A program made the position numbers and the translations under genes. A DNA stretch of 63,324 nt, filler included, from Lenisia limosa (lineage: Eukaryota; Protista; Breviatea), in NCBI GenBank assembly GCA_001655205.1. It is 8 parts of 8 records of this genome, joined end to end, with 100 filler letters (N's around TTAATTAATTAA, not from the genome) between each part and the next. Parts side by side here need not be neighbours in the genome. Positions count along the whole stretch, not along the records: positions 16,416 to 19,444 come from LPNZ01006892.1; positions 19,545 to 20,829 come from LPNZ01002825.1; 6 more parts are not named here. One strand, given 5' to 3'. This document shows positions 1 to 63,324 of the stretch, piece by piece. Every line of letters begins with the position of its first letter. Position 1 is the first letter of the stretch. Below the pieces are notes generated by a model. That model was not told the origin of the DNA and did not search any database. It saw nothing but the letters and a program-made list of their open reading frames with translations.

Positions 1-809
1 GCTCCAATACTTTATCCCCCCTCACACTCTTAACCCCCCGGGGCTTTCAATTCATAATAATATACAATAAATTCTCCAAAAAAAATTCAATTATGAGCCG
101 GAAAGAGAGGGTAGGATAGTTAAAAAAAGACGGAGAAGCGGAGAGAAAACGGGGAAGGGACCCTACATACTTCACTACATAGGCGAATAGACTGTCAGAA
201 GCGTCAATAAATTCTTTGGAGTTAACCGGGTAGAACGACTGCGGAAGATTAAAGAAATAACTGTATCCTTTTATGGACCACCGGACCATATTGGTTCAGT
301 TTATAACATAAGAGGTATTACCAAATATAAAAGCCCTTTTCCGCCATTTTGAAAAAAAGGTCTAGAGATTAACTTTCCAGGAAAATTATTAACCATACCC
401 AAATTTCAAAAACGTTTTTCGTAAGCTCAGCAAGAGAGCACTTAACCAAGACCGTGGACCTCCTAAGCCAAATACCGACTTGCTTGGTCCGACACCCGAG
501 CGTATTACTCTCCTTCGACATATTGAGCCTGCTGGTATGAGGGTTGAACATAAAAGAGAGCTATTGAAGCTGGTTATCTTCTTCTGAATAAGCTATTGGA
601 AAGTTCCCCTTCTCCTCCGTCTACCCAGTCTTTGACGGCATTTTCAGTAAAAATAACTTCTCTTGACTCCCCCTTACCTGAAAACCCATAATCCACCTCG
701 TTCCTAAGGCTGATCTATACTGGAAGCATCACTTGATATCATTTTGATTCATGCTCTGATAAACCTTTGAAACTTGCCTAATATAGTATTAATTATTAAT
801 TATAAGAAA

Positions 810-2530
810 GTCTTCTGATGACCGTGATGTCGAGTTTAATGTTGGGACAATCACCATTCAAAGACCAAGATCGGGTGAGGTTTCCTCTTCCTCTTCTGAT
901 AATGATGATACATTGGACTGTAGGGTAGATGCGATTGACCGTGCTCCACCAACCCCGACGTTCTTTGCCCCAATCAGAGATTCAGTTGCCACACGGTTCC
1001 GCAACAGGAAGAAGCTTGAAAAGACTTCCAGCTGAATTCACACAACAGCCCAAGAAGATTGGAGAAATTCCTTTCAGCGATTCTAACCATGTCGGACCCT
1101 CCTGCACAACAACTTCTTGAGGTTTGCTTTTTGCTATTGTTATTATTATTTGTTCCTACAATTTTTTTAATTTCTTAATTTATTAGGCCTTTCACATCAT
1201 GATGCCCACGACGCTTCTCAGTAAGGTGTCAACATGGTCAAATTTGAACTTAGAATAGTAAGTTGGGTTGTTTTTTGGGGGTTTTTTGAAAAGCATTGTT
1301 ATTCCATTTTTTCGCACAATCTATTCCGTTTTCTTCAAAATCTCTTGTATCGTTAACCTCCATCAATTTCGCTGCCAGGTCCGAGATGTCTGCCGACGAT
1401 CCCATAACGAAGATCCGTCCCTTCCTCACCTCCGTCACTGCCGCCTAGCGCTCTGCCTACGATCCCCCAAGCCATCTTGCCATTGATGAACAAATGATTC
1501 TACAAAGTCCAAGTACGTCACATTCAAGGTTGGTTAAGTGTGATTTTATTTGTATTCGAGGGGGGGGGGGGGNNNNNNNNNNNNNNNNNNNNNNNNNNNN
1601 NNNNNNNNNNNNNNNNNNNATCACCAGACAAAAGAAGCCAATTTCATCGGGCATCCGGGTTTCCGCCATAGCTGGAGAAGGTGGTTACGTCTTTGACACC
1701 TCTTTTCACCTCCGACGGCATCAAGATCAGCGAGCACGTCCTTAAGCTCGTCAAGACCCTCACCGCTGAAGATCACATTATTGTTCTTGACAACCTGTTT
1801 ACTTCAACAACGCTCTCCAAGACCCTCAAGGCTCAAGGCATCAACCGCAAATGGAGAGGCGCCCCCGGTTCAAATTTCATTGTTTTAGACCGTTTCCTGT
1901 CCCGCTGTTGTGCATTGGTACAACCTCATCATGNNNNNNNNNNTTACATTGATCTCACCGATGCTCTCCGCTCTTTGTAAGGGGGGAGTTGTGTGTTTAA
2001 ATACAAATGAAAATTTTACTTTTTACTCTTCAATTGACAATATGATTGATTATTTAGCACCACCTCAAACCGCCAATTTTTTGGCAGATGTGCATTGTTC
2101 ACTACCTCATCGATCAGTCCATGATCAATGCACGAAATAGTATGACTTTGACTCAAGCAAAGCCCCGATAAACTATTGATAATTTTCGGTATTTTATCGG
2201 TCTTTTTAGGGTCAAATGAACACAAGTACATAAAATTTATGACTTCTAAAATTTTGACGATACTGTGAATTTGTCTTTTGATTTAATTACTTGATCGTAT
2301 TTATTCACTTGTCTTGTCATGTCAACAGCTCATCTCACCCCTCTCAGACAGCAGCACTCCATCAACCCCTTCAATTCGTGCTCTTGCTGAATGTTGCTAG
2401 GCACTTCCACAAGCCTCTCCCCACCGGCAACGCACGTCACCGCTGTGGCCACTGCAGTTCCAGAAAATCCGCACGAATCTTTTCTGTGTGATGTTTTCCT
2501 TTGCCCTTCTTGCTCTTAAAATATTCATTC
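810..2530 (+). pseudogene. Degenerate piggyBac-family DDD transposase, apparently intron-containing
   Basis: piggyBac motifs appear in order: S*IHTTAQE/LEKFLSAILTM (~1020-1100), DDPITKIRPFL..*RSAYDPPSHLAIDEQMI (~1390-1500), KKPISSGIRVSAIAGEGGYV (~1630-1690), HIIVLDNLFTSTTL..LKAQGI (~1775-1845), IDLTDALRS (~1947-1975), and a C-terminal RHRCGHC...CDVFLCPSC Cys-rich domain (~2430-2520). In-frame stops and frameshifts are present. Confidence 0.8.
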
Positions 2531-2949
2531 TTTAATGTTCAAGGCTTGATGTGGTTTATGCTTATGGTAGTATTTGATGTGATTAAGTAGTGAGGTTAGA
2601 AATGTATGTTTTTTTGAATGAAATTCTACGTGTTGTTTTTTATTTTGATAAATAATATGAGTTTTTATCGCTTAATACCAGAAGCACTTGGGTAAACTTA
2701 ATTGGAGATAAAAAGACAAAAAAAGAATGAGAAAATATATATAATATGTCATGTCACTGATCAAGTGATCTAAAACACAATTATTTGAAAATACCAAGTA
2801 AATGGTAAACTAGATCATATGAACTAGTATATAACTTTTTCTTTCGAATGATATGGACCGGACCAACATGGTCCACCCTCTTAGTCCTCATAAGGATACA
2901 AATAAAGAGAAACAGATAATGAATAAACAGAAACAAAATATTCCCCAAA

Positions 2950-5900
2950 CCATTGCGACCCCAAGGGCCTCTCTCGCACTTCGGGTCAATGCACCTACAG
3001 ATGGGTCGTAGTCATGACCCTAGAAAATTACTTAAGTGTGCTACCAAATGAATGTACTTTATTCATTGTAAATTAATTGGTGTGTGATACCCCAACGTAA
3101 AACAGTGAAGTAAACTACACGTTAGACTAAAGCCAACCTTCGGAGTAGACGCACTGCCATGACATGATACTCGGAGGAGTACTTGTAGAATCCTATGGTA
3201 TTCGAGTTGATTGGCTGAGTAGTAGTTTTGATAGGTTTCAAAACTAAAAATTGAGAAAATGGGAAACGTAGCAGTAGCTTTGAAGACACTTTATAATTGC
3301 CTTACAGTTGTTTCATTGCTGTGGTAAACATTGACAAAACAATGGACAGATTGTCTAGGAATGTAAGATTTATCAATACCGAAAACGGAGACCCACAGGA
3401 TAATGGCAATTCAACAAAATAGCCTGCTTCATCGAAAGAACCGAAAGAAAAGGACACGTCATCCAGTTGGTCATGTATTTCAGATTCTGACAGGCGGGCA
3501 ACAGGTTTGCGGCCCCTTGAGCGAATTGTCTAGAATGCAATAAATCATGTTATCTGCAGAGGACTTAGCTAGTTTTATCACCAGACATATCATAATATTC
3601 AGCAAGAAGGATTGCGGGGTGATAAGGGGACAGCTTTCAAGATCTGGTTGCTCACGAGATTTTTTTGCTGATTTAGTCTTTGTCGAGTTACTGCAGCAGT
3701 TTCTCTTGTGCTGAGACGGAATGATGTGTCCTCTAAAAAGATGGTCAAATAGGTATTTGAAGCTCAACCAACTTGTCGGCACTATGAAAGGTTCAATCGT
3801 CTTCCCTGTCGCGTGATTGACCCACATGCTGCGCTGCGTAGCCTTTCGGAAGTGATCTACACAGATAATTAACCCAATTAAATAAAACAACTTCAGATAT
3901 ACTTGGTCGAAAGAGCACTTTCCTCACTTTTGAAGAGTTTCTCTTTTTCAGCTTGTAATTCAACACTACTTTCATCAGAGTGTGACTGAGCATCAGCTAA
4001 ACCAGGGACCACCCAGGGATGAATAGCGCCAGTGTGAGGGTCAATTCCCGCCTAAAGTAATAAAAACACACCCATAAAGAACTGTACCGCAAAGTGTTCC
4101 AATACCCTCAAACTGTGGCAGTATTCCAGCTTTTTGTAAGTTTCTTGACTGATGGTAATTTGGAGACACAGCACGGCCCTCCGCAGCCAGTCATGTTAAC
4201 CTAAATCCGTGTCATTGAGAATATTGATTTCAAAGATGTATTTGCTGTAACTATAACAGAAGTAAACAACAAAGCTAGGATCGTTCTACGTTATCCAACC
4301 CTGCAAACCAGTTCTTGAAGAGGGTGCAGCAACTCATCATTAACCACAACGAATGTTTCTCTTTCGAAAAATGCCCCTTCCAGCATTGATTGGTCTTTCG
4401 GCTCAGGCGGTGGTGTATTGTCAGTGGCGTATGGTGATTCCACTGGAGATCGCACGCGAGGGACTACAGGGCTCTCTAAATCATGAGTCACAACGTTATT
4501 GTCTGTTATGAAGCTTTTCCCACGAGTAGAAATTCAGTTCGGTTGGAAAAGGGGCATTTCAGCCTTTGGAAACAAAATTAGCTTCAACCCACCGCAAACG
4601 ACAGAAGGTTGATTCCCAAGTAGGTTAGTGCTTGGTCTACTTTTCTCTTCAGGTGACGGGTCAACAACAGCCAAATCTGGTAAATGTACAACCTTTGCGT
4701 GGCTACTAATATGCCCTCTTTTGGCAAACTGGTCCTCCTTTATCATTAGAGAGTGATATAATAATAAACATCATATTATTTAACACACCTCAGAGTAACC
4801 ATGAGAATTCAGGATTTTCTCCAAATCTTCAGTCAAAGGCTAAAAGGGTGAAAGGTGAAATAATACTTATGAGTGTAATACTGTTGTGACATCAGCAATC
4901 CTCCAATGTAAGAATGTCAGGTTGGTCTTGAAATTCCTTCAAACAAAAATGTATGCACAATTCGTGAGGAGTTTCATCTTCCCTCAAATATTTTTTCGTT
5001 ATTTTTTTGGTATTTTAACCATACTGTTATCCTTCTGTTTTACCATACCATAAAAAGAAGGGAAGGGTCAACTTTAGATTGACTGAGACTATCAAAAAAA
5101 GGGGTTCCATCGACCCGAAATTGAGGACTTTCTTCATAAGGCAGGTTGCACATCTAAAAAGTCACAAAAATCCACTAGTGTCACTCCACATACGGAAAGG
5201 TATATTTGAAAAATGTATTTGAATTCAACCTACATAAACATATCTAATATGTAATTAAAATCAATTATTGAATAGTTCCTAATAAAATATGATATTTACA
5301 ATTTTTCTGTATCCTTTAGAGGCTTACATCTTTAGCACCATATGCTTGAAGAAATGCCGCTCTGATATTGCTAAGGTTCTTTTGACACGACACTGAAGAC
5401 GCTGGTGTGTTATTTTTTAAGGGGGAAAATGTGAAGTGGAAGCTTCAAAGCAAACCAAGGTAGAATGATGATCTCAGCGATTCCTTGTTTCTTTTGAATG
5501 GGAGGGAAAGGCTGCTGATATGTGCACCTAGACATGTCATAACGAAATAGCTTATTCTGTTACTTTTTTTCTTACGTAGTAAAACATCGAGACACTTGTA
5601 ATGAGGAAGACGCGTGGCTAATTTCTGGGTATTTCTACTTGTGGAGGAAATAAGGCTCCTGAGCTCATCTCTGGACTGAAGCGGGATAAAATCAAAAAAA
5701 AACAACATTCAGTACCCACATTATGAGAAGTGACCTGATTAAATTGTGTACAAAACTTACCAGTAAGGAAACAGGCCTCTTAGTGGTATCAAAACACTTT
5801 AACGGAGTGCCCATTGCCATTTGTACTTCAGACTAAAGAATAAGCTAAATGTAGAAGGGATGAGAAGAGGAATTACATTCAAAGAAACCACATACATTTT

Positions 5901-7150
5901 CACTAAGCTTGTAAGATTTGAAGATTGCATGTTGTTCCATAAGGGGGACTTCCGAAAGTTGAGAAATTTCCTGCTGCGGGTGAGTACAGCAAGCATAACT
6001 AAAAGATCGAATAGCTCATGCCTCCAGTGTCATTACTTTATGATAATATGTGCATAATCGTTGATTCACTCAAGCACTCTCTCTCACCGGTCGTAGATCT
6101 TCACTTTCATTCTCATCGTCACTGTGAATAAGCTTGGCAGCCGAAAAACTAGTCTTCAAATTGGCAGTCGCTGGTGAAATTATATGAAAAATGCAAATGG
6201 GAAACTTGAGTTAACTACGTCAACAGTGTACTAAGAAAAACGTGTTTCGATATTTTAATTTACGGGGTTGTTGGGATGTCAAGATAATAATATCCCTCAC
6301 CCCTACTTGATGAGCCTTTGGGAAGTAAATTCTGCAGAATTGCACTGTCAGAAAGATTGGGATTGTACTTAAATCGCCTCAAGACGGGGTCAATTGATCC
6401 AGCTAGGCTGGAATTTGTGAGAAATGGCATATCCAGGGTGAACATAGCGACTCCAGACCCTCATCCTAAGTCTATCCACCCGCAAACGCTCCAAATTCAG
6501 CCCGGGCATCGTCTGATTCTAGCATCCGCTTTCTTTCGGAATACACCTTATCAAAGAAAGAGCTTTGCGATGTTGTCACCGCATTATTCCAATTGTCACG
6601 TTTTGCAACGACGCTCTCAATTTCCTAAGCCTGTTAGAGATATTTCTACAAGAATATTGAAAAACTAAGCCTGCACCAAGTACCTCAACCTTATCCCGAA
6701 TTCCAATGTTCTTTGATTCCGTCTGTTCCTCAAATTCTTGACTTAAAGAGTGAAAGTCATTGTCATCTTCAAGACCCTCAGAAATCGCAACGCTTTGAAG
6801 ACTGTCACTAAAAGCGTAAATAAGAATTGAAAAATCCTCCCCAAACTTGTCGCTATCATTTTTATAGTCGTCCGAGTCACATGGATGAGAAGGAGGAACA
6901 GATGCCCTTGAGTCATCGTCGCTGTCTAGACATGATCATAAGGAGGCTTAAACGTATTAACAACTTTCAATAGNNNNNNNNNNNNNNNNNNNNNNNNNNN
7001 NNNNNNNNNNNNNNNNNNNNNNNNNNNNNNNNNNNNNNNNNNNNNNNNNNNNNNNNNNNNNNNNNNNNNNNNNNTCATCAAAAGTCTGATAGCTTTCGAT
7101 TATTGAGCATCACCAGCCCACTCTTCATAGCCAGGCGATAGAGGCGCATA
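2950..7150 (-). pseudogene. Degenerate multi-exon locus, possibly a KDZ/CxC-type transposon relic
   Basis: Minus-strand exon-like blocks with GT/AG ends. Weak motif echoes: acidic N-terminal block (~6700-6930), GALFPPQVEIP (~5620-5660), SFDEAGYF (~3420-3445), VSCHG (~3160), RNGLG (~2950). Many stops; the family call is tentative. Confidence 0.22.
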
Positions 7151-10100
7151 TGAAAAGAAACTGGAATGATTCTCTGACACCATAGGTTTTGGGGCACTAA
7201 AAGTAAAAACTAGAACAGGCTCAGACAACTAATAACCGGTCCGGAGCCCCTTTCCCATTTTGATACAATCCATACCGTCCCCCAACTTACTCCGAATTAA
7301 TTTGACTCTCAAGATTGGGAAATGGAATTCTAAAGTTATCATGTGAATAAGATAGTGTTACCTGTCGTTGGGGTGCTTAGTAGGCGACTTGAGGTGTGAA
7401 ACAGAACGCTAAAAAAATTTAGAGATAAATAAGAAGTAATTTGAAGCAGTGAAGTGAACAGAAGTGAAGAAGATAAGAAACAAACTTTTAAGGGGCTTTG
7501 GGAAACCGAACGCTGATGTGGTGTCACCTTAGGAGTAAAAATTACTTGATAAGAGGCTTAAAAGAAACATGATGCTTTCAATCTCAAACAACCAAAATAT
7601 CCAACCCCAACCCCACCATCTGAACAGGGGAGACCATTTGAGGACGGGGGGACACAATAGTGGGTGGCTCAACTGGTACGTTAAAAGTATTGGAAGCAAG
7701 CAGTTTTCATATAGACCACATTATCAAAAAAAAAAAATACCTGATGGTGGAGGGGATTGAGGGGAAGGAGTTCTATCGAGCTCGTTTGGCCTGAAAGATA
7801 ACACAATACCAATAGCTAAAGAAAATATATTACAAATAATATAATGAAACTCATACGGTTTGGGCTGAGCTTCAAGTTTCTCTGGCACGTCAGAAGGTTG
7901 CATGACTGCTTCTATATTTTTGAGTTGAAGAATTAATTCCACACCCCCTAAAAAGCTGGGGGGTATAACCTCTCGGTGTGTAAAATAATTGTCTTTTGAC
8001 TACCTGGTGCTTGAGGTGAGGAAAGGTCCAATTGTGGAGATTGAAAATCCGAGGATGCTAAACTGGGTGGTCTAAAATCGTCAAATCTTAAATAACAACT
8101 TCAAGAAAAAATCCACTTACGTGGGAGATTCCAAAAACAGATTCACCCTGGTATCGCCGTATTCTTCTGCGTTACATGCCGGAAAACCATCATCACTAGT
8201 TGGATCGACTTTGATGGATTTCTGTTTGAACGGTGATGCATCTTCTTCAGGCTTCGCTTTTCTAAATGGCCATCAAAACAAAAAAAAATAAACAAAAAAC
8301 TCTCTCCTGTTTTTCAATACTCAATATGTTGTCACAGAAAAATAATGCGTACTGGAACATTGACGCAATAGATCTCTGTTTTTGAAATGGCTGTTTTTGG
8401 TTATTTTTTGAAGCCACCATCTTGGCAGGCAGAAAACAAGATAATACAGCTGGAATCAATAATATCACATCATGGAGGATGGGAGAGGAGAGGAGAAACT
8501 TTTACTTGAAAATCAAATCTTCTTAATCAACTCAACACACAAATTTGCAAATTTGACGACAAAACTCAATGTTGTGAGAGTGGAAGCAGTGGAAGCAGTG
8601 GAAGGGGGCTTAAAAAGAGATCAAAAAAATAATGGGAAACAAGCGGGTAGTTGCCAGTTAAAGCAACGTGAACACAAAATTGCGCAAGAATTGCACCATT
8701 AGATCAGTAGTTTGTCTAGGAAGCTAGTAAGTGTGAATAAGCTTGGTCTTAGTGTCATAGTTCAAAATTCCACAGTGCCCGAGCTCTCCTTTTCTATCCA
8801 AGGACTGATACAGTGTCTTCAAGGTGTCCGTATTCCTCAAAGTTGGTACAAAGCAAATATTACGGCACATTCTTTTCAACAATTGCTACTTTGGGGATCT
8901 CTTCATATTATATATCATTTTCTCAAAGAGGCCAGTATTCCTGCTTGACATCAAACATTGGCTCATGTTTTAGGATAGTCCTCTGAAATAGAAGAATGTA
9001 CAGTCATCGCACACTCAACCGTAAGAGGACAGCTGTTTACCTCCAAAGATCACTGGAGGAATATCTTCTTTTTTTTATTTCTTTTTTTTTATCGTTTAGA
9101 TAATTGGTTCGAAGAGAGGATCTGGCAAGAACAAAATGCAAACTCTCCCCAAAAGAAAATTGTTGGTTTTGTGTGGTTGCTGTATGCGAAGTGAAAACTG
9201 TTTAGAGCAGTATATTATTTACATCAATCCTCCATTCTACTATCTTTGATCGCAGCTTCTAACAAAACACGCCAGGAAGCACCTTACAACAAAGATGAAA
9301 GCCCATTGCACTTTCACCTGGCCCGTCATGCAGGGAAAGACACCACTGGAAACATTGGTGCTCCGAACATTCATGTTAGCTCTTTTGCCAAATTGACAGG
9401 ACTGCAACTTGCGTTTCAATAACACTAATGCCATTTTAGAGAGACTATGGAACAACTGCTTCCACCACTTTTAAACAACCCTCTGATGAGGATAGGGTAG
9501 GGGCTAAGTGAGATTGGTTGCTTTTTTTTCTGTGTTCGCCATTATTCCATTCAGAAAGAAGTGGTGAAGACTTTCGGAAAGAAGCCTATTCTCCGGAAAA
9601 GCGCGACAACTGATCGTGATAAGGTGAGTGGGAGTCGACTGTTTTCATTATTTCATTTCATTTTGCGCATACCCCGCCCTCAAATTCTAATACACAGTCA
9701 ATGGACCCACGAATGGCAGTCATGCAAACCATGGTTGAAACAGAGGAGGAGACTAAAATGTAAGATAGCATACCAATAACCTCGCTGTGCTGAGATTTAA
9801 TTCACCTATAGGCGGTTAATGACCACTACGAACTCAGACTTTTTGGAGTGCAATGAAGATGCGAAAAGGGAGGTGTTCAAGCCAATTGCTACCACAACGG
9901 TGTGCAAAATTACCCTCAAAATTACCCTCACAAAATACATAAATATTTGTTTAATATGGTTTGAGATTAATACGAAGCTACTTGCAAGCTTTGTGAATGA
10001 AGTAAATACACAGGACTTCAGAGTGTACTTTCGTAAACAAGTCAGTTGAAGAATATCTGAACATTTCACTCTTCTCATTTTCCAGATTCATTTTCCTCAA

Positions 10101-11720
10101 GAAGCAGTGAAAGAAGAGGCTCGCTTGACAAAGACTTTTGGAAAGAAGTCATCTCTGGCTGCTGCCACTTATGATAAAAATGTGAGCTCTTCCAATGCTT
10201 CCTCCCAATACTTACTTTGTAGCATGGTGTGTTGCCAGTTTCTCATGGCCTCATGGGTGTACCAGGATCAACAGGTGGGGGGGGGGGGNNNNNNNNNNNN
10301 NNNNNNNNNNNNNNNNNNNNNNNNNNNNNNNNNNNNNNNNNNNNNNNNNNNNNNNNNNNNNNNNNNNNNNNNTTTTTTCCCCTCTCCTTTTTTGGATAAA
10401 GAACATAATGTGTTGTTTTAATGAACCCAGGTGGCGACACCCATCACAAGAGAGCTGGTTTCTCAGCTCAGGTACATTCGAGGGATATGGTTAATAAGTG
10501 TATTGTTTTTGCTGATGAGTAATTTTAGGTGATGTATTTATGTATTATAAGGCAGTTTTTGTGGTTAAGCTTCAATTTTGGATTGTTAAAGAAGTTAAAC
10601 TGTATTAAATAACAAGAAACAGGGGTCTATTCAAGTGCAATCCACTTGTAAATTATATGAGGGGTGCAGGCCATTCAATGACGTCCTTACCGATAATACC
10701 GAAAACAGAACCTGGAACGGTCCAAAGCGAGTGGACAGCAGACTAAAAAATGAATTCAGGCCTCGAATGACTCTTTCCTTCGATCCCCACCTTTTTGCTG
10801 GACTTTGAGGGCACACTCAATTCAACAGAATCGCTCGCGCGCAGGTCCCATGCCTGAGGGGTAAATATGGTCTGTGATAATCGAATACTAATCCACCTCA
10901 CCCCCCAATAACAATCCCACCAACCTTAACAACCCCATCCTGTGAGCCGGCAACAATCCAGCCGCCATCCCTCGTAGTCGTTACAGACGTAATCGCCTGA
11001 ATGCGTTATATAGTTATCTTTCAGGAATAGCAGAATTAAATATCACAACTTATGAGAGAAACCCACAGTAGTATTACAGTATAATGTTGACAAACGTACC
11101 GAGTTACAATGCTCCCAGGCCAAAACGGGGCCAAGAGATGATGGGGCTCTCGTGTCGAAAAGGAGAATTCGTCCGCTATTTGCGCCTGCGACAACCTTGG
11201 AAAGTTAAAAAATAAAACCGTCCGAAACTCGCTAATCATCAAGTTAACCAATAGCAAGCAAATCGATATTATACATGTGTTTTTGGAATCCAATACACTT
11301 GCTACTAATTGAAAGCACTGTTATGATATTTGAGCATACAAGGCCATGTCTTGGGGGTGCAACAATGCTCAAAAGTCCACCATCAGCCTTGGCAGAACCA
11401 GTATACAAAGTCGTCTAGAGAGTAACTCAAGCACTACTATCACAAATGAAGACACAATAAATATTGTGAAATCTCAATCCTTCTAGTACACTGCTGAATC
11501 CTTTTCCATAATGTCTTTTTAAGACTGACCAATTTTTACATTTTTTTTAACATAGTCAATTGTTGATATCGATATTTCTTTACTTTATAAACTCAACTAT
11601 ACCCAAACAATTCCACTCAAACATTTGTACTTGGAGCTTGAAGATCAAAGATGAATAGGCAGTCGCCTTGTGGGTCACATGACTTACTTGCAACAGCGAT
11701 CTGAGAACCATTAAATTATT

Positions 11721-12099
11721 TTGAGAAACCGTGTAACTTATGATTTTTTGGGAACTTCACCATTTTTACTTTGGAAATAANNNNNNNNNNCCTTTGGGCC
11801 TTTGTTTTACAAGGTGTGGGGTACAGGGGAGAGTATTATTACTATTTGTATGCTGGGGAGGCACACAGATAGTTGTTTGCACAAAGTTATAAGGCAAATA
11901 CAATTCAATATCTCTTCTAAGCGTGATGGTGTGGAAGGATTTGGCGAGACACAACCTTATTTTTTTTTTATGTAAAGCTTGTAGCTATACATATCAATAT
12001 ATATATCATATATGCTGCTGCGCAGAAACCGTGTAACTGTTGAGAAACCGTGTAACTTATGATTTTTTGGGAACTTCACCATTTTTACTTTGGAAATAA
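11721..12099. repeat. 60-bp direct repeat (11721-11780 and 12040-12099)
   Basis: TTGAGAAACCGTGTAACTTATGATTTTTTGGGAACTTCACCATTTTTACTTTGGAAATAA occurs twice. The first copy abuts an N gap, so it may be an assembly duplication. Confidence 0.85.
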
Positions 12100-12909
12100 C
12101 GATTTTCCTCTAAAAACTGCCATGATACAACACAGGACTACTTCACTGACAACTCTTTGAGGTAAACTCGTCACAGCTGAAAGAAAAATATTATATTTCA
12201 ACAAAGTTACGGAGACTTTTTCTTTTTCTTTCTTATTTTCTCAGTTCTTTCAGTGGTAGGGATAAGCACTCCTCCTCTAGTCACTTTCGTATTACTTGCA
12301 CGATCAGGCTTTAGCTCTTCAAGCGACGCAATAACCTAATAAATTAGCATTAAATCAGATACCTCTGTTCTTTATTCTTCAAACTAATCATGTAGGTAAG
12401 CTAGGGAGACTTGCAAATAAAAACGAAAGGCCATATCCACATAAGGTTATTCGCATAATAAAATTGTTAACAGAGCGTGATTACGAAGACATGTGATTAA
12501 TAAACCATTCAAACCTGGCCAGGTAAAAATGATCACCACTCGCTCTCCTTTTTCCAAAACGAAGAAACGAACTTGTTTCATCACCGTATCTGTAGCTGGC
12601 CCCACATTGAGAGAAAACTTTACTGCGGATTCAATCACCTCCCGGTGATTGTCATCATCAACAATTACTCTTGAAATGAGAGGGAGCTGCTGAAAAATAT
12701 TCTCATTTCTCAAAGTGACAGTTGCAAGAGAAGAGGCTACACCTTGCAAGAAACTTTTTGTAAAATCATCCAGAAGCTTTGAGCCGGTGTTTTTACCATT
12801 CTAAAGGAGTTAGTCTTACCAATATGGTCACAATGACAACAAATATGCCATGTTTTGCTGAGTTGAATTGGAAAATAACTCTTTTGGATTCATTTAAAGG
12901 CACCCAATT

Positions 12910-13009
12910 NNNNNNNNNNNNNNNNNNNNNNNNNNNNNNNNNNNNNNNNNNNNTTAATTAATTAANNNNNNNNNNNNNNNNNNNNNNNNNNNNNNNNNNN
13001 NNNNNNNNN
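12910..13009. other. Artificial scaffold-joining spacer (44N-TTAATTAATTAA-44N). The 12-mer is at 12954-12965 and recurs at 16360-16371, 19489-19500, 20874-20885, 25305-25316, 49532-49543 and 61827-61838
   Basis: The identical 12-mer, which has stops in all six frames, is centred in 100-nt N blocks seven times. Confidence 0.97.
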
Positions 13010-14600
13010 GCATGTTGTGTTGTGTTATTAATTATGTAGAACGTAAATGGGAATAATAAGTTATTTATTATGTACAACGTGGGTGGTAATATTGTGTTAT
13101 ATGCCAAATGCACCATAAACTATTCACCTGTTTTCACCAATATAAGGTCACACACTTGGATCTTGAAAACTACAGAATCGAGGCTGAATTGTAAGCTGGG
13201 GGGGGGGGGGNNNNNNNNNNNNNNNNNNNNNNNNNNNNNNNNNNNNNNNNNNNNNNNNNNNNNNNNNNNNNNNNNNNNNNNNNNNNNNNNNNNNNNNNNN
13301 NNNNNNNNNNNNNNNNNNNNNNNNNNNNNNNNNNNNNNNNNNNNNNNNNNNNNNNNNNNNNNNNNNNNNNNNNNNNNNNNNNNNNNNNNNNNNNNNNNNN
13401 NNNNNAAATATTCCAATTTAACTCCTCCCAGGGAAGGCGAAACATTTGCACTAGGCAAGCACCCTCAGGGAACCGAGATCAAAGCCATTACCTACTCCAA
13501 CATGCAGGTTTGTGAAGTTTATCAGTTCTATTATTATAGTAATATATCGGATATGATATACTTTTTTTATCATTTTGTCCATAAAAATACCATCCCACCA
13601 CTTTTCATACTCTTCATGTTGGAGTTGTACTTACTAGTCTGATATACGACCTCAGAAAAATGGGGATTGTTTCAGGAAAACGTCAGTAGCTTCCAAAATT
13701 GATCTGTTATTTTTTTTTTCTTTTTTTTTTGAAAAACACTAATTTTGTCATTTTTTTGTGAATTAATGCTCAAATACCACCCCATGTTTAGATGAGCCAG
13801 ATATAGAGATAGATTTAGAAATTGGTCAAGACTGGTCATAGTCAGATATTGCCATAGTGATACCTTAGCATATACTTTGATAATGCAGATGCAGAGTTCG
13901 ATATCTCACCGATTTCAGATTTTCTCAGAAGAGCACGAGGATGTAATTCCTCTACGCTGCGGGGAGAGGAACCCTGAAGGTCGAGCCCCCGCTGAGATCT
14001 TTGTGATTGTTGATATCTAAACCGGATTAGGCTCTTTTTGGCCGCTTATTGCACAAATGTTTGAGTTTTGAGATGATGTTGAGCAAGAACATATATATGG
14101 TTTCCTTCTGATTTAGATTATTATTTATTGTTATCTGTGTTTCTTCGAGGTAGGTCTTTGAGGGGTACTTCCTAAACGGAATGCAAACGGAACGGACCTG
14201 CTTAATAATATTGAGTGGGGACATACACAACAAGCACGTCCTAAGTGGAGATTTATCGGTAATGGAATTTATAGTGTTGTGATGCACCTATACCTTGAAC
14301 TGAATGAAACTTCAATACTGAATGTCTGAACAATTATCTGAATGTCTGAGTAATCAATAATTCATTCATATTACATCTGCATATCTGCATCACATTGACC
14401 TTACAACATTACAACTGAATTAACAGTGTAATAACCATCAACATAATAACAAAGGGAGAAAAAAAAAAGAGGAAAAGCCAAATATGTCACACTGATCCCC
14501 ATGTATATCTACTATAAATATTTTTATGATTTTAATTTTTGCGTTTTTGCTTGTTTTGTTTTGATATTTGTATTGTATATTTATAGAGCAGTAAGCTAAA

Positions 14601-16315
14601 ATGAAGACAATCTTTACAGCTTTGCTGATTGCCCTTTTGGCGGTTCCCTGCTTGTCTCTTCACACTTTCATCAACGAAGGCCAGAAATGGTGCCTCTCAG
14701 AAGAAGTGGGAAGCCAAAACTAGCGGCCAAACTGACTGTTTTAGATCCCCGAGAATACTCTCGTTGTTTCCAAGTTCAAGTTCTCATATGCCGACGATTC
14801 ACCGGTTGAGAGTCGCCAGATGCAGCCTACTCTTGGTAAGCAGGCTTTTAGGGCAAGAGCGGTTTGGAGTATTGGCTCACTGTTCAAGGTGTCGACGTTG
14901 TTGTCCGCGACCCGAGGGAAGAGATCATTCTCAAGCAAAAGAAGACTAAGGAAGCGCGTGTGGTACGTGTGGAGGCTTTTGATGATCATGTTCCTTCACA
15001 GCAGCGCTCTCCTTCACTCCTTCAGGCCTTTACCAGCCAAGAAGCCGGAGATCACAACATCTGCCTCCAGACTAACACCACCAGATGGTTCGGTGCTGCC
15101 CGCAGACTGGTGAGGCATTTGGGTGGAAAATCGAAGATCGTTCTTTGAGCATGATGTTTATGAGCTCTTGTAATATGCAATCAACTGTAAAAAGATGATG
15201 ATTGAAACTGCGGGGGGGGGGGGTNNNNNNNNNNNNNNNNNNNNNNNNNNNNNNNNNNNNNNNNNNNNNNNNNNNNNNNNNNNNNNNNNNNNNNNNNNNN
15301 NNNNNNNNNNNNNNNNNNNNNNNNNNTTCTACTTCCAAAACTATTTAGGAGGAGGGGAGTCAATATAGTTGAAATGATGGCTTTAAGCTTGAAAGTAATC
15401 TCGTTTGAACGAGTGTTTTAGATCATTGGAAACAATATTAATAAAATCCTGGAAATACACTGTAACTTGCGATAAGTCTTGACCAATTTGCTATAAGATT
15501 TCCCAAGGAAAATCGGTCAAGACTTCCCGGTCACCGTATATCTCTCTCTTTTACATGCACTGTTGTGGAGGCTTCACCCAACTCTTTTTTTCTCTTTCAT
15601 TTCTTCATGCTATTATCAAAGTTTCCTTTCCACCTTTATGTTGGTTCTTTTTTGTTTTGATACTAGTTTACCGTTGGGATGCGGTGTTGCATAAATTTTC
15701 CATTTTCACACCCGTAACCCCCGCAGCGTGTGGACTTTGAAGTTTCCGTCGGTTCTAACGCTATTGACTACGACAGCATTGCCAAGGCTGATGATTTGTC
15801 ATGTGGGAGGGGGTGTATATTAGAATGTCCCTCGATAAATCCTCGATAAATATCGATATTTTACCGGTCTTTATCGGGCCGTTGGGAAGCCCAATGTATA
15901 ATGATTTGTCATGTGGGGGTGAGTGTTAAGTATGGTTAAGGATGATAGTTTGTCTTGTGGAGGGCGGTGAAAGCATGACAAAGGAGGGTGATGGTTGCCA
16001 TGTGTGTGGAGGGGGGGACTTCAAAGAGAGACTTGGACTATTCTTCATCTATATTTCCTTCGTTTTCAATGCGGGAATGTGATGCGGTGCTGCAGAAGTA
16101 ACTGGCGTGGGTTTTTTTGTTTTGTTGTTTTCAACCCTCGTTTGTTGCTCCACAACAGAGTTGATTTTGGGCTTTTTTATTGTTTTAGATATCATATCTC
16201 TTGGGCTTGAATTTCTCGATAAATCTTCGATAAATATCGATATTTTACCGGTCTTTTCCGGACCGTAGGGAAGCCCTACTCATTCCCTATAGCAATCGAC
16301 CTCCGTTTCCGCCGC
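14601..16315 (+). CDS. p24/emp24/gp25L (TMED4/9-like, alpha subfamily) GOLD-domain cargo receptor, 3' end truncated
   Basis: Spliced exons read MKTIFTALLIALLAVPCLSLHTFINEGQKWCLSEE | IPENTLVVSKFKF...QPTL | GVDVVVRDPREEIILKQKKTKEARV | AFTSQEAGDHNICLQTNTTRWFGAARRL (ends 15109) | RVDFEVSVGSNAIDYDSIAKADDLS (from 15727) | SIDLRFRR. This is a signal peptide, GOLD domain and start of the coiled coil, with consistent intron phases. Confidence 0.88.
15458..15536. mobile_element. ~75-bp Tc1/mariner-like mini-MITE, copy 1 (other copies 21929-21998 and 62358-62429)
   Basis: Consensus TIR CAGTGACCGGGATAAGTCTTGACC / GGTCAAGACTTATCCCGGTCACTG around the core GATTTGCTATGTGATTTCCCAAGGA. TA flanks both ends of this copy. 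It lies in a p24 intron. Confidence 0.65.
15831..15892. mobile_element. Palindromic MITE-like family A, partial copy
   Basis: CTCGATAAATCCTCGATAAATATCGATATTTTACCGGTCTT...GAAGCCC, shared with at least seven other copies in 16.2-25.1 kb. Confidence 0.75.
16203..16276. mobile_element. Palindromic MITE-like family A copy
   Basis: GGGCTT...CTCGATAAATCTTCGATAAATATCGATATTTTACCGGTCTTTTCCGGACCGTAGGGAAGCCC in the last visible p24 intron. Confidence 0.75.
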
Positions 16316-16415
16316 NNNNNNNNNNNNNNNNNNNNNNNNNNNNNNNNNNNNNNNNNNNNTTAATTAATTAANNNNNNNNNNNNNNNNNNNNNNNNNNNNN
16401 NNNNNNNNNNNNNNN

Positions 16416-16458
16416 GCATAAAACCCGTAACTGACGGTTATACGAGACCGTTGTAAAC
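16416..16458 (+). repeat. Right arm of an attC-like palindromic inter-cassette repeat (unit 0, truncated)
   Basis: GTAAC-N7-TATAC-GAGACC-GTTGTAAAC has the same right-arm layout as units 1 and 2. Confidence 0.65.
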
Positions 16459-16480
16459 AATTTAAAACCAAATTTTACGA

Positions 16481-16936
16481 ATGAAAAAACTAAATTTATT
16501 TATCGGACTTCTGATTGGATTTATGATTTTATCTTGTTCATCTGATGATGATAATTCTAACTCAAATAATTTAATTGGAACTTGGAAGCCAATCAAGGAA
16601 GTTGATATATGTTCAACTGGAAGCGAACAAGTTTCTGAATATTCAGAATGCAGACAAACAGGTAGATTAACTTTTTCTTCAAATGAATCTATGACTGTAA
16701 CAGTATATGAAGTTGACTTGGGAGTTTGTGAGCAAATTTACAATGCTAATGGAACTTGGACTCTTAATGGAGATGACTTAACCATTACCATTGCTGGAGA
16801 AACTGACTCACCAACATTTTTTGAACTTACAAACAATACTCTGCGGATTGGTTATTATGATTCTGACCCAAATGACCCTTGTGATGGGGAAAATTTACCC
16901 TCACATTATTATACGGAATATATTAGAATTCAATAA
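16481..16936 (+). CDS. Bacteroidota lipoprotein with lipocalin-like domain
   Basis: Intronless 151-aa ORF. Signal peptide II MKKLNLFIGLLIGFMILSC followed by SSDDD, then the LIGTWK (GxW) lipocalin-like motif and GTWTLNGDDLTIT. Confidence 0.85.
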   Translation: MKKLNLFIGLLIGFMILSCSSDDDNSNSNNLIGTWKPIKEVDICSTGSEQVSEYSECRQTGRLTFSSNESMTVTVYEVDLGVCEQIYNANGTWTLNGDDLTITIAGETDSPTFFELTNNTLRIGYYDSDPNDPCDGENLPSHYYTEYIRIQ

Positions 16937-16943
16937 AAAAACT

Positions 16944-17143
16944 GTTTACAACAACGTGTATAGCTCATTGCTGGTCAGTTGCTTAACCGAAGTTAAGGCA
17001 TATTTGGAAAGTCGCCAAATTTTTAAATTTGACGATTTCCAAAAAAAAGATAAATAGTAAAATTTAAAAATCTGGCTTGTGGCTCAACCGAAAAATAATC
17101 GCTAATTTGCACGCAACGAGCCATACACAACACCGTTGTAAAC
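16944..17143 (+). repeat. 200-bp attC-like imperfect palindrome (unit 1)
   Basis: GTTTACAAC-AAC-GTGTA-TAGCTCA-TTGC ... GCAA-CGAGCCA-TACAC-AACACC-GTTGTAAAC, with internal hairpins (CTTAAC-cgaa-GTTAAG; TTGGAAAGTCG..CGATTTCCAA). It starts 7 nt after the upstream stop codon. Confidence 0.8.
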
Positions 17144-17165
17144 AATTTAAAACCAAATTTTACGA

Positions 17166-17408
17166 ATGAANNNNNNNNNNNNNNNNNNNNNNNNNNNNNN
17201 NNNNNNNNNNNNNNNNNNNNNNNNNNNNNNNNNNNNNNNNNNNNNNNNNNNNNNNNNNNNNNNNNNNNNNNNNNNNNNNNNNNNNNNNNNNNNNNNNNNN
17301 NNNNNNNNNNNNNNNATTTCCACTCAAACGGAATTAGAAAAAGTTAGCAGATTAAAGATAAATAAAAGTAATCGGAACAAAAAAACTACTACTTGCAACA
17401 CCGTATAA
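17166..17408 (+). CDS. Cassette ORF mostly hidden by an N gap; the two sides may belong to different genes
   Basis: ATGAA follows a leader identical to that of 16481. Positions 17171-17315 are N. The visible C-terminus reads into repeat unit 2. Confidence 0.4.
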   Translation: MXXXXXXXXXXXXXXXXXXXXXXXXXXXXXXXXXXXXXXXXXXXXXXXXXISTQTELEKVSRLKINKSNRNKKTTTCNTV

Positions 17409-17523
17409 AAAAAATTGCTATTTTGTGCTTAATTAAAGTGTGTTGCTTTTTTGCTTGCTTCTGATTTTCCTACGGAAAATCCTCGCGCACAAAAACGCAA
17501 CTTTCTTTATACAAAAACGTTGC
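17395..17523 (+). repeat. 129-bp attC-like imperfect palindrome (unit 2)
   Basis: GCAAC-ACC-GTATA-AAAAAAA-TTGC..TTTTGTGC ... GCACAAAA..GCAA-CTTTCTT-TATAC-AAAAAC-GTTGC, with internal hairpin TTTTCCtacGGAAAA. The next ATG is 8 nt downstream. Confidence 0.8.
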
Positions 17524-17530
17524 CCACAAT

Positions 17531-18049
17531 ATGAAAAAGACGCTATCAATAATATTAATCGTACTGACGATTGGGATTTCGAAAGCTGAAAGTTTAATTA
17601 CAGCTCAATATCCTGACAAGATTATTTACAATGGAAAAGAGTTCGATTTAAACTCAAATCCATTAGAACCATATTTTGAGAAAAATCCTGAAAATCGACC
17701 AGATATGGTATCAACAGCACTTTGGCGTGGATATGTTGGTCATTTTGAGATAATCGAAAACGAGCTATATCTAACTGATATGAAAAGACCAGTTGGTTAT
17801 AGAGATGACGATGGAAATTTTCAAGAAAAATGGGTTTCAATCTACAGAATGTATTTTCCAAGACAGGAAAAAGTAAAAATCGATTGGTTTAGTGGAATTC
17901 TGATTTTACCACACGGAAAAATGGTGCAATATGTTCATCAAGGTTACGCATCAACGTATAGTAAATACTGGCTTCTCGAAATTGAGAATGGAAAATTTAA
18001 TGAGGCTCGAAAATATAATAATAAAGAATTTGTAAAGTTCAAAAAACGT
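17531..18049 (+). CDS. Secreted Bacteroidota-type hypothetical protein, 3' truncated at gap
   Basis: Signal peptide MKKTLSIILIVLTIGISKA, then TAQYPDKIIYNGK...NPLEPYFEKNP...STALWRGYVG. Intronless; ends at the 10-N gap. Confidence 0.75.
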
Positions 18050-18085
18050 NNNNNNNNNNTACCTCATTTCCAAACTGAATGTAAA

Positions 18086-18578
18086 ATGAAAATATTTCCA
18101 ACTAACAATTATCAATTTGAACTTAAAAAAGAAAGTTCAGATGCGTTGTCTGAATTGGAAAAAAATACAATGATAACTGACTCTCTTGTTTCGGAGTGGA
18201 CTAAAAAAGCGTTTATCGGACAAGTAAACACAAACGGATTTAAAATAATCTCATCAAAACCTGGACGTGGAGCATTTTGCGTTTTAGAGGGAAAAGTTGA
18301 ATCTTATAACGGAACTCTTGAAATCAGAATTCATAAAGCCTTCAAAGTAATGTTATCACTTATCTTTTTATTCCCAATAATCGGATTTTTAATAGCATTG
18401 TTTACAAAAGAAAAAGAGATTATAATTTCTTTGATAATTCCGACTTTAATGGCTGTCGTTGTTTTTAGATTTATTTTCACGGAATTAGCATTTAGAATTA
18501 TATCAAAAAACGGACTGAATAAACTGACTGAAATAATCGGAATAACAAAACTGAAAAAAAACGAGGTACAACACCGGC
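18086..18578 (+). CDS. Bacterial two-TM membrane hypothetical protein
   Basis: MKIFPTNNY... with two hydrophobic helices (VMLSLIFLFPIIGFLIALF; IIISLIIPTLMAVVVFRFIF). It runs into the start of another repeat arm (ACAAC-ACC at ~18568). Confidence 0.7.
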
Positions 18579-18687
18579 NNNNNNNNNNNNNNNNNNNNNN
18601 NNNNNNNNNNNNNNNNNNNNNNNNNNNNNNNNNNNNNNNNNNNNNNNNNNNNNNNNNNNNNNNNNNNNNNNNNNNNNNNNNNNNNNN

Positions 18688-19436
18688 TTGGACTTTTAAT
18701 CGGATTAACAATTTTGTCCTGTTCATCAGATGACAATAACGGAACTGATGACCAAACACCTGAAGAAACGACTAAATTACTCAAAAAGATGACCTTTAGC
18801 GGAAATGGAAACTATTCCCTAACATTTTACTACAACACAAACGAGAAACTTGACCGAATAGAAAGTACTGGAACAGGTGATGATTTTATAAAACAATTTT
18901 ACTACGACAATGGCGTTTTAGACAGAGCTGAATTTCAAGATTTGAGCGGAGTTTCAGACGGTTCAGTTGAACAGTACGTTTACAACAATGGATTACTTAT
19001 AGAACGACAAGATTTTTATAATACCACTACTCTTGACGAGCGATTTCTCTATTCGTTTAACAACAGCAACATCGACAATATTCAATATGTTGGAAATGGT
19101 CAAACTACATATTCAGAAGAGTATATTTTTGAGTATGACTCAAATAATAATGTGCTTTTAAGAAAACACGATTACTTAAATACTGTCATTTCTGACCAAG
19201 AATTGACATTTACATATGACAATAAAAAAAGTCCTTTTCTGAATTTAGAACCTAACATAGTTCTAATAGATGACTTTTTCTCTTTTGTAAATAACCCAAC
19301 TTCTCAAATTTTAACCGATTTATCAAACAATTCTGTGATTTCGGAAAAAAACTATACATATACATATGATAATGATGATTATGCTATTTCAAGAACCGAT
19401 GGAACAGAAACAATTACGTATGAATATTATGAATAA
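18688..19436 (+). CDS. Bacteroidota surface lipoprotein with YD-like beta-hairpin repeats, 5' end in gap
   Basis: (I)GLLIGLTILSCSSDDNN lipobox, then repeated FYYNTNEKLDRIE / FYYDNGVLDRAE / YVYNNGLLIER / FEYDSNNNVLLRK / YTYDNDDYAISR. The stop is followed by AAACTGTT, the start of a unit-1-type arm. Confidence 0.8.
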
Positions 19437-20185
19437 AAACTGTTNNNNNNNNNNNNNNNNNNNNNNNNNNNNNNNNNNNNNNNNNNNNTTAATTAATTAA
19501 NNNNNNNNNNNNNNNNNNNNNNNNNNNNNNNNNNNNNNNNNNNNCCCCCCCCCCCCCCCACTGCCTCACTTTTATTTTTGAGTGGAAGAACCCTGAGATC
19601 GCAATAGCATGAACACGTCCGTCCCTCACCCCCCCAGGGCCCCCCGCATGGCCACTGCTGGCAAAACTCCTCGTCGCACCCCCAGAAGAATCGGCCTTTA
19701 ACTCACGTGTACTACTATATAATGTATCTTTAGACATGGTATCTCAAGCAACCATTTATTGCTTCAAATTATTGAGACAGAGTTTTTCATAGGAGTAAAA
19801 ATTCTAGATATACGCGCCGTCTTCTGCTCTATGTTGCGCGAACAACTCTATTATTACTTGAGACTGGCTTACACATATTATGTACTATCCAAGAGACTTT
19901 ACCAAAAAAAAAAAAAAAAGTAAANNNNNNNNNNNNNNNNNNNNNNNNNNNNNNNNNNNNNNNNNNNNNNNNNNNNNNNNNNNNNNNNNNNNNNNNNNNN
20001 NNNNNNNNNNNNNNNNNNNNNTCTGTTTACTATCACGTGGTTCCCCATTACAGTCTCACTCAATAACAAAATTTCTCAATATTGTCAGAGTTCTAGATTT
20101 AGAATAAAGAATGTGTATCATCACATTAAATTAACTATACTTTGCCCCTCTCCCATCATTGGTGCGAATATCGAATAAATAAGAC

Positions 20186-20559
20186 TTAGAGCGACTTAAT
20201 CAAGGCAGTCAAACTAGCCATTGTGTCCGGAATAACCTACGTTGTCAGGAGTAAAACGAAGATTATGAAACAATAAAAGAAAAATAAAAGCCCAAAATCA
20301 ACTCAGTTGGCTTTCAAATACTGTTTTTGATTTGCAAATTAACACATTTTTAAAAAGGATGGTCATTTCTGAAACGAAAATCATCTCTTAGCCGGAGGGA
20401 GAATAAACAAGATGACAATATTATTACAAAAGCCTACCACGGCTGTAGTGGTTCTAATAGCAATACGGACTGCAGCGGCCTGGGCATTATATTTAATTTC
20501 GGCCAAAATTCCTGCCCCATTGATGAAGCGGGCGGAAGTAAAGAACGTTTCGTGCCCAT
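20186..20559 (-). CDS. C-terminal exons resembling the beta-adaptin appendage C-terminal subdomain
   Basis: Exon 20438-20559 reads GHETFFTSARFINGAGILAEIKYNAQAAAVRIAIRTTTAV; phase-0 exon 20186-20236 reads VIPDTMASLTALIKSL*. By eye this resembles GQDMLYQSLKLTNGIWILAELRI of beta-2 adaptin. Upstream exons are unresolved. Confidence 0.4.
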
Positions 20560-20929
20560 CTGAGGGGGGTAAATTGGGGAAACACAAAAAAAAAGCACAA
20601 AATCAACTTTTTTGGCTGACAACACACAAGGGTTGATAACAGCAAAACAAACAAAGCTCAGGCCAGTCGCTTCTGCAGTATTGACCCCATCACTCCGCAG
20701 TTAGCTGCGACTTGGTACGCCATACACATTTGAATTGACCTTCCCTAAAGATCATCTCCGCCAACCTCCTTCCAGGAATAGAAGAATCCCCTTATTCCCC
20801 AAACCCCCACGCCACCCTACCCGGACTTCNNNNNNNNNNNNNNNNNNNNNNNNNNNNNNNNNNNNNNNNNNNNTTAATTAATTAANNNNNNNNNNNNNNN
20901 NNNNNNNNNNNNNNNNNNNNNNNNNNNNN

Positions 20930-23900
20930 GCTTCGGAGAGGCAGTAGGGGCAGGCGAGGGGGAGGGCGAGACGCAGCGCGAGCGTTTAGAGGGACGAAGC
21001 CTTCGATTTCTGAATAGTTAGGAATACGGCCACTGAGTATGTTGGGAGATTGTCAATAACTCAAGGGGGTAAGAGTTGGGCTTCAATTCGGTTCGAAAAA
21101 AGACAATGTCTCGATAAATCCTCGAAAACTATCGAACTGAAGTGAAGCTCCAGTAAGGACCCCAGGATATAATGTTCGATCTTCACTTTCGGTTTCACCA
21201 AAAGACTTGTCGATATACAATAATATCGATATTTCGAAGGTTTATCGCGAGTTCAGTCTTTTCGGAAAAGAACATTTCGATGATTTCTCGAGAAATTTGG
21301 TCATTTTCAAATTGGAGTGAAGTCTTAGCTCTCAAGCTAAAAACGGATTACCCCCCCCCCCCCCCCNNNNNNNNNNNNNNNNNNNNNNNNNNNNNNNNNN
21401 NNNNNNNNNNNNNNNNNNNNNNNNNNNNNNNNNNNNNCGCCTAAAAATAATGAGATCTTGGGGGTACGTGGGGAGTAAAACGAAGAAAATTTCAATGAAG
21501 AATATTGGCGTGAAGGTACTAATCACGAACAAAATAATCTGACACTCCAAACAAACAAAACAAGCAACAATCACGAGCAACCAACGTAAAACAGGTGGGG
21601 AGGGGGTCCGAGTAAGTTCAACGACTGAAACGATTGTTGCAAAAGGGCTTTGTCAACACCCGATTCAGTGCCTGGTCAGCACCCCTCGAACATTATTATC
21701 ACTTACCTCGAATACCCCACTTTTGAAAGAACAATAATTGTCTTTACACTTCCACTCACCCCCCCCCCCCCNNNNNNNNNNNNNNNNNNNNNNNNNNNNN
21801 NNTAATCAAGTGGCGTGACACCCTCCTGAGAATGTGAGCGTTGCATAAATTGCTGAAACTCGTGGGTTCAATTCCCGGACTGGTTAGTTTTTTAAAATTT
21901 GTTTTAATGGTATCCCACTGTATATATACAGTGAATAAGTCTTGACCGATTTGCAGTGTGACTTCCCAAGGAAGGTCAAGACTTACCCAGGTCACATGAT
22001 ATGCAGCTATATGATTTATAACTCTATTTCTGAATTTCATGCATCATGTAATGTAAGTTGGGTTAGGGAGGGAAGTTGATGTGAACATACATATTTTGAC
22101 ATAGCTATATTATCATTTTACTTGTTCCTGTATCGAGTCTCATACTGGTCAGAGCAATTCTACATATAGCTACCCATCCTCCTCACGTCATCAGGAATAT
22201 GTATACCCATCCTCCTCACGTCATCAGGAATATGTAGGTCGGCCCCGTTTCGGATGAGCATTAGGGCTGAGTTGATGCGGTTTGCGTGTACCGAAAGCAT
22301 CACCGGGGTTCTTCCGTTGATCTGGTGTGTAAGGGGCACTTCGGTTCAAAAAAAAACTCGGTAAAATATTCGAGGATTTATCAAGAATTTCAGTCTTCTT
22401 TTCGAACCGAAATGAAGCCCTAGTGGGGTGGCTTCAAAAAGATTGAATTTCACGATAAATCCTCGATAAATATCGATATTACTACAGGTCTTTTTCGGAC
22501 CGAAGTGAACCTCAAAGTAAACACAACAATCCTTTCGTGTGATGGTAAAGAAAAAAGTATTTCACGATTTGCTATCTAACCTGTCTGCACGGTTCGTCGA
22601 TTTTGCCCCCAGCGTCCACAAGGATTTTGACTACTGAGGAATAGCCGTGTTTAGCCGCAATGTGAAGGGCCGTCTGTAGGTGGAAAATTTATGAAACAAA
22701 GTAAAATTGGAAAATGGATAGGGGGGGGGGGGGNNNNNNNNNNNNNNNNNNNNNNNNNNNNNNNNNNNNNNNNNNNNNNNNNNNNNNNNNNNNNNNNNNN
22801 NNNNNNNNNNNNNNNNNNNNNNNNNNNNNNNNNNNNNNNNNNNNNNNNNNNNNNNNNNNNNNNNNNNNNNNNNNNNNNNNNNNNNNCGGTAAAATTAGAA
22901 AATTGGTGAGTAAAATTGGAAAATTTTGGGGGAAAAACTCTCTGTTGGCTGACAATACGGTCTATATTGGGTAAAACAAAAGAAATTTAGATGAAGAATA
23001 TTGGCCTAAAGGTACTAATCACGAATCGAATAATCTGAAACTCCAAACAAACAAAAAACAATATGGGGGGGGGGGGGGNNNNNNNNNNNNNNNNNNNNNN
23101 NNNNNNNNNNNNNNNNNNNNNNNNNNNNNNNNNNNNNNNNNNNNNNNNNNNNNNNNNNNNNNNNNNNNNNNNNNNNNNTGGCTGAAAACACAAAGATAAC
23201 AACAAAACAAAAAAAAAAGTCCAGGCAGTAAAACTGGGACAACCCCCCATCATTTTATATACATGTACTCCTGGACATTTCCCTGCTTACAGCAGTAACA
23301 TAATTTGGACTAACACCTGCATTAATGAGGGCGCTAAAGAGTACTTGGTCCTTAGAGGCCACTGCGATGTCCATTGCAACGTCTCCGTCCTATTCCAGTT
23401 AAATGTGGAGGGAAATGGGGTGGAATAATGGTTGGAAATTATAACATGTTAGATTCATAAATTTGTTGAGAATTTAGGTTTGAGGAATTCCCCTCTAATA
23501 TTACATTATGAAAGGAAGTACAATCAATTGTTTCAATATATGAACAAAAGCAAATTTATGAATTTAACATGTCCGCAAGACGGAATATTTCATTATATCC
23601 TCGATAAATATCGATATTTTACCGGTCTTTTTGGGACCGTAGGGAAGCCCTATATGTCTCTAACATTCCATGTATTTCCTTACCATGATAGAGGTGGGGC
23701 TGATAAAAATGGAAATTTTCTGAACCAAAAAAAAAACGCTAGGAGGGACAACTCACCTCATCCGGCGCCATAATATTGCCGCCAGCCTCGACTATGGCTT
23801 TCAGTAGCTCCTCGTGATTGGATTTGGCTCGGATGACATTGTGTACTAGGGCCGGGAGCTGGAGGGGTGAAAAAGGAACATTTAGGAAGTAAGAGGAAAG

Positions 23901-25250
23901 TCAATATTAACTCTGTTGTATAAACATTTTGTTGGGGAGTAACAATTGCTCGAAAGTCGGACACCCCATGTTCAAGAGCCCCCCCCCCCCATGTTCAAGC
24001 TTTATATACACACAAACCTCATGTTCAGAGTACCACTTGGTTAAGATGAACTTGAGCGGGCTTGGCTGACCAGCTTCGATTGCCATAATGGCAGCGCGGC
24101 GGCCGTACTGCGCAAGTGAACACAAATTCCAAATGGAGATGTAATTCATGAGAATTAAGTGTACAATACTAATGATAGACATGACTGGGGCATAAAAGTT
24201 CCATCTGAAGATCATATTAGTGCATACTGCTGATTATACTTGATGGTACTCTGCAATTAGTGGGCACAAATTCCAAATGGAGATGCCATTCATGGTTTAA
24301 TAAATCTTCCGTATTTGCTCTTCCTCTCATCATAGTAGTGTATAATAATGGTATCAGCTACAGACTTGACCCAGTGTTATTCATTGTGTGACACACTTCA
24401 CTTCAACAACTAGCCGAATTATGCTCCGTAATCATAATATAATCACTGGTATTTGCCTGTCAGAGTCGTAAAAAAAAGAGACCAATCTGGGGATCGAACC
24501 CGCGCTTCGGTTCCGGTTCGGTTCCGGTTCCGTTTGAAAATCTGAGAACCAGAACCGAAAGTGAAGGGGAGGGCCTACTCGGGGGTTGCGGTTGATAAGT
24601 CGTCCTCTGCGCTCAATGTTACTGACAATGTTGACCAGACCAAGCTGGGCTGCGAGGCACTGCATTAACGACGAAACCTGAAGGATCAAAAATGGGATTT
24701 CTGCATTATGAAATCTGAAAGACCAAAATTGGCTTGCTGAAACCCTCACTCAAATATCAATAAGTATAAGCTCTTGAAAAGAAATCCGGGTGGGGGTGTG
24801 GGGGGGCAAATACCAACAAGCATATAAAAGCCCCTGAAATGAAGGAAATTGGAAACCTTTTCGTACCATAAAGATGCTCACACGAGTTATAACAAGAAAC
24901 AAAGGAGAACAATCAAAGTCTTCACAATCCTCAATCAATATGATACGACACGCACAACTTGGGATTCACTTCGGTTCGAAAAAAGACTGAATTTTTCGAT
25001 AAATCTTCGAATCGACATTTTACTGGTGTTTTTCGAACAGAAGTGAAGCCCTACGCACAACCCCCTCCCCCACCCCGGGTGTGCCCTTGTAGTCATCCAA
25101 GATCGGAACGATTTCGTCCTCGTAGTCGCCGGACGCCACTGCGGCACGGAGTTTGATCATGGTCTGAGCCGACAGGTTGCAGTTCTCCTTCTGATCGTCA
25201 ATGCTGTCGCCGTCTTCCAGCATCAGCGGACCTAGGCCCTTTCCTTCTGG
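20930..25250 (-). CDS. Ankyrin-repeat protein (multi-exon, open at both ends)
   Basis: Exons: GKGLGPLML..LRAAVASGDYEDEIVPIL (~25090-25245), YGRRAAIMAIEAGQPSPLKFIL (~24020-24108), LPALVHNVIR..ELLKAIVEAGGNIMAPDE (~23717-23860), DGDVAMDIAVASKDQVLFSALINAG (~23315-23390), TALHIAAKHGYSSVVKILVDAGG (~22595-22672), INGRTPVMLSVHAN..LIRNGADLHIPDD (22220-22321), and a Pro-rich exon at ~20930-21010. Mostly one repeat per phase-0 exon. Confidence 0.82.
21078..21323. mobile_element. Two adjacent MITE family A copies (21078-21151 and degenerate ~21181-21323)
   Basis: GGGCTTCAATTCGGTTCGAAAAAAGAC...GAAGTGAAGCTCC, then a diverged copy in inverted orientation. Confidence 0.65.
21803..21890 (+). other. tRNA-like / SINE-like fragment
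   Basis: A-box-like TAATCAAGTGG, T-arm/B-box GGGTTCAATTCCC and a downstream T-run. The anticodon stem is poor and the 5' end is in a gap. Confidence 0.22.
22171..22236. repeat. 33-bp perfect tandem duplication spanning an exon/donor junction
   Basis: TACCCATCCTCCTCACGTCATCAGGAATATGTA x2. Confidence 0.92.
22333..22513. mobile_element. Two adjacent MITE family A copies in opposite orientation (22333-22420 and ~22429-22513)
   Basis: GGGGCACTTCGGTTCAAAAA...TTTCGAACCGAAATGAAGCCC, then GGCTTC...GATAAATCCTCGATAAATATCGATATT...CGGACCGAAGTGAACC. Confidence 0.72.
23599..23650. mobile_element. MITE family A partial copy
   Basis: CCTCGATAAATATCGATATTTTACCGGTCTTTTTGGGACCGTAGGGAAGCCC. Confidence 0.72.
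24961..25051. mobile_element. MITE family A near-complete copy (91 bp)
   Basis: TIRs GGGATTCACTTCGGTTCGAAAAA / TTTTTCGAACAGAAGTGAAGCCC. Confidence 0.78.
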
Positions 25251-25360
25251 GGGGGGGGGGNNNNNNNNNNNNNNNNNNNNNNNNNNNNNNNNNNNNNNNN
25301 NNNNTTAATTAATTAANNNNNNNNNNNNNNNNNNNNNNNNNNNNNNNNNNNNNNNNNNNN

Positions 25361-26578
25361 CTTCGGGGTCGGCACCACGGTTGAGAAGAGAGAGTACAAC
25401 ACCCTCCAGTCCGGCTGACGACGACAAATGCAGAGGAGTTCGTTTCTATAAGGTAAATGCCTTGTTTCTGTAGGGAAAATGTTTTCAATGAGGAAACGGC
25501 AGGGAACGCCGGTATTCTATTAATTATTTCTTAAGAGAGGGATTAAATGTATACCTACATCATATCATATATGACGTATGATGATATATGTATAAAGCAT
25601 ATCCAAATAATAATCAAACTATGCACTTAGTGAAGCCACCCACATCAGAACGTCTTGACTCAAAAGAGGCACCCGCAGCAATGAGGATTTCTGCAATGCG
25701 CGGCCGGCCAGCCTGACACGCGATATCGAGAGCTGTTCGTCCCTTTGATGGTGAGTCCTGGTGTATTGACCAGCCTTGTTCATGCATTGCCAAAGAGATA
25801 TTCTCAAACAAACGATGCGCATTAAATGATCATTCCAAATAGGTTAAATATGAGCACTTCATGATCTATTATTTTCAGTCACGGGAATGAGTAATTATAC
25901 ATGAATAAGATATCATGTCATTCCATTGCTCTTGCTTTAAAAAAAAAAAAATAATAATAATAAAAAAAAAAGATTTTCATACTTTCAATGGCCGTTCAAG
26001 GAAGCTCCCAATTAAGTATGAGAACCAAAAAACACCATNNNNNNNNNNNNNNNNNNNNNNNNNNNNNNNNNNNNNNNNNNNNAAATCTTTGGAGAAGGCC
26101 CGCTGTTCTGAAGAATATGAGCACTGAATAACAAACAACGTTCCTTTCCACAAAAAAAAAGAGTTCAGGGATCACTGAATGTACTTTTTTTTTTGCTTTT
26201 TTTTTTTTTTTTTACACATTATTGTTTTNNNNNNNNNNNNNNNNNNNNNNNNNNNNNNNNNNNNNNNNNNNNNNNNNNNNNNNNNNNNNCTTCTGCGGAA
26301 GCTCGAGGTCACATTTGGCCTTGATTAGAAGGGTAACGGCCTTCTCTTTGTCAAGCAAAGTGGCAAGGTGGAGGGGGGTCACGCCCTTGAGCCAGTAACG
26401 ATGAACGAAAAGAGGATGATGACATACGCGGCAAATGATAACAAGAAACCAATACGCATCCTGAAAAAATGAATTGTCATCTTACCTCCGTTGAGTACTC
26501 GTCAGGATTGCTATCTGGAAGTAACCGCTCAAACGTCTCAATATCCCCAGAGAGCAGTGCCTCACTGAGCTGTGTCAT
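25361..26578 (-). CDS. Ankyrin-repeat protein, N-terminal part (truncated at spacer)
   Basis: Exons MTQLSEALLSGDIETFERLL (ATG 26578), GVTPLHLATLLDKEKAVTLLIKAKCDL (~26290-26390), GRTALDIACQAGRPRIAEILIAAGASF (~25660-25745), RTPLHLSSSAGLEGVVLSLLNRGADPE (~25361-25440). Confidence 0.85.
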
Positions 26579-26989
26579 TCGGGAATAGGAAGAATATTCA
26601 AGGATAGTCTTCAGATACTAAAATAAGGAAAAGATATAAATTTGATAATTTGATATCTGAAGAGGCAGAGCTACGAGGAAAGCTGTGGGATCGACTTTAA
26701 ATTCCTCGCTGTCTTCACTATCGTCCAACTGCCTCCTTATAGTCTTGTAATCTCAGTGTAATCTCAAGTATAAACAACAAACAATATTGTACTTCCTTTT
26801 CTTTTTCTTCCTTTCCTTAGTTTGCCCCAGCTCATAAATATGACTGTAACTAATGCAACTAATTTTAATATAGTGAAACTTTTCAAGTCAAACAACTGCC
26901 CCCTATATTGCACTATCCCTAAAATCCCGCAACTCAGTGTCCACATATAAATCCACTTGGGAAGGTGTCAACCTCCCTTTATTTTAGAG

Positions 26990-29900
26990 ATGAGTGACTC
27001 TTTGGAAGCCCCTCGCGTCCCTTCCCCTGTACCTTCACCTTCATTTGGTATAACAAAGAATGTTGCCGGCGTTTGGAAGCAGACTTCACTCTTGACATGG
27101 AAGAACTGGACGATCATTGTATGTTCCTAATAACTCACCTCCATAGAAACGAACCAAAAGCTCAGCTTGGATTCAAGCAGTTGCCCCATTAATTCTTGTT
27201 GCATCCTTGTTCCTATTACAATATGGTGGTATGAAGGAATTGGTTTTTTTTGTTTTGTTGTGCGTCCATAGATTGTTTGAGGGAAAGACACGAGTGGGTG
27301 TTCTACTGATTAACTGTTACTTTTTAGTTTCGATGAACCAGCGTCTTAGTGTCATTAATAAGGTTTGTGGTTTAGAGTAAAGCTGGACTTCGCCCTTTTT
27401 TTTTTTTGTTCTCTGATATTGAAGGTTGCAAAAGACTTTCAAGCAGATGAGCTGGGTGTGATTCCTAAGTGCAAGCCTCACCTTGTGAGTATTGGAAAGA
27501 ATGTATTATATCATGTGTACATGTTATTGAAGTATTGAAATTCATCATTTGCTGTTTGTTTTATTTTTGTCAATTTTTGGAATTCCAAATCTCTTTGGAA
27601 TCTTAACCACACTGTATAAATGTGCTTCTTTCTTTTGTCACCCTACAGCAAACTACATGCATTGAATTTGGCTACATTTGCAATGATGAGGCCCTTCCTA
27701 TCATCGAAAAGGTGAGGGAGAAACATTAAACCAAAGCAAACCTGTGAGGATCGCCAAATAGGGAATAGAGAGAGTCTAAGTGTTCTATAAATAGAAAGTG
27801 CAACAACTTCTGATTCTAAAAACACAGTTTATACAATATGATCTTTTTCTTATAACACTCAGAATCAGTTTTTAAGACGGATACCATCCTAGTATTAATG
27901 GACTTAGATTGCCGAAATCAGCGGGTTGGACATTACCAAGCAAAAACGGTTCAATGACACTGAATCGGCGGATAACTTCATTTATGAGAACCTCAATGTA
28001 ACACAAGGAGGTGTGTTGAGTGCTTTTATTTGAGACAAATTCCCGATAAACCAAGATTGACCTTTTGTTAAATGTTCTAAGTGTGTCTTTTTCATATCAT
28101 TGATTCTCTTACCTGGTAGTTTATCACATGAATGTACTGAACACCACAAATGGCCTTCGAGTCGAGTACGACATAATGTTGAACTACACCAAGAGTTTTG
28201 TGAGGTGAGTCGTACACCCGCTTCCGACTCTATGAGCCCAATACAGGGGGGAGGGGGTCATTCTATCCTAAAGGTCCTTCTTTCCAAATACCAGTTCTCT
28301 ATTTTGGTGGGGATGATATTGATTTCTTTGAGATCGGAAGTGACAAAACTACATGTATATTTAACAAGTATGGTTTCATTGTGTTAACTGGTTTAGAAAG
28401 GACCCCGTTTATCCCATTAAGACTTTTCTCCTTCCAATGCAAAACGCAGCTGAAAAGTCCATTTGTAAGTGGGTGTCTGTTTAGTTCAAACATACATGGA
28501 AATTCCGCTTTAAATCACAAAAGACATGAGCGCTTGTAAAAAACATATGATTCAAAACTGAACGACTTCATATGTCCAATTCACCAATGCAGTGTGGTGG
28601 GCAGCAGACAGAGACGTGGACTACGAAATTAGCATTGCACCGTTACCGCACCCTGCACTGAAGCCTCTGAGCGGTATCTGGTGAAACCTCACTTGATTAT
28701 GAAATCAATTTTATTGTGTTGTTAAGCCACACGCTTAAAAAGGTTTCAGTTGACACTGTTGCACATTGCTCCCTCATTTTTCTTAGTTATCTTCGAAGCC
28801 GGTCCATCGTTCTTCTTTGGGGCTCTTTGCTTCAACGCCGTAATCCAACTGGGGCAAATCGTGATGGAGAAGGAGAATGGACTTCGGGAGGCTTTGAGGG
28901 TGGGGATGGGGTCTTCAATGTATTGTTGGTGTCTTAATTGCCAAGTTCACTATTCGATTTTTACCTTAAGGAAGTAATACCGTTATTTTGTTCAATGTTT
29001 ATTGAATTTAGGTTCATGACTCATCTTACTGGATCAGTTACTTCATCACAAACTCCTGTAAGAAGTGGCTAAACACTTAAATACCCACGATCTTTTTATT
29101 CTTCTTGTTTTTGCACACAAATAGTCTACCTTCCATGTGATACTGTGGTAAAGAGGACAGCTATACTGGCTTATCTGGTCAGATCTCTCTGAGATCAGGA
29201 CCAAAGCCCCCATAGAGCCCAATTATGTATTAAGGTGGTTCAGTGCTTTTTTATTTTGATATTAACCACTTTTGCAGCTAAATCGTGTTTTCCTCACTGT
29301 TGTGATTTTTTAATCCACATCCGCGTCATATACTATATTTTTGCCACAAGTCCAACTTTTTGATCATCTGTTCAGTGACAAACATTGTGTCCACTACAAT
29401 CCTTATCCTGTCCGGGCTCCTGTTCCAATTTGACTTCTTCTACAAGGTAATTATAAAGGGTGTCATGTAAGGACAAGACAGCGAAATATCAATCTCAAGG
29501 CTTTTTTCAGTATTGATTTAACTCAATTTCTGTATTCGTTTGAAATATTACGGTTTAGAACTCCGCTGGTGTATACTGTGTACTCTTCTACGCATTCGGG
29601 CTCTGTATGGTACCAATGACGCTATTTGTCTCAGTGTTTGTCAACAAGGCCACAACAGCGTCTAGTGTTGGCTTCTTCCTCTACCTCGTCGGAGCAATGG
29701 GACAAGGTCAGCTTTCTTCTGGATTTCTTAAATATGACTCGACATTTCCCCGGTCCATACACCATAGAATTGCTAACATATTAGGCTTCGCTAGGTTCCT
29801 CTATGATCCTAATATGGAGTGGTATTACACGTATCCTCCAAGCCTCTTACCTTTTATCTTACTGGCAAAGGTTGGTTTTTCCTACTTTGATTCCTGGTTT

Positions 29901-32900
29901 GTTTTTAAATTTAAGAGGCCCGGTGTTTTATTACCTTTTAGGGCATGATGGACTTAAGTGATGCGTCCAACAACGAACTTGCCCCTGGAATGCATTGGGA
30001 AGATGTTAACGATGTAGGCAGTCAGTGATATTGTCAAGAGCTTCTCTTTGAATTTGAACACTATGCATAAATACCGAAGAATAGCCTTGTTTTATTCTTC
30101 ATTATGTGTGTTTTCACATTCCAGGGCTACTGGCCTATGATGAAAACATTCGAATACATGGGGATCAGCTTTGTCCTGTTCACCATTCTCGCCCTTTATG
30201 CAGATAACGTTGTGCCAAGTGGGGGAGTTCTGAGTGCCTTTCTGCCCTTTTCACATTTACACAGTCTTTACAATAATAAGGGGTATCATATGATTTCTAA
30301 ACAGAAGCTAATAATGTGCCTTTAGCCTTACTAGCCGTGAACAGAGCTTGACTCATCCCCTTTAGACCCTGCCGGACTCAGAAAGCCCTGGTACTACCCC
30401 CTTCAGCCGTCCTACTGGCGCCAAAGCCCTTTGAAGAAGGTCAACAAGAAAAAACGTGGGTTTCTATGGGATCCGAGTTTTGCTCTGAAAAGACCATGGA
30501 TAGTTGTCCAAAAGGGGAAATAGTGTTTAAGTTGAAAAAAAAGGTCTTAATATATTAATATTATGATGATAGGATATAGTCTGATATATTTTGTGTACAT
30601 AAATACTCATTACTCTTCTATTCTGCTCCTGGTATGACCCTGAAGGTCGCAAGAACAAGACGATCAACTCTGAAGTTACTGAATCCACCAGTTTGCTCTC
30701 AAATGAAAGTGGGTTATTGGAATTGTTGTTCTTTGACCTTATGGGACATTGTAAAAAGTTAAAATAGAAGCTAACCCTGCAGTTGCCAGTACCCCGATGT
30801 CTCCTATTGATGAGTCTCTGGATATTGATGTGGTGGAAGAAGCCAAAAAGGTCCAAATGGCAGACCCTGAAGTAGGCCTTAGAATAGTGTTCTTTCACTT
30901 GAGACGCAAAACAGTCTTCCGCATGTTTATCATTTTTATTATCTTATATAGTATGTAATTAGATATACTATGCAATTATACATATGATATAATAGTATGT
31001 ATTTCCACAAAATAAAAAAAGCGAAATGAAACAGAGTGTTATTGAACCAGTACACTTGAACCCCACCCATTTTTTTGACATTTATTTTACAAATAGTAAT
31101 ATGATATTTATGCATGAATTAGTATAACGTTTGCTGTGTGTGCTTTGATATGTTGGCTCAAATAATCACAATTTGATTGTAATTCCATCACTTTTCAGGT
31201 GTCTTCTGCAGCAATTGTTGTATCTGACCTCACCAAAACGTTCACCAAATCCAAAGGTGAGGACAATTGTAGTTCATCATCTTTGTTAGCTCTTGTTTTT
31301 ATACAATACCTTGTCCCCCCACCCCCCTAGTTCACCCCCTCCCCAGGATGCTGTGGAACCACCTCCTTCACAGCTGTCAATCATACCAACTTCTTTGTTC
31401 AACCCTCGTCTCTCCTGTGCCTCCTTGGACACAACGGCGCTGGTTTGAGAGGGGTGATGTGATAGCGGCGATATGCAGAGCAACCTTCAATTGTTGAGCC
31501 TCACGTGATGTATTGGTTAATCGCAATGGGTTCTTTTTGGGCAGCTTACGAGAGCAGGCAAGACGACAACCATCAATATGCTCACGGGACGATTCCTGCC
31601 GACAGAAGGAGACGCCTGGCTGTTCGGTTACAGTGTCACTCATCAGGTGGACCAACTCAGGTCCTTCATCGGCGTCTGTATGAGGGGATACAGGAGGTTT
31701 TTGAGTTAAAATCTATGGTAAATCCAACATATCAGGATATTGTTATTGTTTTGTGTTACTCTCTTGCATATTTCGTTTCAAAATAGGTCAAGACATTTCA
31801 AGGATTTTCTTGTTCCTCAGTTTGGGTTCTTCTCCAAGCTAATCCCAACCAGGCCCCCAGCACGACATTCTCTTCGACCAGTTGACTGCAGCAGAGCACA
31901 TTGAGCTTTACGCCGGCCTGCGGGGGATGAACCACCATGATGTCGCTGACGAGGTATTCATTAAACTATTTTATCGCTGTTTCGGTTTAGCTTTTCCCCA
32001 GACTCCCAACCAAATGTTGATAACACACTATTTATCGATATGTCGCCAAACTTCTGCCTTGCTGACCATCAAGGTCCGTGACCGCTTAAGTGATGTCCGC
32101 CTCCTTTCAGTCCGAGACGTTCTTGCTGGTTGGCAAAGGGGAATTAGCATTGAATGGCATGTGATCATTATTAATCCCTGATTTATCTAGGTTTTAAAAA
32201 AGCAAGATGACGTTAAACAAATAGTTCTTGTAACCCTTCTCCTCCAGGTGCTTACAGCGGAGGAATGAAGCGCAGACTTTCAGTCGCCATTTCACTGGTT
32301 GCCAACCCGAAAATCGTGTTCCTTGACGAGCCGGTTGGAGGAGGGGGGCTTGGTTGTAGAGGGGAAAGAAAGTATATAATCCTTCTTTAACCAGAAGGAG
32401 TAACTTACTAAGTTGTAGGAGGTGAAGATCCCAATAGATTGGAACTGCATTTAACTCCTGTGACGATTAACCATTTAGACCACCGGCATGGACCCCATTA
32501 GCAGACGGCAGGTCTGGGAGTTCCTCTCCAGAGCTAAGGAGGGAAGGGTCATTATCCTGACTACGTATGGGGGTTATACTTTTAGTGCTCTATATGTATA
32601 TCATATAGTACTTAGGTTTTCATACGCGCACTTATCTTCATTTTTGCACTTAACATTTCACCACCCCCTATACAGGCACTCAATGACAGAAGCATCTCTA
32701 CTTTCCGACAAGATCATCATTATGAGCGAAGGACAGTGTAAGCTCATAGCCTTATTTGTCCGAAAAATAATGCTCACTAAATATATCTATTATTGAGCGT
32801 AATTCCTTAAAACGCTGTTTTATGCGGCTTTCTGATTTTTTTTATTTCTCCACAATAACACTCACAGTCTCCGCTGTTGGCTCTGGCTTGCATCTCAAGA

Positions 32901-33286
32901 ACCGATTCGGATCTGGGTATACCATCAAGGTGGTCACTGATCAGTGTGATGATGTGCTGGCGTATTGCACCAAGGAGCTTTCATGGCTGAACGTGGGCTT
33001 TACTAGACGCCAATTTTGAAACTTCATTCCTTTCGACATTATCAATCGTGGAAGCAACTTATGAGTGTAGGTTGTCTCTTCCGGAAAAGACCGAGTGGTG
33101 TTCACGGTAGGGCATTACCACTTGTTCAGAAGTCTAAAGAGACACAGCGCCGATGTTGTTCTGAGTGTTCTCTCACCAACGTAGGCAAGCCCATCGGACA
33201 CTTCGCAGTTGAGCAGCGCTTTGGACCAGCTTAGAACACTGGAAACTGTCCAAGACGTCCAAATCTCAATGGCTACTCTCGAGGAT
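26990..33286 (+). CDS. ABCA: ABCA-subfamily transporter, half-size (one TMD + one NBD visible); last exon(s) unresolved
   Basis: N-terminal KQTSLLTWKNW; Walker A GHNGA|GKTTT (~31430-31570); PQHDILFDQLTAAEH; signature YSGGMKRRLS; Walker B VFLDEP|TTGMDP; HSMTEA; GSGLHLKNRFGSGY; SMATLED (~33265-33286). Confidence 0.92.
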
Positions 33287-33384
33287 GTGGGGAGGGGGGG
33301 GGGTGAATAATCTGCCACTTAAGGTGGCTCAGTCCTTTTTTTATATTTTGGAAAAAAAAATAGTATAAGTGTGGTCAGTAAATA

Positions 33385-33550
33385 AAATGAGCCTTCGGGA
33401 TAATTCCCAGAGTAATTTTTCGTATAAAACAGCCCTGAAATGGAAATTTTGAAAATGGGTGGAAATTACCTGGAATGTGCCTCACGGAGGCATATATGAT
33501 GCTTTCCTCCAATAGAAATTACCTTTCGGAATTATCCCGAAGGCTCATTT
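33385..33550. mobile_element. 166-bp hairpin/MITE-like element with perfect 23-bp TIRs and TA flanks
   Basis: TA|AAATGAGCCTTCGGGATAATTCC ... GGAATTATCCCGAAGGCTCATTT|TA. Confidence 0.7.
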
Positions 33551-35469
33551 TAATCTTACCATACTTTTATTATTTTTTTCCAAAATCAAAAAAAGGACTG
33601 AACCACCTTAATGAGAGGATTTTTCTCAGAGATGTTTCTGACAATTCTGACCATCCAGGTTTTCCTTCGACTTGCACATAGCACTGAAGTTTAAGTTCTT
33701 TAGTCCTATTTTTGATATGCGATTATACGTATTATACGATGTTGTTTCCACTTCATTGAAAGGGATGTGGGGGGGGGGGTNNNNNNNNNNNNNNNNNNNN
33801 NNNNNNNNNNNNNNNNNNNNNNNNNNNNNNNNNNNNNNNNNNNNNNNNNNNNNNNNNNNNNNNNNNNNNNNCATGCGATATAATATAACTGGTACCTCCA
33901 GTATATATTCTATATAAGTTTTGGCCTGACCCCATGACCCCAGCATGATTGACCGCATGAAGTTCTATATGATATCATACTACATATATATTTATTTTTT
34001 AAATTTGGTTCCAACAAATACCGAATACAAATCTTTGTTTTTCTAAAGAGTTCTAAATATTTTGTCAAACTGGTTTCTAAGTATTTTCGATATAACTGCC
34101 CATAACCAATGCTAAATCAGTAATTTCTGATAGTTTAACAACTTAACTCTCATTTACATCAGAATGGGTTCTTCTAGGACAAGGGTTAACCGACGGTACT
34201 TTTGAAATCTTGGGAGATCGGAATGTGGAAGGTGTCTGATTTTAAACCCCATTCTCCCCTCAAAAAAATCTTTGGCAATGCAACCTAGCCCTTGCTAAAT
34301 GACGTGAAAATACCTGTAATAAAAACGACTGATTTACGTTCTGAGAAACCACAAAAACACCCAAAACTAAAGTGAAAGGGATTACTTCTGTATCCGAATT
34401 CACGGGTCAAAACGGAATGACCCTTCATAAAATTGGGAAAAGAGGTGCCCTTCGCTTTCGGGGTAAATCTGCCTGTGATTGCTTTGGCGTGCTGGGTCGT
34501 CTTTAGGATAAATGTGGACTGTGGTACTGGTTCAATTGTTAAATTTTGACAAATTGTTAAAACATATTAACCGCAGTACAATGATACATCGCTCTCTTCA
34601 ACCACCATTAATGGTGGTTGAATAATGGTCAGTATTTCTCCCAGGGCAGAGACCACACTATTTCATACACATTATAACCACCCCTCCCCACTCTCGTTGA
34701 AGTTGAAGGGACGGTGAGGGGCGAGGCGACTGTCTACTTGGCGATGACGTATAAAGCCCAGAGTTGGCCTGGGGGGGGGGGGGTAAACGGAAANNNNNNN
34801 NNNNNNNNNNNNNNNNNNNNNNNNNNNNNNNNNNNNNNNNNNNNNNNNNNNNNNNNNNNNNNNNNNNNNNNNNNNNNCCCAGCATATCCATCACTCAGTT
34901 GGGCTAAAATGAAGGGAATTATGAAGATGCGATACTACAACCTCCAACATGAAACAAATAGTCGAATCAAACTCAACCAGTTCAACAGATATCGACATTT
35001 AGTCCCCAAACCTGAGGAGATAATGGACAGGTCGGGGATGACGTATGTGCCTTCCTCATTGGGGACCCAAGTACGTCAAGAACGGAAGGTTTCGGGGTGT
35101 TGACGAGTTTAAGGAATGGGGACTTCAGAATGACAGCAACGTGGTTGGGAGTGATTGGGACTATAGTGTCAAGGAGGGCTTTTAAGGTGGAAAAAGAATG
35201 GAAAGGTGTCGATTGTTATCTGGGATTAAAGGTGAAAGAAGTCGGAGTGACAAAAGCTTGGGATCACTTGAGAGTAGTTTGGTATCCCCCCAACTAACAA
35301 TGAATAACCTGGTCTTCTATGTGCTCTTTTGAAATATGTTGAACTGTATCAGATTCGTTCTGCTTGATGAGAGAGTAAAGATTAAGTGATTTTGTCGTTG
35401 TAGAAAATCTTAATAAAAACACCCGATATTTGACAGTGGTATTTTAAGGAAAACAACCTGTGACACACC

Positions 35470-37728
35470 ATCCCACAAACATCAACAATGAAAGCTTCAC
35501 CCTCTTCAAGATCATCAAATTCAGCATTGAGCTTCTTGGTTACGTCATCCTAGGTGATCAAAAACAGACTCAATTAATGGATAAATCCTCAACAAGTGTA
35601 AATAAAACGGTAACAATGGGAAAGCACTATGAGATGTGAACGGTATTTAAGAAGCTATGTATGTGCTGCCGACTTCAAACTCCATTTCATCGTTGAATAA
35701 AAGGACGCCATCTTCTTTGTAACACATTTTGTCATCTTCAGAAAGCAGCAGTAAAGGACACCCTTCATCCTGCGCAATCAATTTTTCAATTTCCATCAAA
35801 ATCCAGCGAAAAACTCAGAATCCTACCCCCTCCTACACAAGTACACGTGGCAGTCAATTCAGATGTACATAAAGTTCCATTCTCCTCTTTCTCCTCCAAA
35901 TAGCCATCAATTCCAGGGAAGGCATGCCGTTGTCTTTGATGGTTAGTAGCAGCAGTGAAACGGAGAAAAACTGTGATTTATTCACACATAGATTCAAAAT
36001 AGCCTATTGAGATACTCAATGTGTAATAGCCAGCTTCAGTTAGTCCACATACCCTCTCAGTTGACATGTGTGATCCTGGGTAGCCTAAATCGTTAACAAA
36101 AAAGGTCAATATTTAGACACCATGAGCAAATTAAAATAATAAAGCGTTCCATTAAAACCTCCTTAGCTGGCTTCGCAGATCCGTATCTGAGAGGGCAATT
36201 CGGGTCATCGCAAGCTTGTGGTCCTCTGACAAGATCGTGTTCATTTGTCTGAAGGATAAAAACCATATCCATATATGGACACAGAGTTTCATTTATGACG
36301 CAGCAACAAAGCTAAGTCTCACTTTTGCCTCGGCCACCAAATGTGGAATGATGGTGTAGTCGTCAGCACCGCTCTCCTCTTCCTCGCTGTCGTCATCGTT
36401 ATTGGACTCCTCAATGTCCTCCAAAACAGATAACTTGCCGCCACATTTACCACATTCGTCTAGTGGAAAGTGAGAGATGATCGGGATGTGCTAAATATGA
36501 CAGAAATTTGGTTCACAACACCTCAACAACCAATAACACAAGATGCTATTTTGAAAACAATTGATCTTGTAGTGTTTGGAAAGAAAGAGGAATATTAAAT
36601 GAAACTAAAAGATATCCTCGTCATACCTGTTTCCGACTTTGCTGAAGGCAAATATACAAAGCAATCTGAAAAAATCAATATCCTATCCCAAAATTATGGA
36701 AGAATAATAAAATAAAATAAAATAAATTTTGGTCAAAACTGTCTCAATACATTTATAACGTATCAAAATAGAGAATAGGTACACGTAGGACAGATCCGAT
36801 CCTCTGACCATCACACTGGTATCGGGCTTCCAATTCCGAACATAAATTAACACCCTGTGACCTCTGAAATCAATAAGACGTTTCTAAAAAAAAGTGCTGA
36901 ATTCTCTCGGTTGGTTATTTGTTTATGTTTATAAACGGAAAAATATCTCAAATCATTGATAATTAATACTTGACCAGGGTTAAAATCAAGAAGAAACACT
37001 CACATAATAGGCAACAGTCACAGCGCTCTCGCCGTTAGCTAATGAGTTTAGTGAGTCGGCAACTGTCACATTGCTAAAAGGGTGTGAGTCATTACAATAT
37101 GTCAAAATGAAATAGTTTTTCAGAATAAAACCTACCTCTGCTGACTTGAAGTGTACTCGTTACTAAAGAAGTGAACAGCGAATTACACGAAGTATCACAA
37201 GAATGTATGAAGATATATACATGACAGGTTAAGTAATTCCTCTCAACAGCATAAAATCATCACAAAAAATATCGATAAAGTGTGCTAGTGATTGCCTGAT
37301 TGGTCAAAAATGCTTAACGTGGAACTCCCCGCCTACCCAATTAGAAGAGTGAACTCAGTCGACTCATCTTCTCGCTCGTGTTCCCTGATAGTGATATGAG
37401 CAAATGCAATTGGATATACAACTGGGGAGGCAATTTATATACCCAATGAAGGTTCAAGGACAAAAATAACCTTCAATGATATCACTCTACTTGGTTAGAT
37501 GTCATTAAGCGTTACAGCTGGAACGGGAATTGGAGGGATTGTCAAAACTCTTCTTGCAGCCCAGCCATCAGACCGAATTAACGCTAAAAGCACATCCAGC
37601 TTGAAGTCAGTCTCAACAACCGCCCTCCATTTACTGCCGGCACCAATCTCGCGAAAGACGATTTCAACTGAATCAAGGTGTTCTGATGGAAACATTGGCG
37701 GAAACAAGGTGGTCACCTCAGACTCCAT
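35470..37728 (-). CDS. Uncharacterised multi-exon gene with a Cys cluster and acidic tract
   Basis: Open exon-like blocks with GT/AG ends: MESEVTTLF..PPIPVPA, HIPIISHFPLDECGKCGGKLSVLEDIEESNNDDDSEEEE, ACDDPNCPLRY, GYPGSHMSTERVCGLTEAGYY, RFTAATNHQRQRH, DDVTKKLNAEFDDLEEGE. Phases were not fully verified. Confidence 0.38.
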
Positions 37729-38297
37729 TTTGTCAGTTGCTGTCAGCTATTGGGAAGGTATTCAGGCAGGAGGTAAAGGTGTAAAGTTGTGTGCAAGCAA
37801 GGTGAGTGAAGAAGAGACAACAGCGATTTTCGACTGTTTTCGAAAACTATCGACGAAATAGGGGAATTGAAAAAAAAAAAATTTTCTGTAAGATTGTGCA
37901 TTGTGAAGTAATAATAATTAGTTACGTTAATCTTAAATTAAGATTTGCTAAGGGTGTATATTGCACTTAGAGGTCAGATTCTGTTCATCTGAGTCGTCGT
38001 TTCTTCTGTTTATTTGCGTAATGCTTTCTACTTTGGGTAGATCTCTGCTGAGACCAGCGGTAAGTTGAAAATGACCAATTTTTTGAAATCTTCCTCCGGA
38101 ATTCTCTGATGTGTATCACGTTTTTAGGCCCAGAGTTCCGTGATTTCATCATGGGGAGTGCCATCTTTGAGCGCTTTCCAAAGGTTCGTTCTTCGGATGG
38201 TTTCTTCATTATCAATCGAATCACTCTTTGAATTCCAAACCCATTGTGACGCTTCTTCACCCATTTTTATGGTATATTGACGTATATTCTGTTTAAA

Positions 38298-40923
38298 ATG
38301 TCATTTATACTTCCCATTGCCAAATATTCACCTTTCCTCTTTTGTATTAATGCTCCAAGATTGGTCCGACACTTCGCAACAAGTAAGCTCTACTGGAGGA
38401 GGGGTGTTTGTTTTTTTTTTGTAAATAATGTTCCGTTTTGACTCCACATAGTCAAGGTTCCTGAGATGGGAGACTCTATAACTGAGGGCACGATCATGGC
38501 TTGGAACAAAGGTTGCGGGCTTTCCCGTTGAAGTTGATGTCTTTATCGGGGTTTTGTTTTGAGAATTAGTATTACGCGTTTCTTGCTACATATCAAGATG
38601 TCCTTTATTCTTCTTACTTTTTTTAAAACCAATTTTGTTATCAAGGAGGACATCCTCCGAGAAGGACATCATCCTTTTTGTTCAATATATATTTCACCTT
38701 AATTTCTTTTCATAATATCTATCTAAATATATTTCTCTAATTTTTTTACTCTTACTATTCTTAATTTACACCTGTAGAAGTCTCCGAGTTTGTGGAAGAA
38801 GACGATGTTGTTGTTGAGGTAGGGTTGAGGCATAAATGGGGGAATGCCAATTGGCTATTGTATTCCTTTAAGTGTTTCGTGGATGGAAGAAAACCCCTTT
38901 TTTTTTTCATTTTTTTTTTTTTTTTTTTTTNNNNNNNNNNNNNNNNNNNNNNNNNNNNNNNNNNNNNNNNNNNNNNNNNNNNNNNNNNNNNNNNNNNATC
39001 CCCAATGTGAGCAAAGAACCTAGGGGAAATAAATAGATACTCTCATCCTCAACCGCTTCTTACCTTGCTTAATTCCACATTCCCCTTGTGACGCTGACCT
39101 TTTAGGAATGGCGTTATTGAGAAGGTTTACTTCCAGCCTGGTGATACCGCCAATGTTGGTGACTTGCTCTTCGATATCACTCCAGGAGAAGCCCCTGAGG
39201 TTTGCCTAACTGACACCACATATTTGGCTGCTGATGGATATTGGGGGTTTTTATGATGTAGGGAACCCCTGCCAAGACCAAGGAAGTGGAAAAGGGTGAA
39301 GAAGCCCCTGCTGCTGCCCCAAGTATGGAATATCATTTCATACAGTATAGGTACCCTGTGTATTTTTTTAAAAAATAAAATCATGTTTTGTATTTCCAAC
39401 TCAAATTCGGCTTTTTGTGGCGCTTCATTGGAAAACGTTCATCATCTCAAACACAACAACAGCTATAATCTTCAGCCCCTGCCCCTGCCACCACCCCTAA
39501 GGTTGAACCCACCCCAACAGCCCCTGCTGCTCCGGAGTTTGCTGCGCCTAGGTTGGGATCTGAATTACCTATTTGAAAAACATGACCTCACTAAAATTAA
39601 TATGTTGGTCTAAAGGCTGGTAATTGCTGCGCTGATGGCTTGTTTAGATCCGAGAAGAGAGTGACAATGTCCCGCATGCGTCGCCGTATTGCTGAGCGCC
39701 TAAAGGACGCACAGAACACTGCTGCTCTTCTCACCACTTTCATGGATGTAGGCCTTCTCTTCATAAGTTTGTTGTACTATCTTTAATTTCCTGTTTTTTT
39801 TTGTTTTTCTTCTGAATGTCATCAAGATTGACATGACCAACCTGATCAACCTCCGTTCCGACCTCCGAGCCGACTTTGAGGCCAAACATGGTGTCCGTCT
39901 CGGCTACATGTCCGCATTTGTCAAGGCCTCCGCTGCCGGCATCATGGAGCAACCCATTATTGGCGCCTCCCTCGACGACACTGACATTGTCTACCCTTCT
40001 TACGTTGATATCAGCGTTGCTGTCGCCACCCCAACCGGCCTGGTTGTTCCTGTCCTTCGCGATTGTCAGGTTGGTGCCTTCACCTCCTGATCCGTCATTT
40101 TGTTGTTTATAAATAGTCGTGTGTTTTAAAATATTTGGCCTAAAGTGTGATTCGTTTTTTTTTTTCTTCTATTTTTTATTTGATTTGGGCTTTTTGTCGG
40201 GTTGCCAGCGAACAGAGTTAATGTGGGCTCTTTTTTCATAAATTTTCCAATTTTACTCCCTTGCACACTAGCTAGCAGGACAGAATGCCGTGTATCTTTT
40301 TGATTTCCGGTGTTGAAGATTGAGAGCCGTTCTGTTGACTCGTTCACTTTTTCATTTTTTGTTTTCTGGAACCAGTTGTTTGTCCTGAGTGTTAGTTCTG
40401 ATGCCGCTTATGCCACATCACTGGATTCTGTTCACCTCGTATTAACAAAAGATACTGTGCGTTTTTAATTGCATTTCACTCTTATTGTTCATGATATATT
40501 ATATATTACCCCCGCCGGTTAATTTTGCTGCTCCGTAGATCATTACGATAGCGGCCTTCTTTCATTGTGGTTCACGGTTTGCTTTGGTTATTGTGCCCCC
40601 CCCCCCTCCAGGATATGGGTTTTGCTGACGTCGAGCGCTCACTAGCGGGATTTGCTGATAAGGCCCGGGCTGGCAAGATTACTCTTGATGACATGGCTGG
40701 TAGGCTCATGGCCTCCTTTACTTTCGTGATATCAACCACCATTTTCACCCAAGCTTATTACCAAGGTGGAACATTTACTATTTCGAATGCTGGTGTCTAT
40801 AAGTCTCTTTTTGGCACACCTATCATCAACCCTCCCCAGGTATGTACTTTGTTTTTCATTTTCAACAATATTGTTTTTCTATTTATTTTGAACTATGATG
40901 AGTTTTTATGACACAGCATATTG

Positions 40924-40973
<50 letters not shown>

Positions 40974-41232
40974 ACCACACTATTTGAAAACAATGTGAAG
41001 ATTATTGACAAGTAATGTTGCACTCACCTTAACCTTTTAGTCGGCTATCCTAGGCATGCACGGTATCCATAAGAAGCCATGGGTTGTTGACGGCAAGGTT
41101 GAGCCTCGTGACATCATGCACGTGTGTCTGACTTACGACCATCGTCTCATTGATGGACGTGAAGCTATTCTTTTCCTTCGTAAGATAAAGGAGTGCATTG
41201 AGGACCCCCGTCGTCTTCTTCTTGATCTGTAG
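38298..41232 (+). CDS. DLST: Dihydrolipoyllysine-residue succinyltransferase (2-oxoglutarate dehydrogenase E2), mitochondrial
   Basis: Transit-like [16 protein letters not shown]; lipoyl domain [15 protein letters not shown]; [28 protein letters not shown]; [18 protein letters not shown]; [24 protein letters not shown]; catalytic [13 protein letters not shown]; ends DPRRLLLDL* (TAG 41230-41232). Confidence 0.97.
40925..40971. repeat. (TG)n microsatellite in a DLST intron
   Basis: Uninterrupted TG dinucleotide run of about 46 bp. Confidence 0.95.
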
Positions 41233-42294
41233 TGTTTCTGTACATTCCTGATTGTCTTCATTTGATAGTGTTATTTTCCCATCCCTTTCATTTTAGAGCA
41301 GAATATTGTCAAAACATTGCCTCAACTTCACCCTTAATACCTATACAAAGTTACACAGTTACGTCAATGTGGTATCAGCTAGAAAACCCTTGAGGCTGTT
41401 TATACGTTTATACTGTATGCTAGACCGAGACCGATGGCAAACCGGGTTAACTTTTGAAAAATTTGTATAAATGATGTATAAACACTATTTATAAACATTG
41501 GCAAGGGGCACTCCACTCTGGAAAATTGTACTTCACCAGACTTAAGTGGTGGAGTGTAGAGTATGGAGTCCGTGGCCACATGTATATTTTACTTGTGGAG
41601 ATGAGTGAAGTTGGTAGATTCTAACAAAATCAGTGCAAAGTGCAAATCAGCAAAAATATAACAAATAAAAAATGGGATCACAAGGGGGGGGCAATAGACA
41701 AGAGTGAAATATATGTATATTAGATATATCGAGGAGGTGATATTATATGGGTGGGTTTTGTGCAATGTTTCGTGGTGAAGTATGGAAATTGTGGTTATTT
41801 TAGTGGCATTAGTAGCGTGTCATTTGTTGGAGGAATATTCGTACATAGTAGATTGTGTGACGTGTCACGCCCAAGTCGTCTCTCTGATATATCCTTTTTT
41901 CTTCAATCTAATACGAGTGATTACTTTCACCATCTGTGTTTTACTGGGATAAGCAGTTGTGCCTTAGTTGTAAAAACAAATTATATATAAATACCACATG
42001 GAAAATATTCCATATTAGGCAAATCGATCGATTGAGTTTTCCTTTTGCTATGATTTTCCTTTGTTGTTGTCTTCTTTATCATAGTGTTAAATTAACTGGT
42101 GTGTATTTTCAGATTAAGTAACTATCTGAAGTTTTGCGGTGTGTCACAGACGTTTTCAGAAGAATTTTATTGTACTTTACAAAACATAACCTTGTTAGAA
42201 GCCTATAGTAGACATCAGATCCCCCATTACCTTTTCCTCATATTTTTATTTCGACACCCAGAAGGCCACTTGCACTTAGCATGCTTATTTAACA

Positions 42295-45200
42295 ATGGCT
42301 ATGGTTACTGGCTTACAGAAATCGGCATCTGCCGAAGAATCTCTTACTAAATCATCGGAGACCCCCAAAAAGGCGGCTCATTCTCGCTTTGACGTCCTGA
42401 AGCCCTCTTCTCAACCATTTCATCCAAAACCGAAGCCTGTACCAGCTGTGGAGAGCGATGCTGACAACGGTGAGTAGTCATATTTATTCCGCTCAAACCA
42501 GTTCTCGTCATACTTTGTAGAACCAGCCTTCAGTCGCCTTGTCGTATTTGGCCCCACATCCATGAGTGAAAGTGCCCTTGAAAAACTATATTCTACTTTC
42601 GGCCATGTTGATCACGTTAAAGTCCTAACAGTTGGGGGTTGTCGGATAAATTTGTGGGCGGACTATTTCTTATTCCTTCATTGACTTAACCCCCCCCCCC
42701 CAGGACCCTTCCACAGGCCACGGGAAGGGGGTTGCCTTTATCAAGTTCGACCTTGCTAGTGATGCTGCTCTTGCCATCGATGCTACTCAGGGGTGGGGGG
42801 GGGTGATGTGGGGATTGTCACCATCCATATTTATTCTCCGTGCAATTAGTATTAATATTTCGCCAATAAATATTATTATCAGAGAATTTTTAAAAACTCT
42901 TACAATGTTTACATAAATATTAGAGCTTTTCAAGTACTGGTGCATGAATACATACATGCTTATCATCATAACATCACTACCATAGCTGTTTGATCTGACA
43001 CTCCAGCAAACTTTGGGAAGAAATCAAAGACACCTCAATGGGTAAGGGGTTCAACTGTCATCAAATATTAACGGATTTCTTGTTAAACATCGTCGTGAAG
43101 AAACAATTCAACACTTGTTGTAATCTACTTTGTAGATACCTTAGAAAACAACGAGACGGCAACGTTTTTGGCGTTTTTAGAATCACACAACATACAGCCT
43201 GCGGAATGTGTAGCCGACGTGCGAGGCGAGCCGGATTGGAAGGATCGCCTCAGGGTTGGAGGGCTTGGGTTTTGGTTACCAAAACTGGTTTTTTAATAAT
43301 TAGAATAACATGGTTTTGTTTATTATATTACAATTCGCCAACATCATCACATAATATCCTAATATTTAAGCAAGAATATTGTTTTCACATCGATAATATT
43401 GACATTTTACATTCTATCTTATTTGGACGTAGTCTTAATGTAACTGGACAGGTTGATGTCGCAGCTCCCAAGGGCCACCCTCCTGCCTTCTACAGACCGA
43501 ACAGTCACCCTGATGACAACCCTCCAAGGTCACGTCTCATTTGTTTCTTTGGACAAGTGAGTAGTGTCGCAATTCCTTCCTACCATTTACCGGAGGGAGT
43601 ATTATAGAGCCTATTACCACTAATGAATCAGGATACAACTGAGGTTACTCTGAAGAGTCACTTCAAGGAGCTCGCTGAGCATATCACCTCGGTAACTCTT
43701 GTTGAGGTCGGCTGCAAACAACCTTTTTTTTGTTATATCATTTTCGTATCATGGTCTTCGTTTTACTCATTATGACATAAGAAACGTCAGAATATTGTAA
43801 TATGCTCTTGGTGCTTGCTGAGACTTTTGACCCACCCCAGACGGCCAATAATAAGGGACGTTCCGCGGCATTCATCAAGTTTCCATCTGCCCCGCTTGCA
43901 GCCAAAGCGGTGGAAGTATTCTCCGATACTGGTTGGCACATTGTATAATGAAGAAATGGGAATAGATATATGAGCTTTGTGTTTCCATTAAGTTGTTATG
44001 ATCGTCTATCTTTATTGGGTTTGAAGGAAATGCAGTTTTATCGTGTGTATTTTATTTTAAATCACGTTTTCAGCCCCGCAAGAGTTCCGATGTCAAATTG
44101 CAGACCCCCACGCCCCGCGTCCAACAATGCAGCCTGGAGTAAATACTGTGGGGGGAGGGTGGTAATTTTGTGGACCTCCAATTTGGTACTTTAGCAATTA
44201 ATTATTTAGCCTGGTGGGTCAGTTGCCACGTTGTTCCTTCGGCTCTCCCAAGATGCTACTGTGCGGGATATCAGAAAAGCTTTTGCCAAGTTTGTGGATA
44301 ATGTAACCTCAATGAGAATAACAATACCTGTAACTTCTTTTTCTGGATTTTAATTTGCCTAGATTCCCAGGTCTGGGCTATATTGATGTTAAAATCAACC
44401 ACCTTGGCAAGCGCATCGGTGTTGCGTTTGTTCATTTTGACTCTCCACAGGTGGGCTCTATAAATTACTGATGATACTTACCATTTTAGGCAGCTGCAGC
44501 GGCTTGTCAATATTGGAATGGACGGCTCTTCTTAGGTGTGCATCAGATAGTGTAGTTAGTACATAATATTTCATCTGATTGAATAGTACAGATGCACATA
44601 ATGACTGACGTGTTCTTTTAAACTTGAATGTAATATCATCATAAACTGAATTATGCACTAACCCTTGGAGGTGAAAGAATGCTGTGTTCATTCGCACGCC
44701 CGGTCGTCACTGATCCAGCAAGTTTGCGCGGAGGGGGAGGGGTGCCATAATGAACACGAATCGGCACATGGAAAATGGAACAGTTTTCCTCAAATTAATA
44801 GTTAATGAATATTTTCGATATTGGTTTCAAAATATTTACAATGCAGTGGGACAGCAGATGATGATGCCTTCAATGTCTATGGGGAACATGATGATGGACC
44901 CCATGATGGTTTATTGCCCGCAACCCGTTGATATGAACCCTTCTGTTGTAAGCTCTTTTTTGAAATGTTGTTGGTACTTTTTTGGGGTTTTGATTTCTAT
45001 AGTTCGAGACTGCTAACCAGTATAGGATGGAATTCTCCCGGTGCCAATGTATTCAACATCGATGCCCTCATTACCTGCATCCAACTCGTCAATTTCAGGC
45101 AGTGTTGACTCGCTTTCCTCAATTACTTCGTATCCATCTTCATTAACACAAATGGTGAGCAAACCATCTTCAAGAATTGTTTGAAACCTCCAAATGTCTC

Positions 45201-45885
45201 CAAATAATGAGATGACCATTTTCGAGACATCTTAGTTTTCATTTGTTCATGTTTTGACATTTCGCGTGGTTAGATATGCATGAATGACTTACCCAAAATG
45301 GCAATTATACTTTTAATAGGGATTAACCATTTTAACATAACAAATAAGAGCAAAAGACATATAAAGATCTCCCTCTATGTAACGTTACTACGAGCTCATA
45401 TAATTGACCTCTTTAGCCCATGCGGTACTCCACCCCAGGCGGTCTAGTTTGCTTCAATGGCTTTGGGCCTCCATCGGCCCATCCTTTTGGCCAAATGTGG
45501 TTCTCAATTTCACACGAAGTGAGTTACCATCAACATATCACTACGCAATACTTTTTTAACAGTTTTATTTATGAGGTGAGGGACCGAGTTTTGACTTTTT
45601 AGGTTCTGCCAAGCAAGCTAAACACTTTGCTCAAGCGATTTGAAGGATTCATTAAAGTTGAGGTTGCTCCGTCTGGTATTGATGGCATTGCTGAGGTTGG
45701 TGTATGAATGTAAATACTAACCTGAATACTCACGAATTTTGGTGGATTAGAGCAAACAAAAACACACAAATTTTTTTAAAAAAATACTTGAGTGCATATA
45801 ATTCACCTCCCAGTTTGCAACGGCTTATCATGCGGACATTGCTGCAAGAGAGCTCAACAACACCGCCCTCGGCGGAGTAGTGTGG
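42295..45885 (+). CDS. Multi-RRM RNA-binding protein, RBM45-like (about four RRMs), 3' end in gap
   Basis: RRM1 EPAFSRLVVFGPTSMSESALEKLYSTFGHVDHVKVL|DPSTGHGKGVAFIKF; RRM2 NPPRSRLICFFGQ...KGRSAAFIKF; RRM3 TLFLRLSQDATVRDIRKAF...RIGVAFVHF; a Met-rich linker; a fourth RRM-like block FATAYHADIAARELNN. Confidence 0.8.
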
Positions 45886-46888
45886 CATGTATGGGGGGGG
45901 GGGNNNNNNNNNNNNNNNNNNNNNNNNNNNNNNNNNNNNNNNNNNNNNNGATTACATCTATGAATTGAATAATCTGAAATCCCAAACCAATAAAAAAAGC
46001 ATAACAAACATGAAAAATAAATTATTTTCGTGAGGTATGCTCACCCGTGCAGCGGGTTTCCCAGAATTCCGCGAAATTCGCTTTTTGTTTGCGAAAAGCC
46101 GCGCAGCGAAAAAATATTCAAAAACCATTTCAACAACAAAAATGGGGAAATATCCGCCAAAATGCTGTTTTCCCGCGATAACAATAAAGAAATAATGGGA
46201 CCACCTGATGCTGACCTTCCAGGCCTATCTCCAAGATGGTATTTAAGTTATTTATTTTAAGTTAAGTTATGTTGTGATTCCAGTTTGGTGTTTGTTTCAT
46301 GTTATAAAATGTGTGGTATTTCTGGGTGGTGTTTCTGACGACAAATAACAGGTTTTGTTTCTATTTCAAGAGGAATCTTCAACCTAAGTCATAAGTCCTA
46401 AGCCTTAGTTCAAGTTTGTTGGAATAATCTACATGAGAGTTTTTGGTAATAAATATAACACCTCCTATCAGCATATCAGACAATAAGAATATGGGGCTTG
46501 AAGAAAATCACGTGCGCGATTATGAACCCAGGGTAAGTGCAAATCATCCGAGTAGGGTATCATCACGCCACTAAACCCAACACTAAGCCACTTTCCAGTT
46601 CTTTGCTACTTCCAGCAACTTTTTTTTTTGACACTACAGTCACCACAATAGCCTTGAAGTACAAAGTTGGACGTTTTTACTGTAGCGATTTTTCGCCCAT
46701 ACCGTCGGGTAGCCGCATTATAAATTGCACGCTATTTTTTTGGACTCAAACAAAATAAGAGTGAGTATTAAGGAATTATTGTGTTATTTGTGTTAATCAT
46801 TTAATTAAATATGATAAGGAAGGAAGGGTTATAACACTGTTTGGAAATTTAATACCATTAAGCGAAGCGAACCTTCTTTGAACAGAGA

Positions 46889-49483
46889 ATGTCAGCTGCT
46901 AAGCAGTTTTTATCGCACTTGAAGGCGAAGAAAGAGAGGTCCAGGGTAGATGAGTTCTGTTTTCGACACCTCTTCCCATATTTGCGCAGTGTTCATCAGA
47001 CTGACCTAGTTTTTGATGACTTCAACGAAAAATCGTCTCTTGATACCCACTATGTCCTTTATATGGTTTGCAAGGAACTGCTTTTGTGGCCTATTTGTGT
47101 CCTTTGTTCACAAATACATACAAAATTCTCAGCTATCTTGCTTAGAGCTTTCAAAGCAATCAGCAAACAAGGGCCGTCTAGGGCCTTTGGTGCTCTCTGG
47201 GTCTCACCGTTTCAGATTGAGGCGTTCTCGCTGATCTCACTAGTATTGTCACCTGATTTTGGTTTCCATTCTGAGTAAGCCCCTTTGATTGAGAACTTTC
47301 CTCCATTCCTCCTTCGGCCTACTTCTTTCTCCCTTTGTCATCTAACTGGGATTATATTTTCCTACATATTTCAAAGACACAGCAGGCAATATTGCCTTTG
47401 TTCCTTGGGGAAAANNNNNNNNNNNNNNNNNNNNNNNNNNNNNNNNNNNNNNNNNNNNNNNNNNNNNNNNNNNNNNNNNNNNNNNNNNNNNNNNCACAAT
47501 GTGCTCCCCTTTGCCTTTTCTTAATATTATAGTGGTATCGGCAAGGTTGCAGAATATATGCCCTATCTGCAAGGTATTTGGTTTGGCGCGCCATCCTTCT
47601 ACTTCACAGTCTACTTCATTCTCTCGTGTGTGCTGGTCGTTGTTGCCGGCTCGTTCTACTTCTCTGGCATCTTCCTCCATGCGGTATNNNNNNNNNNNNN
47701 NNNNNNNNNNNNNNNNNNNNNNNNNNNNNNNNNNNNNNNNNNNNNNNNNNNNNNNNNNNNNNNNNNNNNNNNNNNNNNNNNNNNNNNNNNNNNNNNNNNN
47801 NNNNNNNNNNNNNNNNNNNNNNNTCTTCGCATATTCACCCGCTTTTGTCGGGTACATTTCGATGTCGACTCAATAAATCAAAATTAAATCAATACTTCTT
47901 ATAATTATTGATATGTATATGTAGCAGTAAAGACTTGAACTCCAATATATCTGGGGTTTTTTTTCTCTCACCTCTAGATGCAGTATAACCGCTGCTGATG
48001 ATGTAGGAGGGCAAGCCTGTATTCAGTCAGCGGCTCAATGCCATCCTCAACACTCTCTTCAGACTCATGACATCCGTTTTCATGCTGCCAGGTGGCTGGG
48101 TGTATGGCACTGCCTTGTTTTTTTAATCACCTTGTTGTCATTAGAGTTTAATCCAGTAATACATGCAGAAAGCCGCGTACAAGCTATGATATTTCCATTT
48201 GTTTTCAAATACAGTGTTCTCACCTCAACAGCAACGAAACTACCGATCTACGCGACTTTCTTCTGTTACACTATTGACCATGACTACAGCGATAATGGCC
48301 AGTGCTTTAAGGTGGGATTATTGGCATACCGTTGGATCATGTACCTGTTATTTATCTAATCTGATCTTGGATCGAGCCGTGGTAATTAGTGGTTAACGTT
48401 GGAGAAATGATCGCTCTGTTGCTAAAATGACCCATCAGGATACGTGGTGGCTTGCTTTCATCAGTGCCTTGTTTCTGATGGTACATCTCTTTTGCTCCAC
48501 GTCCTACCTCTTTCTGTCATTTGATGGAAACCCAATGAGAAAGTCAGATGGGATGACAAAATTTGGCTGTTTTCTTTGGGTTCTAGTTGCCATTTCAGAC
48601 TCAGTGTTAATCACCATTGGGTTTTGTTGTAAGTTTAACTGGCATGAGTCACAATTGCACCAATAAACAAAAGAGCCTATTTACACCATCATTGATCCCT
48701 ATCGTATTCACGTTATAGGGACTCCAAACATGCTGCGCCTCATAACCGACTTTCGGTCAAAATGTTCCATCTGGTGGTTGTCAACTTATGTGAGCATGGC
48801 TAGAAATGTGTATTTACTATTGCATCGACTCGGATATCTTTTTTATGGGGAGTGATATTCTCCAGAGGATTGGAATGATCAAGATCATCATTTCTAGAGC
48901 TCCGGGTATTAATATTAGTATTGTATTAATACTCAAAGTTCTATAAATTACTCCTATTAATGTTGTTATTAATACTGTATTATATGCCTTTTTTGCTTCA
49001 AGAAATATTATTAATGTTTGATATTACTATATTCATCTGTATTATATATAATATATATATTGATAATATTAATTGACCGGAGCTCTAATAATTGCTGTCA
49101 CTATTTTTCATGGATAATAGTTCTGACACTCCTCCCGAACGACTACGTTGGCATTCGCATCTTTGTCCTGGCCGTCTCAATCTTTTGGCTGTGCAAGGTC
49201 AACTTTGTCCACCTTCCGCTCTACCACAACAACTACAATGTCGTCGTAAGTTGGGGTTCTTGTTGATAAGTAGAGACGTACTTTGTGCAGCGAAATCTCG
49301 TCGCGATTCACTGTACAGCGATCATTCTTCCTGATGTTGATGTTCGTTCTTCTGATGGGAGGAGCCGCAGGCTCAGCGTTTGGTTCCAGTCTCATCATAG
49401 ACTATGTCACCGTCACGTTGTCTCTCCTTCTGGCTTCTGTGTTCGCCTTCATGATCCGTTTGTGGATTGATTGCTTGAACTGA
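46889..49483 (+). CDS. Multipass membrane protein (about 7-8 TM; loosely resembles TmcB/C-type N-terminal regions)
   Basis: Successive hydrophobic exons: QIEAFSLISLVLSPDFGF, FYFTVYFILSCVLVVVAGSFYF, LPIYATFFCYT..GQCF, WWLAFISALFLMVH, IRIFVLAVSIFWLC, FFLMLMFVLLMGGAAGSAF. Interrupted by N gaps. Confidence 0.55.
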
Positions 49484-49888
49484 CTTTNNNNNNNNNNNNN
49501 NNNNNNNNNNNNNNNNNNNNNNNNNNNNNNNTTAATTAATTAANNNNNNNNNNNNNNNNNNNNNNNNNNNNNNNNNNNNNNNNNNNNAGCAATTGACAGT
49601 GCTATGTGGTCCGATATGGGGTGGGGGTGGGGGTTGTGCGTTGCAAGTTCGAATGCAATTGCACATAACATACTCCTCGGTGTACATTGTGTACATTGCT
49701 TCGCAAAGAAATATAAGGCTTTGAATACCCTTAATCCTTTAAGATTCCCGGGTAGAGTTGTACTTGTTATTGAAGCCCTTCTCAAGGACAATGACCCATG
49801 CGGTATGCTCGTGGAAATATAACAGGACGTGAGTATATTATGAATGACACCTAATATCAATATTACATGGTGTATATATTATATCGAT

Positions 49889-52800
49889 ATGCTCTTTGCT
49901 ACACCAGTTGGCCGATATCTGTTTCAACTCATGTTTCAAGGAAAGGACTTTTGTAAGCACGGTGGTGAATCTAATTCAGATTGTACTTTGTGCACCAATT
50001 GCTCAATGGGATGGAATGGTGGGAGGGGTGCTGTGTATTTGCGTTTCTATTTGTTGGTAAAGTCAAATTGTTGAACACATACTAATTACTTGGCAGGAAC
50101 ACACTGTGACAAGTGGATTGGTGGTGAAACCGATGCTCTTCTCAAAGGCCTCCAGGTTATCATTGACAACTCTATCGCACACCAAAAAAACATTTCTCAT
50201 GTAAATGTAGGTGAATATAAATGAACTGAAGCTAAAAAATCAATACATTTCATCAAATGAATTTTCTATTTGTGACTGCTTTCTGCTTATTATTTGAAAG
50301 TACACATTTATAAGAGCTTTTGCTTTACCCCACAGCCGCTACCTGGGCAAATCGGAGTTGGTTGCGATCTCACCACAGGTAAACGCTGAGATATTGCCAA
50401 CATAACATTGAGAAATATTAAATGTGTGATTTGTTATCTTACAGGACACCTTCTTCTCCCGGTTGTTGAGCTGACTTATAACAATGCCAATCGTACCTGG
50501 ACTAATTTGTTCGGTGACACTTGGCGTATCCCAGACCAGTCAACGTTCGAACCCCTTCCCACTGGTATGGATCTTTGAAGATTGTTCTTGATTGCCTCTG
50601 TTCCAATAATAACTTCTTTATTTGCAGGCTTCGACATTCCAGAACAGACAGAAAAGATCTTTGAAACCATTTCAGACTATGGTAAGGAATCTGATACTGT
50701 TGACAATCCTGTTCCATTTTGATGAAATACCGCAATTTATCCATTTACGCTAGTACACGAAACATTCAGTACAAGTGAAGACAAGGAGAGTCATGGTGGT
50801 ATCTACACATCGATGGCAGATATTCAGTCTATCAATAAAGTTGGTTCTGGAATATAACGGCAAACTACTCTTTCCTCTGCTGTCTTCGTGATAATTTTAT
50901 GTCGAATAGGAGTTCTTTACAGCCGATCAAGGAATGTCTGTAATTCATGAGGGCTACCCAGTCTNNNNNNNNNNAGCTACGAAGGTGGGATGATGCTGAC
51001 AATATAGCTACATACTATATCATATGTATGTACATGTGATATATACCACATATTATTGTTCTGTGAAAATTGGTTACCAAATTTAGGACCGCAAATACAA
51101 TCTGGACCGTTTTGCTAGCCAGGCTATCGACTTCCTTCCTCCAAGTTACACCACTGATCAAGACAAAGCTCTTTACCAGCGTTTCATTAAATACTTCGGG
51201 TTTGCTACATTGTGTGATATCTATTATTCTTTTCGCAGTAAATAGAGAACTTGCTCTACTGACTAGTTAGAACATCCTTCACTTGGAAGGCCTCAAATGG
51301 TGGAATTGTGGAAATGATTTCCGTTTTTGAACTGGACTTACTTTACGATGCAATTATTCACAAATCTGGAAAGGTAGGAGGGCATCCAGAGTGTGTTATA
51401 ATGACCGTTGTCACCATCAGGTGTTCACCAAAGATCAAATTCTGCAACAAATGGTTTTAGACTTCAATAAGCAGCGAGGAAAAGGTTGGCAAGAGGGGGT
51501 TTATAATATATTCTTCATTCAGGCTGTGACAACATATCATTTTCATTGTTTAGGACCAACAAGTGGTTTAGATGACGATTACGTTAAACACCGTACTGCA
51601 GCTTCATTCAACTGTATTGGAGGGGATGCCACAGTTAAATGTAGCGCCGGCACCATCAATGACTGGATGAAGACGATTGTCAAGCTTCCAACAGTCCTGG
51701 ACTTCTTTGTTGCCGATGTGTCTCAATTGATTTCCGACCCTGTAAGGAATTTAGCATATTATATAATGTACATCCTTGTTCCAAGTGCTCCGTGTTCATC
51801 CATTTCAGGTGAAGCGTTCCAATATTCAACAAGCTATTCAAAGCTATGTTCACGAAAAGGTGGGAAAGCTGACCTGTATCCGATTTTACTTGCCCCCAGG
51901 CTATAAAGTGGGACAATATCAATCACTGTCCGTCGTGTGTCTGGGGTAGCTGCTCCCCTCCTGCAAAGTTTGTGCTTATACAAACCGTTGATATTCCATT
52001 ATTTTTGATGACTTACTCAATTTCATATTAGCACTTGCAAGTGCAGCTCTGCAACAGTTCTCGGTCGGCATTGTAACAGATGTTCCGCTGGATGGTCTGG
52101 AAGCAAATGTCAAACCCCTGTATGCTGGCCCAGCACCTACAAAAAAATGTTGTGCTTATGGACAATAATAATGAGACTTCACAATGCGTTATTACCTGTT
52201 TAGGTTTGCAATCCAGCATGTGTCTCCGGTAGCTGTGTTGCCCCTAACAAATGCAAATGCCCAGAACGCCACACAGGAGCCCAGTGAGTGATATAAATGC
52301 CCTTGACAGCCTTATCCCTGCCTAATTCGTCTTGACTATTCAGCTGTGAAAGCTGCATCAATGGGTGGAAAACATTCCCAGCATGTGACACCCCTATTTG
52401 CAACAATTGTGACCCTGATGTAGGTTGACAATTTGAATAATCGATTTGTGTATTTTTCGCCTATTAAAGTTACACAATATAATTTGTTGCTTGTGTTTAC
52501 TGACTTAGCATGGGAAGTGTGTTGCTCCTGAAAAGTGCGAATGTTCGAAAAAATTCAGTGGAAAAGACTGTCGAGTGCCACCCGTAAAATGCCCTCATGT
52601 GAGATCTTGGAACTTGTTCAACGTTCTTGATTGAATAAGACATGGATTACTTAATAAACGGGTACTTTCTGCAGACTTATATCCCTAGTGTTATGGACGT
52701 GGAAAAGCTTGTCCCTTCCCAAAGACCGGCTGTGGGGAGTCCGAAAAAGTGAAATGCCCAACTTGTAAGCATGCTGTTACTTCATAAATGCATCTTAATT

Positions 52801-53070
52801 GAAAAATTCTCATTTTTCAGGCTAATTCCTTATTATTTAGGCTCAGGTGATGGCATGGTTCCAGGAAACCTTCAAAGGTGCTTCAAATGGTAAACGTGAA
52901 TGCCCTAATATCTACTTGTGTGTGTTTTTGAGTTAACGGAAGCAGTCACGGTCATGGATCGCAGTGCAAGGATGAGCAGGCGGATACGTGTTCTTCATAC
53001 AATCGAATCAAATGCGCAGGGTGTAACAAAACAGGAACCATTCCTCTGAACAGTGCACCGTATGCTAAGC
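49889..53070 (+). CDS. MACPF (perforin-like) protein with N-terminal EGF-like module and C-terminal EGF/laminin-EGF repeats
   Basis: GVGCDLTTG|HLLLPVVELTY; AIDFLPPSYTTDQDKALYQRFIKYFG|TSFTWKASNGG (MACPF signature G-T-x-F-x6-GG, ~51190-51305); GGDAT...WMKTIVKLPTVLDFFVADVSQLISDP; then CKCSSATVLGRHCNRCSAGWSGSKC, CNPACVSGSCVAPNKCKC and HGKCVAPEKCEC. Start and end are approximate. Confidence 0.82.
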
Positions 53071-56000
53071 CATCTTTTGAAAAAAACGTTGCCTCACAAT
53101 TCAGATGCACAAAATGCAAAGGACATGGTTACATTGACACAAGACGGAATACTTCAGATGTAGGCACAAAGGGGCAAGTACAGTATTGATACGATTCTCA
53201 TAATTTAGACTCTTTTGGACCATGAGGACAATTCCTACTATAAGACCTGCCCAGTTTGCAGCGGAAAAGGATTCCTTCCTCTCCCAAGTCATAGTTATTA
53301 GATTGTAGCTCAGGTTAAGTCACGAGCTGCCTTGATGATGATATACTATCTTCTATTATTGTAAAAGTGGCTTCGATGGTATTTTGAATTATTTCTCAAG
53401 GTAAATAGTTTCCTCCAACTGTAATCAATATTGTAAACAAAATGAATTAACATGATTATGTCAAAAGAAGGCAGCAACAATCAGGATTTCTGGTGGTTTT
53501 GCAGTTTTTTCAACATTCTCGCCTTTCTATCTGCCATTCTACAGCTTTCCTACAGTGTTGATTTCAATTCATTGTAACCGTTCTTGAAAATTCAATGTTG
53601 AGTGACTCATTTCCCTTTAATCGTATTCAACCATAACAACTCTCCCACCTCTAAACCGTAATTTCGAGAGTTGATGTTCTTGTCAACAACCTAAAACATA
53701 TGAGACAAAATTACAATTGTTCGATAACCGTTTGAGGCAAAAAGAGACACAATTTGTATCCAACTTCATATCATCTAGCATTTATGATATCTTATGCTAA
53801 TAGATTATGCAGTTCACTTTCTACCAACAAACCTTAACTGTGCCTTCAATATTCCCTGTAGTACCAAGGTCTATGTATTGGAAGAGATGACTGTAGTCCA
53901 ACTTTGAAGGGATCAAACCTACTTTATGAGATTTGGGTTGGACTTCTCTCCTTTCGTAAAAAAAATAAATCTCCGAATTACTACACCTCTCAACTCAAAA
54001 TATCAATATTGTTGGTCTGTTTATAATGTTGATGAATAGTTATCAAGCAATCGTAAATTCCTATTTGTTGGATACATTTAATTTATTAAGAGTGACATAT
54101 AACCTCAATGTTCTTCCCTCACACCATTTCTATCACAAAGGTATTGATCCCTTCAGAGTGGGTAGTCGAGAGACAGAGAATGTATCCAATAACTGAGCCG
54201 CTGGTTTCCGCAACAAGTTCAATTGCTGTGAAGGGTCAGACTGCGTCTAAGACTGTACTTTCATCATTAAGACTGTGTGGAACTGGTTACCCCAATATAA
54301 CAGAAAGACGGTTACAAGTTCTGTTCATTCCACTTACCTGAAGGGTGCTTGAGGAACATTTCTCTGAGAAGATGGCGCTTCGAATCGAAGTAGGCTGCCT
54401 AGGGGTAACAGTAACCAGTGCAGGCTAACAAAGGAAAGATTGTATATTACTTCCATCACATTTTGTCCTAAAAGAGCCCCACCGATATGATATCATTGAT
54501 ACTGTCACGCTCGTTTGATCGCCGTATTGAAATGTCTGCTTGGTTGAGAGGCATTCTGATAAGTCCAAGAAGGGGAGCTAGAAGCTTGGATGCATTTATA
54601 CCATAGATGTATTTTCAGATATGCCCTTTTGGAGTTCCCTGGTCCAACCGTGGGTACAGTCCAAGTCTTTGGACCGCTTCAGAGAAAATCTTCAGTTGTG
54701 CAACATTATTTTGCGTTTCGGCCGCCCGGGATCAGATATGTACTAGGGGTTTGCGCAGTGACCGCAGTGGTCAGGTCAAAAGCTCGGAGGAGGGGAGGAG
54801 GAGTCGTCAACTCAGAGAGGAGAGAACAGTCGGCGGAGTGTGTGAGACGTGAATTTGTGTGACGAATGTCAGGGTTCGGTTCGGGTGTGGGACGGCGGCC
54901 AGTCTTGAGTCTGTTTTCGACCAAATAATGGGAACCCTCTAACCCTCTAACCCTCTGAGCCCTGTCTGAGCCGTCTAGGTCTTACTACTTGTCGTAAGAC
55001 GGTCGCTCGCGCCAAGGTGGCCTCTGGTTGGTTCAGAGGGCATGGGAATAACAGGAATAATCAAGTTATTACAGGTTATTATTATCATTATTTAAATTAA
55101 TTATTCTTAAAAAAAAACAATGTAAACACAATAAAGCAATAATTTATAATTTATAATCAACTGTATTTAAAAATAATCAATGATATATGTATTATATCAT
55201 ATGATGCATGTTTTTTTGGTTTGATGAGCCGTCCGAAATACTTAATAAGTGGGCAGTGGTGGGGTGAGAGCAGCAAGGTCAAGGGGTCGAGTGCTCGTCA
55301 AGTGGGTCAAGGCCTGGGTCAAGGCAAGGCCAACAAGCCCCCAGCTACCAACCACTGGAGTTCCGCCCATTCTTCTTTCTATATTTCCATATTCCCAAAT
55401 TCTGCCTGTACCAAGCCTATAATACACCAATACTATTCCTATAATTTATAGCTTGCCTTGGTATAGCCTCTAGATGGGGAGTAGGGGGGGNNNNNNNNNN
55501 NNNNNNNNNNNNNNNNNNNNNNNNNNNNNNNNNNNNNNNNNNNNNNNNNNNNNNNNNNNNNNNNNNNNNNNNNNNNNNNNNNNNNNNNNNNNNNNNNNNN
55601 NNNNNNNNNNNNNNNNNNNNNNNNNNNNNNNNNNNNNNTTTCCGTCAAATAATGTCTAGTTGAAAAAGGGCTTCAAGAAGAGGCTCGGTTCCTCCAATCA
55701 TACAAATTATTATTTTTGCTCCAAATGCTTATCTTGACCCATATCTACATGATCCCCTTCCCCACAAACTAAAGATGGCAATGCTCTCCTCAAACCTCTA
55801 CAAAAGCTATATCACACATATTTCAAAAACCAAAACGCTATTACAAAATCACACATCTCACAAATCTCACCAAAGATAATAAATAAGCCAACCGAAAAAG
55901 AGCAGAGTACCGAAAGCCACTAAAAATATGATTGAAGAGAGATCGCAAAAAAAAAAATAACGATGAAACATACAAATCAAAACAAATACCNNNNNNNNNN

Positions 56001-56285
56001 NNNNNNNNNNNNNNNNNNNNNNNNNNNNNNNNNNNNNNNNNNNNNNNNNNNNNNNNNNNNNNNNNNNNNNNNNNNNNNNNNNNNNNNNNNNNNNNNNNNN
56101 NNNNNNNNNNNNNNNNNNATCGATACCATTCTTTTTCAAACTGTATAAAAAAAATCTCATAAATTTTCAAGATATTATTTCAAAATAAAATTCACCAAAT
56201 GGTTTGCCTATCTGCAACTATCTGCAAACAACTTTCTGCACTGTTTCCAAACAATATATATATATATGTGTGTGTGTGTGGGTCC

Positions 56286-56732
56286 TCAAAGCTCCGGACA
56301 TCATCCAAAATTCACCGGACACATCAAAACTCCCGGATAGCTTGAAGTTGACACCTTGTATAGGCCAATGTTAGTGTTGTTTGAAAAACTGCTTCGACAG
56401 GATACATAGAGAAATTGACCCCCTAATGTTTCCTAACTTTTTTTTTTTTTTTCGAACAAATGTCAAAAATCTGGGTAAACTTTCCCGGATAGTTGCCATT
56501 TATTACGGTTTTTTGTGTTTTTGACAGTGTTTGGGCCATAGCCAGAGAGCCTAGGCTCTTAATTTGGTTTTGACCCAACAATATATAAAATAGGCGTTTC
56601 ATCCTTTGATTAAGATTGAAATTACTTTCGAAAACAAATGGAAAATAGGATTGATGATTTTATATGGAAAACTCAAGCTGTCCGGGAGTTTTGATGTGTC
56701 CGGTGAATTTTGAATGATGTCCGGAGCTTTGA
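56286..56732. mobile_element. 447-bp non-autonomous element with 60-bp terminal inverted repeats
   Basis: TCAAAGCTCCGGACATCATCCAAAATTCACCGGACACATCAAAACTCCCGGATAGCTTGA (56286-56345) matches the reverse complement of 56673-56732 with 2 mismatches. No clear TSD. Confidence 0.8.
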
Positions 56733-57239
56733 CAATACATATATTGTCGATTATCTTTCAAAAAACATATCCCCTAACAAGAATCCTTCTTTTCTGTTCA
56801 TTCAGAGTATCAAGCTGGTTTTCAGCCGTCATTATGAATGCGTCAAGAAGCCTGCTGCTCTCTTGTGCACGCTGACGCTCAACATACGCGTCATCAACAA
56901 TGATTTCGGGCTGGGGGGGGGGGGTCAAGCCTTATTTGTGATGTAAAATTACTGGTATTTTAATTTCATGCCATAGCATATCATATTATTAGATTCACTG
57001 CAAGTGAACTTATATTGCTACAAGCGAAATACCAATGGAACATAAAAAATCAGACTCTAGACCCACTGCTCCATCTCGACGCTTCAAGAGGGATCGACGT
57101 TGTGACTAAATATATTATTCTGGATTATGCAACCCAATTAGCCTGAAAAAAAGACAAAATAATGACAATTCCCAGTGGGATATTTAGTTTTTTGCTAATT
57201 AACATAATCAATACAATATTGTGATACCATCCTCCATAC

Positions 57240-58060
57240 TTCCTGTTCAGCCTGCATTTGGCGCTTTTGAAGGGACTTTGCAAAGGATGCTTTGAGGCCA
57301 CCAAGATCATCATACAGTATCTGTACTCGACTAGGGGGTGGTAAAATCATAAAAATGTATATACATCGAGATTCTTTGAATATTTTTTTGTAATCAATAT
57401 GTTGCTGATCTAAAAATGACGCTTCATATTGTGAAAACGTCAAAATTCATAAGAATAAAAATGGTAATTCAAAAAAGGTAACTGTTGTAATTACAGACAC
57501 CACCCCATTTTTAGATCAGCCCCATTTGTTGCAGAAGAAACAATGTAAATAACCATACTTAATGAATATGATATATGATTTTACTTCCCGACTTTTGTGA
57601 TGAATCAAGCGTGCTGTCCTTTTGGTACCGAACAATTGCCGCTTCAAAACCCTCCAAGTGGATCCGGAAGTCTTCCTCTGACAGCTGGCGTTCTGGATAA
57701 GTCAATTAGGTTGGGAAAGCTCCTGAAATAATAATAACCAAATGCAAAGAAATGTGTAGCCGCATCATAACACCCTAAACGCCACATCATTTCATTCATT
57801 GTAGCCCACGCTCGAATCGCTGGAAGGCTTCTCGTGCGTTAAGCGACGCTGCAGTTGCCTGTGTCCTTGCCTCGCTTCGGTTCATCTGCAGGTGAAAATG
57901 AAATTGAATGGACCTTTCTTACACATTAACACAACATATCAAATTCAGTATAATCTTTATGAATAAGCTCACCTTGCAAAAATATCTGTACTTGATACAA
58001 GCTCCTTTGCTTTTAGAGTTGTTCACAGATTTTTTGCAGCCGTAGAAGCTCTTTGCAGAA
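57240..58060 (-). CDS. Small uncharacterised multi-exon gene (coiled-coil-like)
   Basis: Exon-like blocks MNRSEARTQATAASLNAREAFQRFERG, YPERQLSEEDFRIHLEGFEAAIVRYQKD, DLGGLKASFAKSLQKRQMQAEQE. The model is incomplete. Confidence 0.3.
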
Positions 58061-58164
58061 AAGAGCGAAAACTAACCAACTACTACCGAAATGAGGAACG
58101 GTGGCCGCCCGTCGTATATATAGTAATAAAGGAGTAGTAGTCAGGTAGTGTAGTAATAATAATG

Positions 58165-58226
58165 TAATACTGTAATAAGTTGGCAATAAGTGGAGTAATA
58201 CTGTAATAAGTTGGCAATAAGTGGAG
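58165..58226. repeat. 31-bp tandem duplication upstream of the RasGEF
   Basis: TAATACTGTAATAAGTTGGCAATAAGTGGAG x2. Confidence 0.9.
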
Positions 58227-58387
58227 ACGGGGGCAACCACAAGAATAAACAAGAAATCGGAAGGTTCAGTTCATTTTGTATTTTTGAACACATTAAATTT
58301 CATTTTTTTCTTCTCCAACAACGAAAGACTAAGTTTTTTGAATGTGTATATACAAATAAACGAGTTTCCTTTAACCAAACCAAAACT

Positions 58388-61300
58388 ATGGAGAATAAAC
58401 CTATCCAGGTTAGCGTTCCTGCGCTTAACCATGTGTCGACTATGTATATTACAGACGGCACAACTGGAGATCAGTTGCTGATGCATCTTCAAGGGCAACA
58501 CCGCGCCATTCCGTATGTCAATATTGCATATCTTATATATCTAGTAATCATGAAGGTTATGGGTTGTTTAATGTGGAAAAGGGGGAATGGATTGATGAAG
58601 ACGCCTGTGTTCTTGGTCAAGGAATTGACAAGGAGGTAAGACGTAGGTTTCCTTTACACCACCCAGCATGCCGTTGAATTTCGACCGAAACCTATTTCTC
58701 TCCACCTTCTCTACAACGGCGAAAGCAGGTTTGCTCCTCGTAGACGTTGTTAACAAGCAGGACTCTTGAGTTTGAGCCTTGTCTCAAGGTGCATGAAGTG
58801 ATTGCGCAGCTTGGCGAGACCTTCGGCCTGATGGACGACGAAGTTCAGCATTTCGGTATCAAGGGGAACTCTACATGGTTCCAGCCGCAAGGAGTTCTCA
58901 TGGAGTTTGCCAGTGGAGCGGTACGCTATTGACCTGTATTGAGTAACTTTTTAGACATATTGTGAGTTTAGAGAATTGGAATTGAACTTGTTTTGCGTTG
59001 TTCCTGGGTTCACAGAGAAAAGGTCTCTGTCAATCAGAAAACGAGCTACAGTACAGGAACTGCTTGACACCCTCGTTTCGATGGGAGAAGTATGGCTTCC
59101 TGTTGTCCTTCTTCTTACTTTTAGGGAAATATCAAATCTCCTGATAATTATACAATTTTGACTACTCAGGATGTTGTCGGCAAGAAGGTTAGCAATGTTC
59201 TCAACTAATCTCTTATTGCCCAGAAATCGGTTTCAATCTACTTTGAAGACCCTATTAAGACTATTTGTGACTACAATTTGAAGCATGGCGTAAGTTAATT
59301 TTGAAATGTGACCTTTGTTTTAGGATCTTGTGACCCTAACACCCCGCCTTCAAGCTTTCGATATTGCATTATCTCTTGAAGACGAAATTGAAGTTGATGT
59401 TGATGGACCAGTTGCCTCCATTTTAGCCCAAATTTGCTCCCATTTTAATAGCAGTAAGGTAGCATCTGGTCTTATCTTTAGAATTGAATCACCCCCACCA
59501 ATGGTCTCTGAGCCCGTTGAAGGACCCCGAAGCCCCCTTTTCGTTGTCGGCCGCAATCGAAGATCCTGACGAGTCTTATGGAGAAGAACTTCCCGGAAGC
59601 TGTCCTATTGTGGAGGGTATCGAAGGAGCGAGCATTCCAAGGAAGTCAACCCTCTATCTGAGACAAAGACATGTATGCTGCTGGTCTACCTCAACAGCTT
59701 TTATCAGCAACGTTTATCCAGATAAACACAGCTTCATTCACTTTCTTAGTATTTTCTCACTCTTTACTTCCTCTTGTCTTTATCCATTTCCAATAGTCTT
59801 CTTTTGATTATTCAGGGCTGTGTCCTTGCATCAAACGTTGACGCTACTGATGACGACTCCGGAGGTTGGTGCTTATTATAACATTGCAATGAAAGTTTGA
59901 ATATTACTGATGATGATATTGAGTGTAGATGACATTTTGATGATACATTTTAGATGGTGTTGCCCAAGACATTCCTTTCTGGGACGAACCTGAAGACAGG
60001 TGAGAATGTTTTACCACGACATAATGATTAAGTACCTCGAATGTGTTGTTCGGATCCAAGGACGGCAAGCAATTTATTGAAGCAGGGTCCCTCAACTATT
60101 TAGTTCGAACTGTAACTTCAACTGACAATCATGGTAAGCGATTTCTTGACACGTAGCTCAAACATTTTGTTAAAGTAGATCATAAGATTAGAAATAATAC
60201 TATAATAACTCTGTAGATATGACGTTCCAAAAAACCTTCCTCTTGACTTACCAATCGTTCACCTCACCCAACGTTCTCCTGACTAAGCTAATTGAGCGCT
60301 CGTGTGTCCCACGCGCCTTAGACATGGGTGATGCTGTAAGTTGTACTACTTGTTTTTATTTACACTTTCTAACACCCAGGATTACTCGAAAGCAAAATCA
60401 ATTGTTAACCTTCGAGTTGGAAATGTGCTTAAAATGTGGATTTCTGACTATTGGGCTGATTTTGATGAGCCCCTTCAAGTTTGTCTCAGCAAAGTTTAAC
60501 GCTAATCTATTAGGAGAGGCTTGTTCAGTTTATCCAAGGAGACTTTTCCCAAAGCATGTCATCATTGTCCACACAGCTTCTTAAAACCATTGACAAGAAG
60601 AAGGCCGTTGCGACAACTGGCAGACAGAGGCATTTCAACGAGGATCCTCCTGAATCAATTGTTTGACAACCTCCACATAACCTTTAAGATCCCTAAAATT
60701 GCTGTTCAAACTGTTTATGACATTGATCCTATTGAAGTTGCAAGACAAATTACTTTTGCTGACTTTGAACGTTATTCATGTATCAGAGTAAGTCGGCGTG
60801 TTTTGTTTACGTTCCAGGCACCTGAATTGTTGAACCAAGCCTGGTCAAAACCAAAAACCCAGCACCGCTCTCCAAACGTTCTTGGTTTCATTGATACTTT
60901 TAATATTCTCTCCAATTGGTTTGCTTCCTATTCTAACTTCAGGATTACACATGACATGGTTCGAGTTGAGGGGCTGAAGGCCAGAGTAAAGCGAATGGAG
61001 TGGTTTATCAAATTGGCTATTGTAAGGCTGTATGTGCCTTTATTTATTCTTTAGGAATTCCAATCTCTACAAAACTATTCCGCTTTAACTTCAGTATTAG
61101 CTGGTTTGAACAACTCAGCAACACTCAGATTGAAACATACACGCAAGGAAGTCAATAAAAAACTCATGGATGTTTATTTTGATTATTGATGCTAGACTTT
61201 GACAAGCCAAGAAGTTCTTATGAGTGCGGAAATGTCTTACAAGAATTACAGAAGCAACCTCAAGTCCATTTCCCCGCCCTGTATCCCTTATATCGGTAGC

Positions 61301-61680
61301 TTTGGAGCTTGAGAGACTTGTACTAATGGTTTAGGCGTTTTCCTTTCTGATTTGACGTTTATTGGTGACGGAAACCCAGATCAAATTGGCAAGCTTATTA
61401 ATTTCACAAAAGTACGCAGTCACACAATTTGACTCACTTTTTCAGAGAGTTATGGAAATGAACGTCATTCTTGACCTTCAGCAGTATCAACAAACTGCGT
61501 ATAACTTAAAGGAATTACCTGAGGTTTGTTTATCATCACTTGCTTCATGACCACACCCAGTTGAAATCTGAGATTTGGAAGTATATCACTGAGGCGTCCG
61601 TTATTGATGAAAAGAAAGCCTACAGCATGTCTCTGACAATTGAACCTCGTGGCTCAACCAAAGATAAATTGGTCTTGTAG
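58388..61680 (+). CDS. RasGEF (REM + CDC25 domains) with N-terminal ubiquitin-like/FERM-F0-like segments
   Basis: REM: IEAGSLNYLV, TFQKTFLLTYQSFTSPNVLLTKLIER, LRVGNVLKMW. CDC25: DIDPIEVARQIT, ELLNQAWSK..SPNV..FN..SNW, QNYSALTSVLAGLNNSATLRLKHT, YKNYR...PPCIPYIG|VFLSDLTFIGDGNPD, INFTK, LQQYQQTAY, YSMSLTIEPR..L* (TAG 61678-61680). Confidence 0.93.
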
Positions 61681-63324
61681 ATGTTCTGATTATGTACTTT
61701 ATTTATTGTATTGATGCTTGTTGAAAAGAGGTCTGGTCTGTGGACTGGTGTGATATTGTTATTATCATTTTGTGATTGTTTCNNNNNNNNNNNNNNNNNN
61801 NNNNNNNNNNNNNNNNNNNNNNNNNNTTAATTAATTAANNNNNNNNNNNNNNNNNNNNNNNNNNNNNNNNNNNNNNNNNNNNAGGAGTGGGAAGTAATGG
61901 GATGTTAAATGTGGGAGAATAGAAAAGGAGGAGGGGGGGGGGTCACTTATGAACTTTTCACGACTTCCGCCGCCATTTGTCAAAATAATTAACACCTCTG
62001 GCCAAAAAAAACCGTCATCTCATAACACCATCATATATTTAGTCAAAATAGCACACATTTCATCAGACAAACAAACTCACCATCGTGTATGTATTTTGGC
62101 AAAATATCAGACATATGTACACTTTTCAGACCCTTTTCTGACTCCCAAGGACTACGCTACTCGAAGACAAAGCACTGGCCGACGTGTGAGTCTTCGTGGG
62201 GGGGGGGGGGNNNNNNNNNNNNNNNNNNNNNNNNNNNNNNNNNNNNNNNNNNNNNNNNNNNNNNNNNNNNNNNNNNNNNNNNNNNNNNNNNNNNNNNNNN
62301 NNNNNNNNNNNNNNNNNNNNNNNNAAAACAAATAAATACGTTCATATAACATAGATGCAGTGACCGGGATAAGTTTTGCGATTTGCTATGTGATTTCCCA
62401 AGGAGAATAAGTCAAGACTTATCCTACTGTTATGAAATGAAATGTATAATGTAATTACATACATGTTGCTATTTTACCATAAAAATAAATCGGTAGAGTA
62501 CTTATAAAGAAGGTTCGTTGATTTTTTGAATGTAGTAGCTGGTACGGAACTAAGTAGATGATGCGGAATTTGAGTGTACTAATAATATTAATTCGATACA
62601 AAGAAAACGAAAACAGTACACAGTTGAGTGTTTAACTTCCTAGTGCGTCCTGCTGACGAACCCGTTCTGGGTATCCCCATGACTGGACGTGAGTGGTGAT
62701 CATAGTAATAGTGGTGATGATAATAATAACTCTGCTGTAATTTTAGGGCGTACAAATGATTGAAAACAAAACAAAAAAAGAAGCAAAAACATTTCAGAAT
62801 ACAAAGGAGGTTTTTTGAGAACAAGAAGTTTTGTCGAAATACCACCATCACATTAATTATTATTATCACCACAGTTGATTGTGTTATTTTTCTGTTTCCT
62901 AAATNNNNNNNNNNNNNNNNNNNNNNNNNNNNNNNNNNNNNNNNNNNNNNNNNNNNNNNNNNNNNNNNNNNNNNNNNNNNNNNNNNNNNNNNNNNNNNNN
63001 NNNNNNNNNNNNNNNNNNNNNNNNNNNNNGGTGGGAATCGTCAAAGTTCAGTTCAGTTCAATTTAGTTCAGTTCATTATATTTCAGTTTATATTTCAGTT
63101 GATTAAGCTCATTATTGTTCAGTTTAGTTCATTAGTTTATTGTAGTTCAGCTCTGCTCATTGTAGTTCTTCCTCAAACAATTGACACTTCTAGGGAAGCC
63201 ACCCCCGTCGAGATGGGTGAAGAAACTGAGGTGGGTCTATTTTGGATCAGGAATGACCCATATCTGCTGTTGTAAAGCAAAGATACACAGAAATTAGAAT
63301 CTTTTTTTTTTTTTTTTTTTTTTT

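Follow-up and report, generated by a model that had tools for sequence, protein, structure and literature searches.

Positions 16416 to 19444 of the window, which is the whole stretch of DNA that was analysed (63,324 nucleotides, filler included), carry four open reading frames (ORFs), all on the same strand, and one non-coding unit, set apart by imperfect palindromes of 131-196 nt with invariant AAC/GTT ends, a covarying inner stem of 16 bp and a constant 3-versus-6 nt spacer. This arrangement raises the question of whether the palindromes delimit mobile gene cassettes and, if so, which kind of recombinase moves them; no recombinase gene is present within the window itself. Integrons are the main known bacterial machine for stockpiling and shuffling single genes, and both their definition and the searches for them rely on a pair of features, namely the IntI-specific domain of the integrase and a covariance model of the attC sites. 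Both features appear to differ in the flavobacterial system. The piece is read here, with a probability of about 0.8, as part of a chromosomal array of gene cassettes, operating in an integron-like manner but representing a distinct lineage of Flavobacteriia type. Each cassette would be a promoterless unit of about 0.5-1.2 kb closed by a hairpin-forming site.

The features of the piece are collected in Table 1. Both complete repeats recognised in the first-pass annotation are located by the covariance model R1, and the arm geometry described for them holds: AAC, 3 nt and a 16-nt left arm GTRTA...TTGC are answered by a right arm GCAA...TAYAC, 6 nt and GTT. The three partial arms listed there belong to genuine sites too, found complete in two other loci, L011 for the first and L002 for sites 3 and 4. 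An Aequorivita MAG contains a site 95% identical to site 1. A Pfam search gave no match for three of the four ORFs. All three assembly gaps of the piece are unreliable. The right flank of gap 1 corresponds to L002 from position 907 onward, where the non-coding cassette is whole (418 nt, without an ORF). At gap 2, contigs assembled from other runs join 17522 straight to 18060 and leave a loose end at 18049, past which they carry at least 243 nt of other sequence; in L002, the equivalent of 18060 follows directly after the GTTG of site 2. The ORF beginning at 18086 encodes in L002 a predicted membrane protein of 165 aa without a Pfam family. Within gap 3 lie the greater part of site 3 and, for the following ORF, the 5' leader and the initial 7 codons. 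Because the 10-N gap 2 is a false join, a 400-aa ORF at 17531-18733 that had been listed mechanically was rejected as an artefact, its reading running through two gaps.

Table 1. Features of the piece, in positions of the window
Feature	Position	Strand	Evidence
attC-like site, 3' part (right arm, 6-nt spacer, R' box GTTGTAA 16450-16456)	16416..16456	+	identical to L011 13163-13203, complete there
Cassette 1, 685 nt, from TT of one GTT to G of the next	16451..17135	+	direct-repeat spacing 685
ORF of 151 aa, Lipocalin_4 lipoprotein	16481..16936	+	PF13648; signal peptide ending LSCSS
attC-like site 1, long 196-nt subclass	16946..17141	+	R1 73.5 bits, E 5e-18; folds
5' end of cassette 1, second copy, up to gap 1	17136..17170	+	94-100% identical to 16439-16485
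Assembly gap 1, flanks not continuous	17171..17315	.	left, cassette 1 restart; right, non-coding cassette tail
Non-coding cassette tail, 17-nt tandem repeats	17316..17392	+	100% identical to L002 907-983, 4202-4278
attC-like site 2, 133 nt, GTT 17519-17521	17393..17525	+	R1 88 bits, E 5e-22; fold
Cassette ORF, 5' part, 173 codons, cut by gap 2	17531..18049	+	no Pfam family
Assembly gap 2, 10 N, false join of two different cassettes	18050..18059	.	L002; contig joints
Cassette: ORF 18086-18578 and first 13 nt of attC-like site 3 (18566-18578)	18060..18578	+	100% identical to L002 1114-1632
Assembly gap 3, collinear with L002, too short	18579..18687	.	165 nt in L002 vs 109 N
Lipoprotein ORF of 256 aa, 3' 249 codons	18688..19436	+	100% identical to L002 1798-2546; no Pfam family
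Lead-in to attC-like site 4, cut by piece end	19437..19444	+	complete site in L002, 2554-2683

As single-stranded DNA, both complete sites fold far better than shuffled sequences (z down to -6.1). Across 31 non-redundant sites the inner stem is paired at 98.4%, with compensatory changes at 12/16 pairs, and pairing falls to about 30% when the partner is slid by one column, so that the pattern greatly exceeds what chance would give. The covariation is repeated in 150 independent sites of other genomes, where compensatory changes occur at 11/16 pairs. AAC/GTT is invariant across the site sets and the loop is variable; outside AAC/GTT and a few stem positions the letters vary freely and the pairing is conserved. 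The asymmetry of the spacers, described as constant in the first pass, persists in this larger set (3 nt in 150/150 sites, 6 nt in 143/150). The surplus 3 nt lie on the R'-L' arm, with one extra base besides in 34/150 sites. Site lengths form a narrow peak at 131-134 nt, with a subclass of about 196 nt. A site would thus be laid out as an R'' box ending in YAAC, 3 nt, the 16-bp stem, a variable loop, 6 nt and an R' box starting with GTTR.

The palindromes therefore share with integron attC sites the R''/R' boxes with AAC/GTT, the L''/L' arms and the variable terminal structure. The extrahelical bases that the folded bottom strand of classical sites bears on the L'' arm are absent, no bulge being found at this position in 150 sites. 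When the class 1 attC sites of aadA2 and gcuF were folded for comparison, their bulge fell on the 3' arm, and the unpaired bases of the flavobacterial sites lie on the arm opposite to these extrahelical bases. R1 gives class 1 attC sites 4-6 bits, which is noise level, and does not detect them. The proposed break with the RYYYAAC/GTTRRRY consensus stands in part only: some R boxes depart from it, several fit, and many sister sites read GCCTAAC/GTTAGGC.

Folding energies favor the bottom over the top strand in both complete sites (-38.2 vs -31.5 and -24.4 vs -20.3 kcal/mol). A G·T wobble recurs without exception at one stem position (31/31 and 150/150 sites), and a second is present in 23/31 and 135/150 sites. 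The pair adjoining the R box is G·T in 150/150 sites, and the following pair alternates between T·G and G·T. Recombination probably uses the bottom strand as its substrate; 2-4 G·T wobbles are kept there, which become A·C mismatches on the top strand. The choice of strand is ambiguous in one way: it is in the top strand that the surplus bases fall on the 3' arm, a polarity shown by the classical bottom strand.

The behaviour of the units was followed in L011, in the array genomes and in assembled contigs of other runs compared with the piece. The end of cassette 1, TGTTTACAAC, returns as its reverse complement, GTTGTAAACA, at the start of the cassette. In L011, the 4 nt after the starting GTT complement the 4 nt before the AAC at the cassette's own end in 15/15 cassettes, and this complementarity holds for 224/270 consecutive site pairs from about 110 genomes vs 29/388 in a same-site control. 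A first site finder that demanded outer R-box pairing inside one site missed nearly all sites, which shows the outer R' letters to be those of the cassette that follows. In 14 contigs the identical 151-aa lipocalin cassette protein stands among varying neighbours. The breaks in contigs of other runs fall at GTTG: these contigs part from the piece immediately past GTTG at 16454-16456, and other cassettes come after site 1 (loose ends at 17137-17138). One cassette of the piece is missing from a run that holds its neighbours. The palindromes are real cassette boundaries, since the start of a cassette complements its own end and the lipocalin cassette has varied neighbours. The integron-like array proposed at first is thereby borne out, its units being, by their sequence, discrete circularisable cassettes with the crossover at G|TT. 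The cargo of the arrays is mostly of unassigned function, with some toxin-antitoxin and defence-like genes, and the arrays also harbour IS110-family elements and group II introns.

The same observations bear on the possibility that the palindromes are REP-like or terminator-like repeats, or a transcribed RNA motif, spread by other means and without a part in moving genes. Their location directly after stop codons and their stable hairpins, highly repeated in one genome, would suit such elements. This origin is nevertheless extremely unlikely, as a unit starts with the complement of its own end, identical units have differing neighbours with breakpoints at GTT, and the sites are restricted to one-directional arrays beginning at a recombinase gene. 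A U-tract is absent, and the conserved wobbles lie opposite to the mRNA strand, so that they would give A·C mismatches in a transcript. The Rfam covariance models, Flavo-1 included, gave no relevant match in the piece at E up to 10, and 59 kb of arrays yielded none at gathering score; the repeats, for which the first-pass annotation had envisaged this comparison, match no Rfam family.

Sites of this kind are widespread. A 20-mer taken from the loop matched at least 120 blocks; the genomes concerned represent about 110 species, almost all of them Flavobacteriaceae, and R1 detected 386 sites in 626 kb. One complete genome with such an array is NZ_CP138992.1, around 1.97 Mb. Site orientation is uniform within each locus (119/119), with a median spacing of 836 nt, and a Chryseobacterium plasmid carries the same sites as a co-oriented array. 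An assembly artefact as the source of the array was discarded, the same sites and cassettes recurring in many independent assemblies. The variant is common in marine Flavobacteriaceae, and both its sites and its recombinase are without the classical defining features. For Bacteroidetes, the IntegronFinder survey of 2022 listed In0 elements and a single complete integron (Salinibacter ruber) and named no cassette arrays. No description of arrays of this kind in Flavobacteriia was found in open-access papers and bioRxiv. The missing classical features may be the cause of surveys finding almost no integrons in the phylum. Standard attC models may miss the sites, as proposed in the first pass; the survey's silence on arrays and the noise-level scores of class 1 sites under R1 support this indirectly.

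A tyrosine recombinase is the sole protein family that recurs upstream of the arrays. Starting from the sites, it was linked to the array head in 5 loci. Starting from the protein, 4/4 genomes with downstream sequence have 6-11 same-strand sites beginning at most 700 nt past the stop codon, and no sites were found in the 10 kb upstream of the recombinase in these four. The recombinase-then-array arrangement is seen on the Chryseobacterium plasmid too, and in total the association rests on about 12 head-of-array loci, in which the recombinase gene is usually co-directional with the cassettes. The scan of Flavobacteriaceae genomes suggested in the first pass has thus yielded co-oriented arrays with the recombinase consistently at the head, by two independent routes; the lack of a linked recombinase, which would have spoken against the proposal, was not encountered.

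The enzyme combines the domains PF13495 and PF00589, with a RKHRHY catalytic set and a SAM-like core-binding domain. Its best NCBIfam matches, TIGR02249 and NF040815, are both under cutoff; for TIGR02249 the scores are 171-227 bits vs a cutoff of 265, in two separate stretches. In 8/8 aligned recombinases there is a 41-residue gap vs IntI1 at the IntI-specific domain, the additional domain near patch III, and vs VchIntIA the shortfall is 43 residues, 21 residues standing for 64. The nearest relative among plasmid proteins is IntI1, at 35% identity; in sequence and fold, archaeal XerA and IntI stand equally near to the enzyme and are its closest kin. Since it is below the TIGR02249 cutoff and without the IntI-specific domain, the array-head enzyme is, on its sequence, not a classical IntI, in agreement with the distinct tyrosine recombinase that had been postulated. 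In most cases the N-terminus is extended by about 95 residues, of which about 75 are ordered and form a new alpha/beta domain. This domain matches no Pfam family and nothing significant in the PDB by Foldseek (best E 0.07); against AlphaFold DB clusters it gave weak HARP-like and recombinase N-terminus matches, and its likeness to XPB is also weak. In locus L061 the enzyme is divergent and without the N-terminal domain. The IntI-specific domain, of about 40 residues, grips the extrahelical bases in classical integrons. The flavobacterial enzyme is without this domain and, correspondingly, its sites are without L''-arm extrahelical bases and bear a 3-nt bulge on the other arm instead.

Past the recombinase stop codon, a conserved motif ending in GTT is present in 8/9 loci compared (the exception being L036), and a motif scan found it also in L089, where no recombinase ORF adjoins it. 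This attI-like site lies 25-45 nt past the stop in most loci and about 200 nt past it in L056. Right after its GTT comes a complement to the end of the first cassette, as seen in 6/6 loci tested. As in integrons, an attI-like site beside the recombinase gene thus precedes co-oriented cassettes that are, judged by sequence, mostly promoterless. The recombinase at the head would exchange strands at or next to G|TT between folded single-stranded sites and the attI-like site, with the bottom strand serving as the folded substrate, and cassettes would thereby be excised as circles, inserted and shuffled. The N-terminal domain possibly supplies structure-specific DNA recognition, and cassettes may be expressed from a promoter in attI.

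With an enzyme as near archaeal XerA as IntI, and without the IntI domain, the cassettes might instead be Xer-dependent modules comparable to the pdif modules known from Acinetobacter plasmids, recombined as double strands at short dif-like cores in the repeats. Dif-type sites are 28-bp duplexes with two conserved 11-bp arms and a 6-bp spacer, and they flank each module. The flavobacterial sites do not form such 28-bp duplexes around their units; their 16-bp covarying stem, strand-specific wobbles and fixed bulge constrain a folded single strand and not a duplex core, around which the letters outside AAC/GTT vary freely. As each array also runs in one direction from one attI at its head, recombination of the pdif kind is very improbable.

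A further reading is an ordinary integron array, either sedentary chromosomal or CALIN, with normal attC variation, an IntI elsewhere and an Xer-like gene that adjoins it incidentally. AAC/GTT ends, R and L boxes, a variable loop, GTT crossover, co-oriented promoterless cassettes and bottom-strand preference are all classical features, several R boxes fit the consensus, and In0 elements have been reported in Bacteroidetes. The same non-IntI recombinase, however, heads the arrays, with the conserved attI after it, in independent genomes and on a plasmid. The asymmetry of the sites is on the other arm than in aadA2 and gcuF, the L'' arm being free of extrahelical bases; R1 hardly scores class 1 sites at all, and large surveys with standard tools named no arrays in the phylum. 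An ordinary integron is accordingly regarded as unlikely.

Beyond the piece itself, we lean towards the view that an unrecognised integron-type lineage resides in marine Flavobacteriaceae, in some other Bacteroidota and on at least one plasmid. Its Xer/IntI-like enzyme, devoid of the IntI-specific domain and bearing a structure-sensing N-terminal domain in its place, would recombine single-stranded hairpin sites with the unpaired bases on the opposite arm. As far as can be read from its sequences, the flavobacterial system has every functional hallmark of cassette recombination, and it extends over at least 110 species of an ecologically dominant marine family and a plasmid. If this is true, cassette recombination can do without the IntI domain, and the domain held necessary for integron recombination would be dispensable or replaceable. 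The Bacteroidota, thought to be nearly free of integrons, would be a large hidden reservoir of gene cassettes; their reported near-absence of integrons would need revision, and their cassette genes, some of them of toxin-antitoxin or defence-like type, would become accessible as a large and so far untapped pool.

Several known systems can be set beside these arrays. The archaeal integrons (Ghaly et al. 2022) likewise form a lineage outside the usual hosts, with attI immediately past the integrase gene. Their IntIs are reported to have the IntI-specific domain that is absent here, and their attC sites were found by standard tools and recombined by IntI1. Known integrons with an integrase gene co-directional to the array have the same gene orientation as the flavobacterial loci, but their integrases contain the IntI-specific domain and are found by standard profiles, whereas the flavobacterial enzymes are without it and below the TIGR02249 cutoff. 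With Xer/dif and pdif systems the likeness is in the enzyme, which resembles XerA, XerC and XerD and is without the IntI insertion; the difference is in the constraint, here a hairpin of about 130 nt with strand-specific pairing. Classical integrons (class 1, Vibrio chromosomal) are alike in organisation. In both, a tyrosine recombinase of the Xer/IntI branch heads a one-directional promoterless array, in which imperfect palindromes, composed of R boxes with AAC/GTT, an unpaired spacer, an inner L stem and a loop that varies, fold better as bottom strand, the crossover is at G|TT, and a cassette starts with the rest of its own R' box. The cargo is alike as well, mostly unassigned with toxin-antitoxin or defence-like genes, and with IS110-family elements and group II introns lodged in it. 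The literature holds the IntI-specific domain to be defining and necessary for integron integrases. In contrast, the flavobacterial enzyme is without this domain of about 35-41 residues near patch III, usually has an additional N-terminal domain and is encoded co-directionally with the cassettes, and its sites combine the absence of L''-arm extrahelical bases with a fixed 3/6 spacer whose surplus is on the R'-L' arm, a long stem of 16 bp in which G·T wobbles are invariant, and lengths that cluster narrowly at 131-134 nt.

The LPNZ01006892.1 record (positions 16416-19444) is a poorly scaffolded piece of an integron-type gene-cassette array, of a variant specific to Flavobacteriia. The array of same-strand ORFs described in the first-pass annotation was recovered as four ORFs accompanied by one non-coding unit, and both complete palindromes were found with the arm geometry ascribed to them, together with three partial ones. 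This observation is confirmed, and the interpretation attached to it, an integron-like array with non-canonical attC-like palindromes served by a distinct Bacteroidota tyrosine recombinase, is supported in its main points. Each site runs from AAC through a 3-nt spacer and a 16-nt arm to a variable middle, and on through the complementary arm and a 6-nt spacer to GTT. When folded as single-stranded DNA, both complete sites are far more stable than their shuffles, the bottom strand folding better than the top (-38.2 vs. -31.5 and -24.4 vs. -20.3 kcal/mol). The non-coding unit is a cassette of 418 nt that has no ORF and contains some eight tandem repeats of 17 nt (ACTCAAACGGAATTTCC-like); its repeats are seen at 17316-17345 and, as the cassette is present twice there, at about 760-906 and 4070-4200 of the metagenome contig L002. 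The lipoprotein signal peptides of two cassettes (16505-16554 and 18690-18739) are 78% identical in DNA, and the mature proteins are unrelated.

Features of the LPNZ01006892.1 record, including the assembly gaps
Feature	Positions	Remark
Lipocalin_4 lipoprotein ORF, 151 aa	16481-16936	
Complete palindrome	16946-17141	
Gap 1	17171-17315	
Tail of non-coding unit	17316-17392	17-nt tandem repeats
Complete palindrome	17393-17525	
Unknown protein	17531-18049	first 173 codons
Gap 2	18050-18059	10 N
Membrane protein, 165 aa	18086-18578	end lost in gap
Gap 3	18579-18687	
Lipoprotein, 256 aa	18688-19436	last 249 codons

The same DNA is present in independent assemblies, namely two contigs of one ENA metagenome (L011 and L002) and Logan contigs of four runs. 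Gap 3 is collinear with L002, where it measures 165 nt, not 109, and it conceals most of one site, a leader, and seven codons. Gap 2 is a false join: past 18049 the contigs carry at least 243 nt of different sequence, and 17522 is joined straight to 18060 in L002 and other contigs. A 400-aa ORF delivered by a mechanical scan across this gap is therefore nonexistent. Gap 1 connects a second start of the lipocalin cassette with the end part of the non-coding one, and in other runs the site ahead of the gap is followed by other cassettes. The flanks of this gap cannot be treated as continuous. All breaks fall at repeated sites, the pattern expected for an assembler facing such an array.

The palindromes are the boundaries of discrete cassettes, as had been proposed, on the evidence of covariation, complementarity of each cassette start to its own end, and mobility. 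In 31 non-redundant sites from metagenome contigs, AAC/GTT is invariant, pairing in the inner stem of the bottom strand reaches 98.4%, and 12 of its 16 pairs show compensatory changes; sliding one arm by a single column lowers the pairing to about 30%. A covariance model (R1) was built from these sites, and 150 further sites, then collected from 38 loci of other genomes, are likewise 98.4% paired, with 11 of 16 pairs compensatory. In integrons, what follows G|TT is already part of the next cassette, and the start of a cassette is the complement of its own end. Such own-end complementarity was found in 15/15 consecutive cassettes of L011 and, as a perfect 4/4 match, in 224 of the 270 consecutive site pairs of all fetched genomes, whereas the control comparison, between the two flanks of a single site, gave a match in 29 of 388 cases. 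Cassettes also occur in different contexts. The 151-aa protein recurs unchanged in 14 contigs of different sample origin, where its neighbours vary and include an IS110 transposase, a Gp49/HTH toxin-antitoxin pair, and an Imm63 gene, and the cassette at 18060-18578 is missing from one run that has its neighbours. Aligned contigs part ways just after GTTG (16454-16456 and 17137-17138).

A loop 20-mer of one site subfamily matched at least 120 eight-kilobase blocks. Those listed come from about 110 species genomes, nearly all of marine Flavobacteriaceae (Polaribacter, Winogradskyella, Aequorivita, Tenacibaculum, Maribacter, Formosa, Algibacter, and many more genera), and a few from other Bacteroidota. 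Genome records with such arrays include NZ_CP138992.1 (1.96-1.99 Mb), NZ_CP195158.1 (near 1.667 Mb), and JBHUKF010000001.1 (432-454 kb). Scanning of these blocks with a model of the repeats, along the lines suggested in the first-pass annotation, yielded uniformly oriented arrays: R1 retrieved 386 sites in 626 kb of the blocks, and an independent nhmmer scan gave 421 sites in 119 loci, with a single orientation inside every locus and a median spacing of 836 nt. Site length has a sharp peak at 131-134 nt. The window's 196-nt form represents a conserved subclass, with a 95% identical counterpart in an Aequorivita MAG. Two high-scoring sites (3-133 and 1947-2078) also occur in a 2.2-kb contig labelled as a Nanoarchaeota MAG (L022), which is most likely a misbinned Flavobacterial contig, and three IMG/VR contigs classed as viral (L144-L146) carry one to four sites each.

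The cargo includes defence-like or conflict genes (L139 15467-17655; L141 17771-18463; L004 1070-1706; L007 108-611), among them PycTM with two opposite-strand neighbours, TIR_2, a Gp49/HTH_3 toxin-antitoxin pair, and Imm63. Some arrays have group II intron reverse transcriptases and IS110-family transposases beside or inside them (L119 4383-5639; L066 6058-7407; L003 107-1087; L136 1111-2217), and both stand between cassettes in a plasmid-borne copy of the system (L147; NZ_CP041688.1 of Chryseobacterium sp. SNU WT5, 7986-16685). These insertions are reminiscent of the group IIC-attC introns and IS1111-attC elements, which target classical attC sites.

A linked recombinase, postulated at the outset, was reached from both sides. 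Clustering of all ORFs upstream of the array edges left one recurring family only, a tyrosine recombinase (PF13495 and PF00589), whose gene occurs five times in the 120 blocks listed for the sites, each time at the upstream edge of the array. From the protein side, six homologues, 47-51% identical, were looked up in genome assemblies. In two of them the contig stops just past the gene. In the other four, where it continues (Mesonia maritima, Salegentibacter chungangensis, Paucihalobacter ruber, and one ENA MAG), a series of 6-11 same-strand sites starts less than 700 nt past the stop codon; the 10 kb upstream of these four genes hold no sites, only unrelated housekeeping genes. On the Chryseobacterium plasmid, short same-strand ORFs and four R1 sites come after the gene of a 347-aa homologue. 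In Ichthyenterobacterium magnum (L061 4520-5350), the recombinase at the head of the array is devoid of the N-terminal domain, and its gene points away from the array, as the integrase gene does in classical integrons.

The enzyme is also distinct, as the annotation had supposed. Its top NCBIfam matches are TIGR02249 (integron integrase), with 171-227 bits in two separate stretches, below the cutoff of 265, and NF040815 (XerA/integron integrase), slightly below cutoff; among solved structures, XerA is the best match. When aligned to IntI1 from a real class 1 integron, all eight Flavobacterial proteins retain the catalytic R, K, H, R, H, and Y and show a 41-column gap exactly at the IntI-specific domain. 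In the alignment to VchIntIA, 21 residues take the place of 64. The IntI-specific domain is treated in the literature as the defining, necessary mark of integron integrases and has been used to select them.

Compared with IntI1, the recombinase is extended by about 95 residues at its N-terminus. The domain in this extension is confidently predicted as a small beta-beta-alpha-beta-beta-alpha-beta unit (pLDDT about 90). No Pfam family and no significant match in a PDB structure search were found for it. In AlphaFold DB clusters, it matches the N-termini of other recombinases and, weakly, HARP domains, and XPB N-terminal domains are among the non-significant PDB matches. HARP and XPB N-terminal domains bind branched or distorted DNA; the likeness is taken as no more than a lead. 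With a profile built on the domain, 1687 cluster representatives match at E ≤ 0.001, and some proteins of 570-620 aa (P0163, P0177, P0179, P0185, P0206, and P0239) bear three tandem copies.

Behind the stop codon of the recombinase, 8 of the 9 loci examined (the exception being L036) share a motif, roughly TATATTTG, 3 nt, GGATATAAC, 2-3 nt, and GTTG, at a distance of 25-45 nt in most loci and about 200 nt in L056. In all six loci for which the first site was available, the four letters past the GTT of this motif are complementary to those that precede the AAC of that site, the expected trace of insertion at an attI site through G|TT crossover. Since TATATTTG fits the Bacteroidetes -7 promoter box, TAnnTTTG, the attI-like site may also hold a putative cassette promoter. 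A motif scan was positive in L089 as well, at the array head (about 4745-4770), with no recombinase ORF adjoining and an 806-aa ORF upstream.

No Rfam family, Flavo-1 included, matches these repeats, and R1 scores class 1 attC sites at the noise level of 4-6 bits. Two true attC sites of a class 1 integron (aadA2 and gcuF), folded for comparison, show spacers of 5 and 6 nt, and in their bottom strand single bases bulge out of the 3' arm, in agreement with the extrahelical bases near L'' known from the literature. In the Flavobacterial sites, that arm is free of bulges. Of 150 sites, all have a 3' spacer of 3 nt and 143 a 5' spacer of 6 nt, so that the surplus lies on the other arm, which has a further single base in 34 of the 150. 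One G·T wobble of the stem is invariant (31/31 and 150/150) and a second frequent (23/31 and 135/150); the pair adjoining the R box is G·T in 150/150, and the next alternates between T·G and G·T. On the top strand, and likewise in the mRNA, each of these wobbles turns into an A·C mismatch, which argues that selection acts on the folded bottom strand of the DNA and not on an RNA element of the sense transcript. We infer that an enzyme without the domain gripping extrahelical bases and sites without such bases would form a coherent, matched pair.

According to the IntegronFinder 2.0 survey, earlier work had seen only In0 elements in Bacteroidetes; the survey added one complete integron, of Salinibacter ruber. 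Reviews list Bacteroidota among integron phyla without further detail, and another paper counts them among clades previously without integrons; no cassette arrays or array-linked recombinase in Flavobacteriia were found described in open-access papers and bioRxiv. The system appears to work like an integron. As the two features missing from it, the IntI-specific domain and the extrahelical bases of the L'' arm, belong to the current definition of the family, it is regarded as a variant and not as a classical integron.
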